Assembly (NCBI GenBank): GCA_963667255.1
Contig: OY762940.1
Coordinates: forward strand, 224,001 to 288,000
From: Candidatus Cloacimonadota bacterium
GTDB lineage: Bacteria > Cloacimonadota > Cloacimonadia > G963667145
Direction of reading: 5' to 3'
DNA length: 64,000 bases
This document shows, piece after piece, positions 1 through 64,000 of this stretch. The notes beneath the pieces are model-generated. The model made no database searches and was not told where the DNA came from. It saw only the letters and a list, made by a program, of their open reading frames with translations. Positions within the stretch are counted from its first letter, which is position 1; each line of letters opens with the position of its first letter. The position numbers and the translations under genes were made by a program.

Positions 1-512
1 CCCTCAGCAGCACCATGCCACCGCTTGTTAAAAGCTTTCGCCTCTTCCAGCTTGTAATCGTCCGCCTTGCTAAACCAAGTAAGCCCACGACAAAGAGAGG
101 CACGAAGCCCTGTATCCTCTACCGCTTCCGCCACTTTGTCCATAAAAAAATACATATCCGCAAAACAGGTAGTCCCCGATGCTATCAACTCCGCACACGA
201 CAATTTGCTACCCCAATAAACAAGCTCGTCGTTCAAATTCTCCTCAAGAGGCAAAATCTTGCCGTTGAGCCACGACCAAAAATCCAAGTCATCAGCGTAG
301 GAACGCATCAAGCTCATAGCGATATGGGTGTGAGCGTTCACAAGCCCGGGCATCGCCAACTTGCCCTTGCCGTCTATCACCTCATCTGCGACAAAATCTC
401 TCGGCTGTTTCCCTACAAAAGCGATTTTTTGTCCGTCAATTCCCAAATCTCCGTCGATAATCTCGGAGGAAACCATACTCAGAATTTTGAGATTTTTTAC
501 TATCTTCTTCAT
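1..512 (-). CDS. mtaD: Amidohydrolase, 5'-methylthioadenosine/SAH/5'-deoxyadenosine deaminase-like (5' part; runs off the window edge)
   Basis: Not in the ORF track. Manual translation from ATG 512: MKKIVKNLKILSMVSSEIIDGDLGIDGQKIAFVG...MPGLVNAHTHIAMSLMRSYADDL...SGTTCFADMYF, with the HxH metal motif and SGTT-FADMY typical of MtaD/DadD. Confidence 0.75.
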   Translation of the reverse strand, partial: MKKIVKNLKILSMVSSEIIDGDLGIDGQKIAFVGKQPRDFVADEVIDGKGKLAMPGLVNAHTHIAMSLMRSYADDLDFWSWLNGKILPLEENLNDELVYWGSKLSCAELIASGTTCFADMYFFMDKVAEAVEDTGLRASLCRGLTWFSKADDYKLEEAKAFNKRWHGAAE

Positions 513-1166
513 TCACTTGCCCTGACCGTAACTCGTCCTCACGAAATCTTGCATCGCCTTAACATCATCAGAATCAATAAGATGAGGCGTTCCAATCGAT
601 TTTGCCATATAGTAAATCTTTGCCGATTTTTCCAAAACAAAACTTATCTTAAAAGCATCTGCCAAACTCGCTCCGACACAAACAGCACCGTGATTGGGTA
701 TCAGCACGGCACCTCTGTCTCCCAAGCCTGCCACCACATTCTTGGCAAGCTCCTTAGTCCCCGGCAAAGCGTATTCACAGCAACGAACAGTCTCGCCAAC
801 TATCTGGGCGAAATCTTCGCACACAGCGGGTATCTCTTGCCTCAGCACCCCGAAAATACTGGAGTAAACTGGATGAGTATGCACCACCGCCAAAACATCG
901 TTGCGGGCATTCATTATCCCGATGTGGAAATTATGCTCGATAGACGGCTTGCGATTGCCCTCCACGATTTGATAATCGCTATTCATCACCACGACATCGT
1001 CTTCCACAATCTTCCTGTAATCCATCCCACTTGGCTTGATGTAAATCAAACCCGTTGCCGAATCCTGCACAGAGATATTCCCCCATGTGCCCACAGTAAG
1101 CCCCTCGTCTATCATCTGCCGACCAGCTTCCACTATCATCCGCTTAAATTTTGTATCTGTTTTCAT
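513..1166 (-). CDS. Class II aldolase/adducin family protein (FucA/Ald2-like)
   Basis: GTWGNIS, KPSG, PSIEHNFH, VVHTHP and NHGAV motifs; its stop abuts the deaminase start. Confidence 0.85.
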   Translation of the reverse strand: MKTDTKFKRMIVEAGRQMIDEGLTVGTWGNISVQDSATGLIYIKPSGMDYRKIVEDDVVVMNSDYQIVEGNRKPSIEHNFHIGIMNARNDVLAVVHTHPVYSSIFGVLRQEIPAVCEDFAQIVGETVRCCEYALPGTKELAKNVVAGLGDRGAVLIPNHGAVCVGASLADAFKISFVLEKSAKIYYMAKSIGTPHLIDSDDVKAMQDFVRTSYGQGK

Positions 1167-1229
1167 CAAACTCTCTTTAAAATAAATTTGCCTTATCCAC
1201 TTTTTCCAAAACTTATCCGATAGTCAAAT

Positions 1230-1261
1230 AAAAAAGGCGAAAGAGAATGAACCCTTCCGCC
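1230..1261 (-). terminator. Rho-independent terminator after ygfK
   Basis: Minus strand GGCGGAAGGG-TTCATT-CTCTTTCGCC followed by a T run. Confidence 0.7.
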
Positions 1262-1285
1262 AAATTAATCACATTATTCCAAAAT

Positions 1286-4200
1286 TTAATAAACAAACAA
1301 ATATCTATAATCGTTGTAGCAAGTCCAAATAATCTCAGCCAACCCTTCCGGCAGTGGCACACTCGGGCAACCGTCACTATCGAAATCGACACAAAGAACC
1401 TCTCCCCAAACCTTTACCTTGAACTTCGGATTGTCGCCGTCCTCAAGCAGAACGAAGCCGTTGTTTTGGTTGTCGCAAAAATCGCTCTCCGTCCAGAACA
1501 GAGTGAACTTGTCTCTGTAAGGCTCGCCGATATACGGACAGAAAAATCCACAATTACCGCACTCATTACACATCCCGTCTATATGCACAATTTGGTTCAC
1601 CTTTTCCAAACCACCTACCACCACTTGGACATTAGCCCTGTTGGGACAAACAGACGAACAGATATTGCACACCGTATCACAACCGAGACATCTGTCAGCC
1701 TCTTTTTCGCCGGTAGTTTGATTGACCAAAATAGCTTTTTTAGCCCGCAGTTCGTTCTCATCAACCTCGATGTCGTCCACCCAAAAGCGGTCTTCAAAGC
1801 CGACTACGCCCTCTTTGAACATAATCGACTTGGCAACTTTGGTGGCATCAGCAATCGCCTCCACAACAGTCGCCGGTCCGCTTTGAGCATCGCCAGCAAG
1901 ATAAACATTGCGAGCGTCGGTCTCCAAAGACAATTCGCTAATAACTTTGTGAACACCCTTAGATGCAAGAAAATCGTTGTCAATTTTGTCGCCGATACTG
2001 GAGATGACCGTGTCAACCGCCAACTCCTCATACTTGCCTGTGCCGACTGGTCTGGCTCTACCGGAGGAGTCTTTCGCACCCAGCTTCATCACTTCGCACT
2101 TGAAGGTCTTGCCGTCATAACTAACGGGAGCAAGCAGATTTTTGAACACAACTCCATCTTCTTGAGCAAGTTCCAACTCTTCCAAGTCCGCAGGCATCTG
2201 CCCGATAGTCCGACGATAAACGATGTAAACCTCATCAGCCAGTCTCTTGGCAGCACGAGCTGCATCCATCGCAGTGTTTCCACCACCGATTACCGCAACT
2301 TTTTTGCCAACCTTGGCTTTGCCAGCCACAAAATCGCTCAAGAACTCAATAGCGTTAAGGCTACTTCCGCCTTGCAAATCCACAAAAGTATGTTTGCCGG
2401 CACCCACAGCCAAAATCACATATTTGTAGCCGTCCTCTTTCAACTTCTCTATCTCGAAATCGCCACAATTAAAATTGAACTTCACACCCAATTTTTTGGC
2501 TAACTCCACATCTTTGGCAATAGCATCTCTGGAAATTCTGAAATCGGGGATAACATTGGCGACAGTGCCACCAGCAACTGAAGATTTCTCGAAAACATCG
2601 ACGGCGAAACCCTCTCTCGCCAAGAAAAATGAAGAAGCAATACCGGCAGGACCTGCACCAATCACAGCAACTTTAACGCCTTTCGCTTCGCCTTTTTTCA
2701 ACTGCAATTTATCATAGCCCTTTTCGGCAGCCAACAACTTCATCTCGCGGATTGCCACAGATTGATCATATTCCATTCTCGTGCATTTGTTCATGCAGGT
2801 ATGCGGACAAATCGTTCCCGTGATGAACGGAAGCGGATTCTTGGCGGTGATTATCTCCAAAGCCTTTGCATATTCGCCTTTTGCCACAGCATCAAGATAA
2901 TCGGGAATGTCCTGACTAATCGGACACTGAGCTCTACACGGGTCAACGAAGCAATCAACCATCGGCAAATATTCATCAATCTTTCGTTCGCTCATCAGAT
3001 GCTTCTCTTTTTTGTGATTGATGTCATCGAAAACGCCATCAGCCAGTTTTTGCAGAGCGTCCACATCTACGGTAGTGTAACCGCCATTTGGCAACAACGG
3101 ATCAACGATAGTCGCAAGTTGATTAAATCTCTCGTAACCACCCGGCTTGAGCAAACTCGTAGCAAGCGTAATCGGTCGGATACCACAAGCAGCAATCTTT
3201 TCGATGTTGAAAGCGTCCGCTCCACCCGAATAAGAAATCTTGAGGTTCCCCTTGAAATGCTTCGCCAACTTCGCAGCCAAATTGATAGTCAGCGGATACA
3301 ACGCTCTGCCCGACATATACATCTCTTCTCCAGGCAAAATCCCCTTGCGGTTTATCGATTGCAAAGTATTGGAAAGTTTCACACCGAACTCTTTCCCTTG
3401 CTCCTTGGCAAACTCGATGAGCCTCTCCAACATCGGCAACGCTTGCTCTATCTTCAAGTCGTTATCAAAAAAAGCTTGCTTTTGCTCAATATCAAAACCG
3501 AGTTTCTCCCAAGTCATTTTCAAGAAATCAGAGCCGAGCAAAGTCGGATTAAGCTTGGCAAAAACATTGAGCTTCTTCTTCTCCAAAAGATACTTAACAA
3601 TCTTCTCAATCTCGTCCGGCGGACATCCGTGCATCGTGGAGAGAGTAATCCCACTACAGATTTGAGACGGGATGCTATCAATGAACTCGTCACTAACTCC
3701 CGAGATTTTAGCCTCTTTCAGAGTCTTTCTACATTTCTCAAAAATCGGCTCGATAGAAGCATCCTTCAGCCCTTCAATAAACTTATCCACCTTAGGGTCA
3801 AGAATCCCTTCCAAGTTGTAACCAACCGACATATTGAAAACGAGACGACCGTTGCTCTCGCCGGAAAGTCCGAGTTTCTTATCCAAAACATGGCAAATGA
3901 ACCAAGCCTTTACATACTCGTCAAAAGCGTTAGCTTCGCCACGGACACACTCCTCTTTGCTGATGCTCCACCCACCGATAGCCAACTCGGTTGACCACTC
4001 AGTATTGTAGCACTCATCGGCAGACTCTATACACGGTTTGCCCAACTCCAGTTTGTCCAAAATCTGCACCGTCTTAATCTCAAAGAATCTGGCTCCTGAT
4101 AAATATGAAGCGATGATATTTTGACTAAGCTGCGAATGAGGTCCAGCAGCCGGTCCCACGATCGTGGAGATTTTCTCGCCAAAAACTTCAGCAAAATTTT

Positions 4201-4321
4201 CGTTCTCCTTACGGAAAAATTTTTGCTCTGGAATAGAAAAAATAGTTCTGCTTTGCTCAAACTCGTCAAAAACCCATTCAACAAGTTTCTTAATTGGTAT
4301 TCTACGCATATGATCACTCAT
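1286..4321 (-). CDS. ygfK: YgfK-family Fe-S flavin oxidoreductase (annotated as putative selenate reductase subunit; anaerobic purine catabolism)
   Basis: MSDHMRRIP start, GPAAGPHSQL, ECYNTEWSTEL, TLSTMHGCPP, GltD-like CP..QDIP/GAGPAG/GGGNTAMD, C-terminal ferredoxin CNECGNC. Confidence 0.92.
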   Translation of the reverse strand: MSDHMRRIPIKKLVEWVFDEFEQSRTIFSIPEQKFFRKENENFAEVFGEKISTIVGPAAGPHSQLSQNIIASYLSGARFFEIKTVQILDKLELGKPCIESADECYNTEWSTELAIGGWSISKEECVRGEANAFDEYVKAWFICHVLDKKLGLSGESNGRLVFNMSVGYNLEGILDPKVDKFIEGLKDASIEPIFEKCRKTLKEAKISGVSDEFIDSIPSQICSGITLSTMHGCPPDEIEKIVKYLLEKKKLNVFAKLNPTLLGSDFLKMTWEKLGFDIEQKQAFFDNDLKIEQALPMLERLIEFAKEQGKEFGVKLSNTLQSINRKGILPGEEMYMSGRALYPLTINLAAKLAKHFKGNLKISYSGGADAFNIEKIAACGIRPITLATSLLKPGGYERFNQLATIVDPLLPNGGYTTVDVDALQKLADGVFDDINHKKEKHLMSERKIDEYLPMVDCFVDPCRAQCPISQDIPDYLDAVAKGEYAKALEIITAKNPLPFITGTICPHTCMNKCTRMEYDQSVAIREMKLLAAEKGYDKLQLKKGEAKGVKVAVIGAGPAGIASSFFLAREGFAVDVFEKSSVAGGTVANVIPDFRISRDAIAKDVELAKKLGVKFNFNCGDFEIEKLKEDGYKYVILAVGAGKHTFVDLQGGSSLNAIEFLSDFVAGKAKVGKKVAVIGGGNTAMDAARAAKRLADEVYIVYRRTIGQMPADLEELELAQEDGVVFKNLLAPVSYDGKTFKCEVMKLGAKDSSGRARPVGTGKYEELAVDTVISSIGDKIDNDFLASKGVHKVISELSLETDARNVYLAGDAQSGPATVVEAIADATKVAKSIMFKEGVVGFEDRFWVDDIEVDENELRAKKAILVNQTTGEKEADRCLGCDTVCNICSSVCPNRANVQVVVGGLEKVNQIVHIDGMCNECGNCGFFCPYIGEPYRDKFTLFWTESDFCDNQNNGFVLLEDGDNPKFKVKVWGEVLCVDFDSDGCPSVPLPEGLAEIIWTCYNDYRYLFVY

Positions 4322-4753
4322 AAAACTACTCCTTAAAAAAGAAAATTTAAAACGCTCAATACTTTTGATTTTCACTAAACTCGTCAAATAGTTTTCTAAT
4401 TGAGATATTTTTTCACTGAAATTTAGCCAAAAATTTTACGACATCTATTGTGAGTTGAAGTTTTTGTGGCACTTTTGAGTCAACTCAGATTCTCAAAATT
4501 CACCAATTTTTGATTTATTCAATATTTTGTCTTTTTTGTTTAATTTTTTCTCCTAAATTTGCACTCTTTTTTTTGAGATTGTAACTCATTTGTTTGTAAG
4601 CCGTTATAAAAATCCAAAATTCCAAAGAGAAAACACAATAAAAAATATAACTTTTTCATTGCATTTTTTATAGAAAGTTCTCTCTTGGATTACAATGATG
4701 AATTTGCGTTTGTATTATGAGAATTTACAATTTAAAAAAGGACTTGTAAAGTA

Positions 4754-7700
4754 ATGAAGATGAGAAAAAATTTTCTTTTCTCCTTATTTTTCGTCGTTTT
4801 GTTGTTGGCTTGCACCGACTACGAGTCCTTTATGTCCTATAATTATACATACACTGTTTCTGGCTCTGTAAAAACCACAGACAACACTGGATATGAGGGA
4901 GCTATTCTAACTCTCGGAGGAAACACTTCCAAAAGTGCAAAAACCGATAGTAGTGGTGCTTACGCTTTCGAAGATGTGGCAATAGGGAAACATTCCATTA
5001 CCCTCACTGTGCCAGCTAATTACGCTGCCGACACTACCATAAAAAACATCGTGGTAAGTGCCTCAAACAACACTGGGAACGACTTCATTATCGCAAAATA
5101 TTGCACTATATCCGGCACAGTCTCGACCTCAACTGGAACTAAATACAGCGGAGCAACTATAAATTTAAGTGGATTTACCACTGCATCTACTACCACAAAT
5201 AGCGAGGGTTTCTATTCGTTCAGCGTGCCACCAAATAAGACTTATAAAGTATCGTTAGTCGTGCCTACCAATTACATTGCCGAAACCACAGAAAAATCTA
5301 TCTCTCTCGCCTATACAGACAGCACAGGAAACAATTTTACCATTACAAGGACCTACTCTATCTCCGGGACTGTCTCTGGCTATATTGGAACAGCTACCAT
5401 TGAGATTTTGGACTACGCTTCCAACAAAGTGAATAGCAAAACTACCAGTGGAAATGGTGGCACTTACACATTTGCCGGACTCTTGAAAGACAGCACTTAC
5501 ACAGTCAAGCTAACAATCCCAACCAATTGCATCGCTGACGACACAACTGAAACTTACAAAATATCTGACAATGTAACCAAAAACTTTACGCTTTCTCCAA
5601 TCTACTCCATCTCTGGGACGATTAATCTTGCGACTAACAACAATGGAACTTCTGCTTTCACTGGTGGAAGCGTGAGTGTGTCGTTGAGTGGGGCTACAAA
5701 TAAGACAATAAACACAAGCGACGGCTTATACTCATTCAATGGACTTACGACCGGCTCTTACACTGTCACGATTACAAACCCAACCGGATACTACACAAAA
5801 GACACTGTTATCACTATCAATCCTCTGAATGCTGATAAACCAAACCAAAACTTCACTATCAAAAAATTGTATTCTATATCTGGCAAAGTTTCCGGCTACA
5901 ATAGTGCCAATCTTACCTTGAGTGGAGACTCTTCGGCTACTACCACCACAAGCACAGATGGCTCTTACTCATTCACAGGCTTAGTCAATGGCAACTACAA
6001 GGTAACCTTAACCATTCCAACCAATTACATCGCTGACGACACAATCAAAGACATCACCATCAGCGATGCCAATGTCGTAGATAGCAACTTTGTTCTTACA
6101 CCAACCTACTCCATCTCTGGGACTGTTAATCTGGCGACTGCAAGCACTACCTCAGCTTACACGAACAGTGCTGTAACGGTAACCCTAAGCAATGGGAAGA
6201 CAACTACAACCAACACAAGCGACGGATCATACTCATTCAGTGGGCTTTTAGCCGGCTCATACACTGTAACTCTTACAACTCCTACCGGCTACTATTGTGC
6301 TACCACTACAATTAGCGTAAACAATTTGAACGCTGATAAACCAAACCAAGATTTCACTATTGAAAAAACTTACAAAATCTCCGGTAAAGTCACCGGCTAC
6401 ACACAAGCAACTGTCGTTTTGGGTGGAAAATCTACCAGCTCTGTGAAGACTTCTACTACCGACAGCACCTACTCATTCACGGGATTGACAAGTGGCTCTT
6501 ACACTGTGACCCTAACTATCCCTGATGCTACCTACTTTGCAGACGATACGACTGAAGCCATAACCATCACAAATGGCGACATCACCAAAAACTTTGCTCT
6601 CACTAAGACCTACACTATCTCTGGGACGATTAATCTTGCGACTAACAACAATGGAACTTCTGCTTTCACTGGTGGAAGCGTGAGTGTGTCGTTGAGTGGG
6701 GCTACAAATAAGACAATAAACACAAGCGACGGCTTATACTCATTCAATGGACTTACGACCGGCTCTTACACTGTCACGATTACAAACCCAACCGGATACT
6801 ACGCAAAAGACACTGTTATCACTATCAATCCTCTGAACGCTGATAAACCAAACCAAAACTTCACTATCAAAAAATTGTATTCTATATCTGGCAAAGTTTC
6901 CGGCTACAATAGTGCCAATCTTACCTTGAGTGGAGACTCTTCGGCTACTACCACCACAAGCACAGATGGCTCTTACTCATTCGCTAATCTAGTGAATGGC
7001 AACTACAAGGTAACCTTAACCATTCCAACCGGTTACATCGCTGACGACACAATCAAAGACATCACCATCAGCGATGCCAATGTCGTAGATAGCAACTTTG
7101 TTCTTACACCAACCTACTCCATCTCTGGGACTGTTAATCTGGCGACTGCAAGCACTACCTCAGCTTACACGAACAGTGCTGTAACTGTAACCCTAAGCAA
7201 TGGGAAGACGACTACAACCAACACAAGCAATGGCTCATACTCATTCAGTGGGCTTTTAGCCGGCTCTTACACTGTAACTCTTACAACTCCTACCGGCTAC
7301 TATTGTGCTACCACTACAATTAGCGTAAACAATTTGAACGCTGATAAACCAAACCAAGATTTCACTATTGAAAAAACTTACAAAATCTCCGGTAAAGTCA
7401 CCGGCTACACACAAGCAACTGTCGTTTTGGGTGGAAAATCTACCAGCTCTGTGCAGACTTCTGCTACAGACAGCACCTACTCATTCACGGGATTGACAAG
7501 TGGCTCTTACACTGTGACCCTAACTATCCCCGATGCCACCTACTTTGCCGACGATACGACTGAGGCAATAACCATCACAAATAGCGACATCACCAAAAAC
7601 TTTGCTCTAACTAAGACTTACACTATCTCAGGGACTGTCAAACTTGGTGGTAGCAACTTCACTGGAAGTGCCGATGTAACTATCAGTGGTGGCTCACTGA

Positions 7701-9598
7701 CTGCCAGCAAAACCATTCCAACAATAAACGGCTCTTACTCCTTATCTGGCTTGGTCGCTGGCTCATACACTGTAACTCTTACAACTCCTACCGGCTACTA
7801 TTGTGCTGCCACAACAATTAGCGTAAACAATTTGACCGCTGATAAACCAAACCAAGATTTCACTATTGAAAAAACTTACAAAATCTCCGGTAAAGTTTCC
7901 GGCTACACCAGTGCCAATCTTACCTTGAGTGGAGACTCTTCGGCTACTACCACCACAAGCACAGATGGCTCTTACTCATTCACAGGCTTGGTCAATGGCA
8001 ACTACAAGGTAACCTTAACCATTCCAACCAATTACATCGCTGACGACACAATCAAAGACATCACCATCAGCGATGCCAATGTCGTAGATAGCAACTTTGT
8101 TCTTACACAAATCTACTCCATCTCTGGGACGATTAATCTTGCGACTAACAACAATGGAACTTCTGCTTTCACTGGTGGAAGCGTGAGTGTGTCGTTGAGT
8201 GGAGCTACGAACAAAACAATAACCACAAACAACGGCTCGTATTCGTTCGATAATCTTTTAGCCGGCTCTTACACTGTCACGATTACAAACCCAACCGGAT
8301 ACTACACAAAAGACGCTGTTATCACTATCAATCCTCTGAATGCTGATAAACCAAACCAAAACTTCACTATCAAAAAATTGTATTCTATATCTGGCAAAGT
8401 TTCCGGCTACAATAGTGCCAATCTTACCTTGAGTGGAGACTCTTCGGCTACTACCACCACAAGCACAGATGGTTCTTACTCATTCACAGGCTTGGTCAAT
8501 GGCAACTACAAGGTAACCTTAACCATTCCAACCAATTACATCGCTGACGACACAATCAAAGACATCACCATCAGTGATGCCAATGTTGCAAACTCAAATT
8601 TCACTCTTATCCCACCTATCTCTCTATCCGACCTAAAAACTCTAATAGCCAACGATAGTGATGTAACCAATGTCAACACTTCTACCATCACAGACATGTC
8701 TTCACTATTCCAAGGGAAAACTACTTTCAACCAAGACATTAGCAACTGGGATGTCAGCAAAGTAACAAACATGCTCAACATGTTCTCCGGAGCCACCAAA
8801 TTCAATCAAAACATAGGAAACTGGAATGTAAGTAGCGTAACCAATATGAGCTACATGTTCCGAGGCGCTACATCATTCAACCAAGACCTAAATAACTGGA
8901 CAACAACTAATGTAACCAATATGAGCAACATGTTCTTTGAAGCCACCAAATTCAATCAAAATATAGGAAACTGGAATGTAAGTAGCGTAACCGATATGAG
9001 CAACATGTTCCGAGACGCTAAATCATTCAACCAAGACCTAAATAACTGGACAACAACTAATGTAACCAATATGAGCAACATGTTCTATGGAGACACCACC
9101 TTCAATGGTAATATTAGTAACTGGAATGTAAGTAGCGTAACCGATATGAGCAGCATGTTCCAAGACGCTAAATCATTCAACCAAGACCTAAATAACTGGA
9201 CAACAACTAATGTAACCAATATGAGCTACATGTTCTGTAGAGCCACCAACTTCAATGGTAATATTAGTAACTGGAATGTTAGCAAGGTAACCGATATGAC
9301 CTACATGTTCCTAAGAGCTACATCATTCAACAAAGACCTAAATAACTGGATAACAACTAATGTAATCAATATGACAGGAATGTTCTTTGGAGCCACCAAC
9401 TTCAATGGTAATATTAGTAGCTGGGCAGATTGTATAAAAAAAGTAACCACTATGGAAGGAATGTTCTGTAGTGCTACATCATTTAATCAAAACCTTAGTG
9501 GTTGGACGGCTGATAAATTTAACTCAAGTGTAATTCATACAAATTTTGATACAGGAGCAAGTGCTTGGAACAGTGGATACAAACCTACTTTCCCATAA
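4754..9598 (+). CDS. 1614-aa surface lipoprotein: tandem CnaB/SdrD-B (prealbumin-like) beta-sandwich modules plus C-terminal DUF285/BspA-like repeats
   Basis: Lipobox LLLAC at residue 20; recurring YSISGTV...T..DG.YSF.GL..G.YTVT modules; C-terminal FNQDISNWDVSKVTNMxxMF 25-aa repeats. Confidence 0.85.
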   Translation: MKMRKNFLFSLFFVVLLLACTDYESFMSYNYTYTVSGSVKTTDNTGYEGAILTLGGNTSKSAKTDSSGAYAFEDVAIGKHSITLTVPANYAADTTIKNIVVSASNNTGNDFIIAKYCTISGTVSTSTGTKYSGATINLSGFTTASTTTNSEGFYSFSVPPNKTYKVSLVVPTNYIAETTEKSISLAYTDSTGNNFTITRTYSISGTVSGYIGTATIEILDYASNKVNSKTTSGNGGTYTFAGLLKDSTYTVKLTIPTNCIADDTTETYKISDNVTKNFTLSPIYSISGTINLATNNNGTSAFTGGSVSVSLSGATNKTINTSDGLYSFNGLTTGSYTVTITNPTGYYTKDTVITINPLNADKPNQNFTIKKLYSISGKVSGYNSANLTLSGDSSATTTTSTDGSYSFTGLVNGNYKVTLTIPTNYIADDTIKDITISDANVVDSNFVLTPTYSISGTVNLATASTTSAYTNSAVTVTLSNGKTTTTNTSDGSYSFSGLLAGSYTVTLTTPTGYYCATTTISVNNLNADKPNQDFTIEKTYKISGKVTGYTQATVVLGGKSTSSVKTSTTDSTYSFTGLTSGSYTVTLTIPDATYFADDTTEAITITNGDITKNFALTKTYTISGTINLATNNNGTSAFTGGSVSVSLSGATNKTINTSDGLYSFNGLTTGSYTVTITNPTGYYAKDTVITINPLNADKPNQNFTIKKLYSISGKVSGYNSANLTLSGDSSATTTTSTDGSYSFANLVNGNYKVTLTIPTGYIADDTIKDITISDANVVDSNFVLTPTYSISGTVNLATASTTSAYTNSAVTVTLSNGKTTTTNTSNGSYSFSGLLAGSYTVTLTTPTGYYCATTTISVNNLNADKPNQDFTIEKTYKISGKVTGYTQATVVLGGKSTSSVQTSATDSTYSFTGLTSGSYTVTLTIPDATYFADDTTEAITITNSDITKNFALTKTYTISGTVKLGGSNFTGSADVTISGGSLTASKTIPTINGSYSLSGLVAGSYTVTLTTPTGYYCAATTISVNNLTADKPNQDFTIEKTYKISGKVSGYTSANLTLSGDSSATTTTSTDGSYSFTGLVNGNYKVTLTIPTNYIADDTIKDITISDANVVDSNFVLTQIYSISGTINLATNNNGTSAFTGGSVSVSLSGATNKTITTNNGSYSFDNLLAGSYTVTITNPTGYYTKDAVITINPLNADKPNQNFTIKKLYSISGKVSGYNSANLTLSGDSSATTTTSTDGSYSFTGLVNGNYKVTLTIPTNYIADDTIKDITISDANVANSNFTLIPPISLSDLKTLIANDSDVTNVNTSTITDMSSLFQGKTTFNQDISNWDVSKVTNMLNMFSGATKFNQNIGNWNVSSVTNMSYMFRGATSFNQDLNNWTTTNVTNMSNMFFEATKFNQNIGNWNVSSVTDMSNMFRDAKSFNQDLNNWTTTNVTNMSNMFYGDTTFNGNISNWNVSSVTDMSSMFQDAKSFNQDLNNWTTTNVTNMSYMFCRATNFNGNISNWNVSKVTDMTYMFLRATSFNKDLNNWITTNVINMTGMFFGATNFNGNISSWADCIKKVTTMEGMFCSATSFNQNLSGWTADKFNSSVIHTNFDTGASAWNSGYKPTFP
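5600..8590 (+). repeat. Near-identical kb-scale internal duplications in the surface protein gene
   Basis: CTCTGGGACGATTAATCTTGCGACTAAC occurs at 5611, 6619 (period 1008 bp) and 8122; module order is roughly A-B-C-D-A-B-C-D-E-B-A-B. Confidence 0.9.
8726..9510 (+). repeat. 75-bp tandem coding repeats (DUF285) with an alternating 150-bp higher-order period
   Basis: TTCAA(C/T) unit starts at 8726, 8801, ...; about 10 units alternating NW(N/D)V and NWTT types. Confidence 0.9.
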
Positions 9599-9703
9599 TA
9601 AATTTTGAGGGATATCTATTTTTTGTCCCTCTAAGATAATGACTGATTAGAAAGCCCTCTTTTTTTGACTGATTTAGGGGGTTTCAATTCTTCTCCGGAA
9701 TTG

Positions 9704-9738
9704 GGGTCGCAATCTTCTGTAGATTGCGACCTTTTTTA
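9704..9738 (+). terminator. Terminator hairpin between convergent genes
   Basis: GGTCGCAATCT-TCTGT-AGATTGCGACC followed by a T run. Confidence 0.75.
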
Positions 9739-9770
9739 TATTCAAATTATTTATCGCCTTATTGGGGAAA

Positions 9771-10256
9771 TCAGTTGTCTATCTCTATCCCTTCCAGTTG
9801 TAGCAACTTCCTCTTTACAGCCAAGCCCGATGCAAATCCGCCTATTTTATTTCCCGCGGCTATCACTCGATGACAGGGGATTACTATCGCCAGAGGATTT
9901 TTGCCACACGCTGTTCCCACCGCTCTGCCAGCTTTGGGCATTCCTATATTCTCGGCAACTTCTCCATACGACAGAGTTTGCCCAAAAGGAATTTTTCGGA
10001 GCTCTCCCAAAACCTTTAAAACAAAAGACGAGCCTTGCGGATTTAGACACAAAGCAAAATCTTTGCGTTTTCCGTCCAAATACTCCAAAATCTGCTTCTT
10101 CACATCTGATAATGCTTCTTCATTTCGCACACATCCCTCGGGCAAAACAAATTTCTCTCCACTTCCTCCCGATTGTATATGCACCATTTCAAGACCATTC
10201 TTTCCACAGACCACTACTATCTTGCCCAAAATAGTTTCAAACTCGTCATAATACAT
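9771..10256 (-). CDS. ogt: Methylated-DNA--protein-cysteine S-methyltransferase
   Basis: IPFGQTLSYG, RAVGTA, NPLAIVIPCHRVI active site. Confidence 0.95.
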   Translation of the reverse strand: MYYDEFETILGKIVVVCGKNGLEMVHIQSGGSGEKFVLPEGCVRNEEALSDVKKQILEYLDGKRKDFALCLNPQGSSFVLKVLGELRKIPFGQTLSYGEVAENIGMPKAGRAVGTACGKNPLAIVIPCHRVIAAGNKIGGFASGLAVKRKLLQLEGIEIDN

Positions 10257-10430
10257 AATCTCTCCTTTGGATATTTATATGTTTTCCCAAGCAATTAGAA
10301 AACCAACTACAAAAAAAAGTAAAAATATTTTAAAAAAAACTTGAGGGATTTTGCGTGCTTAAATATCTATGAATTTAGAACGAGTCTTGAATTGTAAAAC
10401 AAGACGAGATTTATTCTTCTTCTTCTGACA

Positions 10431-10468
10431 GATGGCGATCTTTTTAAAAGGTCGCCATTATTTTTTGT
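10431..10468 (+). terminator. Terminator-like hairpin in the leader upstream of the codA-like gene
   Basis: ATGGCGATC-TTTTTAAAA-GGTCGCCAT followed by TATTTTTT. Confidence 0.6.
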
Positions 10469-10534
10469 CAAATCATTTGACATTTCTTTCTCTTTTAGCG
10501 AAAAAAAATTAATTCAACTTTATTCGGAGGGAAA

Positions 10535-11740
10535 ATGGCAACGAACGAATTAGTAATCAAAAACGCCGTCACCAAGAACAGCGATAACAAGCCGGTGGAT
10601 ATCAGCATCAATGATGGAATAATCACAGAAATTTCCGAAAACCTCTCGGGGAAAAGCGAGATTGACGCTCAAAACAATCTTGTCACCGAATCTTTTATCA
10701 ACGGACATTTGCACCTCTGTAAAGTTTACACCCTGAAAATGATGAACTCGAACGCCCTCAATGCGTATACTCAAAACAATATGTCCGGAGCGATGACCTC
10801 CATCGAACTGGCTTCCGAGATAAAAAAGCAATACAACGCCGAATGGATACTGCCCAATGTGAGAAAAGCGTTAGATTTGGCTGTCAACTATGGCAATCTG
10901 CATATTAGAGCGTTCGTGGACACGGACACCAAAGCAAAATTGGAGGGAATGAAAGCGGTTTTGCAAGCTAAGCAAGAGTATAAGGATAAACTCAATCTGC
11001 AAGTGGTGGCGTTCCCGCAAGACGGAGTAGTCCGCGACCCGGGTGCTTATCAGATAGTGGAAGAAGGCTTGAAAATGGGAGCCGATGTAGTCGGAGGAAT
11101 CCCGTGGATAGAGTACACAATCGACGATTGCAAAAAACATATCGACCTGATGTTTGAATTGGCATTGAACTACAACAAAGACATCTCCATGCTGGTGGAC
11201 GATGCAGGCGACAACGAACTGCGAACTTTGGAATATTTGGCAATCAAGACGATAGAACACGGCTGGCAAGGCAGAGTAACGGCTCAACACGCTAGAGCGG
11301 TAGCCACTTATCCGCAAATTTACTTCGAGAAATTGACTCATCTGCTCAAAGAAGCAAAAATTGGAATCATCAGTGACCCTCAAACAGGACCATTGCATTG
11401 CAGAGTGATGGACATATACAATGCGGGAATAAATATCGGCTTGGGTCAAGACGACATCTGCGATGCCTACTATCCTTTCGGAAGAAACAATATGCCTGAA
11501 GTAGCTTTCCTCTCCGCACATCTGATGGAGAGAAAATCGCCAGAAGATATGGAAATACTCTACGAACTAATCACCACCAAAGCTGCCAAAGCTCTCGGCA
11601 TAGATAATCACGAACTAAAAATTGGAAATCCAGCCAACTTGGTAATTTTGGATGCAAAAAACATATGGGAATCACTCTGGACACACTCACTTCCCAAGTG
11701 CGTAATAAGTAACGGGAAAATCATAGCCGAAAAAAAATAA
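10535..11740 (+). CDS. Cytosine/creatinine deaminase-like amidohydrolase
   Basis: NGHLHL, QVVAFPQDG, DVVGGIP, LGQDD..D.YYPFG, IGNPANLV; GGAGG RBS. Confidence 0.85.
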   Translation: MATNELVIKNAVTKNSDNKPVDISINDGIITEISENLSGKSEIDAQNNLVTESFINGHLHLCKVYTLKMMNSNALNAYTQNNMSGAMTSIELASEIKKQYNAEWILPNVRKALDLAVNYGNLHIRAFVDTDTKAKLEGMKAVLQAKQEYKDKLNLQVVAFPQDGVVRDPGAYQIVEEGLKMGADVVGGIPWIEYTIDDCKKHIDLMFELALNYNKDISMLVDDAGDNELRTLEYLAIKTIEHGWQGRVTAQHARAVATYPQIYFEKLTHLLKEAKIGIISDPQTGPLHCRVMDIYNAGINIGLGQDDICDAYYPFGRNNMPEVAFLSAHLMERKSPEDMEILYELITTKAAKALGIDNHELKIGNPANLVILDAKNIWESLWTHSLPKCVISNGKIIAEKK

Positions 11741-11741
11741 A

Positions 11742-12545
11742 TCAACGAAAATAAAAGTCCGTTCGTCTGTCCTGAAAGATGTCGTTGTTCTTGTTGAGTT
11801 GGGAGGTTACTTTGGTCATATCCACACAGACCTGCAAAATATTCTCCTCATTCTCAGATAGCTGACCCAGTCGCTCTCCCAAGTGGTTTACCACTTGCGA
11901 ACCACCTGTGAAATGATAAGCATATTCCCCGTTCTGCTCATCCCCAACACGATTAGCTGTAACGCTGACACACCGATTTTCCAAACTTCTGGTTATCATC
12001 GCCTGCTGACACCACGGCATCACTAAGTTAGCAGATTGACAAAGTATCTTCGCACCCTTTAGAGCAAGCGTTCTGGCGACTTCCGGAAAATACCAATCGA
12101 AGCAAATCATCAACCCAATCTTAACTCCATATTTGCCTTCCACGACACAAAATCCACTCTCGCTCTTGTCGAACCAAAGTTTTTCCGCTCCGAAAAGATG
12201 CATTTTCCGATAAATCGTGCTACTCCCATCGGGATTTACAAATTTGGAAGAGTTGTAGACTTTATCTCCCTCTCGCTCTGCAAAACCGTAAAAAATGGAA
12301 GCGTCCAGTTCCAAAGATAGCTTACTGAAAAATTCCGCACTTCTCCCAGTTTCGCCATCTTCCGCCACTGAATACAATTCATCTTTCTTCGCAAAAGCGT
12401 ATCCGCAAGTCGCCAACTCCGGCAAAACCAACAAGTCAACATCCAAACTGGAACACATCTCGCCAATTTTGGACAAATTCCGCTCAATCGACAAAAAGTC
12501 AGGTGCAAACTGAAGAACTGCAATTTTAAAATTTTCCAACTTCAT
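11742..12545 (-). CDS. Carbon-nitrogen hydrolase (nitrilase superfamily)
   Basis: LVLPEL, YRKMHLF and MICFDWYFPE supply the E-K-C triad. Start 12545 chosen to avoid overlap with pdp. Confidence 0.9.
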   Translation of the reverse strand: MKLENFKIAVLQFAPDFLSIERNLSKIGEMCSSLDVDLLVLPELATCGYAFAKKDELYSVAEDGETGRSAEFFSKLSLELDASIFYGFAEREGDKVYNSSKFVNPDGSSTIYRKMHLFGAEKLWFDKSESGFCVVEGKYGVKIGLMICFDWYFPEVARTLALKGAKILCQSANLVMPWCQQAMITRSLENRCVSVTANRVGDEQNGEYAYHFTGGSQVVNHLGERLGQLSENEENILQVCVDMTKVTSQLNKNNDIFQDRRTDFYFR

Positions 12546-12552
12546 CTCTCTA

Positions 12553-13848
12553 CTACTCGATATCAAGTATCAACTTTTCTTTGGGAACACTCTTGTCGCC
12601 CACATCTATCGCCTCGACAATCTTCCGTGCAACCTCAACCCCTAACTGCTCATCTCGACAATAAACAACTCCCAAATTTTGCTTTTCGCTTACTTCATCG
12701 CCGATTTTCACCAAAATTTTCGCACCCGTTCCATAATCCAATTTGTCAGTAAGTTCTCGGCGACCTGCACCCAACTCTATCAGAGCGTAGCCGATGGCTT
12801 GGGAATTTATCCCTTGCACATATCCGCTCCTATCAGCCACTATCGGCACTTCCACTTCCGCTTGAGGCAACAAATCCGTATTCTCCGTAACTCTGGCATC
12901 TCCACCCTGCAACTCTATAAATCTGCCCAAACACTTCAACGCACTCCCGTCAGCAATCACCCGTTCCACCATTTTCCCAGCTTCCGCTTCATCTCTCGCC
13001 AAATCGCTCAACATCAGCATTTGCACAGCCAACGCCTTATTAATCACATGCAAATCGGGATAAGACTTCCCTTGCAAATACTCGATACATTCCTTGATTT
13101 CCAAGCCATTGCCGATATAAGCACCAATCGGATTATTCATACAAGTGTAAACGATTCGCACCTTCTGCCCGAACGCTTCACCGACTTTTTTCAATCGCCT
13201 GCCAAGCTCTTTGGCATCAGGTAAGGTCTTCATAAAAGCACCCGTGCCGACCTTCAAATCGATTACCAAATTTTTCGCCCCTTCGGCAATTTTTTTGCTC
13301 ATAATGCTGGCGGTAATAAGCGGGAAAGACTCAACTGTGCCGGTCACATCCCGCAAAGCATATATCTTCTTGTCAGCGGGGACCATCTGTTTGGACTGAC
13401 TCGCTATGGAAAAACCGCAATCACCGATTATCCGTCGGAAACTCTCCTCATCCAAATCTGTGCTAAAATTCGGGATAGCCTCCAATTTGTCCAGAGTGCC
13501 GCCCGTGTGTCCAAGACCTCTTCCGGAAAACATCGGAATCTTGCCACCGCACGCAGCCACTATCGGAGCAAGCACTATGGAAACTTTGTCGCCGACTCCA
13601 CCCGTAGAGTGCTTGTCCACCGTATTTGCATCAAAAGACAAATTCACGCCGGAATCGATGTAACACTTGGTCAAAAAATAGGTCTCCTCGTCGTCCATAC
13701 CCGCAAAAAATATCGCCATCAAGAAAGCCGACATCTGATAATCGGGGACTTTCTCGGCAACATAACCGTTTACCATCGCCTTGATTTCCGCTTCGGTCAA
13801 TTTTCCGCCGGAACGCTTTTTAATAATTATCTCTACAGGATTTTCCAT
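12553..13848 (-). CDS. pdp: Pyrimidine-nucleoside/thymidine phosphorylase
   Basis: DKHSTGGVGDK, SGRGLGHTGGTLDKLE, SIMSKKIAEG. Confidence 0.95.
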   Translation of the reverse strand: MENPVEIIIKKRSGGKLTEAEIKAMVNGYVAEKVPDYQMSAFLMAIFFAGMDDEETYFLTKCYIDSGVNLSFDANTVDKHSTGGVGDKVSIVLAPIVAACGGKIPMFSGRGLGHTGGTLDKLEAIPNFSTDLDEESFRRIIGDCGFSIASQSKQMVPADKKIYALRDVTGTVESFPLITASIMSKKIAEGAKNLVIDLKVGTGAFMKTLPDAKELGRRLKKVGEAFGQKVRIVYTCMNNPIGAYIGNGLEIKECIEYLQGKSYPDLHVINKALAVQMLMLSDLARDEAEAGKMVERVIADGSALKCLGRFIELQGGDARVTENTDLLPQAEVEVPIVADRSGYVQGINSQAIGYALIELGAGRRELTDKLDYGTGAKILVKIGDEVSEKQNLGVVYCRDEQLGVEVARKIVEAIDVGDKSVPKEKLILDIE

Positions 13849-13861
13849 CGTCTTCCCTCCG

Positions 13862-14305
13862 TTATTTTTCCAACCAAATCGTGCAAGGTCCGTCGTTCAA
13901 GAGTTCCACCTCCATCATCGCTCCGAACTTGCCGTATTCCACAGGCAAATATTCACTCAACTTTTTGCCAAACTCCAAATAAATCTTTTCCGCTTCCTCG
14001 GGAGGAGCAGCCTCGGAGAACCCGGGTCTATTACCTCTTTGGCAATCCGCATACAGCGTGAACTGCGACACCAGCAAAACCGAGCCGCCCACATCGGAAA
14101 CGCTCAGGTTGATTTTGCCGTTATCATCTTCAAAAATCCGCATATTCACTATCTTGCGTATCAGCCAATCCATTTTGGCTTCGCTGTCCACCAAATCTTC
14201 GCGACCTACTCCCAAAAACAACAGCAGACCCTTGTCAATCTCGCCAACGGTTCGTCCCTCTACACCTACTCCGGCAAACTTCACTCTCTGTATCAACACT
14301 CGCAT
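13862..14305 (-). CDS. dtd: D-aminoacyl-tRNA deacylase
   Basis: MRVLIQRV, VSQFTL, NDGP motifs. Confidence 0.95.
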   Translation of the reverse strand: MRVLIQRVKFAGVGVEGRTVGEIDKGLLLFLGVGREDLVDSEAKMDWLIRKIVNMRIFEDDNGKINLSVSDVGGSVLLVSQFTLYADCQRGNRPGFSEAAPPEEAEKIYLEFGKKLSEYLPVEYGKFGAMMEVELLNDGPCTIWLEK

Positions 14306-14466
14306 TTATCGACCTCGAACAACATTTATTTCACTCCCAATTACCCAAGCCATATCGCAAATTGGCAAGAATTTTCTCTCTAAAACAGTTTTTACTTGCA
14401 AACTTTCCCACTACTCCAAAACATTGCAAAGCTCCATGAGCACAATTAGAAATAGGAATTGGTGCT

Positions 14467-16620
14467 ATGAAAAAAACTTTCTCCATCATAATTGCCCTGA
14501 CTCTCAGTTCGTTGCTCTTCGCCTCTGTGGACAGGCAAATCAATCTGCAAGATTTGAGCCACTATGTCACCCATTTGGTGATGCAAGTAGGTGTCATCAT
14601 TATCTGTGCCAAACTCTCCGGCTCATTATTCGAAAAATTCGGCTTACCCTCCGTCTTGGGAGAGATATTTTGCGGAATAATCATCGGACCCTATTTGCTC
14701 GGCAGCCTCGCTCTTCCCGGATTTGCACACGGACTTTTCCCAAAATTCTTAAACTCCAACATTCACATCACTCCCGAACTTTACGGATTTGCCACCATCG
14801 CCTCAATCATTCTCCTCTTCATCGCCGGACTGAAAACCGACTTGGACTTGCTACTTCGCTACTTTTCAAGCGGATTCATTGTCGGTCTCGGAGGCGTGAT
14901 AATCTCCTTCTTTGCAGGAAATTTCTTGGCTCAATTCATTTTTGACATCAACTTTTGGCATCCGTCATCGCTATTTTTGGGAACTATGACCACGGCAACA
15001 TCAGTCGGCATCACTGCCAGAATCTTGTCCGACAAGAAAAAAATGCACTCCGCAGAAGGTGTGAGCATCCTCTCGGCAGCGGTTATTGACGACATCTTGG
15101 CGATTATCCTCTTGGCAATCGTCGTGGGAATAGTGGAGAGCGACCAACATCCCGACACCTCTTTCATCTTGATGATAGCTTTCAAAACCATCGGCATCTG
15201 GGCAATCTTTACCGGAGCAGGTCTCATCTTCGCTCACAAAATTTCCCAATTCCTCAAGCATTTCCACTCGCCGTATGTCTTCAGCATCATCGCTCTCAGC
15301 ATCGCCTTTATGATAGCGGGGATTTTCGAGAAAACTGGATTGGCAATGATTATCGGTGCGTATGTAGCAGGTCTCAGCCTCTCCAAAACCGACATCGCCT
15401 ATGTCCTCTTGGAATCGCTGGAACCACTCGAACTCTTCTTTGTCCCGATTTTTTTCACTGTGATGGGGATGATGGTTGACATCACTATTTTCACTCAATC
15501 CACTTTCCTCATCTTCGGACTGGTTTACTCTCTCGTCGCCATTTTGGCAAAAGTCATCGGCTGCGGAGCGTTCTCCTACTTGGCAGGATTCAACTCTGTC
15601 GGCTCTATCAGAATAGGACTCGGCATGGCTCCACGCGGAGAAGTTATCTTGATAATGGCAGGTTTCGGTTTAGCCGGCGACATCATTGACGAGCAAATCT
15701 TTTCCGCTGCCATCATGCTTGTGCTCCTCTCCACGATTTTTTCTCCCTTGTTTTTGGACAAAGCTTTGAAAATCAAAAAGCAAGGCACCAAGGTGGAAAA
15801 GCCCAGCAAGCAACAGCAAAACACCATTAACTACAAAATCGCCAATTCCCAAACTCGCAGACTAATTTTGAACTATATTTTGGAGACTTTTCAGGAAGAA
15901 GGGTTTTTCGTGAGCAAAACCAAAGGCGAGAATAACCTTTACCAAATCCGCAAAGACAAGCTGATGATAAGGTTAATCGAGTCGGACACCGAGCAAACAA
16001 TCAACATCTCCATCGAGCAAGAGCAAACCGTTTTCGCCCAAACTATCGTCTATGAGGCTCTGGTCAAAATCAACACCATTTTGGCGGAACTGAAGCACAT
16101 CACCAAGCCCAAAGATATCGGGAGCAAGCTGATTAACTTCGACGAAAAGCAACAAAACAGCAAAGAGGAAATCAAGCAACTTACGGAGCTTTTTCGACCG
16201 GATAATATTATCTTGGAACTGCAAGCCGAGAAGAAAATCGATGCCATCAGAGAGCTTCTTGACCTTATCTGCTCTCATCATCAGAAGATAGATGCGGAGA
16301 AAGTTTTGGACGATGTTTTGCTCCGAGAAAAAGCCCTATCAACCGCTATCGGCAATTTTGTCGCCCTGCCTCATGCCAAAACTTGCGGAACGGAAAGTAG
16401 TCACATCGCTATCGGGATTTGCCATGACGGGATTAACTTCGAGTCGTTAGACGGGAAACCAACCAAAATCATCATCCTCTTCATCTCCCCAAATAACGCC
16501 TACAAACCACACCTAAAAATCGTAGCCGAACTCTCCAAGATACTGGGAAATAAAGAGAACATCGAGGCTATTCTCAGTGCAAAATCGAAAGAAGAGGTTT
16601 ATCGGATTTTTAATAGGTAG
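14467..16620 (+). CDS. CPA2 cation:proton antiporter fused to a C-terminal PTS EIIA domain
   Basis: About 12 TM segments with TSVGIT, AAVIDD, PRGEV; C-terminal REKALSTAIGNFVALPHA EIIA motif. Confidence 0.88.
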   Translation: MKKTFSIIIALTLSSLLFASVDRQINLQDLSHYVTHLVMQVGVIIICAKLSGSLFEKFGLPSVLGEIFCGIIIGPYLLGSLALPGFAHGLFPKFLNSNIHITPELYGFATIASIILLFIAGLKTDLDLLLRYFSSGFIVGLGGVIISFFAGNFLAQFIFDINFWHPSSLFLGTMTTATSVGITARILSDKKKMHSAEGVSILSAAVIDDILAIILLAIVVGIVESDQHPDTSFILMIAFKTIGIWAIFTGAGLIFAHKISQFLKHFHSPYVFSIIALSIAFMIAGIFEKTGLAMIIGAYVAGLSLSKTDIAYVLLESLEPLELFFVPIFFTVMGMMVDITIFTQSTFLIFGLVYSLVAILAKVIGCGAFSYLAGFNSVGSIRIGLGMAPRGEVILIMAGFGLAGDIIDEQIFSAAIMLVLLSTIFSPLFLDKALKIKKQGTKVEKPSKQQQNTINYKIANSQTRRLILNYILETFQEEGFFVSKTKGENNLYQIRKDKLMIRLIESDTEQTINISIEQEQTVFAQTIVYEALVKINTILAELKHITKPKDIGSKLINFDEKQQNSKEEIKQLTELFRPDNIILELQAEKKIDAIRELLDLICSHHQKIDAEKVLDDVLLREKALSTAIGNFVALPHAKTCGTESSHIAIGICHDGINFESLDGKPTKIIILFISPNNAYKPHLKIVAELSKILGNKENIEAILSAKSKEEVYRIFNR

Positions 16621-16639
16621 AGAAATTTACCTCTTCCTA

Positions 16640-16830
16640 TATGCCCGTAAAATGGGTATCCATTCTTTATTCGTTCTTGCTTTATATGTTCTTTCCCTTT
16701 GCTTAGAGGTGACAAAAAGTTCGGCAAGCTGATTTTGGTTCATCCAAATATTGTCAGTTTTGGTATATTAGGCAACCGATGCTTTGCCGTCAGCAGTTTT
16801 ATAGATGATGATGTTTTTTTTAGTATTCAT
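16640..16830 (-). pseudogene. RhuM-family protein N-terminal remnant with an internal stop
   Basis: From ATG 16830: MNTKKNIIIYKTADGKASVA*YTKTDNIWMNQNQLAELFVTSKQ, resembling the RhuM N-terminus (IIIY...IW.NQ.QLAELF); similarity is lost afterwards and the end coordinate is approximate. Confidence 0.6.
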
Positions 16831-16849
16831 TTGTTATCTGTTTACTTTT

Positions 16850-16923
16850 TGCTAATGTTGCAAATAACTGGTGCAAATGGAGCGTAGCGAAATTTGCATC
16901 CGAGTTAATTTGTCCTGTTAGCT
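16850..16923 (-). mobile_element. Integron attC-like recombination site
   Basis: Minus strand AGCTAAC-AGGA-CAAATTAACT-CGGATGCAAAT-TTCGCTACGCTCC-ATTTGCACC-AGTTATTTG-CAAC-ATTAGCA: R'' ...AAC, unpaired spacer, L boxes with extrahelical bases, R' ATTAGCA (G>A versus GTTRRRY); 30 bp after a CDS stop. Confidence 0.75.
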
Positions 16924-16953
16924 TTCTTTACGATTGCTATACTTCAATTATTA

Positions 16954-17886
16954 CTATTCACCCATCATTATCTTTGCTAATTGCAAAGATGGCTCTGGGA
17001 ATTTATCATAATTAGGCATACTTCCATATGGATTTATGTCTATTATAATTTCCGTGCCATTCTCATCTAATAAAAAGTCAAAACATAAAAAATTTAGCCT
17101 GAACTTTTTCATCAGTTGCACAAGTCCAGACATTGTTTTTCTGGTACATTTGTAATTTGTAGATAAATATTGGGCTGGACTTTTATCAAAATCATTAATC
17201 TTATCCCTAATGTACACAAAAAGTAATCCTCCGATAATATATCCACGATATTCATTAATTGCCTGTATTTCTTGTTGTAAAAAAGCGACTTTAATATAGG
17301 ATAAATATTTCTCTATACTTTGTACATCAAAAGAGGATGCTGGAAATATTACAGCTATATCTCCATCATCTTCTTCAATTCTAAAATAATTTTTGATATT
17401 TGGTCGCAGGAAATCATTGTTTAGAGAAACGAAACAATTGCCGAGCGCTTTGATCGCCTTTCTCCCATCTAATGGTAAGACGCCCCCTTTTTTTATGATG
17501 AGGTATTCAGCAATATTAACACCTACTGCAAGTGCTTGACTTAACGAAAATGCCCTATTTCTGAGCATCCATGTAGATGCCAAATGATTTATGGAAACTT
17601 CGTCAAATATCAATGACAAAGTTTTATAAAATTCTGTTTCTTCTCGAAGCTCAAACGTTTCTGAATGCGGTGGGATTAAATCATAAGGATATCTGATAAA
17701 AGAAGAACTAAAATCATTGATTATGTATGAAGTCTTTTTATTGCACATGTATAATGAATGAGTGTCTACAGCATTAACATCATCACAATTAATCACAGTA
17801 ATATTGTCTTTCCCAATATCTTTAAATGCCATCTCCAAATTTGACATGGATGTATATGGACATCCGATAATTATCAACCTATTCAT
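16954..17886 (-). CDS. ATP-grasp ligase, RimK/MvdC-MvdD (graspetide synthetase)-like
   Basis: AIKAL, FLQQEI...EYRGYIIG, LMKKFRLNFLCFDFLLDENG..IIDINPYG; AT-rich. Confidence 0.75.
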   Translation of the reverse strand: MNRLIIIGCPYTSMSNLEMAFKDIGKDNITVINCDDVNAVDTHSLYMCNKKTSYIINDFSSSFIRYPYDLIPPHSETFELREETEFYKTLSLIFDEVSINHLASTWMLRNRAFSLSQALAVGVNIAEYLIIKKGGVLPLDGRKAIKALGNCFVSLNNDFLRPNIKNYFRIEEDDGDIAVIFPASSFDVQSIEKYLSYIKVAFLQQEIQAINEYRGYIIGGLLFVYIRDKINDFDKSPAQYLSTNYKCTRKTMSGLVQLMKKFRLNFLCFDFLLDENGTEIIIDINPYGSMPNYDKFPEPSLQLAKIMMGE

Positions 17887-17925
17887 AATGTTTTATATGT
17901 GTGTTTATTCTCCATAAATTAAAAT

Positions 17926-17966
17926 AAGGGAACTGGCAACATCTACTAACCAGCTCCAGCTCCCTT
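17926..17966 (-). terminator. Stem-loop immediately 3' of the micro-ORF (terminator/attenuator or mRNA stabiliser)
   Basis: AAGGGAGCTGG...CCAGTTCCCTT, an 11-bp stem with one G-U pair, followed by ATTTTAATTT. Confidence 0.7.
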
Positions 17967-17973
17967 TATCAAA

Positions 17974-18000
17974 TCAGTCTTTCCAGATTTTACAGCACAT
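17974..18000 (-). CDS. Putative 8-residue RiPP precursor peptide MCCKIWKD
   Basis: TAAAGGAGGTAGAAAT-ATG TGC TGT AAA ATC TGG AAA GAC TGA: a perfect SD directly after the rSAM stop, lying between two peptide-modifying enzyme genes. Confidence 0.65.
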   Translation of the reverse strand: MCCKIWKD

Positions 18001-18016
18001 ATTTCTACCTCCTTTA

Positions 18017-18963
18017 TTAATCTTGATTATATATTGCTTTCTCAGCAATACAGTAACCTGTGCAAGATTTGTCTATTCGACTCTGACAAGTTTTGCACAG
18101 TGGGAGAGAGCATACTAAATATTTCAATCTTTCTATTTCCTTGTTATTAACTATAAATTCTTTTGCTTCAGAAAAAGAATTAAAGTCAGTTATTTTTTTA
18201 TCTGTTAAATTGTAAAAAGGACATGAGGCAATCGATAGGTCAGGATTAATGAGAAGATTTCCACATTCATTATATGATAATCCTTTTGAATGTAAATCGT
18301 AACTATTAATTTCTTCTGATGTAAAGAAACATTTCGGAAAAGGACAATCAAAAAGAACATTCAGCCCAATTGACTCAACTGCTCTTATATAAGATAAAAG
18401 CTGGGGTTTATGTGACTCAATTTCTTTTATTGATATATATTTGTTTTTTTTTCGATTGATGGTCGCGCAAGATCTAAACGAATTTCGCGAATATTGCTGT
18501 ACTTTTTGGCTATGCCAAGAATATTTTCAATACTTTGGTCGATTTTGTAAATTGTACAAGAAAGCAAAACATCAATTTTCAGATTTTCCAATGTTGCCAA
18601 ATTCTCTAAAATTAGATTTTTTTCTGTAATCGTATAAGTGTCGAATAATGTAATATTGGCACATATGTTCTGGATATTTTTAAAAGAAGATAAGATGTCT
18701 CTTTTAAATAATAAATTACTCAACATATTTATATGAAAATTCATATCATTTGCCAACTTTAACAAATGAATAAAATTCCTATGAATTGTCGGTTCCCCAC
18801 CTAATAAAGTTAAGGTGTTAATATTTTGAAACTTTAGCCATAGCAACAAGCTATTGAAATCTGGTATCGATATTTCAGCATCGCGAATTGTCATGCTTGT
18901 TTGAAAACAGAATTCACATGACCTATTGCACTTATTCGTAAGTAGAAGTTTAGGACTCATCAT
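18017..18963 (-). CDS. Radical SAM/SPASM-domain protein, frameshifted at an A9 tract (18444-18452)
   Basis: N-part: CNRSCEFC, LLGGEPT. Adding one A continues the frame ...EKKNKYISIKEI...DCPFPKC...ECGNLLINPDLSIASCPF...CSLPLCKTCQSRIDKSCTGYCIAEKAIYNQD* (SPASM-type Cys pattern). GAGGT SD precedes ATG 18963. Confidence 0.8.
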
Positions 18964-19235
18964 AAAATGATACCTCGAAGTCCAATTCATTTAACATAAC
19001 CCTCATCTTTTATCCTTGTTTATAGACTTGTATATGTTGCTCATATTGGCAATCTAAACTAAAAATCGACAAGTTTTTTCTCCAAAATATTACCGCTACC
19101 CTCTGCATAAACTCAATTATATTTATTTCTTCTTTCATCAAGTTTCTAACCTAAATAAGATTTGATTTTTTTCAGTCAAAGCATCTTTGTGTTCGCAGGA
19201 TTGCAGTTTTATAAATAATGGTGTTTTTTTAGTAT

Positions 19236-19883
19236 TCATTTACCTTCCCTCACTCTCCTCACAAACTCCTCTATCAACTTCTCGCTTTTCACTTCGTCTT
19301 CTTCCACTCCACTGCTCACATCTACCGCCCAAGGTTGCAAGGTTTTTATTCCACTAATTACATTATCGGCGGTCAGACCGCCTGCCAAGACAAGCGGACA
19401 AGGAAAATCTATGCTCTTTGCCAACTGCCAATCAAAAATTTGCCCCAAGCCTCCGAACTGCTTTGCGGAAAATTTATCCAACAAGACAGCAGAAATATTT
19501 TTGGAAAAGCTACTCACATCTGGCAAACGATTTCCCCCAATTCGACAAGCTTTCCAAATAGAAACTCCCTTGCCGATTTTTTTTTGTAGCTCGTCAATGT
19601 AAGCGGAATCCTCATCGCCGTGCAATTGCACAACTTTCAGTCCGCAAGCAATTGCCTTTATGATGGTGAAATGCTCTTCGTTCACGAAAACCCCCACAGG
19701 GATAATTCGCTTGTCCAGTGCGAAAATCAACTCGGAAAGCAAAGCCAAAGAAACCTGCCGTTTGCTCCTTGCCAAGACAAATCCCGCAAAATCGGGCAAA
19801 TATTTGTTCAGAATTTGCACATCGGTAGCAGATTTTATTCCGCAAATTTTTATCTTGGTTTTAGGAATTTGGCTCATCATCAA
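19236..19883 (-). CDS. trpF: Phosphoribosylanthranilate isomerase
   Basis: KICGI, VQLHGDE, GGLGQIFDW, LAGGL, VDVSSGVE. Confidence 0.95.
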   Translation of the reverse strand: MMMSQIPKTKIKICGIKSATDVQILNKYLPDFAGFVLARSKRQVSLALLSELIFALDKRIIPVGVFVNEEHFTIIKAIACGLKVVQLHGDEDSAYIDELQKKIGKGVSIWKACRIGGNRLPDVSSFSKNISAVLLDKFSAKQFGGLGQIFDWQLAKSIDFPCPLVLAGGLTADNVISGIKTLQPWAVDVSSGVEEDEVKSEKLIEEFVRRVREGK

Positions 19884-20656
19884 CCCAAAATCTTTTTAAT
19901 ATCGCTTGTGTTTTTGGCTCTCATCAGAGTCTCTCCGACCAACACCGCATCAAAACCGCAATTTCGCAGTCGCACCATATCCTCAGCCGTTTTGATACCG
20001 CTCTCGCTAACTCGAACAAACTCGCTCGGAATGCTCGCTATCAGCTTTTCGCTGTGAGCAATATCGACCACGAATGTATCCAAATCGCGATTGTTCACTC
20101 CGATAATTTTCGCTCCACTTTGCATCGCCCTGTCAATCTCCGTCTCGTTGTGAGTCTCAAAAAGGACATCTAAACCAAGCTCGCTTGCCAGAGCATAAAA
20201 CCGCTTGACTTGTTCATCACTTAAAATCCGCATAATCAATAAAATACAATCGGCTTGCAAAAGTTTGCTTTGACAAATTTGATACTCGTCCACCATAAAA
20301 TCTTTTCGCAAAATCGGCAAATTTATCTTCGCTCTAATGTCCTGCAAAATCTCATCACTTCCCAGAAAAAAATCCTCTTCCGTGAGCACAGACACAGCCG
20401 AAGCCCCGTTCTCTTCGTAATTTTGAGCAATCTGCAAATAATCGAAATCGGCAGAAATAAGCCCTTTGGAGGGCGATGCCTTTTTCACTTCGGCGATAAC
20501 CGACAACTTGTCCTTACCTGCCAAAGCAGCTTGAAAAGATTTTTTTTGGGCAAAATCAACTCTGTCCAAATCTTTGATTAACTGGCTTAAACTCTTGTCA
20601 GCTTTGGCTTTCTCTATGCGGATTTTTTTGGCAGCTACGATTTTATCCAAAATCAT
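19880..20656 (-). CDS. trpC: Indole-3-glycerol phosphate synthase
   Basis: IAEVKKASPSKG, LRKDF, GVNNRDL, SESGI. Confidence 0.95.
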   Translation of the reverse strand: MILDKIVAAKKIRIEKAKADKSLSQLIKDLDRVDFAQKKSFQAALAGKDKLSVIAEVKKASPSKGLISADFDYLQIAQNYEENGASAVSVLTEEDFFLGSDEILQDIRAKINLPILRKDFMVDEYQICQSKLLQADCILLIMRILSDEQVKRFYALASELGLDVLFETHNETEIDRAMQSGAKIIGVNNRDLDTFVVDIAHSEKLIASIPSEFVRVSESGIKTAEDMVRLRNCGFDAVLVGETLMRAKNTSDIKKILG

Positions 20657-20659
20657 CGG

Positions 20660-21676
20660 CTACACCTCGTTGGAGCATTTTATGAAATTGTCCAAAACTT
20701 CCACTGCTTTTTTGTTATCTATCACCTCTCTGGCTTTGGCGATTCCCTCGGCAATATCTTTGGCAAAACCTGCCACATAGATAGCCACTCCCGCATTCAG
20801 AAGAACGATGTCGCTCTTTGCTCCCTTATCGCCATTCAAAATTCCTCGCAAAATTTTGGCATTCTCATCAGGAGTGCCACCAAGCAAATCTTCCAATTTG
20901 CACAAAGAAAATCCGTAATCCTCTGGATTTATCTCGTATTCGCTGATTTTGTCGTTGTTCAGCTCCGCCACATAAGTTTTGCCGGTGAGAGTAATTTCGT
21001 CCATTCCATCACAGCCACTAACCACCATCGCTTTTTTTATGCCCAATTTTTTGAGCACATTTATCACTTTCGGTATCAAATTTTTGTCGAAAACCCCCAT
21101 CAGATGCACATTCGCTTTGGCTGGATTTGCCAGAGGTCCCAAAATATTGAATACTGTTCTGAAAGGCAAATCTCGGCGAATTCCCCCAACATTTTTCATA
21201 GAAGAGTGGTATTTCATCGCAAAAATGAAGCCGACTTTGGTCTTCTTGATACATTGAAAAACCTGCTTTTCATCAAGAGAGATATTCGCCCCCAAGCTCT
21301 CCAAAACATCGGCAGCTCCCGATTTGCTGGTCATCGCCTTGTTGCCGTGCTTGGCGATATTTATCCCATTGGCAGCCAAAATGAACATCACCGAAGTGGA
21401 GATATTGAAAGTGTTTATGCCGTCGCCACCAGTTCCGCAAGTGTCCATCAAAACATCAAACTCACTGCCGTCCACCGACAAAGCATTCTCCCTCAGCACT
21501 TTAGCAAAAGCGAAAATCTCCTCAACCGTCTCTTCTTTCATCTTCAGAGCAGTGAGAAAAGCCGAAATCTTAATCGCACTAACCTCGCCTCGCATTATCG
21601 CCTGCATACATTCATAACTTTCTTCAAAAGTCAAATCCTGCCCATTCGACAGCTTTTTCAAACATTTATCAATCAT
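20660..21676 (-). CDS. trpD: Anthranilate phosphoribosyltransferase
   Basis: DTCGTGGDG..TFNIST, KHGN, RTVFNILGPLANP. Confidence 0.95.
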   Translation of the reverse strand: MIDKCLKKLSNGQDLTFEESYECMQAIMRGEVSAIKISAFLTALKMKEETVEEIFAFAKVLRENALSVDGSEFDVLMDTCGTGGDGINTFNISTSVMFILAANGINIAKHGNKAMTSKSGAADVLESLGANISLDEKQVFQCIKKTKVGFIFAMKYHSSMKNVGGIRRDLPFRTVFNILGPLANPAKANVHLMGVFDKNLIPKVINVLKKLGIKKAMVVSGCDGMDEITLTGKTYVAELNNDKISEYEINPEDYGFSLCKLEDLLGGTPDENAKILRGILNGDKGAKSDIVLLNAGVAIYVAGFAKDIAEGIAKAREVIDNKKAVEVLDNFIKCSNEV

Positions 21677-21688
21677 CTTGGCTCTCCT

Positions 21689-22456
21689 TTATTGCAAATT
21701 GCTCAAAAATTTATCCACAGCCTGCAAACCTTCGCTCTCCAACACATTCAAAATTTTACTGCCGATAATGGCAATGTCAGCCACACCCGCAAGTTTTTGC
21801 ACATCATCTTTGCAAGAAATCCCAAAACCCACGGCAACATTTTTATCAATCTTCGTCTTCAGCTCTTTAATTTTCTCCAAAACATCTGTGTCAAAATTGG
21901 TTTTTTGCCCTGTAACTCCCTTTCTGGGAACATAATAGATAAATCCGCCACATTCGGTTGCAATCTCTTGCATTCGCTCACTCTTGGTGTAAGCGGTGGC
22001 AAGCCCAACGGCATCAATTCCATTTTCAGAGCAAATAGTGAAAAAATCCTTAGCATCATCGATGGGAGCATCAGGCACAATCAAGCCTTTCACTCCGATT
22101 TCTCGGCACTTCTTGGCAAAATTTTCCACACCAAACTTGTAAACAATGTTGAAATAGGTCATAAACAAAAAAGGCAAATCGGGATATTTTTTCACCATCT
22201 TCGCCATAAATTCCAAACATTGCACCACCTTCACTCCGCTCTCCACAGCGGTTTGATTGGCTTTCATAAAGATTGGACCATCAGCTACCGGATCGGAAAA
22301 AGGAATCTGCAATTCGACCAAATCCACTCCATTTTTATGAAAAAGCTCAATCACTTTTTCGTTCGCCTCAAAAGACGGATAACCCAAAATCTGATGAGTC
22401 ATCAGCAAAATATCTTTGCTCTTTTTCTTCTCATTTATATAATTTTCAAGATTCAT
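21689..22456 (-). CDS. trpA: Tryptophan synthase alpha subunit
   Basis: ELQIPFSDPVADGP, GVTG, VGFGI. Confidence 0.95.
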   Translation of the reverse strand: MNLENYINEKKKSKDILLMTHQILGYPSFEANEKVIELFHKNGVDLVELQIPFSDPVADGPIFMKANQTAVESGVKVVQCLEFMAKMVKKYPDLPFLFMTYFNIVYKFGVENFAKKCREIGVKGLIVPDAPIDDAKDFFTICSENGIDAVGLATAYTKSERMQEIATECGGFIYYVPRKGVTGQKTNFDTDVLEKIKELKTKIDKNVAVGFGISCKDDVQKLAGVADIAIIGSKILNVLESEGLQAVDKFLSNLQ

Positions 22457-23687
22457 AAGACTGCCCTCTGTCTTTCACAAATTTTTTCCAAACCTTATCG
22501 TCAAGTGCTTCGCCGATGTTGAAAATATCCTTGTCGCCTCTGCCGGACATATTCACTATCACGAGGTCGTCCTTGCTCGTTTGCTCTATCTCGGCAAAAA
22601 GCCCTGCAAAGGCATGAGTGGATTCCAAAGCAGGAATCAAGCCCTCTTTGCCCATCACCAACTTGAAAGCCTCTATCACTTGCACATCAGTTGCCGCACA
22701 CACTCTCACTTTATTCTCTTCCGCCAAATGAGAAATAATCGGCGACACTCCCACATAGTCAAGCCCTGCGGCGATGCTCCAAGTATCCTTCATTTGTCCG
22801 TCGTCGTCCTGCAAAAACAAAGTTTTGTAGCCTTGGGAAATTCCGCTCGTTCCACATGGATAAGCAATTCTTGCCGCATGCATTCCCGATTTTTCGCCAA
22901 GACCTCCAGCTTCCACAGCCACAAGTTCCGTTTTGTCCTCGTGCAGATATTCGTAAAAAGAGCCCATAGCATTGGAGCCACCGCCCAAGCAAGCATAAAC
23001 TCTGCTCGGCAATCTATTTTCCAACTCCATAATCTGCCGTTTACTCTCCTTGCTAATTACCGATTGAAAATAGCTGACCATCTCAGGAAAAGGCTTTGGA
23101 CCGCAAGCAGTCCCCAAAACATAATGAGTGGTGTCAAAATTGGTTGCCCAGTCTCGCAAAGCCTCGTTGATAGCATCTTTGAGAGTTGCCGTTCCGCTCT
23201 CCACAGGGATAACCTCCGCACCAAGTTGCTTCATCCAAAACACATTCGGATATTGCCGCTTCACATCTTCGCTACCCATATAAATCGTAGCTTTCAAGCC
23301 CATTTTGGCAGCCATTATACTCGTGGCAATACCGTGTTGACCAGCTCCAGTCTCGGCGATAACTCGCTTTTTGCCCAGCCTCTTTACCAAAAGCCCTTGC
23401 CCCAAAACATTGTTAATCTTGTGAGCACCGGAAACATTCAAATCTTCCCGCTTGATGTAAATCTTGGCTTTCCCAAAATGTGAAGTCAAATTTTCGGCAA
23501 AAGTTAGCGGGGTAGGTCTGCCCGAAAAATTTTGCAAGAGCCAATAAAACTCCTCAAAAAATTTGTCCGACTTCCTGATTTCCCTATAAATTCCCTCCAG
23601 CTCTTCCAAAGCAGGAACTAAAATTTCCGGCACAAATCGTCCGCCATATTCCCCAAAAAAGCCGTTTTGACTATCTACATAACTCAT
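22446..23687 (-). CDS. trpB: Tryptophan synthase beta subunit
   Basis: KREDL..GAHKINN, AETGAGQHG, SGRGDKD. Confidence 0.97.
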   Translation of the reverse strand: MSYVDSQNGFFGEYGGRFVPEILVPALEELEGIYREIRKSDKFFEEFYWLLQNFSGRPTPLTFAENLTSHFGKAKIYIKREDLNVSGAHKINNVLGQGLLVKRLGKKRVIAETGAGQHGIATSIMAAKMGLKATIYMGSEDVKRQYPNVFWMKQLGAEVIPVESGTATLKDAINEALRDWATNFDTTHYVLGTACGPKPFPEMVSYFQSVISKESKRQIMELENRLPSRVYACLGGGSNAMGSFYEYLHEDKTELVAVEAGGLGEKSGMHAARIAYPCGTSGISQGYKTLFLQDDDGQMKDTWSIAAGLDYVGVSPIISHLAEENKVRVCAATDVQVIEAFKLVMGKEGLIPALESTHAFAGLFAEIEQTSKDDLVIVNMSGRGDKDIFNIGEALDDKVWKKFVKDRGQSYES

Positions 23688-23714
23688 TTTAATAACTCCT
23701 TAAATTCTCTCGCT

Positions 23715-25532
23715 TTACGACAACAAATAGTCCAAAGCCTTCTTCATAATATCCTCGCCATGCTCCGTTAAGATAGACTCCACATGAAACTGGAAACTGA
23801 TAAAATCTTTCCCCTTCAGAGCAAAAATCTTGCCGTCCACATCTTTGGATATGGCAATATCTTGAATTTCGCCCTTGTCCATCGCAAAATAAGAGTTGTA
23901 AAAACCGACCTTACTCCGCTCGCCAAACAAATCTATCTCCTTTTGCATACCTTGAAAAGGAATAATCGATTTGGTCAACTCAAATCCCAAAGCACCCGAC
24001 AAAATCTGATGCCCAAGACAAATCCCCAAAATCTTTTGCCCATTATCCAGCAAATCGCTTACAATGCTGTAAAGCATCCTCATCTTATCGTGATTTAGAT
24101 TGTTCGGGTCGCCCGGACCAGGACCAACAATCGTCAGAGCAAACCTCTCATCGTAAACATAATCTTTGAACCTAACCACCGTCGTTTTGTAGCCCAGCGA
24201 CTGCAAAATATGCCTTATCATATAGATAAAATCGTCCTCGTTGTCAATCAGCAAAATCTCCTTATCCTGATTTTTGCTTTCGGCTTTTTTGCTCGGCTTC
24301 ATCCAAAATTTCGACAAATATTTGTTCCGAGCCTGCATCTTGCCCAAAATCTCCTCATCTACCACCGACGGCAACAGCACTTCCCGTTTGGAAGTCCCAG
24401 CAATCGCATTCATCAGCCCCTGAGCCTTGGCTTGTATCTCCTTGCACTCCAGCTCTGGAACAGAATCTCGCACAATGCTCGCTCCAGTTTGAATGGAAAA
24501 TCTGCCATTTTTCTCAATCTCCACCGTCCTGATGGTAATGGCACTATCCAGAAAATCTTTGCCCTTTTCGTCCTTACCAAACGAACAAATCACACTCGAG
24601 TAGTATCGTCGTGAAGAACTCTCATATTTGGTGATAATCCTCGCCGCATTCTCCAGAGGACTGCCCACCATCGTCGCCGCATAGAGGCTCTCCCGCAGAC
24701 TGGCAAAAATATCCTTCGTCCCTTGACCTTCCAGCAAATATTCCGTATGAATAACCGTCGCCATCTCCTTGAGCAGTGGACCGATTACCTTGCCTTCCTT
24801 GGGACAAAGCTTGCAAATAATCTTCAATTCCTCGTCCACCACCTGAAAAAGTTCGTTAATCTCCTTGGGATTTTCGATAAAATCTTTCAGCCTATTTTTG
24901 AACTCGCCATCATTCTTTTTAGGAAGAGTTCCGCAAATCGGATTCATATAAGTTTTGGAATCGCCGATACTCAAATGCCTCTCGGGAGATGCACCCACGA
25001 AAACATTTTTCCCCGTGTAAAAGATGAAATTCCAATAACTTCCGATTTCGTTCTCCACCAATCTTTTGAAAATAGACAGCACATGAGAGGGCGAATAGTC
25101 CTTGATTTTCCCGAAAAATTTCCTCGACATCAAGAAGTTAGAACCCTCGCCGTTCTTTATCTCGTCCTCAATCACTCTCTTCACAATCTCCATAAACTCT
25201 TCGTCCGTGATATTGGAAAAAATTCCGCCATCAACGAACACTTGCACCTCGTCAATCTGAGAACATAACTCTTCGGGAGTAGTGGAAAATTTGTCCTCAA
25301 TCAGCAACGACAAAATCTTTTCTTGCCCGTCTATCACCGCAAAACCTCGCTCGGACATTTGCTTGTATGGCAACAAACTAATATAATTCACTCCGCTTTT
25401 GTCTATCGGAGGAAGCTGGTCAATTTTCTCAAATTTGGCAATTTTCCCAGTAAAAATATCGACCTTTTCGCCCTTGTTCACAATGCAAAAAGGCTTCTCA
25501 AATAAGTTCAACAAATCTTGTTTGGTTTTCAT
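23715..25532 (-). CDS. trpE: Fused anthranilate synthase component I+II (PhzE/TrpE(G)-type)
   Basis: GASPERH, MNPICGT, KEINELFQVVDEELK, HTEY, GSPLENA in the chorismate domain; GPGPGDP, GICLGHQ, FQFHVES in the glutamine amidotransferase domain. Confidence 0.85.
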   Translation of the reverse strand: MKTKQDLLNLFEKPFCIVNKGEKVDIFTGKIAKFEKIDQLPPIDKSGVNYISLLPYKQMSERGFAVIDGQEKILSLLIEDKFSTTPEELCSQIDEVQVFVDGGIFSNITDEEFMEIVKRVIEDEIKNGEGSNFLMSRKFFGKIKDYSPSHVLSIFKRLVENEIGSYWNFIFYTGKNVFVGASPERHLSIGDSKTYMNPICGTLPKKNDGEFKNRLKDFIENPKEINELFQVVDEELKIICKLCPKEGKVIGPLLKEMATVIHTEYLLEGQGTKDIFASLRESLYAATMVGSPLENAARIITKYESSSRRYYSSVICSFGKDEKGKDFLDSAITIRTVEIEKNGRFSIQTGASIVRDSVPELECKEIQAKAQGLMNAIAGTSKREVLLPSVVDEEILGKMQARNKYLSKFWMKPSKKAESKNQDKEILLIDNEDDFIYMIRHILQSLGYKTTVVRFKDYVYDERFALTIVGPGPGDPNNLNHDKMRMLYSIVSDLLDNGQKILGICLGHQILSGALGFELTKSIIPFQGMQKEIDLFGERSKVGFYNSYFAMDKGEIQDIAISKDVDGKIFALKGKDFISFQFHVESILTEHGEDIMKKALDYLLS

Positions 25533-26217
25533 ATATAATCCCCAAGTCAATATCGCATAATTGCGACTCAACTACTCTATAACTTTCTATTTTTGTGTGT
25601 CTTAAAACGATTTAGAATAAAAATCGCCAACGAAATTGCCAAACGACATTGGTAGTCGCTTCGCAAGAAATGAATTTCAGAATTTTTTCAAGATTTTCGC
25701 AATCTTTAGATAAAAATAAAATCATGGGAGAAGCCTTTGTGTCAAGCTGCTGGAAGTCAAGAAAAAATTGAGATTAGTTGTAAGATTCCAATTCATCTTG
25801 GGAAATATGTTGACAGGAAAAAGAGCTAAAACTCTTAAATAAGAAAATAAATTATAGCAGAAATTTTATTCAATAAACACAAATCCCAAAAGACAATCTC
25901 GCTCCCAATTAAAATATCTTTTGACTAAAATTTTGAAAATTCTATATTGTGGACAAAACAAAGGAAGTATATATGCAATTGCGTTTAGCCCACCAATTTG
26001 GAAGGATAAATACCATTGAGTTTATACAAATGTTGTGTTTCATGCAAGGAGAGACAGTACAACTAAAGTCAACGCACATTTGGCACATTTGCAAGCCGCC
26101 CAAACTCACAAGCTGACGCTTCAGCTTTCAAAAGAGCCAAATTTTTGCCGACACACAATCATAGATTATCAAATATTATTAATAGCAATTAGAATTATAA
26201 ACTTTTTATACTTACCT

Positions 26218-26235
26218 TTGACTAAAATAAGTCAA
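26218..26235. promoter_or_regulatory. Inverted repeat resembling an RM controller-protein operator (C-box)
   Basis: TTGACT-AAAATA-AGTCAA, 16 bp upstream of the XRE gene start. Confidence 0.55.
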
Positions 26236-26251
26236 GTCCAAATTTGGTAAA

Positions 26252-26542
26252 ATGACACTAGTACAAAAAATTAAAGAATTAAGAGAAGCATAAGGAATGT
26301 TTCAAAGGCAAATATCGTCAATATTAGAGATGGGTGATGGTTTTTTGAGTAAAGTTGAAAGCGACAGAAAACCATTAAAAAGAGAACATCTAAAGACTTT
26401 GAGCGAAACACTTGATTGCTCTTATGCAGAGTTGGAAGCTTTATGGATAGGAACAAAAATATATGACATAGTAAAAGATGAGGATGAAGCTTTAAATGCA
26501 ATAAAAGTTGCAGAGGAGCAAGTGAAATATCATAAAAGGTAA
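26252..26542 (+). pseudogene. XRE-family HTH regulator (RM controller-like) with a premature TAA at codon 14
   Basis: ATG 26252 MTLVQKIKELREA*GMFQRQISSILEMGDGFLSKVESDRKP. The track ORF from 26297 lacks HTH helix 1. Confidence 0.75.
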
Positions 26543-26544
26543 GA

Positions 26545-27597
26545 ATGAAGTATTGTCTATATAAAAAGGAAAAGAAAGAAATAGTTCCCGTTAAAGATAG
26601 AGAACAAATAAAACTTGCTAAGGAGAGGTTGCAAGAATTATTTGGACAAAGGAACACACTTAGAATCCCAAGTAGATTTATTGAGTCTTGGGAGAATGTT
26701 GCTCTATTTCAAACTAATGGAGATGTTAAGAAAGCAAATGCAATATTGTTTCCAGAAGAAAAATCTGCATTTGCATTGAATAATTTGCTTAATGATTTAA
26801 CAGCAAAAGAATGGTTACCTGAAACGGTCACCGTGTTCAGTCAAAAAGGACTTGGTGCTGGAAACAAGGATGCACAAATTGAAAAACAACACCCTGCACC
26901 TTATTCTTTTCAGGATGTTGCAAGATTAATTCAGTTTTACTCTAAAGAAAAGGATAGAGTACTAGACCCATTTTCAGGTGTTGCATCCTCTGTTAAAGCA
27001 TGTGCATTTAGCAATAGAGAAGGATACGGGATTGAATTGAATCCCAAATACCATGATTTAGGTGTATTGAGAATTGAACAAGAAGTACCTGATGATGTTA
27101 AGGGGAAAATAATACAGACATTAATAAATGGGAATAGTGTAGATGAAATTAAAAAGTTTAAAAATGATTTCTTTGACTTTATAGTAACTAGTCCACCTTA
27201 TTGGAATATTTTAGAAACTGTTGACCACAAAGGTAAAGAACGAATTGAAAATGAATTAGACCACAAATACAGTGAAAATGAGGAGGACTTAGCAAATATT
27301 GAAGATTATAAAGAGTTTTTGAAAACGCTATCAGGTTTCTTTAACTCATGTTCTAAAATACTTAAGAAAGGAAAGTATATGTGTGTTGTTGTTAGTGATT
27401 TTAGAAAAAAAGACAAATACTACACATTCCATGCAGACCTTGCAAATGCAATTGAAAAGAGAGGCAATTTCGTATTAAAAGGTGTTAGGATTTTATACCA
27501 GCGTCATAAAGGAATTTATCCATATGGATATCCATTTTCATTTGTTCCTAACATGCATCATCAAAATGTTTTGATTTTCCAAAATATAAAAAAGTAA
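26545..27597 (+). CDS. DNA methyltransferase, probably N4-cytosine (SPPY)
   Basis: HPAPY, VLDPFSGVAS (motif I) precedes IVTSPPYW (motif IV). Confidence 0.85.
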   Translation: MKYCLYKKEKKEIVPVKDREQIKLAKERLQELFGQRNTLRIPSRFIESWENVALFQTNGDVKKANAILFPEEKSAFALNNLLNDLTAKEWLPETVTVFSQKGLGAGNKDAQIEKQHPAPYSFQDVARLIQFYSKEKDRVLDPFSGVASSVKACAFSNREGYGIELNPKYHDLGVLRIEQEVPDDVKGKIIQTLINGNSVDEIKKFKNDFFDFIVTSPPYWNILETVDHKGKERIENELDHKYSENEEDLANIEDYKEFLKTLSGFFNSCSKILKKGKYMCVVVSDFRKKDKYYTFHADLANAIEKRGNFVLKGVRILYQRHKGIYPYGYPFSFVPNMHHQNVLIFQNIKK

Positions 27598-28409
27598 TGA
27601 TAGATATAAACAAAATCCATGCTGGAGATTGCATCAAAAAAATGCAAGAGATAGAGAACGAATCTGTTGATTTGATAATTGCTGACCCTCCTTATAATCT
27701 TAAAAAAGATTTTGGAAATTCTTCCGACATTTGGGATGATGTAAATGAATGGGTAAGCTGGTCAAAACAATGGATTGATGTTGCTATAAGCAAATTGAAA
27801 CCAACAGGTTCTATTTTTATTTATGGAATTCATCATTATTTATGCTACTTACAGGTTCATTTGTATAAGCGAGATATGAAATATCGAAGACAGATTATCT
27901 GGCATTATGAAAACAGTTTCTCTGGTTATAAAAATGCTCCATCAGCAAACTATGAACCAATATTGTGGTTTTCAAAATCTGACAATTACACCTATCATCA
28001 GATACGAGAGCCCTATAAAAGTACCGAGAGATTGAAAAATAAAATAACTAAAAATGAAAAAGTTTGGACGCCACACCCTGATGGTAAACATGCAGGTGAT
28101 GTTTGGAATATTCCTGTTTTGGCTGGTAAAAGATTTTCTTATGAAAAAGTAGACCACCCTACACAAAAACCTTTAGCCATTTGTGATAGGCTAATAAAAC
28201 ATTTTTCCAATGAGGGAGAATTAGTGCTTGTACCATTTGCTGGGTCTGGCAGTGAATGTGTAAGTGCAATTAAGAATAATCGCAATTTTATTGCTTTCGA
28301 GAAAAACAAAGAATATATAAAAATCGCTAATCAACGATTATTAGAACTAAACAGCCAGAGTATTTCTGAAAATCATAATCTAACAAATAGTATATTTGTC
28401 GAAATGTAA
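27597..28409 (+). CDS. Beta-class amino DNA methyltransferase, probably N6-adenine (DPPY)
   Basis: IIADPPYN ... DVW ... HPTQKP ... VPFAGSGS. Confidence 0.9.
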   Translation: MIDINKIHAGDCIKKMQEIENESVDLIIADPPYNLKKDFGNSSDIWDDVNEWVSWSKQWIDVAISKLKPTGSIFIYGIHHYLCYLQVHLYKRDMKYRRQIIWHYENSFSGYKNAPSANYEPILWFSKSDNYTYHQIREPYKSTERLKNKITKNEKVWTPHPDGKHAGDVWNIPVLAGKRFSYEKVDHPTQKPLAICDRLIKHFSNEGELVLVPFAGSGSECVSAIKNNRNFIAFEKNKEYIKIANQRLLELNSQSISENHNLTNSIFVEM

Positions 28410-28421
28410 TTTGGTAATACT

Positions 28422-29678
28422 ATGAAAAATTTCCCACATCAATTTAATGACTTAACAAAATTATATAATGCTTTAGTCTGCATCAAAGAACTTATAGAAG
28501 AAGAAGTTGCGTTAAAGGATGAGAATTTCGGAGAATTATTAACCAGAAAAGAAATTTATACTTATAGGGATAAAACCCTATCAATTGACGAGTTTTTAGA
28601 AGCAGAAGAACAGAAACCTAAAGCTAGTCGTGGTTACCTTACTGTTGCAAGAGATATTCGTAGACTTTTTCAATTACTAGGTTTTTTGATTGTTTACGAT
28701 GATAAATCAGGGAAACTGAGTCCACAAGCTATACAATTAATTTCAGCCAGTACAGAATCTATAAAAAAAGAATTATGGCAGAATTCATTTGTTCAATTAG
28801 GGCTTGAAGGAACAGATGGGGAAATAAGTCATCCATATCGTATTTTATTAAAATTAGTACAAGACAAATCTGGAATTGAGACTAAAAAACTAATGCTTGC
28901 TCTTGAAGCTGAAAATGATTCTGATGAAGAATATCAAAGAATTTTAGAGCTTTCAGATTTGACTTTTGAAAAAATACTAAAGACTACAGGCACCACTGAA
29001 TCAATGGCAAAGAATGCTGTGAAAATTTTGCCAGGCATTGCAGAGCAACTCCATGATATCGAAAGAAAAGGGAACTATTCTTTTTCTGTTGGAAATGTGA
29101 TAATAACAGAGGATGAAATTTCAACAGAAATTCCTGAAGAATCAACAAATCAAGATGGTGTCTTATACTCTCAATTTAGACAAGTTACATCTGACAATAT
29201 TGCTAAAGACCCCATTTTTAATACTGTTTCTTCCATAAGTATTGACCTTACAGAATCCATTAGAATAAGACAAAATCGTCTTGCCCTACATCAAGAAATT
29301 GTTAGACAACTAGGTTTGCTATGTGAACAAAAGGGATTTAACTTGTATGAAGGAAAATTTGATTGTTTATCCACAATTAATGACAATGCAATAGTTTTTG
29401 AGGTTAAAACTATCTTAGATTCGATGTCTGACCAAGAAAAGCAAACAATAAAAGGAGTTGGGCAATTAAAATATTATAAGTATTCAATTGTGCATAAACA
29501 AATGGGTTATGATAATATACGAGAAGTTTTAGTTTATTCGCAAAAACCTGCAAATAGTCTAATTGAGTTTTGTTCGAATGAAAATATCTCAATATTATGG
29601 ATAGAGAATGATATTTTCAAGATTTATGACACTGAAAATAATGCAGACATTGGTTTTGAGCCCAATAATATCATTTAA
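28422..29678 (+). CDS. Putative restriction endonuclease (C-terminal PD-(D/E)xK-like domain)
   Basis: HQEIV..L, FDCL....VFEVKT, GVGQLKYY; lies directly after two MTases. Confidence 0.65.
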   Translation: MKNFPHQFNDLTKLYNALVCIKELIEEEVALKDENFGELLTRKEIYTYRDKTLSIDEFLEAEEQKPKASRGYLTVARDIRRLFQLLGFLIVYDDKSGKLSPQAIQLISASTESIKKELWQNSFVQLGLEGTDGEISHPYRILLKLVQDKSGIETKKLMLALEAENDSDEEYQRILELSDLTFEKILKTTGTTESMAKNAVKILPGIAEQLHDIERKGNYSFSVGNVIITEDEISTEIPEESTNQDGVLYSQFRQVTSDNIAKDPIFNTVSSISIDLTESIRIRQNRLALHQEIVRQLGLLCEQKGFNLYEGKFDCLSTINDNAIVFEVKTILDSMSDQEKQTIKGVGQLKYYKYSIVHKQMGYDNIREVLVYSQKPANSLIEFCSNENISILWIENDIFKIYDTENNADIGFEPNNII

Positions 29679-30065
29679 TGCCAACCCCTTAGCATCCATA
29701 CACATTGCCAAGTCGCTCAAAAAGCCAACCGCACGACCTAAACTTGTCAAAGAGTGTGTCTGTCCCAACACACGGGAGACAGGAAAGTGCAGCAAATTTT
29801 AAAGACAAAAAAACGGACGAAAAAGAACGCCAGTGCACAACATCGTATATAAAACATTTGGCAGTCAGTGGTTTATTGAGCGGCACCGCTCGTGTCAAAA
29901 GTAGTTGCAACTTGACAGGAAAACACCACGTAATCTGCCACTACTCATACAATTTACCATTACCAACTTACAACTCCCCAAACCCAAAAATAATCGTGCA
30001 TCTGCTTTTGACAAATGCACGAAATTAAATGAACAAACAATATTTGCTTCAAAGCCTTACTATAC

Positions 30066-31793
30066 TTATGCTATTTGCCTTGCGATCATTTTAGCAAAGA
30101 TGCCATTTTGGGCTTTTAAAGTTTTAGGAGTTCCACTTTCGGCGACTTTGCCTTCTGCTAAAACAACTATATTGTCAGCGTTTGCCACGGTTCGCATACG
30201 ATGAGCTATAATCAACACCGTTTTATCTCTGATTAATTCGGAAATTCCCGCCTGAATTTTTGTTTCATTTTCCACATCAAGAGAGGCTGTTGCTTCATCA
30301 AGTAAGACAATAGGTGCATTTTTTAGTAAAGCACGAGCGATGGAAATTCTTTGCCTTTCTCCTCCAGAAAGAGTTTCGCCGTTTTCACCGATGATGGTGT
30401 CATAGCCTTGAGGCATTTTGCGGATAAATTCATCGCATTGAGCCAATTTTGCTACCCGAATAATTTCTTCATCACTGGCTTTACGCCTGCCAATTCTGAT
30501 ATTATCCTTGATGGTAGTGTTAAACAGAACCACATCCTGAAAAACAATAGAAAAATTTTTGAGCAGAGTTTCTGGCTCTATTTTACTGATGTCCTGATTG
30601 CCAAGAGTGATTTTGCCTTTTTGAATATCCCAAAAGCGAGCGGCCAACTTTGCGGAGGTGCTTTTTCCTCCTCCAGATGGTCCAACCAAGGCGGTGATTT
30701 CACCTTGTTTTGCCATGAATGACACATCTTGCAAGACCAGCTTGTCTTTTTCGTAAGCAAAATCGACATTCTCAAATTTTATGTCGTAATTATCGGGAGA
30801 AAAATCTGTTTTTCCTTGTTGAATAGGCATTGCTTGCATCTCGTTCATTCGGTTGATGCGTACATTTAGGTAGAGCAAAGCAGCAAGATGACCAAAAACT
30901 TCGTTGATAGGATTGTAAATACTGGCGGAAATCATCAAAAAAATCAAATAGACAAACAAGTCGATAGTTCCGTTTGTCACCAAATTTGCACCAACAATAA
31001 TAACTCCTGCAAGTCCCAATTTCAAAACACTTTGAGCACTATGCACCATCGCCCCTGTGAAGAGTTCGCCACTTATCAGATGCTTTTCATATATAGTGAT
31101 GATGTTGTCTAATTCTTCCACATATTTTTTTTCTTGATTGTAAGACTTCATTTCTTGGATAGTGTCCAAGCCTTCCTGAATTTTTTCGCTGACATCTCGC
31201 TTAGTTAAATAACCAATTTTGTTCTCTTTATCGATTCTTTTTTTGGATAGAAAAATCAACCCTGTAGCAACAGGAACTACCCAAAACAGAGCCAAAGCCA
31301 ATTGCCAATTATAGCAAAAAAGTCCGATAGCAATCAGCATAATGCTGAAAATTGAAGCAAATAGTTGCGGAACAGCATGGGAAAAAGTTTCTTCCAAATC
31401 GGTGTTATCGTTCATTATGGTGGAGGTTAAATCTGATAGATTTTTTTCTCCGAAAAATGCCAAAGGTAATTTACGAAGTTTCTCTGCTAAGGAAATGCGG
31501 CGATTTGCACTTTCTTCGTAAACCGTGGTATAGGTGCTTTTGTATTGTATCATAGATATAATAAACATAATGAGCATAAACCCAAGCCCAAGCAAAATGT
31601 AATAGCCAACTCCATGAGTGATGATGCTTTCGGGGTCTATGATTTTGTTTAGATACTCACTCAAAAAAATGAACATATAAACTGCAGGTAGCATCAAAGC
31701 GAGATTGAGCAAAGAGCTAAAAACAGTTCCTTTTGCAAAATCTTTGGCGCCTTTTTGGGAAAGAGCAAATTTTTTTTGGATAATCTTAAGCAT
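30066..31793 (-). CDS. ABC transporter fused permease/ATPase (YbtQ/IrtB-like half)
   Basis: TM domain plus GPSGGGKST, LSGGERQR, LLDEAT. Confidence 0.9.
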   Translation of the reverse strand: MLKIIQKKFALSQKGAKDFAKGTVFSSLLNLALMLPAVYMFIFLSEYLNKIIDPESIITHGVGYYILLGLGFMLIMFIISMIQYKSTYTTVYEESANRRISLAEKLRKLPLAFFGEKNLSDLTSTIMNDNTDLEETFSHAVPQLFASIFSIMLIAIGLFCYNWQLALALFWVVPVATGLIFLSKKRIDKENKIGYLTKRDVSEKIQEGLDTIQEMKSYNQEKKYVEELDNIITIYEKHLISGELFTGAMVHSAQSVLKLGLAGVIIVGANLVTNGTIDLFVYLIFLMISASIYNPINEVFGHLAALLYLNVRINRMNEMQAMPIQQGKTDFSPDNYDIKFENVDFAYEKDKLVLQDVSFMAKQGEITALVGPSGGGKSTSAKLAARFWDIQKGKITLGNQDISKIEPETLLKNFSIVFQDVVLFNTTIKDNIRIGRRKASDEEIIRVAKLAQCDEFIRKMPQGYDTIIGENGETLSGGERQRISIARALLKNAPIVLLDEATASLDVENETKIQAGISELIRDKTVLIIAHRMRTVANADNIVVLAEGKVAESGTPKTLKAQNGIFAKMIARQIA

Positions 31794-33558
31794 TGCAAGC
31801 CTCCTTTCCGATAGTCCACTGAACCGATTTTTGATATTCGTTCCACATTTTTAGATAAATTCCGTTTTGCTTAAGCAACTCTTCGTGGTTACCTTGTTCA
31901 GCGATTTTGCCGTTGTTGATAACCAAGATATTGTCGGCATTTTGCACACTGGTTAGCCGATGTGCTATCATCAAAACCGTTTTCCCTTTAGCCAACACAC
32001 CGAGTGCTTTTTGAATAAGATGTTCATTTTCCGGATCGGTAAACGCTGTGGCTTCGTCCAAAACTACGATGGGAGCGTCCTTTAAAATTGCACGAGCCAA
32101 AACAATTCTTTGTTGCTCTCCTCCCGAAAGATAGGTGCCTTTTGTGCCAATTTGGGTGTTCAGTCCGTTTGGTAAATTGTCAATGATTTCTTTGCATTGT
32201 GCCATATCAACTGCTTGGTTAACCTCGTCCAAAGTGGCATTGTGATTGCCGTATTTGATGTTTTCCAGCAAAGTAGTTTTAAACAATTTTGTGTTTTGGA
32301 AGACAAAAGAGATGTTTTTCATCAACTCTTTATGGGGAATATTCTTTACATTCTCTCCTCCTATAAAAATCTCCCCATCATCAACATCCCAAAATCTGGG
32401 AACAAGTTTGGCGATAGTGCTTTTCCCGCCTCCTGAAGCTCCAACTAAAGCCACCGTTTTGTTTTGTGGAATGTCAAAGCTGATATTGTTAATAACCTTT
32501 GCCCCAGATTTGAGATAAGAAAAAGAAACATTTTTAAAAGTAATATCAAATTTGCTTATAGATTTTGGATTTTGTGAAGTAGGCAAGGGGTCTACTGACA
32601 ATAAATTATCTAAGCGATCAACTGCTTCTCTTGCTTGCCAGAAGGCGTGATTTATACGCATACTCCGTATAATACTTTGCGAAAATACCGGAGCTATCAG
32701 AATGTAAAGAAACATATTCAAAATAGTGAGGGAAAGATTGCCGGAGTGTGAAATGAGCAGAATGGCAGTAGGAACGATGAAAAAAGAAAATCCGTTGATT
32801 AGCACAATATATAGCGACATCGGGCGTTGCCACAAATTGGTAAATTTAATCACCATTTTTTTGTAGCGAATTATGCTATTATAAAAGTTTTTGAACGAAA
32901 AAACTGTTTGTTGAAAAACTTTCACTACGGGAATCCCGCGAACATATTCAACAGCTTCTGTATTCATATCTTCCAAAGAATCCATATACATTTTCATAAA
33001 TTCTTGACCTGTTTTACCCATCATAAAAAACATAATAGTCATGGAAAAAACTATCGGTAAAAGGCATGCGACCCCCAGCCTCCAATCGAAAACAAAAATT
33101 AAAATTCCTGCTGTGATGGGCATAACAACTGTTGATGCAAAATCAGGTAATTGATGTGCCAAAAAACTATGCGTAATACTGGCGTTGTCATCAATGATTT
33201 TGCGAATGCGACCAATGGTGTTGTTCTCAAAAAAACCAAGTGGCAAATTTACCATTTTTTTCATTGCTCTTCTGCGGATATTTGTTTCCGCTCGAAATGC
33301 CGCCAAATGTGATAGTGATAAAGCAGCAAAATAAAACAATACGCTGGCTACGGCAAATCCTGTTGCCAAAAGAGCGTAAGTTTGCACTGACAAAAGGGAA
33401 GAGTCATTTTTCCCAATCAGAAATTCCCTAATAATGAACCACACCAAAACAAATGGTGCCATTCCTGATAAGGCACTCAAACCCGAGAGAAACAACGATA
33501 GTGAAAAAAGCATTTCTCGTCCGGTCATATAGATTTTCAATCTCGATAAAGTATTCAT
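31786..33558 (-). CDS. ABC transporter fused permease/ATPase (YbtP/IrtA-like half)
   Basis: SHLAAF, LAHQLPD, VEYVRGIPVVKVF, GASGGGKST, LSGGEQQR. Confidence 0.9.
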   Translation of the reverse strand: MNTLSRLKIYMTGREMLFSLSLFLSGLSALSGMAPFVLVWFIIREFLIGKNDSSLLSVQTYALLATGFAVASVLFYFAALSLSHLAAFRAETNIRRRAMKKMVNLPLGFFENNTIGRIRKIIDDNASITHSFLAHQLPDFASTVVMPITAGILIFVFDWRLGVACLLPIVFSMTIMFFMMGKTGQEFMKMYMDSLEDMNTEAVEYVRGIPVVKVFQQTVFSFKNFYNSIIRYKKMVIKFTNLWQRPMSLYIVLINGFSFFIVPTAILLISHSGNLSLTILNMFLYILIAPVFSQSIIRSMRINHAFWQAREAVDRLDNLLSVDPLPTSQNPKSISKFDITFKNVSFSYLKSGAKVINNISFDIPQNKTVALVGASGGGKSTIAKLVPRFWDVDDGEIFIGGENVKNIPHKELMKNISFVFQNTKLFKTTLLENIKYGNHNATLDEVNQAVDMAQCKEIIDNLPNGLNTQIGTKGTYLSGGEQQRIVLARAILKDAPIVVLDEATAFTDPENEHLIQKALGVLAKGKTVLMIAHRLTSVQNADNILVINNGKIAEQGNHEELLKQNGIYLKMWNEYQKSVQWTIGKEACNA

Positions 33559-33623
33559 TTAAAGCTCCTTTTAACATTCTCCCGTAAGAGAAATTTATAT
33601 TTTTATTTTTCTTCTATTAAAAA

Positions 33624-33695
33624 AGAACGGTGTTCTATAAGGAGCAGAATTTAATCCGCAGTATTTTTGTCAACTTAAAAAAAGGAACAGCGTTC
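33624..33695. promoter_or_regulatory. Two GAAC-N3-GTTC palindromes, candidate TetR operators of the ABC pair
   Basis: AGAACGGTGTTCT (33624-33636) and GAACAGCGTTC (33685-33695) flank a minus-strand TTGACA. Confidence 0.5.
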
Positions 33696-33713
33696 AGAAA
33701 CGAACAAAAAAAA

Positions 33714-34331
33714 TTACTCCCCTATCTCCATAACCTTTTTCCAGCCTGCGACGGAGTAGTGCATATACTCGCTTACAAATCTTTCAACTTCTTCGCTGGA
33801 CAAGTCGTGCATAACCAACTCAGCGACACTGCTGATGAACCATGAACTCATGGTGTGAATGAAAAATTTCGAAACATTTCCATTGATGGAAGGGTATTTT
33901 TGTTTTACCAATTCGATAAACTCTTTACCTGTTTTAGTGTGAACTTCGATACATTTTTCGCGATAATCTTCGAGTTTTGAGCCAGCGGATTTGAAAAAAA
34001 GCAAACGAAACTCCTCTTTGAACTCATCAACAAGCTGAATAAACATCTTAATTTGCTCTCGCACATACTTTTCCGTATCGTTGACATAGAGCTCGATGTC
34101 GTTATTATTGTTGTGCTTTTTTATCATATTGTCCAAAACAAGGAGCAGGTCAGCCACAATCTCACAAAAAATTTCGTCCTTATTACTAAAATAGTTGTAG
34201 ATATTGCTCAAGTTCACTTCGCTTTTTTTAGCAATAGTTCGCATCGAAGTATCTTTGAACCCTTTCGCAATAAACTCACTGCGAGCAACTTCCAAAATCT
34301 TCTTTCTGATACTATCTTTCTGAATTTGCAT
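33714..34331 (-). CDS. TetR/AcrR family transcriptional regulator
   Basis: ILEVARSEFIAKGFKDTSMRTIAK...NIYNYFSNKDEIF. Confidence 0.92.
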   Translation of the reverse strand: MQIQKDSIRKKILEVARSEFIAKGFKDTSMRTIAKKSEVNLSNIYNYFSNKDEIFCEIVADLLLVLDNMIKKHNNNNDIELYVNDTEKYVREQIKMFIQLVDEFKEEFRLLFFKSAGSKLEDYREKCIEVHTKTGKEFIELVKQKYPSINGNVSKFFIHTMSSWFISSVAELVMHDLSSEEVERFVSEYMHYSVAGWKKVMEIGE

Positions 34332-34478
34332 AACTCTTCCTCTCAACTACTTGCAATCCAATAAATATAAATTGCATTAATCGTCTATTTTTTTTTGAAT
34401 TTTGCAGGAGAGATTGAGGGAATCTTTTTGTTAAGAAAAAAGTTGGCTTATAATAGAGTATGAAGAAAACAAGGCTTA

Positions 34479-35516
34479 CTACGATTTTATGATATGCACA
34501 TTCTCAGCTTTGATGTGAGCGAAGATTTTGCCGTCCTTCTTCAATTGATGGTAATCGAGCACATTTTTGCTTATGTTCAGAGAGAGTCTGAAATTCTCTT
34601 TCCCCAACACCAAATCTACCGCCGTCCCTTTTGTCTCGATTTTCTCCAAAGTCAGCTCCAAAGCGTTTTCCATCTTCTCCTTTTTGCCAGAGAGGAAAAT
34701 ATTTTCCGGACGGATAGCGATGTTTAATTGGCTCTCCTCGAATTTTTCTTGAGAAAGGAGCTTAACTCCTTGGCAATCATAGGAATGCAACTCTTCCATT
34801 TTGCCACAATAGCTACCTTCCAAAAATATCGTATTGAGGAAATTTGCGATGAACGGTGTTTTCGGCTTGCAAAAAATGTTCTCGCTTGTGTCGAATTGCA
34901 AAAGATTCCCATCTTGCACGAAAGCAATTTTGTTCGCCAAACTCTTGGCATCCGCTATGTCGTGTGTGATGAGGATTACCGTGATGCCAAACTCAGCGGA
35001 AATATCGTGCAACACCCTCCGCATACATTTTTTGGTAAGGGTGTCCAAACTGCTAAAAGGCTCATCCAAGAGCAGTAGTTTCGGCTTGGCAGCAAGAGCT
35101 CTGGCGAAAGCGACTCTCTGCTTCTCTCCGCCCGACAGCCTTTTGGGATTTCGAGTGAGCAGATGAGAGATAGTCAGTTTCTCGGCAATTTTGAGGATGC
35201 TCTTTTCATCTTTGCTTTTCAGACCATAAGCGATATTTTGATGCACAGTCATATGTTGGAAAAGAGCGTAATTTTGAAAAACGACCCCGATGTTGCGGTC
35301 TTGTATTCGCTTCTTCGTTATCTCCGTGCCGTCCAAAAATACCGAGCCGTCATGCGGATTTCTAAACCCGATAATGAGGTCAAAAATTGTGCTTTTCCCT
35401 GCACCGGACGGTCCGATTATCGTCAAAAAATCTTTTCGCTCCAATTGGAAATTGACATTTCTTAAAGCAAAATTTTCGTATTTTATCGTCAGGTTTTCCA
35501 CAGAAAAGAAACTCAA
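34479..35516 (-). CDS. Molybdate/tungstate ABC transporter ATPase with TOBE domain
   Basis: GPSGAGKST, LSGGEKQR, LLDEPF; operon context. Confidence 0.85.
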   Translation of the reverse strand: MSFFSVENLTIKYENFALRNVNFQLERKDFLTIIGPSGAGKSTIFDLIIGFRNPHDGSVFLDGTEITKKRIQDRNIGVVFQNYALFQHMTVHQNIAYGLKSKDEKSILKIAEKLTISHLLTRNPKRLSGGEKQRVAFARALAAKPKLLLLDEPFSSLDTLTKKCMRRVLHDISAEFGITVILITHDIADAKSLANKIAFVQDGNLLQFDTSENIFCKPKTPFIANFLNTIFLEGSYCGKMEELHSYDCQGVKLLSQEKFEESQLNIAIRPENIFLSGKKEKMENALELTLEKIETKGTAVDLVLGKENFRLSLNISKNVLDYHQLKKDGKIFAHIKAENVHIIKS

Positions 35517-36292
35517 AACTTCACCTCGATTTTTTCGATTAAGTATATGGTAACAAAAGAGATAAGTATGAGCAAAACTCCGGCACTAATCGCCATGTCG
35601 ATGTTCCCGTAAGAAAGGTTCAGATAGAGAGTGATGGGCAGAGTTTCCGTTTTCATATAAGTTCCACCGGCAAGAATGAGAATAGCTCCGAAACTGCCGA
35701 TTGAGCGAGTGAACGCCAAGACTGTCGCTGCCAAAATTCCGTTTTTCGCCAATGGCAGCGAGATTTTAGTAAATGTGGTAAAATATCCGTGTCCCAAGCT
35801 GTAGGAAACCAACTCTTGATGCTCATCGATGTAGTCGAAAGTCGATTTGACGGTCTTCACGGAAAAAGGCAAAGCCGTGAAAAATTGTGCTGCGATTATT
35901 CCGAGTTTGGAGAAAATCACAGAGATGTGGAAAAAATTCAGAACGGCGACAACATTGTCCAATCCAAAAAACAGCAACAAGCACAGCCCCAGCAAAACCT
36001 GCGGAAACGCTATGGGCAAGTCTATTATTGCTTTGACGATTTTGCTCCCGAAGAACTCAAACCGCGATAAACTGTAGCCGATGGGAATTGCGAAAATCAT
36101 AACCAAAATCGTGGAGATTATTCCGGTCAAGAAGGACAATTTAATGGAAAAAAGGATTTGCGGGTCTGTAAAATTTTTCACCATAACAGTTGGATTTATC
36201 AAGAAAATGAACGAAAAAATCATCAAAACAAAAGTTATGGTGAAAAAGTAAGAAATTGTTAGAAATAAGATTTTGAGCGGATTTCTCATCAA
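35513..36292 (-). CDS. modB: Molybdate/tungstate ABC transporter permease
   Basis: DLPIAFP, AQFF.ALPF, FTRSIGSFGA, TETLP. Confidence 0.85.
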   Translation of the reverse strand: MMRNPLKILFLTISYFFTITFVLMIFSFIFLINPTVMVKNFTDPQILFSIKLSFLTGIISTILVMIFAIPIGYSLSRFEFFGSKIVKAIIDLPIAFPQVLLGLCLLLFFGLDNVVAVLNFFHISVIFSKLGIIAAQFFTALPFSVKTVKSTFDYIDEHQELVSYSLGHGYFTTFTKISLPLAKNGILAATVLAFTRSIGSFGAILILAGGTYMKTETLPITLYLNLSYGNIDMAISAGVLLILISFVTIYLIEKIEVKF

Positions 36293-37038
36293 TCAGCCAT
36301 TTTAAAATTCCACTTTTGCCAAATATCTTTTCTCTCTTTCAGATACTTATTAAACTTTTCTGCCAACTCTTTGTTCTCCGATTTTTTAGTAATAGCGGAC
36401 GGCACGGTCTTGATGACATTGTTATCAATCGTAATCGTCTTGATTTTGCCTTGACTCTCAGCCCAAGAAGCCATATCTTCCCAAATGATAGTAGCGTCAA
36501 CGGTTTTTTGGGTAATGTAAATAAGCAATTGATTTACTGATGCGGTCTCCACTGACACATTTCCCCTCACGGCATCGTAGATTTTGTTTTTTTGGAAAAT
36601 GGACTGAGAAATTTTACCGATTGCCGGACCCTTTTCCGCTCCAAGAGCAAGCTTAATTCCTTTCTTGGTAAAATCTTTAATTCCTTTAATTTTGGCGGGA
36701 TTGTCTGCTGGCACAGCTATCACAGGAATATGAAGCACGATTTTTTGAACACTCGACTCAACTATCCAACCTTTTTTTACCATATCGTTAAGAGTTTTTT
36801 CACTCCCCGGCACATACACATCACAAGGTTGTCCAGCTACATAGCGACCGTAGAGATTGCCCGAGCCGTCATAATAAACATCAATTTGCGTGTTGTTTTC
36901 CTTTTCAAAATTTTGGATAATTTCGTTCATCGGTTTGATGAGTCCTGCTCCCGAGAACACCGTCAGCTTGTCTTTCCCCCACAGAAATGACAGGGAAAGG
37001 ATGAAAAGCAAAAATATTTTTTTCATTTTTTTCTCCAT
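36289..37038 (-). CDS. modA: Molybdate/tungstate ABC substrate-binding protein
   Basis: Signal peptide, GAGL.KPM.E, GSG.L, PAIGK. Confidence 0.85.
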   Translation of the reverse strand: MEKKMKKIFLLFILSLSFLWGKDKLTVFSGAGLIKPMNEIIQNFEKENNTQIDVYYDGSGNLYGRYVAGQPCDVYVPGSEKTLNDMVKKGWIVESSVQKIVLHIPVIAVPADNPAKIKGIKDFTKKGIKLALGAEKGPAIGKISQSIFQKNKIYDAVRGNVSVETASVNQLLIYITQKTVDATIIWEDMASWAESQGKIKTITIDNNVIKTVPSAITKKSENKELAEKFNKYLKERKDIWQKWNFKMAD

Positions 37039-37260
37039 GCGTTTTCTTCCGTTGTTTTTTTAGAAACATATCGATGTCAAGAACTTTCTTGCTGAGGAAA
37101 AATATTGTATGAAAAAAGCAGGGATTATTTTTTAGTAACTTGACTTTGGATGTGACCAGTCCTATATTGAACTGTCAGACGATTTTGAGGATAACTCTTG
37201 ACACACAACGCTAAAATTTGACCATTGCGAAGTCAGTTTGATTATAAGCAAAAGGGGGGA

Positions 37261-37443
37261 ATGATGTCATTAGATGAATTTGTGGATAAGTATTCTAAAG
37301 AACCTTTGAATATTTCCAGGGAAGAGAGTGTGCAGATAATGAGAGAAGCCAAGATTATAGACGAAGATGGTTTTTTGAATCCTCTTATGTTTTCCAAGGA
37401 GACTGTGAAGGAGAATAGAAGAGCGAATAAGCCTTTTATATAA
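37261..37443 (+). CDS. Small protein, candidate antitoxin/partner
   Basis: 60 aa after a GGGGGA RBS; TAA abuts the ATG of the next gene. Confidence 0.6.
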   Translation: MMSLDEFVDKYSKEPLNISREESVQIMREAKIIDEDGFLNPLMFSKETVKENRRANKPFI

Positions 37444-38037
37444 ATGTATACTACTAAGCCTGCTTTTGTCTATGGGTTTCATGGGACGGATAAAGAGCTT
37501 GCTTATAAGATTTTAAATAAAGAAAAAGATTTTACGCCAAGCGATAACAGTTATGACTGGTTAGGGTTTGGCGTTTATTTTTGGGAAAATGATGTGGATA
37601 GGGCTTTGGAGTATGCCAAGGAGAGTATGGGTCGCTCGAAGAATGAAATCAAAAATCCTTTTGCTCTTGGTGCTGTGATTGATTTGGGGACTTGTTTGGA
37701 TTTGCTGAGTCAGAAGTATCTGATGGTTGTTTCTTTGGCTTATAATGAAGTGAAGAAAGATTATGAGAGCAAGGGTTTGCCACTGCCGACGAACAAGGGT
37801 TTTGGGAAGAACGATTTTGATTTTAGGAATAGGGAACTGGATTGTTTGGTTATCAATTACGCTGTGAGATTGCTGAAGAGGAATGGTGTGGAGGTGGATA
37901 CTGTAAGAGCTGCTTTCTTGGAGGGTGTGCCTCTGTATGAGGGTGCGGGGTTTAAGACTAAGAACCATATTCAGATTGCTGTGCTGAATACGGAATGCAT
38001 AAAAGGGGTGTTTCTGCCTCGAGAGAAGAAGTTTTAA
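37444..38037 (+). CDS. Putative ADP-ribosyltransferase-fold protein (H-Y-[EQ]-type)
   Basis: YGFHGT, WLGFGVYFWE, AVIDLG.CLDL, HIQIAV strand motifs. Confidence 0.6.
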   Translation: MYTTKPAFVYGFHGTDKELAYKILNKEKDFTPSDNSYDWLGFGVYFWENDVDRALEYAKESMGRSKNEIKNPFALGAVIDLGTCLDLLSQKYLMVVSLAYNEVKKDYESKGLPLPTNKGFGKNDFDFRNRELDCLVINYAVRLLKRNGVEVDTVRAAFLEGVPLYEGAGFKTKNHIQIAVLNTECIKGVFLPREKKF

Positions 38038-38124
38038 GAGAAAGCCCATTAGATACTGCCTTCCCTAAAAAACCAAAATCTTTTTTTATATCCCCCATTA
38101 ATAATTTAACCTTTCTGAGTCAAG

Positions 38125-38817
38125 TCAAAACTCTCTCCCTACATTCACCAAATAATCCGCTTCCGTGTGCCTATGCCAAATTGTTGTAAATTGCAGAAAC
38201 CATTTTTTGACGGTGAATTTAATTCCCGAGGCAAGCTCATATTTTCGGAGAGAGATAGTTAACGAGGCGAATTTGTTTAGCGGGTTTTCTGTGGCAACAA
38301 GAAAATTCTCCTGCTCAAGCCGAAGCACCAAGAATTTCTCCTTGCGAGTCTCGACAGCCCATTCATTGTCCGAGACTGACGAACAAATAAGGTAGTGACT
38401 CATTCCCCAAAAGTCCACACCAGCAGAAACGGAAGCGTCTTTGTCAATATTGTCTTCGGAATCTTGTCGGTAAGTCAGATAGCCACCAATCGAAAAAATC
38501 TTTTGCTTGTAGCTGAGTCCACCGGAAAAGCCAACTTTCTTGTAATAAGTGAAATACAGATAATCGCAATCGGCAAAATAGCAAAAATTCTTGTGCTTTG
38601 TGGAGAGCGAAAGATTGTAATTCATTACTTCGCTTTTGCCGTTGTAAAACTTTGCACCGAGAGAAAGGGCGGAGTCTTGCAGAGCTGGATTGAACAAAAA
38701 AGAGCGTGCCGGCTCCAAGTAGTGAAAATTTATTGCCCGTAAAGAAGAAGGAGAAAACAGGCAAAAGATTAATGAGAAGTTAACCAAACCGACACGCAAA
38801 AAGGTTCGTTTACTCAT
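38125..38817 (-). CDS. Hypothetical exported/outer-membrane beta-rich protein
   Basis: Signal-like N-terminus, FNPA motif, C-terminal Phe. Confidence 0.5.
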   Translation of the reverse strand: MSKRTFLRVGLVNFSLIFCLFSPSSLRAINFHYLEPARSFLFNPALQDSALSLGAKFYNGKSEVMNYNLSLSTKHKNFCYFADCDYLYFTYYKKVGFSGGLSYKQKIFSIGGYLTYRQDSEDNIDKDASVSAGVDFWGMSHYLICSSVSDNEWAVETRKEKFLVLRLEQENFLVATENPLNKFASLTISLRKYELASGIKFTVKKWFLQFTTIWHRHTEADYLVNVGREF

Positions 38818-38912
38818 TGTAAGTTTATTTAGTTCACCTATTTCTGAACCAAATATTTGTCAACACTTTTTTTGCGATTCCACAAGCACGGATAGTTGAC
38901 TTTCCCATAACG

Positions 38913-39722
38913 CTAATTCTTCATTTTCAGTTTGATTTTGTAATATTTTTCCAGAGATTTGACATTGAGCTTTCTCGCTACATCCATAAATACTGCGGAT
39001 AACATCGCCAAAAAGTAGAAAAATTTTTGTCTTGCGGAGAGCTTTTTTAATTTGTTGGAAATCATGTAGTTAGCGTAATTGCTCTGCAAGAGGCTTTTTG
39101 TGGATGCTCCGCCTTCGGCAAAATTAGCGATAACTATGGGAAGATAGCGGAACGATTTTTTTTGTAAATACATTTTGTAGATAACTTCGTAATCGGCATT
39201 CAGCGACTCCAAGGAAAATCTATTCTCCTTTTGCAGAGTGGTTTTCACGAACATACTTTGGTGGCAAAACCTCATTCCTCGCCAGAGGGTTTCTATTGGT
39301 TTGGTCTTTTTGATGTATTGAAATTCGGGAAAAATCCGTTTGGTCAATCCGTAAACGACATCCGCATCGATTGGTTGCGAAAAAATTTTTGCCAGAACTG
39401 TCTCGTCAAAATACGAATCTCCTGCGTTCATAAATCCTATCCACTCCCCCGTGGCAACAGCGGTTCCCTTGTTCATCGCATCGTAGATTCCGCCGTCTTT
39501 TTCGCTCGTCCAGTAACTTATTTTGTGTTCGTATTTCTTGATGATGTCAATAGTTCCGTCGGTCGAACCTCCGTCTATCACGATGAACTCGACATTCGGA
39601 TAGGTTTGACTAACGATGCTCCGAATAGTTTGCTCCAGCATATCCACACCGTTGAAGACGACCGTCACTACGCTAATTAAAGGCAAATCACTTTTCGGAG
39701 AGGTTGTTGTCATTTTTTTCAT
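38913..39722 (-). CDS. Glycosyltransferase family 2
   Basis: ISVVTVVFN, IDGGSTDGT, GIYDAMNKG, FMNAGD. Confidence 0.92.
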   Translation of the reverse strand: MKKMTTTSPKSDLPLISVVTVVFNGVDMLEQTIRSIVSQTYPNVEFIVIDGGSTDGTIDIIKKYEHKISYWTSEKDGGIYDAMNKGTAVATGEWIGFMNAGDSYFDETVLAKIFSQPIDADVVYGLTKRIFPEFQYIKKTKPIETLWRGMRFCHQSMFVKTTLQKENRFSLESLNADYEVIYKMYLQKKSFRYLPIVIANFAEGGASTKSLLQSNYANYMISNKLKKLSARQKFFYFLAMLSAVFMDVARKLNVKSLEKYYKIKLKMKN

Positions 39723-39854
39723 AAACTTACTCTCGTTTCCCTATATTTTTCGTAAAGTAAAGATTTGTTTTTCTTCGACCACTGACAAAGAAAAATCGCC
39801 GTCAACCACACAAATTGTTTGACAAAACAACGACAAAAATCGGGGAAATGAAAT

Positions 39855-40520
39855 ATGGAACAAACAGATAGCGACCAAAAAAACGGCAAAATCGTTACCC
39901 CGAAACTCTATCAATATCTATCGGAGATATCGCCGGAAGAGCATCCATATTTGGCGAGACTTCGCAAAGAAACCGTAGAGAGAGTTCGTCAATCGCATTT
40001 TCTGATTAGCGTAGAGCAAGCCCAATTCTTGCAATTCCTCATCAAATTGATAAACGCCAAAAGCTGCTTGGACATCGGGACATTCACGGGTTACAGTGCT
40101 CTGCTTGCCGCTCTCTCCATTCCTGAAGATGGCAAGGTCGTCACTTTGGATTACAAAACTGATTTGGAAGCAATCCGCCAAAAGCACTGGGAAAACGCAA
40201 ACGCATCGCACAAAATCAGGCAGATAATCGGATTAGCCGAAGAGAGTCTGAAAAATCTCCAAGACCAAAAGTTCGACTTCATCTTCATCGATGCGGACAA
40301 AATCAACTACTCCAAGTATCTCGCACTCTGTCTGCCGATTTTGAACGACAACGGTCTTATCGTGGTGGACAATCTTTTGCTCTCGGGAAGAATATTGGAA
40401 GACGACAATCGCACTGCTCCCAAACTGCGACAATTCAACGCTTCTCTCAAGTCTATGGAGAACATCAACTACTCCATTTTGTCCATCGCCGACGGACTCG
40501 CACTCATTCAAAAAAGGTAG
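39855..40520 (+). CDS. SAM-dependent O-methyltransferase (CCoAOMT/TrmR-like)
   Basis: DIGTFTGYS, FIFIDADK, VVDNLL. Confidence 0.9.
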   Translation: MEQTDSDQKNGKIVTPKLYQYLSEISPEEHPYLARLRKETVERVRQSHFLISVEQAQFLQFLIKLINAKSCLDIGTFTGYSALLAALSIPEDGKVVTLDYKTDLEAIRQKHWENANASHKIRQIIGLAEESLKNLQDQKFDFIFIDADKINYSKYLALCLPILNDNGLIVVDNLLLSGRILEDDNRTAPKLRQFNASLKSMENINYSILSIADGLALIQKR

Positions 40521-40631
40521 TATTTCAATCAATTACATTTCAACTCTGTCAAATTTTTTCGGCTTTTTACCTTGACACCCCCCCCATTTTTTATCTTCAC
40601 CAACAAATTTATAAAAAATAGGAGATGAAGA

Positions 40632-41282
40632 ATGAAAAGATACGCAGTCATATTTCTTTTGCTGAATTTCTTTGCAATATGTTCACTTTCAGCAGAAGAA
40701 CAATCATCAGAAAATTTCAAAAAAAAGAATTTTTCTATAATACTCGGAGTAGGGACTAACGAACTCAAATCATCTGGAACAAATGATGACAGTAAAGAAG
40801 AAACCAGTGTATTTATTGGAGTTGGCTGGGAATATAGATTTAGCAACAAATGGTTTTCTATAGAACCACAATTTTATGAGATATCTAAAAACTACAAGTA
40901 TGAATCTACTGCTTATACCTTTACTGATAAGAGTAGCTATTTTGAAATTCCTGTATTAGCAAAATTCTCTTACAATTTCAAGAATATTCCAGGAAGAGTT
41001 TATTATGCTGTTGGTCCCCAAGTTAGTTTTTTATTTTGGCATTCTACAGACTTTAAAAACGGGACAACTACACTTACTGAAGCAGACAAAACTGAAATGG
41101 AAAAAAGACTTAAGCCTATTTCTGTAAATGGTGGTGTTGTTTTAGCAGTAGGTGGAGTTTATAAAAAATTTCTTATAGAAGTTAGAGCTGATATTGTAGG
41201 TGGAGACATTTTGGATTACCCAACCTTTACTAATAAATACCATTACTCATCTGGGCATCTAACTCTCGGCTATATTTTCTAA
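40632..41282 (+). CDS. Outer-membrane beta-barrel protein (PorT/OMP_b-brl-like)
   Basis: Signal peptide, YFEIPVLAK, VGPQVSFL, C-terminal LGYIF. Confidence 0.75.
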   Translation: MKRYAVIFLLLNFFAICSLSAEEQSSENFKKKNFSIILGVGTNELKSSGTNDDSKEETSVFIGVGWEYRFSNKWFSIEPQFYEISKNYKYESTAYTFTDKSSYFEIPVLAKFSYNFKNIPGRVYYAVGPQVSFLFWHSTDFKNGTTTLTEADKTEMEKRLKPISVNGGVVLAVGGVYKKFLIEVRADIVGGDILDYPTFTNKYHYSSGHLTLGYIF

Positions 41283-41299
41283 TTTTTTGAATACATTTT

Positions 41300-41333
41300 T
41301 AGAGAGGGTTTCTTCCGAAACCCTCTCTTTTTT
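41300..41333 (+). terminator. Rho-independent terminator
   Basis: AGAGAGGGTTTC-TTCC-GAAACCCTCTCT followed by a T run. Confidence 0.85.
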
Positions 41334-41402
41334 ATTGCTCTCTATCTTTTGTCTTGACATTTTTTTGCCCGCCCTTTCAATTAGCAGAAAAAACTTTAGG
41401 AT

Positions 41403-42929
41403 ATGGTTATGGAAAGAAACTCGGTCGCCATAGAGATGCGGAATGCAACCAAAATCTTCGGTTCTTTCGTGGCAAATGACAAAATCAATCTGAAAGTCAT
41501 GAAAGGTGAGATTCATGCCATTCTCGGAGAAAACGGAGCTGGGAAATCGACTTTGATGAATATGCTTTACGGTCTCTACAGCCTCACCAGCGGCTCTATC
41601 CTCGTCGAAGGGGTAGAAAAAAAATTCAAATCTCCATCTGATGCGATTGCTTGTGGTATCGGGATGGTTCATCAGCACTTCATGCTCATCAAGCCGTTCA
41701 CTATAACGCAGAACATCATTCTCGGGTCGGAAGTTACCAAGAGATACGGGATTTTGGACTATCACAAAGCTAAAGAGAAAATCGTAGAACTTTCCCAAAA
41801 ATACAGGTTAAACATCGACCCCGATGCCAAAATCAACCAAATTTCCGTGGGAATGCAACAGAGAGTCGAAATCTTGAAAGCTCTCTACCGCGATGCCAAC
41901 ACCCTCATCTTGGACGAGCCAACCGCCGTGCTAACCCCGCAGGAAATCACGGAACTTGGCAAGATTATGAAATCGCTGACTGCCGAAGGGAAAAGCATCA
42001 TTTTCATTTCTCACAAGCTGAAAGAGATAAAAGAGTTGGCGGATAAATGCACAGTAGTCCGCAAGGGAAAGGTAATCGACACAATAGATGTAGCGAACGC
42101 CTCCATCCAAGAGATGGCAACTATGATGGTCGGACGACCGGTAATCTTGAATGTGGACAAGGGCGAAAAACCGCAAGAGGAAATTCCTCTGCTGGAAATC
42201 AAGAATCTTTGCGTTAGAAACGAAAAAAATCTCTTGGCTGTTGACCATCTCAACCTCACTGCATACAAAGGCGAAATCTTGGGACTGGCTGGTATAGACG
42301 GAAACGGGCAAACGGAATTTGTGCAAGCTCTCACCGGACTGATGCCGACAGAGAGCGGACAAATATTAATCAACAATGAGGATATAACTGGCTGTTCTCC
42401 CAAGGAAGTGAATGTCCACGGCATCGGGCACATCCCTAGCGACAGACAAAAGCACGGGCTTGTTTTGGAATATTCGGTGCAAGACAACACAATCCTGCAA
42501 TCTTACAACTCGGGGTTGTATTCAAAAAAATGCATCCTGCAAAAAAATGTCATCAAAGACCATGCGAAAAAACTTATCGAGAGCTTCGACATCAGACCAA
42601 CGGACGAGAACAAAGCAGCTCGTGACCTCTCGGGCGGTAACCAACAAAAAGTGATTTTGGCGAGAGAGATAGACTCTTCTCCCGATTTGCTGATAGCCTG
42701 TCAACCTACCAGAGGACTGGATGTTGGTGCTATTGAGTATATCCAAAAATCTCTAATCGAACACAAAAAAGCGGGCAAAACCATTCTCTTGGTATCCCTC
42801 GAATTGGACGAAGTTATGAACCTGTCCGACCGTATCGCCGTTATCCATTCCGGAAAAATCGTCGGAATAGTTGACGGAGACAAATGCGACAGAAACCAAA
42901 TCGGCTTAATGATGTCAGGAGGGTGTTAA
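41403..42929 (+). CDS. Nucleoside (CUT2) ABC transporter ATPase, NupA/YufO-like
   Basis: GENGAGKST, GMVHQHFML, LSGGNQQK, PTRGLDVGA. Confidence 0.92.
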   Translation: MVMERNSVAIEMRNATKIFGSFVANDKINLKVMKGEIHAILGENGAGKSTLMNMLYGLYSLTSGSILVEGVEKKFKSPSDAIACGIGMVHQHFMLIKPFTITQNIILGSEVTKRYGILDYHKAKEKIVELSQKYRLNIDPDAKINQISVGMQQRVEILKALYRDANTLILDEPTAVLTPQEITELGKIMKSLTAEGKSIIFISHKLKEIKELADKCTVVRKGKVIDTIDVANASIQEMATMMVGRPVILNVDKGEKPQEEIPLLEIKNLCVRNEKNLLAVDHLNLTAYKGEILGLAGIDGNGQTEFVQALTGLMPTESGQILINNEDITGCSPKEVNVHGIGHIPSDRQKHGLVLEYSVQDNTILQSYNSGLYSKKCILQKNVIKDHAKKLIESFDIRPTDENKAARDLSGGNQQKVILAREIDSSPDLLIACQPTRGLDVGAIEYIQKSLIEHKKAGKTILLVSLELDEVMNLSDRIAVIHSGKIVGIVDGDKCDRNQIGLMMSGGC

Positions 42930-42933
42930 TATT

Positions 42934-44067
42934 ATGGAATTTTTTAAAAGAATAAAATCGTTCATCAGTAGCAACCCGAAACTTTTTCCCCTCATCTCCA
43001 TCATCATAGGACTCGTAAGCGGAGGCATCGTGCTATTGCTGGCGGGATACAACCCGTTCCAAGCGTATGGCGTAATCCTCTGGGGAATTTTCGGCAAAGT
43101 CAGCTACCTCAGCTACACCATCGTGAAAGCGACTCCGCTCATTCTCACCGGCTTGTCCATCACCTTTGCTTTCCGCACGGGACTCTTCAACATCGGCTCG
43201 GAAGGACAATTCATCATGGGCACCATCGTAGCTGCAATCTTCGGCTCAATGTTTTCCATGCCAATTTATCTGCACATCCCTTTTATCCTGATAATGACTA
43301 TCGCCATCACGGGATTATTCGGAGCTGTTATCGGCTTTTTGAAAGCTCGTTTCGGCGTGCACGAGGTCATCACATCTATCATGATGAACTGGATTGCCCT
43401 CTACCTCAGGAACTACTTCGTCAGGGTCTCTTGGTTAGCCAAACCCAATAGCGAACAAACGAAATTCATTTTCGATTCCGCTGTGATTACATTTTTTGAC
43501 AAGTTCAAGATGAGTAATGAAGGTATCGAGTGGCTTCGTCATCATCCGTTTTGCAAGGAACTGCTCCGAGCTCCCACCAATGCAGGCATCCTCATCGCCA
43601 TCGTGGCGGTCATCGTAGTTTTCCTCATCCTCAATAAAACCACCTTGGGTTACCGCCTCAAAGCTGTGGGTTTCAATCCCGACGCAGCCAAATACGGCGG
43701 AATAAATGTCAATAAGAGTTTCGTAACCTCAATGTTTATCGCAGGCTCTCTCTCGGGATTAGCCGGAGCGTTGCAAGTTATGGCAGTTTCCCACAATATC
43801 AGCATTTTGTCCGTGATGGAAGGTTACGGATTTGACGGTATCGCCGTGGCTCTGATAGGCGGTAGCACAGCCCTCGGCAACCTCTGGGCAGGTATATTTT
43901 TCGGGGCACTCAAATACGGTGGCACCAAGCTGCAACCTATGATGGGTGCACCATTCGAGATTATTAATATTATGATAGGCGTAATCGTTTTCTTCGTCGC
44001 TATGCCCAAAGTCATCCCCTATCTTATTTCGCTTTTCGACAAAAAAGGAGAGAAAAATGCTAAGTAA
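42934..44067 (+). CDS. Nucleoside ABC transporter permease, NupB-like
   Basis: GLFNIGSEGQ, HEVITSIMMN, GFDGIAVAL. Confidence 0.92.
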   Translation: MEFFKRIKSFISSNPKLFPLISIIIGLVSGGIVLLLAGYNPFQAYGVILWGIFGKVSYLSYTIVKATPLILTGLSITFAFRTGLFNIGSEGQFIMGTIVAAIFGSMFSMPIYLHIPFILIMTIAITGLFGAVIGFLKARFGVHEVITSIMMNWIALYLRNYFVRVSWLAKPNSEQTKFIFDSAVITFFDKFKMSNEGIEWLRHHPFCKELLRAPTNAGILIAIVAVIVVFLILNKTTLGYRLKAVGFNPDAAKYGGINVNKSFVTSMFIAGSLSGLAGALQVMAVSHNISILSVMEGYGFDGIAVALIGGSTALGNLWAGIFFGALKYGGTKLQPMMGAPFEIINIMIGVIVFFVAMPKVIPYLISLFDKKGEKNAK

Positions 44068-44998
44068 TATTGCTCTTATTATCGGCACGACTTTTATGTA
44101 TGCAACTCCTTTGATTTATTGTGCATTGGCAGGAGTAGTAAGTGAAAAATCAGGTGTAGTGAACATCGGACTAGAAGGGATGATGACCATCGGTGCTTTC
44201 ATCGGTGCAGCCTGCGGAGTCTATATGGGTGACCCGTTCCTTGCTTTTCTTTTTGCGGGAATAGCCGGCGGTCTGATGGGCTTGCTCCACGCTTTAGCCT
44301 GTGTGAGCTTCTCCGCCGACCAAGTAGTCTCCGGTGTTGCCATCAACTTCCTCGGTCCCGGGCTTGCTCTTTTCCTCTCTAGATTAATGTTCCACGGTGC
44401 TACGACAACGCCTTCTGTTACTCTATCAGACAAAATGCCTAGAATTTTGTCTGGCGTTTTCCCCGGAAAATCTTTCCTCTACTACATCTTCGACAATATG
44501 TATGCGACAACATACATCGCTCTACTTTTGGTTGTCATCACTTGGTTCGTCTTAAATAAAACCGTATTGGGACTGAGACTCTGTGCAGTCGGAGAACATC
44601 CTGCAGCCGCTCAAACTGTCGGCATCAATGTCCTCAAAATCAGATATTGGTCGGTAGTAACTTCGGGAATTTTGTCAGGTTTCGGAGGTGCATCTCTCAG
44701 CCTTGCCATAGTTTCCAACTTCCGTCCGACTCTTGTTTCCGGACAAGGATTTATCGCTCTGGCAGCCGTGATTTTTGGGAAATGGAAGCCTTTTGGTGCT
44801 CTCTGGGCATGCCTTTTGTTCGGATTTGCACAAGCTCTGGTAATCTTCCTCGGGCAATATCACCAACTAAACCTTCCGACCGATTTATTGAATATGCTTC
44901 CGTATGTTTTGACCATTGTCATTTTGGTCTATTTCGTCGGAAAATCTGTAGCTCCATCCGCTGACGGTGTTCCTTTTGAAAAAGAACAAAAAATATAA
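44057..44998 (+). CDS. Nucleoside ABC transporter permease, NupC-like
   Basis: SEKSGVVNIGLEG, GEHP.AA, GQGFIALAA.IFGKW. Confidence 0.92.
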   Translation: MLSNIALIIGTTFMYATPLIYCALAGVVSEKSGVVNIGLEGMMTIGAFIGAACGVYMGDPFLAFLFAGIAGGLMGLLHALACVSFSADQVVSGVAINFLGPGLALFLSRLMFHGATTTPSVTLSDKMPRILSGVFPGKSFLYYIFDNMYATTYIALLLVVITWFVLNKTVLGLRLCAVGEHPAAAQTVGINVLKIRYWSVVTSGILSGFGGASLSLAIVSNFRPTLVSGQGFIALAAVIFGKWKPFGALWACLLFGFAQALVIFLGQYHQLNLPTDLLNMLPYVLTIVILVYFVGKSVAPSADGVPFEKEQKI

Positions 44999-45007
44999 GG
45001 AGGTAAA

Positions 45008-46624
45008 ATGAAAAAAATATTTTTACCCATTGTTTGTATTCTTTCCTTAATTCTTGTAAGTTGTGCAGGAATAAGTGCTAATGCAAGCAACCCAAAAAAC
45101 GAAAATAAACTGGTAATTTTGCACACCAATGATCACCACGGACACCCTTTAGCTTTTTATGATTATCCATGTCCCGACCAAGGCGGATTGCCGGCAAGAG
45201 CCACATTTATCAAAAGTGTTAGAGATGAATACTCTAATGTCTTGGTATTGGATGCCGGAGATATCAACACTGGAAGAGCAGAGTCTAATTTCTTTGACGC
45301 TCAACCGGATATAATCGGCTACAACTACATCGGCTACGATGCCATGGCAGTGGGAAATCATGAATTTGACCCGTCTCCTGCCAAAATGCAAAAGCAAATT
45401 AAATCTTCCAAATTCCCTTGGCTCTGTGCCAATATTAGCAAAGACGGCAAACCTCTGGCAGGGATAGAACCATACATTATCAAAAATGTAAATGGCACAA
45501 AAGTGGCAATTTTAGGACTTATCGACCCTAATACCTACATGACGGGAAACCCACAAAATATCAAAGACATAGAATTTGCTGACCCTGTAGAAACTGCCAA
45601 AAAATTAGTTCCAATACTAAAAACTAAAGCCGATATCATCGTCGCTTTGGTTCACCTTGGGACTTACAATCCGTTTTTCACCAAAGAAAAAGCAACCGGT
45701 AGCGTTCTCTTGGCACAAGAGGTAAACGATATAGATTTGATTATTGACGGGCATTCTCACACCAAAATGAAAGAGCCGCTCGAAATAGAGAACAAATACA
45801 GCAAGAAAAAAATTCCTATCGTGCAAGTCGGATGTTGGGGATTGTATGTCGGTAAAGCCATTTTGACTCTTGACGAGCAAAAGAAAATTTCCTCTATGAA
45901 CTGGGAACCTTGCCCAATTAATGTTCAATATGTAGAAAAAAAAGACGGAAAAAAGATTACTCTTTATGCCGGAGAAAAAATCGAAAAAGACCCTGTATTA
46001 TTAAAAAAATTGTCTAAATACAAAGAAAAAGTCGATGCTTTTCTTTCCAAGAAAATTGGTGTTGCCAAAGAGACTTTTTCAAACAAAGAATCTAGAGAAA
46101 AAGAAACCGCTTTAGCAAATATGGTTTGCGATGGTCAAATGTGGTATTTGAACTCAATCGGCATCAAAAATGTCCACTTCTTCTTCCAAAACGGAGGAGG
46201 CATCAGGACAACTCTCGGCAAAGGAGATATCCAAAAATCTACTATCTATGAGATTTTGCCGTTTGACAACACCATCGTAACTCTCAAAATCAAAGGCGAA
46301 GATTTGCTCAAATTCTTTGAACAAGCCGCTACCAACATCGGCAAAGGAGCTATGCCACAAATTTCCAAAGAGGTTAATTTGGTAATCAATAGTGGGAAAC
46401 TCGTTTCCGCTACCATTGACGGCAACGAAATTCATGCCGAAAGATTCTACACCATAGCAACGAACTCATATATCGCTGCTGGTGGTGACGGCTATAGTAT
46501 TTTGAAGGAAAAAGGATTTGATAACTACGATACCTCTGTTATGCAAAGAGATGCGATTATTGAATACATTTCCGCTCAAAAAGAAATTATACCAAAAACT
46601 GATAATAGAATCAAAACCAATTAA
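45008..46624 (+). CDS. 5'-nucleotidase/UDP-sugar hydrolase lipoprotein
   Basis: Lipobox LVSC, HTNDHHG, LDAGD, GNHEFD, GHSH, NGGGIR. Confidence 0.92.
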   Translation: MKKIFLPIVCILSLILVSCAGISANASNPKNENKLVILHTNDHHGHPLAFYDYPCPDQGGLPARATFIKSVRDEYSNVLVLDAGDINTGRAESNFFDAQPDIIGYNYIGYDAMAVGNHEFDPSPAKMQKQIKSSKFPWLCANISKDGKPLAGIEPYIIKNVNGTKVAILGLIDPNTYMTGNPQNIKDIEFADPVETAKKLVPILKTKADIIVALVHLGTYNPFFTKEKATGSVLLAQEVNDIDLIIDGHSHTKMKEPLEIENKYSKKKIPIVQVGCWGLYVGKAILTLDEQKKISSMNWEPCPINVQYVEKKDGKKITLYAGEKIEKDPVLLKKLSKYKEKVDAFLSKKIGVAKETFSNKESREKETALANMVCDGQMWYLNSIGIKNVHFFFQNGGGIRTTLGKGDIQKSTIYEILPFDNTIVTLKIKGEDLLKFFEQAATNIGKGAMPQISKEVNLVINSGKLVSATIDGNEIHAERFYTIATNSYIAAGGDGYSILKEKGFDNYDTSVMQRDAIIEYISAQKEIIPKTDNRIKTN

Positions 46625-46638
46625 GATAAGGAGAGAAC

Positions 46639-47664
46639 ATGAAAAAAGTACTCATTTCTTTGTTACTGGTAGTTTCTTTGCTTTTTGTCTTCGGCTGTAA
46701 AGAAGAGAAAATCGCAGAAGAACCGGTAATAAAAGTAGCAATGGTAACTGATGTAGGAGGAGTTAACGACCAATCTTTTAACCAATCAGCTTGGGAAGGT
46801 CTGAAAAAAGCCAAAGAAGATTTGGGCATAGAGGTCAGCTATGTAGAGTCTAAACAAGATGCCGATTATTCGTCTAACTTGGAAACAATGTTGGATGCCA
46901 AAAACGACATCATCTGGGGTATCGGGTTCAAAATGGCTGATGTCATTATGGAAGCTGCTACCAAAAATCCTGACCAAAAATACGGGATTATCGATTTCAG
47001 CTATGGAGATAAAGCTCCCAGCAACATTATCTGTGTGATGTTCAAAGAGCAAGAAGCCAGTTTCTTGACCGGTTACATTGCTGCCAAAATGAGCAAAACC
47101 AAAATTATCGGTTTCGTCGGCGGCATGGATGTGCCTGTAATTCACCGTTTCAAATACGGATTTTTAGCCGGTGCAAAATACGCTGATCCTACCATCACTA
47201 TTTTGGACCAATATGCAGCCAGTTTCTCCGATGCTGCCAAAGGCAAAGCTATTGCCAACCAAATGTATAAAAACAATGCCGATGTCGTAATGCACGCAGC
47301 AGGCGGAGTTGGTGACGGCGTAATCGAAGCTGCCAAAGAGAAAGGCAAAATGGCTATCGGCGTGGACAGAGACCAAAACGACTTGGCTCCTGAAAATGTC
47401 ATTACATCCTCTATGAAAGAGGTAGGAAAAGCTATCTATAATGTTAGCGAAGCCTATACCAAAGGCGAATGGGCTGGCGGTCAAACCGTGCTTTACGGTA
47501 TAAAAGAGCAAGGCGTTGATATTGCTCCTACCACCGATAAGCATGTTCCCGCTGAAATTCTCCAAGAAGTAGAGAGCATCAAAAAAGAGATTGTTGACGG
47601 CAAAATCGTTGCTCCGGCTTCAGAAGAAGCTTACAACGAATTTTTGAAAACCATCAATAAATAA
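46639..47664 (+). CDS. BMP-family nucleoside-binding lipoprotein
   Basis: DVGGVNDQSFNQSAWEG, AIGVDRDQ. Confidence 0.92.
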   Translation: MKKVLISLLLVVSLLFVFGCKEEKIAEEPVIKVAMVTDVGGVNDQSFNQSAWEGLKKAKEDLGIEVSYVESKQDADYSSNLETMLDAKNDIIWGIGFKMADVIMEAATKNPDQKYGIIDFSYGDKAPSNIICVMFKEQEASFLTGYIAAKMSKTKIIGFVGGMDVPVIHRFKYGFLAGAKYADPTITILDQYAASFSDAAKGKAIANQMYKNNADVVMHAAGGVGDGVIEAAKEKGKMAIGVDRDQNDLAPENVITSSMKEVGKAIYNVSEAYTKGEWAGGQTVLYGIKEQGVDIAPTTDKHVPAEILQEVESIKKEIVDGKIVAPASEEAYNEFLKTINK

Positions 47665-47680
47665 GAAGTTTGCAAATCTC

Positions 47681-47714
47681 AGGCAGTAACCAAATCAGGT
47701 TGCTGCCTTTTTTA
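47681..47714 (+). terminator. Rho-independent terminator
   Basis: AGGCAGTAACC-AAATCA-GGTTGCTGCCT followed by a T run. Confidence 0.85.
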
Positions 47715-47802
47715 TTGTCGCTTTCCCCATTTAAAAAAAGTAATCCCAATTTCCTCTTGACTTCGTTCCAAATCTGAAAATCTTCGGGGCGGTTTAGAGA
47801 AG

Positions 47803-49554
47803 ATGAAGAACTATTTTTACAGAAGCACAATTATTTTTTTATCTTTTGTATTTTTTGTCGCACTTTATGCCGAACAAAATTCCGAAGATTATGAGACACC
47901 TGAATACAATTCACTGCTATACTACGAAGTTTTCCCCTTGGATATTCGTTCGGCTACAGTTGATGACTGGGAAAATTTCTATTTCCTATCCGCAGAGCAA
48001 ATCAAAAAGCTTTCATCGTCCACATTAAGCGAAAAATCCGACCTCTACAAAATCGGTTTGGATTCCGCAACTGTCGAGGAATTATTGCCCTACATCACAA
48101 CCGATTTGGGCTCTATCTATTTGCTGACCAGAGCCGTAAACCAAGAAAATAAGCACGACTATTCCAGCTATGTGGCAACGAGCGAAAAGCTATTTTTCAG
48201 TTTCAAAAATTCTCGCTTCGGCTTCCTCGCCCAAAAAGATGCAGGAGAAACAAACTGCCTCGACTACAAAAACTGGTTCTTCCAACAAAAAGAGCTGCCC
48301 TATATCTCCAATGTAATTTTCGGCTCATACAAAATGCGGTTGGGTCAAGGAATCGTTTTCGGAGACCGCTACGCCAACACAATCTCAGCACTTTCCACAC
48401 AATCTCCTATCGTCTCCTCCGACAAAATCGCACCCTACACTTCCTTCACAGAGCAATGGTATTTGCACGGACTCACCTTCACCGGCAAAATCGCCAACTT
48501 CAGCTTTTCTCCATACTACAGCAAAAGCAAATTGGACATCAACCTCAAAAACGACTCAATCAGCTCCTTCGACGAATCCGGCTACCACGACAAATCTTCT
48601 CCAACCACCAACTTTGAAATCTTGGGACTCTACTCCCAGTGGACAACCGACTACTTGGGAATTGGCTACAATACTGCCGATTTCAGCTTTGGCAAACCAT
48701 TTTACGACAATGAGAAAGCCCAAAAATATCAAGCACACGCTTTGGATTTCCGCTACAAATTGGGCAACTCAATATATTTCAGTGAATACGCCGAAATTGA
48801 CGATAAAACCGCCAAACTCTTTGGTCTAAAGACAACTCACGACAACCTCACACAAACACTAATCTACCGCAATTATCAAAAAGGATTGCCGACATACCTC
48901 GGACGACCTGTCAGCCAAACTACCAGTTTTGACAATCAAAAAGGGATTTACTACGGATGCCTGTGGGAGCCAATCGCAAAATTCAAGCTAAACTTCTATC
49001 TGGACTTGTGGGAAACACCCGAAACCTCCAACGAAGCTGAGATGCCACTCAGCGGACAAGAGTATCTCATCTGGGCTCGCTACCAATCCAAAAGAAACTA
49101 TTTCAGCATAGAATACAAAAATCAAGAAAAAGGGCAACTCCTCTCCACTGACAAAATCGGCGACCAAAAAATCTCCAATTACAAAATAGATTTTCATCAC
49201 GAACTAAACAAATATTGGAAATTCAAAATCCGCTACAACTACCGCATTTTTCAGGAAACAGAATCCCAATCTGGTTACCTCACTTACGGAGAAATCATCT
49301 TCCGGCTCAAAAAATTATCCCTACACCACCGCATCTGCTATTACAACTCAAACACGCTCGTCTATATGTATCAGCAAGGCGTGGACGGAACGATGCTCAC
49401 CTCCAGCTACAAAGGCGAAGACATCTATTACTATTTCCTCGCCAGTAGCAAAATTTTGCCCCTCACCAAATTGCAAGTCAAATACTCAAACTACCGCACC
49501 AAAACAAAATCTAAAGAGTTTACTTTCCAACTCCAATTGTCAAAAAACTTCTAA
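47803..49554 (+). CDS. Exported protein with an N-terminal helix-hairpin-helix-like region and probable beta-barrel
   Basis: PLDIRSAT..D, QKDAGE, GSY...GQG motifs resemble FCB-group HhH proteins; C-terminal Phe. Confidence 0.6.
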   Translation: MKNYFYRSTIIFLSFVFFVALYAEQNSEDYETPEYNSLLYYEVFPLDIRSATVDDWENFYFLSAEQIKKLSSSTLSEKSDLYKIGLDSATVEELLPYITTDLGSIYLLTRAVNQENKHDYSSYVATSEKLFFSFKNSRFGFLAQKDAGETNCLDYKNWFFQQKELPYISNVIFGSYKMRLGQGIVFGDRYANTISALSTQSPIVSSDKIAPYTSFTEQWYLHGLTFTGKIANFSFSPYYSKSKLDINLKNDSISSFDESGYHDKSSPTTNFEILGLYSQWTTDYLGIGYNTADFSFGKPFYDNEKAQKYQAHALDFRYKLGNSIYFSEYAEIDDKTAKLFGLKTTHDNLTQTLIYRNYQKGLPTYLGRPVSQTTSFDNQKGIYYGCLWEPIAKFKLNFYLDLWETPETSNEAEMPLSGQEYLIWARYQSKRNYFSIEYKNQEKGQLLSTDKIGDQKISNYKIDFHHELNKYWKFKIRYNYRIFQETESQSGYLTYGEIIFRLKKLSLHHRICYYNSNTLVYMYQQGVDGTMLTSSYKGEDIYYYFLASSKILPLTKLQVKYSNYRTKTKSKEFTFQLQLSKNF

Positions 49555-49809
49555 ACTCGTTTTTCATTGAAAACAAGTGAAATACATTTTTCTCTTATTT
49601 CCTTAAATTTAGTTTTTCAGTGCCGTATCTTATTTATATATCGACAAATAACGAACTCAGAAAAAAGTAAATTTCTCTTTACATATTTTCGTAAAATATT
49701 CTTTTCGTAATATCTGACTATAAATCAATAAATTAGCAAGATAAAAAATAAATTTAACCTTTCCGTAATATTTCTTAACTTATTGAATTTTAAAGGAATA
49801 AAGAGAAGA

Positions 49810-51006
49810 ATGATTTTCCGTTTGAGAAAAGTTTTAACAATCGTTTTTGTTTTGGGATTTTCACTCCTTTCCGCAGGAGCTCTGAAAAAAATTGATTACT
49901 CTCAATCTCCCGTTTTCAAAGACGATATGAACTATAAAAATTTGCGGACATCTATCTGCCAAAGCTTGAACTATTTGGACAGAATTCCCGAGAATGTGAG
50001 ATTCCGTTTTGGTAGCGATGTTTACACCTCTGCTCAAATGAAATCTTCTCTCAGATTTTTCTTGGAATACTTGGAAGGCAGCCCGTTGCCCGAGCAGATG
50101 AGCGACTTCATCAACGCCTTTTACAATATTTATGTGTCAACCGGTCAAAACGGCAACGAAGATATGCTCTTCACCGCCTATTGTCAACCAGTCATCAAAG
50201 GCAGCTTGACCAAAACCGAAAAATACTCCGTGCCAATTTGTTCCAAGCCTGCCGACCTTGTGCAAAAAAGAGTCGATGGCAAATGGAGAGTGGGTCGCTA
50301 TTCCCAAAACGGCGAATTTGTGCCTTACTACACCAGAGCACAAATCAACGAACTGAACATCTTGGAAGAAAAAGCCACTCCAATCGCATGGGTCGAGACA
50401 AAATTGGACAGACTGTATTTGGAAATCGAAGGCTCAGGAGATATCCTTTTGCAAAGCGGAAATACGCTCCATGTGCAATATCAAATCAAAAACGGACACC
50501 CATACAGCAGTGTCGGTAGATATATGATGAAATACAAAAATTTGCCTGCTAACCAAGTCGGCATCTTGCACTTGAAAAAATACTTTACCCAACATCCCGA
50601 TGAACTTCAACAAATTTTGAACATAAACAAAAGTTTCGTATTCTTCACAAGAGGCAACGGGACATCCATCGGATGCCTTAATGTCCCTATCACTCCCGGC
50701 AGGACTATCGCCACAGACCGCTCTATATTTCCGGCTGCAGCACTGGGATTTATCCAAAGCAAAAAGCCGATAGTCGATAACCAAAACAATGTAAAAGGTT
50801 GGGAAAGTTTCGGCAGATTTGTGCTAAATCAAGACACAGGCGGAGCGATAAAAGGTGCAGGTCGCGGAGATATTTATTTCGGTGGCGGTCAATATGCCGA
50901 AATCGCAGCAAGCACTCTGAAACATTCTGGCAAAATGTATTTTATGGTTCTGAAGCCTCACATCGATTTGGCAAAATATTCAAGCGAGTTGTTGGTGCAA
51001 AAATAG
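49810..51006 (+). CDS. mltA: Membrane-bound lytic murein transglycosylase A
   Basis: FTAY.QP, LEIEGSG, NGHPY, IATD, QDTGGAIKG..R.DIY.G. Confidence 0.92.
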   Translation: MIFRLRKVLTIVFVLGFSLLSAGALKKIDYSQSPVFKDDMNYKNLRTSICQSLNYLDRIPENVRFRFGSDVYTSAQMKSSLRFFLEYLEGSPLPEQMSDFINAFYNIYVSTGQNGNEDMLFTAYCQPVIKGSLTKTEKYSVPICSKPADLVQKRVDGKWRVGRYSQNGEFVPYYTRAQINELNILEEKATPIAWVETKLDRLYLEIEGSGDILLQSGNTLHVQYQIKNGHPYSSVGRYMMKYKNLPANQVGILHLKKYFTQHPDELQQILNINKSFVFFTRGNGTSIGCLNVPITPGRTIATDRSIFPAAALGFIQSKKPIVDNQNNVKGWESFGRFVLNQDTGGAIKGAGRGDIYFGGGQYAEIAASTLKHSGKMYFMVLKPHIDLAKYSSELLVQK

Positions 51007-51014
51007 TTCCCCAA

Positions 51015-51854
51015 TCAAAAGTGTAGTCGCTCTCCCATATGGAATTTCTTTTGCATCGTCTGAAAAAATGTAACCTTTCCCAACTTCACAAGTTTAACTT
51101 TTTTTGGCGACTTCGTAAAAACAATCCTGTCTCCATCTTGCAAATACAAAAAGTTCTCCCCATCTAACTGCAAAGTCGATTCTTTGCCCACATCTTTCAC
51201 TCTGAACTCAAAAACATCTCCCGCATCAAAAACCATCGGTCGGACAGTCAACAGATGCGGATTTATAGCGTTGACAACCACAGAATCCATCGTCGGATTC
51301 AAAATCGGACCACCAGTAGAAAGATTGTAGCCCGTTGAGCCAGTAGGCGTGGAAATCAAAATCCCGTCAGCACGAGCCTTATAAACGAAATCCTCGTTAT
51401 CAAAAACTTCTACTTCAATCAATTTAGCGTTATGAGCCCTATGAATCACCGCATCGTTCAGCACATGTTTAGTGCCAATGCACTCGGAATCTCTCATCAC
51501 TTTCACTTCCAAAAGCATCCGCTGTTGCAAAGTGAACTCTCCGCTCATCAAAGACAAAATAGCCGATTTCAAATCGTCCAAAACTATCTCCGATAAAAAC
51601 CCCAAGCTGCCAACATTAATCCCCAGCACAGGCAAATCGAATTTCAGAGCTAATTGGCTGGAATATAACATAGTGCCATCTCCTCCGAAAACCAAGAGAA
51701 AATCGACTGGTTCGGAAGATAACTTGATAAATTCGGGATAAATTTCAGATTCGTCGAAACGCACAAATTCAAACTCGTCTTTCAATTCTGACAAAGCCTG
51801 TAACGCCATTTTGATAAACCTGCTATCCTTATTCAACACAACCGCAAATTTCAT
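51015..51854 (-). CDS. nadK: NAD(+) kinase
   Basis: GGDGT, LGFL, LND, DG..ISTPTGSTGY.LS.GG. Confidence 0.95.
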   Translation of the reverse strand: MKFAVVLNKDSRFIKMALQALSELKDEFEFVRFDESEIYPEFIKLSSEPVDFLLVFGGDGTMLYSSQLALKFDLPVLGINVGSLGFLSEIVLDDLKSAILSLMSGEFTLQQRMLLEVKVMRDSECIGTKHVLNDAVIHRAHNAKLIEVEVFDNEDFVYKARADGILISTPTGSTGYNLSTGGPILNPTMDSVVVNAINPHLLTVRPMVFDAGDVFEFRVKDVGKESTLQLDGENFLYLQDGDRIVFTKSPKKVKLVKLGKVTFFQTMQKKFHMGERLHF

Positions 51855-52105
51855 TTATCTTAACTCCAAAATAAAATAACACCACTTCAAGCTACTATTC
51901 CACTACAACTCCTTACAAAAAACAATCATTCCCAATAGTCAATAAAAACATAGCAAAAAAAATCACATTTCAAAATTGGCTAAACAACAATTCCAACACA
52001 AAATAAACATTTTTTATTTACTCAAACTTCTTGACTAAAAAGATGGTTACCGAGTTTTAAAATTGTATTTTGAAAATTAAAAAAATTTATTTTTAGGAGA
52101 AAAAA

Positions 52106-53290
52106 ATGTCTGTTTTAACTGAAAAAATCGCCGCTTTAGATAAACTAAATATCGATATGTTCGGCAAAGATTTCCTACTTACTTGGGAAAAATCCTTGGA
52201 TGATATTAAGGCTACTATGATTACCGCTGAAATCATCAAAGAGATGCACAAACAAGGCATCTCAACCAGAATTTTTGATAGCGGATTGGGAGTGTCCATC
52301 TTTAGAGACAACTCCACCCGAACTCGCTTTAGCTTCGCTTCCGCTTGCAACGCTCTCGGACTCACAGTGCAAGACCTTGACGAAAACAAATCGCAAATAG
52401 CACATGGAGAGACAGTAAGAGAAACCGCCAACATGGTTAGCTTTATGGCTGATGTTATCGGTATCCGTGATGACATGTATATCCACGAAGGCGACAGATA
52501 CCAAAGAGAAGTTTCCGAGGCTGTAAAATTCGGCAACAACGAAGGGATTTTGCACCAAAGACCAAATGTTATCTCTCTGCAATCTGACATCGACCACCCA
52601 ACACAATCTATGAGTGACTTGTGCAAAATCAAAGATTATTTCGGTTCATTGGAAAATCTGAAAGGCAAAAAACTTGTTATGTCTTGGGCTTACTCTCCGA
52701 GCTACGGCAAACCTCTGTCAGTTGCTCAAGGAATGATTGGACTTATGTCCAGATTTGGAATGAACATCACACTTGCTCATCCAGAGGGCTACGACCTTCT
52801 CCCCAATGTTTTGGATATTTGCAAGAAACAATCTGCCGAAACCGGCGGCTCATTTGAGGTTGTTCACAATATGGCTGACGCAATGAAAGGTGCTGATGTG
52901 GTTTGTCCTAAATCTTGGGCTTCTTTTAGCGTTATGGAACGCCGTCGCGACCTCCTTCACGCTGGAGATCAAGCAGGCTTGAAATCTCTTGAACAAGAGT
53001 GTTTGGCTGAAAACAAGAAGTTTGTTGATTGGGAATACGATGCAAAAATGGAAGCTCTTACCAATGATGCTCTCTATATGCACCCACTTCCTGCCGACAT
53101 CACTGGTCTTTCTTGCAAACAAGGCGAAGTTACCAAGGACATTTTCGACAAAAACCTTAAAGACACATATCATCAAGCCAGCTTCAAACCTGTTGTGATT
53201 GCTGCAATGATTTTGCTGTCCAAGAGCAAAAACCCTGTTGCCACTTTGAAAAAACTTGTGAACGCCAACAAAAACAGAATCGAATTGTAA
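52106..53290 (+). CDS. ygeW: Knotted carbamoyltransferase YgeW
   Basis: FRDNSTRTRFSF, HGETVRETANM, DHPTQ, WAYSPSYGKPLS, HPLPAD. Confidence 0.93.
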   Translation: MSVLTEKIAALDKLNIDMFGKDFLLTWEKSLDDIKATMITAEIIKEMHKQGISTRIFDSGLGVSIFRDNSTRTRFSFASACNALGLTVQDLDENKSQIAHGETVRETANMVSFMADVIGIRDDMYIHEGDRYQREVSEAVKFGNNEGILHQRPNVISLQSDIDHPTQSMSDLCKIKDYFGSLENLKGKKLVMSWAYSPSYGKPLSVAQGMIGLMSRFGMNITLAHPEGYDLLPNVLDICKKQSAETGGSFEVVHNMADAMKGADVVCPKSWASFSVMERRRDLLHAGDQAGLKSLEQECLAENKKFVDWEYDAKMEALTNDALYMHPLPADITGLSCKQGEVTKDIFDKNLKDTYHQASFKPVVIAAMILLSKSKNPVATLKKLVNANKNRIEL

Positions 53291-53328
53291 TCTATTTTCC
53301 ATATTGGAATAAATATTAAGGAGGAACA

Positions 53329-53880
53329 ATGAAGAAATTGATGTCAATGATTTTGGCTGTGGTTTGCTTGTTCATTTTCGCCTGTTCATCTGCTCCCAAA
53401 GAAGCGGAAAAACCTGAAGGATTTGAAAAGGTTTACCGCCCTGACTGGTTCGATGAGCAAAACAGTGACAAATTTTTATACTTTTTCGGCAATGCGGAAA
53501 AGCATAACGAGAATTTAGCTTATGACGCTGCTGTTGCCAATGCCCGATTGGAGTCTGCTAATTATGTAGAAGTCTATGTTAAAGGCATGGTGAAAAACTA
53601 TTTGGAAGAGGTCGGAACTGACGACCCAACCATCACTGCTCTCACCAGCAAAACAGTGAGAACCGTAGCCAATACAAAATTCAGCGGAACTTTTGTCAGC
53701 AAGAGAGAAATCATCGTCAATGAAGGAGTTTACAAAGCGTTTATCCGCTTGTCAGTTCCCAAAGATGTCATAGAAAAAACTCTTGCCGGAGAAATCAAAA
53801 AAGAAGAGGCTCTTTACAACGCATTTAAAGCATCACAGAGTTTCCAAGAGCTCGACAAACAAACAGAAAAAAGTGAATAA
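53329..53880 (+). CDS. LPP20-like lipoprotein
   Basis: Lipobox IFAC, PDW, A..NAR, FQELD tail. Confidence 0.65.
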   Translation: MKKLMSMILAVVCLFIFACSSAPKEAEKPEGFEKVYRPDWFDEQNSDKFLYFFGNAEKHNENLAYDAAVANARLESANYVEVYVKGMVKNYLEEVGTDDPTITALTSKTVRTVANTKFSGTFVSKREIIVNEGVYKAFIRLSVPKDVIEKTLAGEIKKEEALYNAFKASQSFQELDKQTEKSE

Positions 53881-53897
53881 CTTTTAATTTACTAATT

Positions 53898-53934
53898 ACT
53901 TCCTTCACCTTGTATAAAGATGGAGGAAGTTTTT
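53898..53934 (+). terminator. Terminator-like hairpin
   Basis: ACTTCCTTCA...TGGAGGAAGT followed by TTTT. Confidence 0.6.
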
Positions 53935-53953
53935 GTTATTAATCCAAAAAATC

Positions 53954-55648
53954 ATGAATAAAACCAAAATATTTTTCGACAAACACAAAGTCACTCTGTT
54001 CTTCAGTTTAGTCTTATTTCTCGCAGGATTAAAATATTCTTATGGGCTCTCATCCTTGATAGACATAGGTTTATACGACGAAAGTGGATATCTCGGCTCG
54101 GGAGTGAATCTTTTGAAAAACGGCTTTCCCTCAGCAGATTGGGCACCACTATACTCATTATGGTATTTCTTCCTATCTTTCCTCACCTCGGACAATATAA
54201 ATTTATACTACTTCAACTACAATTTCCAAGTCATCTTCCTTCCACTTCTAACTTTTATCTTCCTGAGAACAAAAAAAGTTAATATTTATTTGAGTTTATT
54301 TTTCTCTTTCTTCCTCTTGATTTCCTATGCAAACTTAGTAATTTGGCCGAGAGTTTCAAATTTTGCTTTGCTTGTTCTTCTCTTTTTTTTCATTATAGCT
54401 TCCCTTGTTAAAAAAACAGAGAATAAACTTATAATATACACGCTGGGACTATTTCTAACAAGTTATGCAAGACCTGAATTTTTTCTCGCCTTTATCCTTT
54501 TGTTCGTGTATTCAGTATTTTTCATGGTAAAAAATAAGAAATTCAAACCTTTTATTTTTCTGACTGTTTTGACTTTCATAATTGGCATTTTCATTTACTG
54601 GGGAAATCCTTTCGGAGGAGGACGCAATTCTTTAGCTTTCAGATTGTCTTTTTCTATTAATTGGGTAGCTTGGACCAACAGCAATTATAGTTCATGGAAA
54701 GATTCCGAAATAATCATAAATCATGTTTTTGGTAATGCTAACAGCTTTCTTGAATGTTTTATTGCCAATCCCACAGCGGTTTTCAAACATATATCATACA
54801 ACTTTTGGAATTTATCAAAAATAGGTTTCGGGGAATTTTTTATCCACTCAAGTATTCTTCTGCCCGTAAAATCTTATCAAAACGAATCTATTTTTGCTCT
54901 TTCCAATTTCCAAAAACTATCAGTTGACCCCATGTTTATGATAGAAGGAATTATTTTCTTTTTAAGTATAATAGTTACTCTTTTTTTCTACTTTCGAGGT
55001 AAAAGCATAAGCCTATTTTGGGAAAATTTTAAACAAGAAAAACAAACTATTTTTGTTCTTGCACTTTCAATTATCCCTTCTCTAATCTCTTCAATATTAA
55101 TATTCCCTAGACCTCACTATCTGATTGTCACTTTCTTTTTTTTATTCATAATACTAACTCTAATTTTCGGGAAGAAAGATAAAAGTTTTACATTCAAAAC
55201 ATCCTACTATCTCATAGGATTTTTCATTGTTCTCTTGGTTCCAAACAAAACTGTTTTGCATGCTATCCCTACCAAATATAACGGCAACAATGTTACCACC
55301 ACAATCCGTGTAATGAGGAGGCTAAATTTAACTAACAAAATCAAAATTACGGCAGCGGAAGGAAGCTATTCAACATATTTGGGAGAAAATTTCATTGATG
55401 TTTGTCCATATAGCAAAAAAGAATACAATTTTAGTGATTTCTTAGAAAAAGAAAATCTTGATATTATAGTAGTTACCCCTCGACTAATCAATAGCAGAGT
55501 ATATTGTGATGACAAATCTTGGAAATCATTTATGAAGAATTATAAAAATTACGGATACACCAAAATCCCCATCTCAAATTTACAAAGATATTTGTTGGTT
55601 AAAACTGATTATTTGAAAAAAGGTGCCTTCAATAACGATTTAAAATAA
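53954..55648 (+). CDS. Polytopic membrane protein, candidate GT-C glycosyltransferase
   Basis: More than 10 TM segments, an early loop DE motif (LYDESGY), RPE motif; AT-rich. Confidence 0.55.
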   Translation: MNKTKIFFDKHKVTLFFSLVLFLAGLKYSYGLSSLIDIGLYDESGYLGSGVNLLKNGFPSADWAPLYSLWYFFLSFLTSDNINLYYFNYNFQVIFLPLLTFIFLRTKKVNIYLSLFFSFFLLISYANLVIWPRVSNFALLVLLFFFIIASLVKKTENKLIIYTLGLFLTSYARPEFFLAFILLFVYSVFFMVKNKKFKPFIFLTVLTFIIGIFIYWGNPFGGGRNSLAFRLSFSINWVAWTNSNYSSWKDSEIIINHVFGNANSFLECFIANPTAVFKHISYNFWNLSKIGFGEFFIHSSILLPVKSYQNESIFALSNFQKLSVDPMFMIEGIIFFLSIIVTLFFYFRGKSISLFWENFKQEKQTIFVLALSIIPSLISSILIFPRPHYLIVTFFFLFIILTLIFGKKDKSFTFKTSYYLIGFFIVLLVPNKTVLHAIPTKYNGNNVTTTIRVMRRLNLTNKIKITAAEGSYSTYLGENFIDVCPYSKKEYNFSDFLEKENLDIIVVTPRLINSRVYCDDKSWKSFMKNYKNYGYTKIPISNLQRYLLVKTDYLKKGAFNNDLK

Positions 55649-55695
55649 CTTAAACGAACTATTTCAAAACATTTTTAGCAGAGTTTTATAAACTT

Positions 55696-56433
55696 TTACC
55701 AATTTTTCTTAAAATCACCTCTTGAAAAATATTTTTCTATAAAACAATAGCATAGTATAAAAAAATATCTGCTTCCCATTTCCCTGATTTTAAGTTTTGA
55801 CTCTCCGTATTTCCTGTTTGTCCACGAATTTGGTAAAACAGTGTAAGAATATCCCCTGATAATAGCTTTAAGAGGTAATTCTATCGTAAGGTTAAAATGT
55901 GGTGCTATGAAAGGTTTGACACCTTCAATTGTTTGGCGATTATATAATTTAAAAGCATTTGTTGCGTCATTATATTTAATGTGCATGACCAGTTTAATAA
56001 TGAAATTTGCGATTCTATTAACTATTTTTTTTACAGGCGGGTAATCTATTGTTTTTCCACCTTTCATAAAACGGCTACCGAACACACAATCATAATCTCC
56101 TTCCACCATTTTTTTGTAAAACTTAACAAGATCGTCAGGGCCATCGGATAAATCTGCCATCATAACAGCCACACAATCTCCCGTAAAGCGTTCCAATCCG
56201 TAACGCACGGCATAGCCGAATCCGTTTGGACCTGCATTGGTTTCGTATCTAATTGAAGGATTCTTCTTGCTTAATTTTTCTAAAACAGCTACTGTATTAT
56301 CTTTAGAATTGTCATTAACAATAAATATCTCGTATTCGATATTGTTTTTCTCTAATGTGAATTCTATGACAGTAACGGTTTCTTCAATAGATTCTTCTTC
56401 GTTATATGCGGGAATTACTACGCTTAATTTCAT
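55696..56433 (-). CDS. GT2 glycosyltransferase, DPM1/GtrB-like
   Basis: VVIPAYNEE, VNDNSKD, MMADLSD, GSRF, GESK. Confidence 0.88.
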   Translation of the reverse strand: MKLSVVIPAYNEEESIEETVTVIEFTLEKNNIEYEIFIVNDNSKDNTVAVLEKLSKKNPSIRYETNAGPNGFGYAVRYGLERFTGDCVAVMMADLSDGPDDLVKFYKKMVEGDYDCVFGSRFMKGGKTIDYPPVKKIVNRIANFIIKLVMHIKYNDATNAFKLYNRQTIEGVKPFIAPHFNLTIELPLKAIIRGYSYTVLPNSWTNRKYGESKLKIREMGSRYFFILCYCFIEKYFSRGDFKKNW

Positions 56434-57083
56434 TTTTCTGCTATTAATAAAAACTGTTTCCCCATGATTCTCCATGTGAAAGGTAACTTTAAATAGAGCT
56501 CTATCATAAAACTTTTAATTGGTAATGAACCATGACTCCTAAAAGAAAGAGGTAAAAATTTAGAATGGACTTCTTTAATTTCAAAACCTGCTCCATATAA
56601 ATGTTCTGCTAAACTTAATTCTGTTAAGATAACATTATGGTCGGCAAAGTCAAAATATTGTTTTGAAGCATATTTAAAATTTGGACCCATAATGGCAATT
56701 CTTCCTCCTTTTTTTAATTTATCATACAATTTTGTTAATAAAACAGATACAGCCTCTTGAGAATCTAAATGTTCCAAAAAATTTGAGATAAAAACACCAT
56801 CAAAATAGTTGTCTTGTAATTCAACTTCAACATTGCTTCCGATTATTTTTTTTACATTTTTATCAGCATGTTTAGAAAGAAAATCTTCATTTAAATCTAT
56901 TGCCCAGCGTTCATCCGACTCAATGTTATTAATGAATTCACAAAACCCGGCAGCTGGATCTAACATAACTTTAGGGCAACCAAGTTTTTTATATATGAAT
57001 TTAGAAACATGTTTCCATACAATTTCTTTCTTATTCACATTAACATTTTGGAAACGATAGTTATATATTTTTTGATAATTCAT
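56430..57083 (-). CDS. Class I SAM-dependent methyltransferase
   Basis: LDPAAG.CEF, SNFLEHL, LKKGG, YFDFADH. Confidence 0.85.
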   Translation of the reverse strand: MNYQKIYNYRFQNVNVNKKEIVWKHVSKFIYKKLGCPKVMLDPAAGFCEFINNIESDERWAIDLNEDFLSKHADKNVKKIIGSNVEVELQDNYFDGVFISNFLEHLDSQEAVSVLLTKLYDKLKKGGRIAIMGPNFKYASKQYFDFADHNVILTELSLAEHLYGAGFEIKEVHSKFLPLSFRSHGSLPIKSFMIELYLKLPFTWRIMGKQFLLIAEK

Positions 57084-57084
57084 T

Positions 57085-58149
57085 TCACAGTGTTATTTTG
57101 AATTTATAATAGATTTGGGTTAAAATATCCATAATCCCATATTCATAATCCCATTCAGGATAATGTTTTTTAAATTTACTGACATCACTAATCCACCAAA
57201 TGTGATCCCCTATTCTATTATCTTCGGCATAAGTATAGTTCATTTTTTTGGAAGTAATTTCTTCACACAAAGCGATTGCTTCTTTCATGGAACAATTTGA
57301 AAAACGGCTACCTCCGGCATTATAGACTTCTCCTTGTCGCGGATTTTGGTGATAATTCCAAAACATATTTACCAAATCGTGGCTGTGAATATTGTCTCTG
57401 ACCTGTTTGCCTTTATACCCGAAAATTGTATATTCTGTTCCTGTTACGGCACACTTCATAAGATATGACAAGAAGCCGTGTAATTGTGTTCCTGAATGAC
57501 TCGGACCTGTTAAGCAACCTCCTCTAAACACACCGGTATTCATTTTAAAATATTTCCCGTATTCTTGCACCATAACATCGGCAGCCACTTTTGAAGCACC
57601 GAATACTGAATGTTTCGTGTGGTCAATGCTCATTTTTTCATCAATACCGTTTTTAAAATACGGATGCGATTCGTCTATTTCCCATCTGCTTTCCAATTCC
57701 ACCAACGGTAAATAATTCGGAGTATCTCCGTAAACTTTATTTGTTGAAGTAAAAATAAATGTTGCTTTAGAACAATATTTTCTTGTCATCTCCAGCATAT
57801 TTAAAGTGCCGTTAGCATTTACCGTAAAATCAGTTATAGGCTCTTTTGCAGCCCAATCGTGGCTGGGTTGTGCCGCAGTGTGGACAACCAATTGGATATC
57901 GGAACCGTAAAGATTAAATATTTTTTCAAGTTCATCAATATTTCTGATATCGGCAGTATGATATTCAAAATTTGTGATTTCTTTCGTCAACACCTTAGTA
58001 TTCCACTCTGTTGATGCGTTTTCACCGAAAAAATAAGCTCGCATATTATTATCTATACCTATTACTTTATCAAATTTTTCGGAAAAAAATCTAACTGACT
58101 CGCTACCAATAAGTCCTGCAGAGCCAGTAATCAAACATATTTTATTCAT
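57085..58149 (-). CDS. NAD-dependent epimerase/dehydratase (CDP-paratose 2-epimerase-like)
   Basis: [30 protein letters not shown]. Confidence 0.9.
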
Positions 58150-58175
58150 GATTCCCCTTTTTATAATTGAAATAA

Positions 58176-59237
58176 TTAATTTAACACTTTTTTAAGTTTT
58201 GCTTCATTTTTATTTATCCATTTGAAAATATCTTCAAATGTGTTTTTAACATCTTTTTTGGGGCTCCAGCCAATTTCATTTTCAATTTTTGAATTGTCTG
58301 TTATATAAATTCGCAAATCTGCTTTTCTGGTTTCCGCATCAGAATCTATTCTAATTCTATTTCCAGTTACTTCTTCACATATTTTTGTCATCTCCTGAAG
58401 TGAAGCACTGTTTTTGATTCCACCTCCAGCATTAAATATTTTCCCGTGAAATTTCTCGGTTTCATGAATTTGCAAATCTATTAATCTAACCAAGTCACCT
58501 ATATGTAAAATATCTCTTACTTGTTTCCCTTGTCCGCCGTAACCGATATATTTTTGCGATTGTTTCCAATAATGCTTTGCCATCCACAATGTAACAACAC
58601 CTTGGTCTGTTTTACCCATTTGGCGAGGACCGGCAATTACTCCGAACCTAGTTATTGCGGAAGACAAATTGTAAAATTCGGCATATTCTTGAATAAAAAG
58701 TTCCGATGCAAGTTTAGTTGTCCCGTAAAAAGAACGAGCACCTGCAAGACTTAAATTTTCCGAAATTCCCAATTTAGATATGCCTGCATTCTTTTGTTTA
58801 TCACTGAAAGAAAAACGAGTAGGCTCTTCAATAAAATTAGCATTTTCTATGGGATTTATAGGATATACTCTGCTTGTGGAGAGAAAAATAAGTTTCGCTT
58901 TGTATTTTAAACAAGTATTGAAGCAATTGATAGAACCGTTTAAATTGTTGTTTATGACATAACTTGGATTAGAATCCAATCCTGCCATTACGGAAGGTTC
59001 TGCCGAAGCCTCAATTAACACATCAAATTCTTTCAAAGCATCCAAGTCTTCTACATTTCTTATGTCTCCGTGAACAAACTCAATGCCATTTTCTCTCAAA
59101 TCCGTAAGATTTAGTTCCGAACCTCTTCTCCTTAAATTATCAAAAGCGGTTATTGAATATACAGGATATTTTTCTTTAAGTTGAAGACATAGAGAAGAGC
59201 CAACAAAACCTGCTCCTCCTGTTATTACTATTTTCAT
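58176..59237 (-). CDS. NAD-dependent epimerase/dehydratase (second RfbE-like paralogue)
   Basis: [32 protein letters not shown]. Confidence 0.9.
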
Positions 59238-59309
59238 GCTCTCACATCCAAAGTTATTTCACAATTACTAATTATCTCAATTCTATTTAAAATCAGTTAC
59301 AATTGAACT

Positions 59310-61106
59310 CTACTTCTTGTAATGCCTTCGTCTTTCGTGTTCCGTTAGATATTTCTTTCTAAGACGAATATTTTTGGGAGTGATTTCCACATATTCATCT
59401 TCTTTGATGTATTCCAAAGCTTTTTCCAAAGTAATTTGAATTGGCGGAATTAACATAATCGCATCGTCAGCACTGGAAGATCGCACATTGGTCAGCTTTT
59501 TCTCCCTTGTGGCATTCACGGTAAGGTCTTGCCCTTTGGTCGATTCGCCCAAAATCATTCCCTCGTAAATTTGGATATTGGCTGAAATGAACAAAGGTCC
59601 TCTCTCCTGCAATTTCCAAAGTGAATAAGCGGTGGCTTTGCCTGTCTCACCGGCGATAAGAGAACCTGCTTGTCGCTTCTTGATTTCGCCATAATACGGA
59701 GCCATTTTGCTGAAACTGCTAAATAAAGTCCCTTCGCCTTTGGTAACAACAACAAAAGTGGAACGAAAGCCCAAAAGCCCTCTGGAAGGAATTTCAAACT
59801 CCAAAGTTGTATGCCCATTTTCGCTACTCATATTCAGCAATTCGCCCTTTCGTTGGGACAAGAGATTGATAATCGCACCCGAATAAGTTTCCGGAAGATT
59901 TATCACCACATTTTCCACCGGCTCCCAAATTTTCCCCTCTTTTTCCTGCATAATCACTTCCGCCTGAGAAACTTGCAACTCGTAGCCCTCTCTTCGCATA
60001 TTTTCGATTAAAACCGCCAAGTGCATCTCTCCTCTACCCAAAACTTTTATTCTGTCGGAATTTTCCGAGACTTCCAATTTCAAACCAACATTCGTTTGAA
60101 TTTCTCTAAAAAGTCTCTCTTTGATGAGGTTTCCCGTTACAAATTTCCCCTCTTTTCCGGCAAAAGGCGAGTTGTTTACCATAAAGTTCATCGCCAAAGT
60201 TGGAGGATCGATTTCAGTAGCCTTAATGGCTGGTGTATCTTCAAATTGAGCAATGGTTTGCCCAACATAAATGTCGCTAATTCCCGCAATCGCCACAATG
60301 TCTCCGGCACTCACCGACTTTACCTCAACTCTATCAAGCCCTTGATGAGTGAAAAGTCTTTCGATTTTCCCCTTTTTCTTACCATTTGGAGTGTTTACCC
60401 AAACCTCATCTTTGGTATTGATAGTTCCCTCAAACACTCTACCGACAGCTATTCTGCCCAAAAAATTGTCATAATCCAAAGTGGAAGGTTGCATCCTAAA
60501 AGGAGCTTTTGTATCACACGGAGCATCGGGAGCATATTCCAAAATAAAATCCATCAGCGGAAAAATGTTTTCCTTTTTGTCGTCCAAATTCTTGATGGCG
60601 ATAGACTCTCTGGCGATAGCATAAATATAAGGAAAATCAAGCTGTTCGTCGCTAGCACCCAAAGTTACAAAGAGGTCAAAAAGTTTATTGATAACCCAAT
60701 CAGGTCTGGAAGTCGGCTTGTCGATTTTGTTGATAACCACCAAAATTTTCTTGCCTTGCTCAATCGATTTTTGCAAAACAAATTTCGTTTGTGGCATCGG
60801 TCCTTCTTGAGCATCCACCACCAAAACGGTAGCATCAATACTTTTTAAAACCCGTTCAACCTCACTACCAAAGTCCGCATGTCCGGGAGTGTCGATAATA
60901 TTTATCTTGTAATCTTTGTAATTAACCGCCGCATTTTTGGCATAAATGGTGATGCCTCTTTCTTTCTCTTGAGAATCGGAATCCATAACTCTATCCACCA
61001 ACTCTTCTCTTTCATCAAAAGTTCCTGTGGCTCTCAAAATAGAGTCCATCAAAGTCGTTTTCCCATGGTCAACATGAGCAATAATCGCAATATTTTTAAT
61101 TTTCAT
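59310..61106 (-). CDS. typA: Translational GTPase TypA/BipA
   Basis: NIAIIAHVDHGKTT, ERGITI, DTPGHADF, GRGEMHL, EITPKNIRLRK. Confidence 0.97.
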   Translation of the reverse strand: MKIKNIAIIAHVDHGKTTLMDSILRATGTFDEREELVDRVMDSDSQEKERGITIYAKNAAVNYKDYKINIIDTPGHADFGSEVERVLKSIDATVLVVDAQEGPMPQTKFVLQKSIEQGKKILVVINKIDKPTSRPDWVINKLFDLFVTLGASDEQLDFPYIYAIARESIAIKNLDDKKENIFPLMDFILEYAPDAPCDTKAPFRMQPSTLDYDNFLGRIAVGRVFEGTINTKDEVWVNTPNGKKKGKIERLFTHQGLDRVEVKSVSAGDIVAIAGISDIYVGQTIAQFEDTPAIKATEIDPPTLAMNFMVNNSPFAGKEGKFVTGNLIKERLFREIQTNVGLKLEVSENSDRIKVLGRGEMHLAVLIENMRREGYELQVSQAEVIMQEKEGKIWEPVENVVINLPETYSGAIINLLSQRKGELLNMSSENGHTTLEFEIPSRGLLGFRSTFVVVTKGEGTLFSSFSKMAPYYGEIKKRQAGSLIAGETGKATAYSLWKLQERGPLFISANIQIYEGMILGESTKGQDLTVNATREKKLTNVRSSSADDAIMLIPPIQITLEKALEYIKEDEYVEITPKNIRLRKKYLTEHERRRHYKK

Positions 61107-62362
61107 TTCTTTTCTTTTTCTTTCTTTTTTAGATTTTCCCACCAATCCAGTCTCTTTTTAATCTCGCTTTCAAAACCAAATTTTGAAGGAATATAATATT
61201 TTTTTTCTTTCATCTCATCAGGAAAATATCTCTGATAAGCATAAGCATTGGGGAAATCGTGAGCATACTTGTAGCCATCGTTATATCCCAAATCTTTCAT
61301 CAATTTTGTCGGTGCATTGCGAATATGAAAAGGCACTTTTTTTTCTTTAGTCGCATTCGCATCAGCCTCCGCCTGTAGCCAAGCAATTTCAATCTTGTTG
61401 CTTTTGGGAGCAGTCGCCAAATAAATCACCGCTTGAGCCAAACAAAGACTCGCCTCTGGCATTCCCACACAATCTAAAGCCCGCTGAGCACTCACCGCTT
61501 GCACCATAGCCTGTGGGTCAGCAAGCCCAATGTCCTCACTGGCAATCCTTATCATCCTCCGAGCGATAAACTTCGGGTCTTCTCCGCCTTGCAACATCCG
61601 AGCAAGCCAATACAAAGCCGCCTGCGGGTCGCTGCCTCTCACCGATTTGTGAAAAGCAGAAATCAAATTGTAATGCTCCTGCCCATTTTTGTCGTAAGTC
61701 GCTACTTTGGACTGCAAAATCTTTTTGGAGCTCTCAAGGTCAATCTTTTTAACAGTGCTGTTCAAAAGCAATTCCATATCTCGCAAAGCAACTCTAGCAT
61801 CGCCCTCACTAATTTTTGCAAGATACCGCAAAACCTCTTCTTCAATGTTTTTGCCATCTAAATCAACTTTGCAGGTAATCTCAAAAATTTCATTCTCGCT
61901 CAAACTTTCCAGCACAAAAAGATGGCATCTTGAAAGCAGAGCGGAAATCACTTCAAAAGATGGGTTTTCGGTAGTCGCCCCAATTAAAATTATCGCTCCA
62001 GACTCAATATATGGCAAAAAAGCGTCCTGTTGAGCTTTGTTAAAGCGGTGAATTTCGTCAATAAAAATAACCGTCGCTTGCCCGTTCAGCTCAAAAAGTT
62101 TCTCCGCTTCCAACATAAAAGCCTTAATCTGTGTGATGCTGGAATGCACGGCGGAAAATTGCCTCCAAGGAAGCTGGCAATTTTGCAAAACAATTTTGGC
62201 AATCGTGGTTTTTCCGCAACCGGGCGGTCCCCACATAATGAATGACGACAGATATTTGCCTGCCATAAAATCGCCAAGAACAGGGGAGTCTTGCAAAAGT
62301 TTTTTTTGCCCAACTATCTCGCCTGGCTTAGTCGGTCGTTGCTGCTCGGAAAGTGGTATCAT
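61103..62362 (-). CDS. rarA: Replication-associated recombination protein A (MgsA)
   Basis: WGPPGCGKTT, DEIHRFNKAQQD, ATTENPSF, SAFHKSVRGSD. Confidence 0.96.
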   Translation of the reverse strand: MIPLSEQQRPTKPGEIVGQKKLLQDSPVLGDFMAGKYLSSFIMWGPPGCGKTTIAKIVLQNCQLPWRQFSAVHSSITQIKAFMLEAEKLFELNGQATVIFIDEIHRFNKAQQDAFLPYIESGAIILIGATTENPSFEVISALLSRCHLFVLESLSENEIFEITCKVDLDGKNIEEEVLRYLAKISEGDARVALRDMELLLNSTVKKIDLESSKKILQSKVATYDKNGQEHYNLISAFHKSVRGSDPQAALYWLARMLQGGEDPKFIARRMIRIASEDIGLADPQAMVQAVSAQRALDCVGMPEASLCLAQAVIYLATAPKSNKIEIAWLQAEADANATKEKKVPFHIRNAPTKLMKDLGYNDGYKYAHDFPNAYAYQRYFPDEMKEKKYYIPSKFGFESEIKKRLDWWENLKKKEKEKK

Positions 62363-62763
62363 TCAGGTTTGGCAACACTTATGTCGATATTGTCCAGATA
62401 ATCTATACCGCTCTGGGTTATCCTGCGACGGAAATAAGTCAACTCACTGGAGTCACACGGCAATCGCCAATCAAAATATTCCATACCGCTAAAATATTGG
62501 TAAAAAGGATTTTCGCTCCAACGATTGACCACCACCTCATCGGAAATATCGTAAACTCTCTTAAGAATAAGCAGAGAGGACAGCAATTTGATCGGCTTGG
62601 AGCCTCTGCCTAAATCGGAATAGTAAGGCTCGAACTCCTTGTCAATCGCCTCCCAGTCTATCTGCCGAGCAAGTTTGCACAAAGGATGGCTCTTATCAAG
62701 CATCTCAAATAAAAACGGTCTGAAAATGTCTATTTGCTTTGTATCAGGAGACTTATGACGCAT
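62359..62763 (-). CDS. IS5-family transposase N-terminal (InsH-N/DUF772-like) domain only; no DDE domain
   Basis: HPL.KLA.QIDW, GR...PI, LK...ISDE.V...W.ENP.YQYFSG, PCD.S.LT.FR.RI; ends at 134 aa. Confidence 0.8.
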   Translation of the reverse strand: MRHKSPDTKQIDIFRPFLFEMLDKSHPLCKLARQIDWEAIDKEFEPYYSDLGRGSKPIKLLSSLLILKRVYDISDEVVVNRWSENPFYQYFSGMEYFDWRLPCDSSELTYFRRRITQSGIDYLDNIDISVAKPE

Positions 62764-63031
62764 CTGCCCACCTCGCTTTCTATGTGAATATTTTTATGAA
62801 AAAAATTAGCAATGGTTAAAATGTCAAGAATTTTAAAATATCACAAATTCAGAAAAAAGAAGTTGACGGGAAATGGCAAAAAATTTCTGATTGGGGTTGT
62901 GAGCAAATAAGAATTAAAGAAAAGCTAATGAGAATAAAAGAACTTGTAGCTTAATTATAATTCTTGAGATACTAAATATAGTAGTGTAATTGGGAATCGT
63001 ATGCAAGCAAAAAAGATAGTAGCCCTATCAA

Positions 63032-63655
63032 ATGACAAATTTAAACAAAAAATATCTGTTTAGGATGACGCATATTGAAAATATTCCACATATCCTTCAA
63101 TATGGAATTACTCATTCATCGTCAAATAATGCCAACCCAAATTTCAAACCAATTGGAGACAATAGTTTAATTTCAACTCGCAATGACTTTACATTAAATA
63201 ATGGGAAACATTTAGGAGAATACATCCCATTCTATTTTGGAGCAAGAATGCCAATGCTATATGTAATTCAACACGGATTTAATATGGTATCACCAACAAA
63301 TGCAGAAGAAATCATATACTGTGTTAGTTCTATTCAAAAAATAATAGATTTACAATTAGAGTTTATATTCACAGATGGTCATGCTGTTGATGGATTTTCA
63401 TCTCAATATACAATAAAAGACATAGAAAATATTGAGAAAATTATTGATTGGAAATCTGTTAATGCAAAATATTGGAAAGATGAAAACGATTTAGACCTAA
63501 AACGCAGAAAAGAAGCAGAATTTTTAATTTTAGGAGATGTTTCAATGGATGCAATTTTAGGATACATTGTATCAAATGAAAATGCAAAGCATAGATTAAT
63601 TGATTTTGGCATAAATGAGAATAATATCCTTATTAAACCAAATTATTATTTTTAA
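63032..63655 (+). CDS. darT: DNA ADP-ribosyltransferase toxin DarT (DUF4433)
   Basis: RMTHIENIPHIL..GI, YIPFYFG.R.PMLY, FTDGHA, RRKEAEFL. Confidence 0.92.
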   Translation: MTNLNKKYLFRMTHIENIPHILQYGITHSSSNNANPNFKPIGDNSLISTRNDFTLNNGKHLGEYIPFYFGARMPMLYVIQHGFNMVSPTNAEEIIYCVSSIQKIIDLQLEFIFTDGHAVDGFSSQYTIKDIENIEKIIDWKSVNAKYWKDENDLDLKRRKEAEFLILGDVSMDAILGYIVSNENAKHRLIDFGINENNILIKPNYYF

Positions 63656-63657
63656 AT

Positions 63658-64000
63658 ATGATACATTATATAAAAGGCAATTTGTTTGAAAGTGAAGCTG
63701 AAGCTTTAGTTAACACTGTTAACACTGTAGGTGTAATGGGGAAAGGAATAGCCTTGCAGTTTAAAAATATGTTTCCTAGTAACTTCAAAATTTATTCTAA
63801 TGCTTGTAAGAATAAAGAGTTAAAAGTTGGACAGCTTTTAGTTACAGAAGAAGCAACATTATTAGCAGGAGAAAAAATTATAATAAACTTTCCCACAAAA
63901 ACAAATTGGCGATTACCTTCGGAATATAAATATATCGAAGATGGTTTAGTAAAATTAACAACTGTTATAAAAGAAAAGAATATAAAGTCTATTGCTATTC
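63658..64000 (+). CDS. darG: Macrodomain antitoxin DarG (partial; runs off the window edge)
   Basis: Manual translation: MIHYIKGNLFESEAEALVNTVNTVGVMGKGIALQFK...IINFPTKTNWRLPSEY. Confidence 0.92.
   Translation, partial: MIHYIKGNLFESEAEALVNTVNTVGVMGKGIALQFKNMFPSNFKIYSNACKNKELKVGQLLVTEEATLLAGEKIIINFPTKTNWRLPSEYKYIEDGLVKLTTVIKEKNIKSIAI

Follow-up and report, generated by a model that had tools for sequence, protein, structure and literature searches.

A conserved ultra-short gene paired with one family of ATP-grasp ligases: probably a new type of leaderless RiPP

Introduction

The stretch of DNA analysed here (64,000 nucleotides from a Candidatus Cloacimonadota bacterium; hereafter 'the window') contains, between a radical SAM gene and the gene of an ATP-grasp ligase, an ORF of only eight codons preceded by a strong Shine-Dalgarno (SD) sequence and followed by a hairpin. 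Is such a small ORF a gene, and if so, what might its product be for? An earlier note on this DNA had proposed that it codes for a RiPP precursor made in excess over the downstream enzyme, with UGA read-through and a SECIS-like role for the hairpin as a weaker alternative. ATP-grasp loci devoid of an identifiable precursor have been described in CPR bacteria by Makarova et al., who suggested that small proteins had been missed (PMC8939145).

We report that the 8-codon ORF is a member of a conserved ultra-short gene family paired with one family of ATP-grasp enzymes. Judging from the sequences, this undescribed ligase family and its ultra-short gene probably represent a new type of leaderless RiPP. 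In the literature searched, with most subscription journals outside it, we found no description of the WKD motif or of the ligase family. The supplements of PMC8939145 and PMC13097080, with their thousands of ligases, could include members of the family without their peptide.

Results

An 8-codon ORF with a Shine-Dalgarno sequence and a hairpin

The features of the locus are collected in Table 1. The codons of MCCKIWKD run from 18000 to 17977 on the minus strand, and the TGA occupies 17976-17974. The SD sequence TAAAGGAGGT (18016-18007) abuts the TAA of the radical SAM gene, which ends at 18017, and pairs with the 3' end of the 16S rRNA of the same genome (GATCACCTCCTTT). Seven nucleotides past the TGA begins an 11-bp stem, AAGGGAGCTGG (17966-17956) and CCAGTTCCCTT (17936-17926), followed by the U-rich tail. 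Inspection of the window thus bore out the earlier description of the SD sequence directly past the radical SAM stop and 6 nt from the ATG, of the ORF, and of the stem with its tail. The hairpin has a predicted energy of -20.2 kcal/mol (z -3.66), and none of 200 dinucleotide shuffles folds equally well.

The arrangement AAGGAGGT-N4-9-ATG has just seven occurrences in the 1.59 Mb genome, and five of the seven start frames stay open across the 50 codons read. Elsewhere in this genome, near 1343700 (-) of G000:C1, a strong SD sequence, AAGGAGGT, precedes a 4-codon ORF, MQKN-stop. The sigma-70-like site lies ~270 nt ahead of the peptide ATG; it comes from a search that found 15 sites where 13.4 were expected.

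Table 1. Positions of the features of the peptide-ligase locus in the window
Feature	Position	Strand	Basis
attC-like site closing the cassette, bottom-strand hairpin -12.6 kcal/mol	16851..16922	-	by eye
310-aa ATP-grasp ligase, discrete uncharacterised family nearest graspetide synthetases	16954..17886	-	profile, structure, alignment
Terminator-like hairpin, stem 17966-17926, with U-rich tail	17915..17966	-	folding and homologue positions
ORF MCCKIWKD + TGA, predicted leaderless precursor	17974..18000	-	sequence and homologues
Shine-Dalgarno sequence TAAAGGAGGT, 6 nt spacer to ATG 18000	18007..18016	-	sequence
Radical SAM gene, Cys-rich C-terminal part, frameshifted at A run ~18444-18452	18017..18990	-	sequence
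Sigma-70-like site TTTACA-16-TATAAT, 11/12, inside the radical SAM gene	18269..18296	-	a lead only

The peptide is conserved across distant bacteria

Homologous loci were retrieved from genomes (9, out of 65 candidate stretches) and from metagenomes (13, out of 129). Seven of these 22 loci were set aside: L014 is a duplicate of L006; L009 is not a member, being a weak match of 34 residues devoid of the motif; and five lack upstream DNA, as the contig begins inside the gene (L012, L015 and L022) or leaves only 64 and 35 nt upstream, which hold the hairpin or its 3' half (L013 and L018). An ORF of 6-10 codons ending in [IV]-W-[KQ]-D-stop is present in all 15 loci with usable context. Together with the window, 16 of 16 loci conform to the pattern M-x(0-5)-[IV]-W-[KQ]-D-stop. 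The chance expectation for the motif is ~5e-5 per locus (0.0007 loci summed over 15), a figure to be read with the fact that the motif was derived from the very loci counted; the window's own W-K-D-stop is found in 9 of the 15 others. In the whole genome of the window, the motif occurs in three places only.

The predicted peptides are MRKIWQD, MTLSAIWQD, MAIWKD (twice), MINKVWKD, MANKIWKD, M(TM)EKIWKD, MAIWQD (twice, in L007 and L017), MVYSKIWQD, MSRAIWKD, MYSKIWKD, MKGAIWQD, MKRRKKIWKD and MAVWKD. Variation of the motif codons is limited to wobble positions and to the I/V and K/Q exchanges (ATT, ATC, ATA or GTT; AAA, CAA or CAG; GAC or GAT; all three stops). An in-frame ATG or GTG lies 2-6 codons upstream of the motif in 16 of 16 loci, versus 2 of 10 chance matches; two further chance-pattern matches, ending in TGG, were left out of these 10. 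The restriction of the variation to wobble positions and the constant presence of a nearby start codon argue for selection on the peptide.

Only Trp and Asp are invariant, and the Asp is the last residue in 16 of 16 loci. The position between them is Lys in ten and Gln in six, and it switches between sister enzymes, with Lys in L006 and Gln in L017 (support 90 in a quick tree of 86 rows). The N-terminal part is variable in length, and MAIWQD contains no Ser, Thr, Lys or Cys. The window's peptide is the sole one with Cys-Cys, and it lies beside a radical SAM gene (a single case); its ATG TGC TGT (18000-17992) differs by two single-base changes from the ATG TAC AGT of L011.

In 15 of 16 loci, the stop codon of the peptide ORF lies 31-138 nt before the ligase gene. 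An SD-like match of at least 7 nt was found in only seven of the 16 loci, and most of the remaining ones are of Patescibacteria type. Patescibacteria often lack SD sequences. The peptide conservation on which the earlier proposal partly hinged holds in all 15 usable homologues, and an SD-like sequence is found in 7 of 16 loci, window included.

The hosts comprise Wenzhouxiangellaceae, Cyclobacteriaceae, five genomes of the Patescibacteria group and one Acidobacteriaceae bin, whose ligase groups with Patescibacteria ligases in the quick tree. No further ligase-peptide loci were found in the viral contigs and plasmids searched, in 200 genomes of the window's phylum, save for one weak match (E 3.6e-4), or, apart from the two loci already known, in 401 genomes of the phylum to which genome G203 belongs. 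No other small ORF is common to the loci, as judged from the 984 ORFs of 15-150 aa that lie no more than 2 kb from 21 loci. A search of these neighbourhoods for a longer graspetide precursor of the conventional kind found none: the eight cross-locus matches either shadowed homologous genes or were weak.

The TGA is most likely a genuine stop

The frame of the window's ORF remains open for 22 more codons beyond the TGA, and the loop of the hairpin lies ~21 nt downstream, so that a UGA read as selenocysteine would yield a 31-residue peptide with the hairpin as its SECIS element. For the family, the homologues refute this idea of the earlier note. The stops are TAA in ten, TAG in three and TGA in three of the 16 loci, so that 13 of 16 have TAA or TAG, and the read-through extensions of the three TGA loci differ and are unrelated. 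No SelA was detected in the window's own genome, which is 98.9% complete (the SelA control was detected in 2 of 14 genomes), and no tRNA-Sec scores above the Rfam cut-off there, the ten sub-threshold matches being ordinary tRNAs. Together, the TAA and TAG stops and the missing selenocysteine machinery reduce the probability of this reading to almost nothing.

The hairpin is kept in position and not in sequence

A strong hairpin follows the peptide ORF in 15 of 16 loci (z at most -3.6 against 100 mononucleotide shuffles; -1.9 in L019). In the homologues, the stem starts 1-10 nt past the stop. Compared among loci, as the earlier note had suggested, the hairpin is conserved in position, its sequences are unrelated, and it is the peptide codons that show wobble-type variation. 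None of the ten chance matches to the motif in the same genomes is followed by a hairpin below z -1.2. In Rfam searches with the hairpins of nine loci, only sub-threshold matches were obtained, in L017. The hairpin would likely end or stabilise a short, peptide-only transcript, giving substrate in excess over the enzyme.

We considered whether the ORF is instead a cis-acting leader (an attenuator or an arrest peptide). It would then govern how often the hairpin is passed and the ligase gene entered, and the peptide itself would stay unmodified. The three elements follow one another in 15 of 16 loci, the stem lying close to the stop, an order that would suit such a device. Equilibrium folding gives the hairpin a probability of 0.88-1.0 without a ribosome in the 16 loci. 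Placing a ribosome footprint over the stop codon abolishes it in the window (P 0.0) and lowers it below 0.5 in 5 of 16 loci, and some translational coupling at the stop codon may thus occur according to the model. However, a footprint on the Trp codon leaves the hairpin at P of at least 0.98 in 15 of 16 loci, again by equilibrium folding only, which argues against a classical attenuator switch. A classical Trp or Cys attenuator was rejected, as no competing antiterminator was found and the ORF is upstream in cis in 15 of 16 loci rather than always. In addition, there is a single Trp codon, and tandem Cys codons are found in the window alone. In L003, MAIWKD is encoded on the other strand, as is its hairpin, past an oxygenase gene and downstream of both ligase and oxygenase, and no [IV]-W-[KQ]-D motif is present upstream of the ligase. 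This unit is unable to act in cis, which points to action in trans, an arrangement seen in 1 locus of 16. We therefore hold a purely regulatory leader to be quite improbable; by analogy with mccA, regulation may exist alongside a role as substrate.

The constant partner is a divergent ATP-grasp ligase

The protein encoded downstream is a divergent member of the ATP-grasp ligases, with graspetide synthetases as its closest relatives. It has no Pfam match, weakly matches four models of ATP-grasp peptide maturases and is assigned to generic ATP-grasp clusters only in the ESM Atlas. Its scores are ~20 bits, against curated graspetide-maturase cut-offs of 230-475, and the best E value among 46 members is 3.2e-11. 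These 46 relatives were obtained at 90% clustering. A profile search returned 44 clusters (50% identity) at E values of at most 1e-30, followed by a drop to ~1e-13, barring short fragments; this gap indicates that the family is discrete.

The AlphaFold model of the ligase (pLDDT 89.7) has the graspetide macrocyclases AMdnB, MdnB, MdnC and CdnC as its best Foldseek matches. VIA-align placed graspetide enzymes (Z 21.0, rmsd 3.3, 275 aligned) only slightly ahead of RimK (Z 19.9) and ArgX/LysW (Z 19.1). By sequence, graspetide enzymes are the only good matches in the PDB, with no LysX or RimK chain among the 15 at E of at most 1. When the 15 nearest outside proteins were scanned, 14 of them were recognised by graspetide-maturase HMMs at E<1e-20, and a full-length profile alignment with 54 outside proteins (graspetide synthetases) gave an hhalign probability of 99.9% (E 2.8e-37).

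Residues R65, K146, Q204, E212, R214, D234, D270 and N285 occupy conserved synthetase positions and are invariant in 46 of 46 members; P286 and G288 are likewise kept. R214, in an E-x-R motif, is presumably the equivalent of Arg213 of PsnB, which binds the ring-forming acid (10.1101/2021.03.09.434688). The ligase departs from graspetide synthetases by R111 for Lys, D283 for Glu and DKS for DWR, and from these replacements its chemistry may differ. Features of the family itself are an invariant RYPYDLIPPH segment, an invariant C151 just past the ATP-binding K146 and an 18-residue insert, bearing an acidic EEDDGD motif, in the loop that follows K146. The ligase gene of an Uhrbacteria bin (L007:6001-6930) is broken into two frames, and MAIWQD and its hairpin are intact.

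Tailoring genes are optional and neighbourhoods are unrelated

The radical SAM family comprises four clusters. Its gene adjoins that of the ligase in the window, in L012 and in Desulfosarcina ovata subsp. sediminis (DSCO28_21260/21250), and the two homologues apparently share a contig in two more records (sizes 19954 and 6307). The window's copy is ~90% identical to the intact D. ovata protein. A contig of run X1, possibly the source sample, matches the window from 16791 to 19158 without a gap, and a relative in run X5 has one extra base at the A run, so that the frameshift looks real in this population. The matches in the related runs X3-X5 do not extend over the peptide gene. As a defining partner of the peptide, the radical SAM enzyme was rejected, since it was not seen at the 15 other peptide loci, several of which lie on short contigs. 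The earlier reading of a precursor-type ORF with a hairpin ahead of a peptide-modifying enzyme is supported by conservation, with the amendment that the constant partner is the ATP-grasp enzyme and the radical SAM protein an optional extra.

A gene for a 2OG-Fe(II) oxygenase (178-200 aa, with HxD...H) is directly downstream in L001, L003, L004 and L013; its Pfam score is below the cut-off in three of these loci, and there is no match in one. L004 harbours the most elaborate cluster seen (6914-11626), with the ligase followed by the 2OG oxygenase, two glycosyltransferases, one of them fused to DUF2264, and a TauD-type dioxygenase; a vWA-PP2C-kinase triad is found upstream. The gene neighbourhoods are otherwise unrelated, and no exporter, protease or immunity gene is common to the loci. 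Defence-type genes are found near L006 (type III R-M, PD-T7-4-like), L015 (PD-Lambda-3_B) and L004 (the vWA-PP2C-kinase triad). Most loci have no such genes nearby, most scanned neighbours are not defence genes, and the ligase has no PADLOC match.

The module resembles a mobile cassette

Sites resembling attC, recognised by eye from what we take to be the features of such sites, lie past the ligase gene in the window, L010, L011 and L015, and also before the peptide in L010. The window's site matches many other contigs of run X1. No integron integrase over the TIGR02249 cut-off was found in the window's own genome (G000). The peptide-ligase module is missing from five of five genomes of the same genus, and the closest one holds other cargo in the same slot. 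This cargo (L037:2171-5515, in G007) codes for a protein of 1114 aa that combines six C-type lectin domains with an FGE-sulfatase domain. One X1 contig, with 46 letters on its short side, runs from 16837 directly into 19113, the junction expected of an empty site. The absence of a shared exporter, together with this apparent cassette life-style, suggests a function in intracellular conflicts.

Several further elements were observed around the cassettes. A 39-nt direct repeat (ATGAATACTAAAAAAA...ATAAAACTGC) flanks that of the window (16627-16833 and 19138-19239, minus strand). The lower copy begins a stop-interrupted ORF without a Pfam match, which we take to resemble the start of a RhuM-like gene. 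Two similar sequences of the form ATAAAT..TGAGTTTAT.CAGA.GTTAGC are present at 19095-19120 and at G000:C1:592901-592933, the latter just upstream of another short-spaced gene; by their sequence, they could be attI-like entry points. In L010 (1199-1447), an 82-aa ORF with two ATSGDSDARETRRK copies directly follows the ligase gene in the same attC-bounded cassette.

Discussion

Proposed reaction and its rivals

From the conservation and arrangement of the two genes, we are fairly confident that the peptide is the substrate of the ligase, which likely makes a new kind of very small modified peptide. Graspetide synthetases phosphorylate the carboxylate of an Asp or Glu, to which they direct a Ser, Thr or Lys as the donor (PMC13097080). 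We infer that the ORF is translated, that its product meets the ligase as a substrate and that it is the Asp that becomes activated; as the sole conserved acid, always terminal, this Asp is the likely acceptor. The ligase would thus activate the terminal Asp with ATP, and the activated Asp would likely close a small ring, for which the indole nitrogen of the invariant Trp, two positions earlier, is the most likely partner; the optional 2OG-Fe(II) oxygenase or radical SAM protein would decorate the product. As an overall explanation, a leaderless precursor modified in this manner has a nearly even chance of being correct. Its most specific element, the ring between Asp and the indole nitrogen, is tentative and is proposed by analogy with IndF, a RiPP precedent for indole-N acylation (PMC12150305). 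The Trp at position -2 would impose a fixed geometry, with a 13-atom ring if the beta-carboxyl is used (hand count). We found no report of an ATP-grasp enzyme acylating an indole, IndF being a ThiF enzyme with its Trp at -3. A Lys-Asp lactam was rejected as the family reaction: Gln replaces Lys in 6 of 16 loci, the two alternate between sister enzymes, and MAIWQD has no donor side chain, so that Lys is not a general donor. Closure onto the N-terminal amine appears improbable; such rings would span 5 to 10 residues, which is hard to reconcile with such close enzymes.

The closest rival is that the peptide is a minimal carrier or tag, its terminal Asp being joined to an outside amine (from an amino acid, from some small molecule or from a lysine of a protein) and its Trp serving for recognition only. 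This would parallel the action of LysX and ArgX on the terminal Glu of LysW, which ends in EDWGE where the Trp stands at the same distance from the terminal acid (PMC10433800), and LysX/ArgX and RimK are indeed close structural matches of the ligase. A free, fixed C-terminus behind a variable N-terminus recalls microcin C, and the defence-type neighbours in L006, L015 and L004, as well as the invariant Cys151 just after K146, also speak for it. However, the nearest sequence relatives are intramolecular macrocyclases, LysX and RimK being missing from the PDB matches by sequence, and neither an acceptor nor a releasing peptidase is encoded by a gene common to the loci. Most scanned neighbours are unrelated to defence, and PADLOC does not recognise the ligase. 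We consider a carrier or tag rather unlikely, though not far behind the ring on the indole nitrogen. The peptide might also be a stand-alone mimic of a leader that switches on the ligase for another substrate. Leaders activate synthetases through an aromatic residue and a nearby Asp, as do Phe15 and Asp18 of PsnA (10.1101/2021.03.09.434688), and the acidic insert after K146 might be relevant to such a role. This would leave the terminal position of the Asp in 16 of 16 loci and the oxygenase and radical SAM partners unexplained, and no second conserved substrate gene emerged from the small ORFs surveyed, which makes it decidedly improbable. Finally, the peptide could be primarily a radical SAM substrate, with a Trp-x-Asp crosslink or a Cys thioether and the ATP-grasp enzyme as an accessory. 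In favour of this, that enzyme family co-occurs with the ligase wherever the context can be checked, and the only Cys-containing peptide of 16 adjoins it. Its absence from the 15 other peptide loci in the available DNA, several contigs being short, and the frameshift of the window's copy render this very improbable.

Taking the locus as a whole, we lean slightly towards a new leader-free RiPP class, in which an offshoot of the graspetide synthetases would act on ribosomal peptides of 6-10 residues, with either a ring from the Trp indole to Asp or fusion to a cellular or phage target. Its two genes would travel as a mobile cassette among hosts as distant as ultrasmall Patescibacteria, Gammaproteobacteria and Bacteroidota, possibly with a role in intracellular defence. 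If true, this would add a leader-free branch to ATP-grasp peptide chemistry. The shortest precursor has six codons (21 bp with the stop, the size of mccA), below the reach of gene callers and of published graspetide surveys. The system could be studied with a single enzyme of 310 aa and an inexpensive synthetic hexapeptide, and the cultured D. ovata subsp. sediminis has close homologues of both enzymes, with an intact radical SAM protein. If confirmed, a ligase that needs no leader and recognises a tag of four residues would be a useful biocatalyst.

Comparison with known systems

Graspetide systems (microviridin MdnA/B/C, chryseoviridin CdnC, plesiocin PsnB, prunipeptin PruB) have the same ligase fold, the closest sequence relatives and the same ATP- and carboxylate-binding positions. 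They likewise have a precursor-type gene beside the ligase gene and occur in candidate-phyla bacteria (PMC8939145). In contrast with graspetides, the WKD peptides have no leader (Phhx(1,2)h) and no GG site, comprise 6-10 residues with a single, C-terminal acid and are devoid of a conserved Ser, Thr or Lys donor. Unlike graspetide synthetases, their ligase scores below the HMM cut-offs and has R111, D283, DKS and the 18-residue insert. We therefore rejected membership of the graspetides: the ligase is homologous, but the HMM score, the leader-core organisation and the conserved donor are all lacking.

By analogy, the mccA/mccB operon of microcin C is the closest precedent for the ORF-hairpin-ligase layout. 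The two share a tiny leaderless ORF, a terminator and an ATP-dependent enzyme, and MccB acts at the C-terminal residue of the mccA heptapeptide (PMC4231749; PMC12150305). Owing to the terminator that separates mccA from mccB, a short transcript is made in abundance (PMC4231749). In contrast, MccB is a ThiF-like adenylase that acts on Asn in a peptide with a fixed length of seven residues, whereas the WKD system has an ATP-grasp enzyme and a terminal Asp, its peptides vary in length, and neither an exporter nor an immunity gene is common to its loci. Biarylitides, with the bycA pentapeptide and a P450, are alike as minimal two-gene clusters with optional tailoring, and bycA is also too short for annotation (10.1101/2020.07.21.214643). 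They differ in that the P450 makes an oxidative biaryl crosslink, and enzyme and motif are unrelated.

LysW and its counterpart ArgW, with LysX and ArgX, resemble the WKD system by an ATP-grasp enzyme acting on a terminal acid and by a Trp two residues before it. LysW is, however, a folded, Zn-binding protein of a primary pathway, and the WKD ligase sides by sequence with graspetide synthetases. Where the LysW system has a folded carrier ending in EDWGE and a ligase of the LysX type, only W-x-acid is in common. The bond proposed here is that made by IndF of the Streptococcus pneumoniae ind cluster, which closes a ring between the indole nitrogen of Trp and the C-terminal carboxyl. That system differs by its enzyme type, the place of its Trp, a leader-bearing precursor and the presence of a peptidase and a transporter (PMC12150305). 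The minimal layout of leaderless RiPPs, a putative precursor of at most 10 aa encoded beside a dedicated enzyme, is found in 16 of 16 WKD loci, including that of the window.
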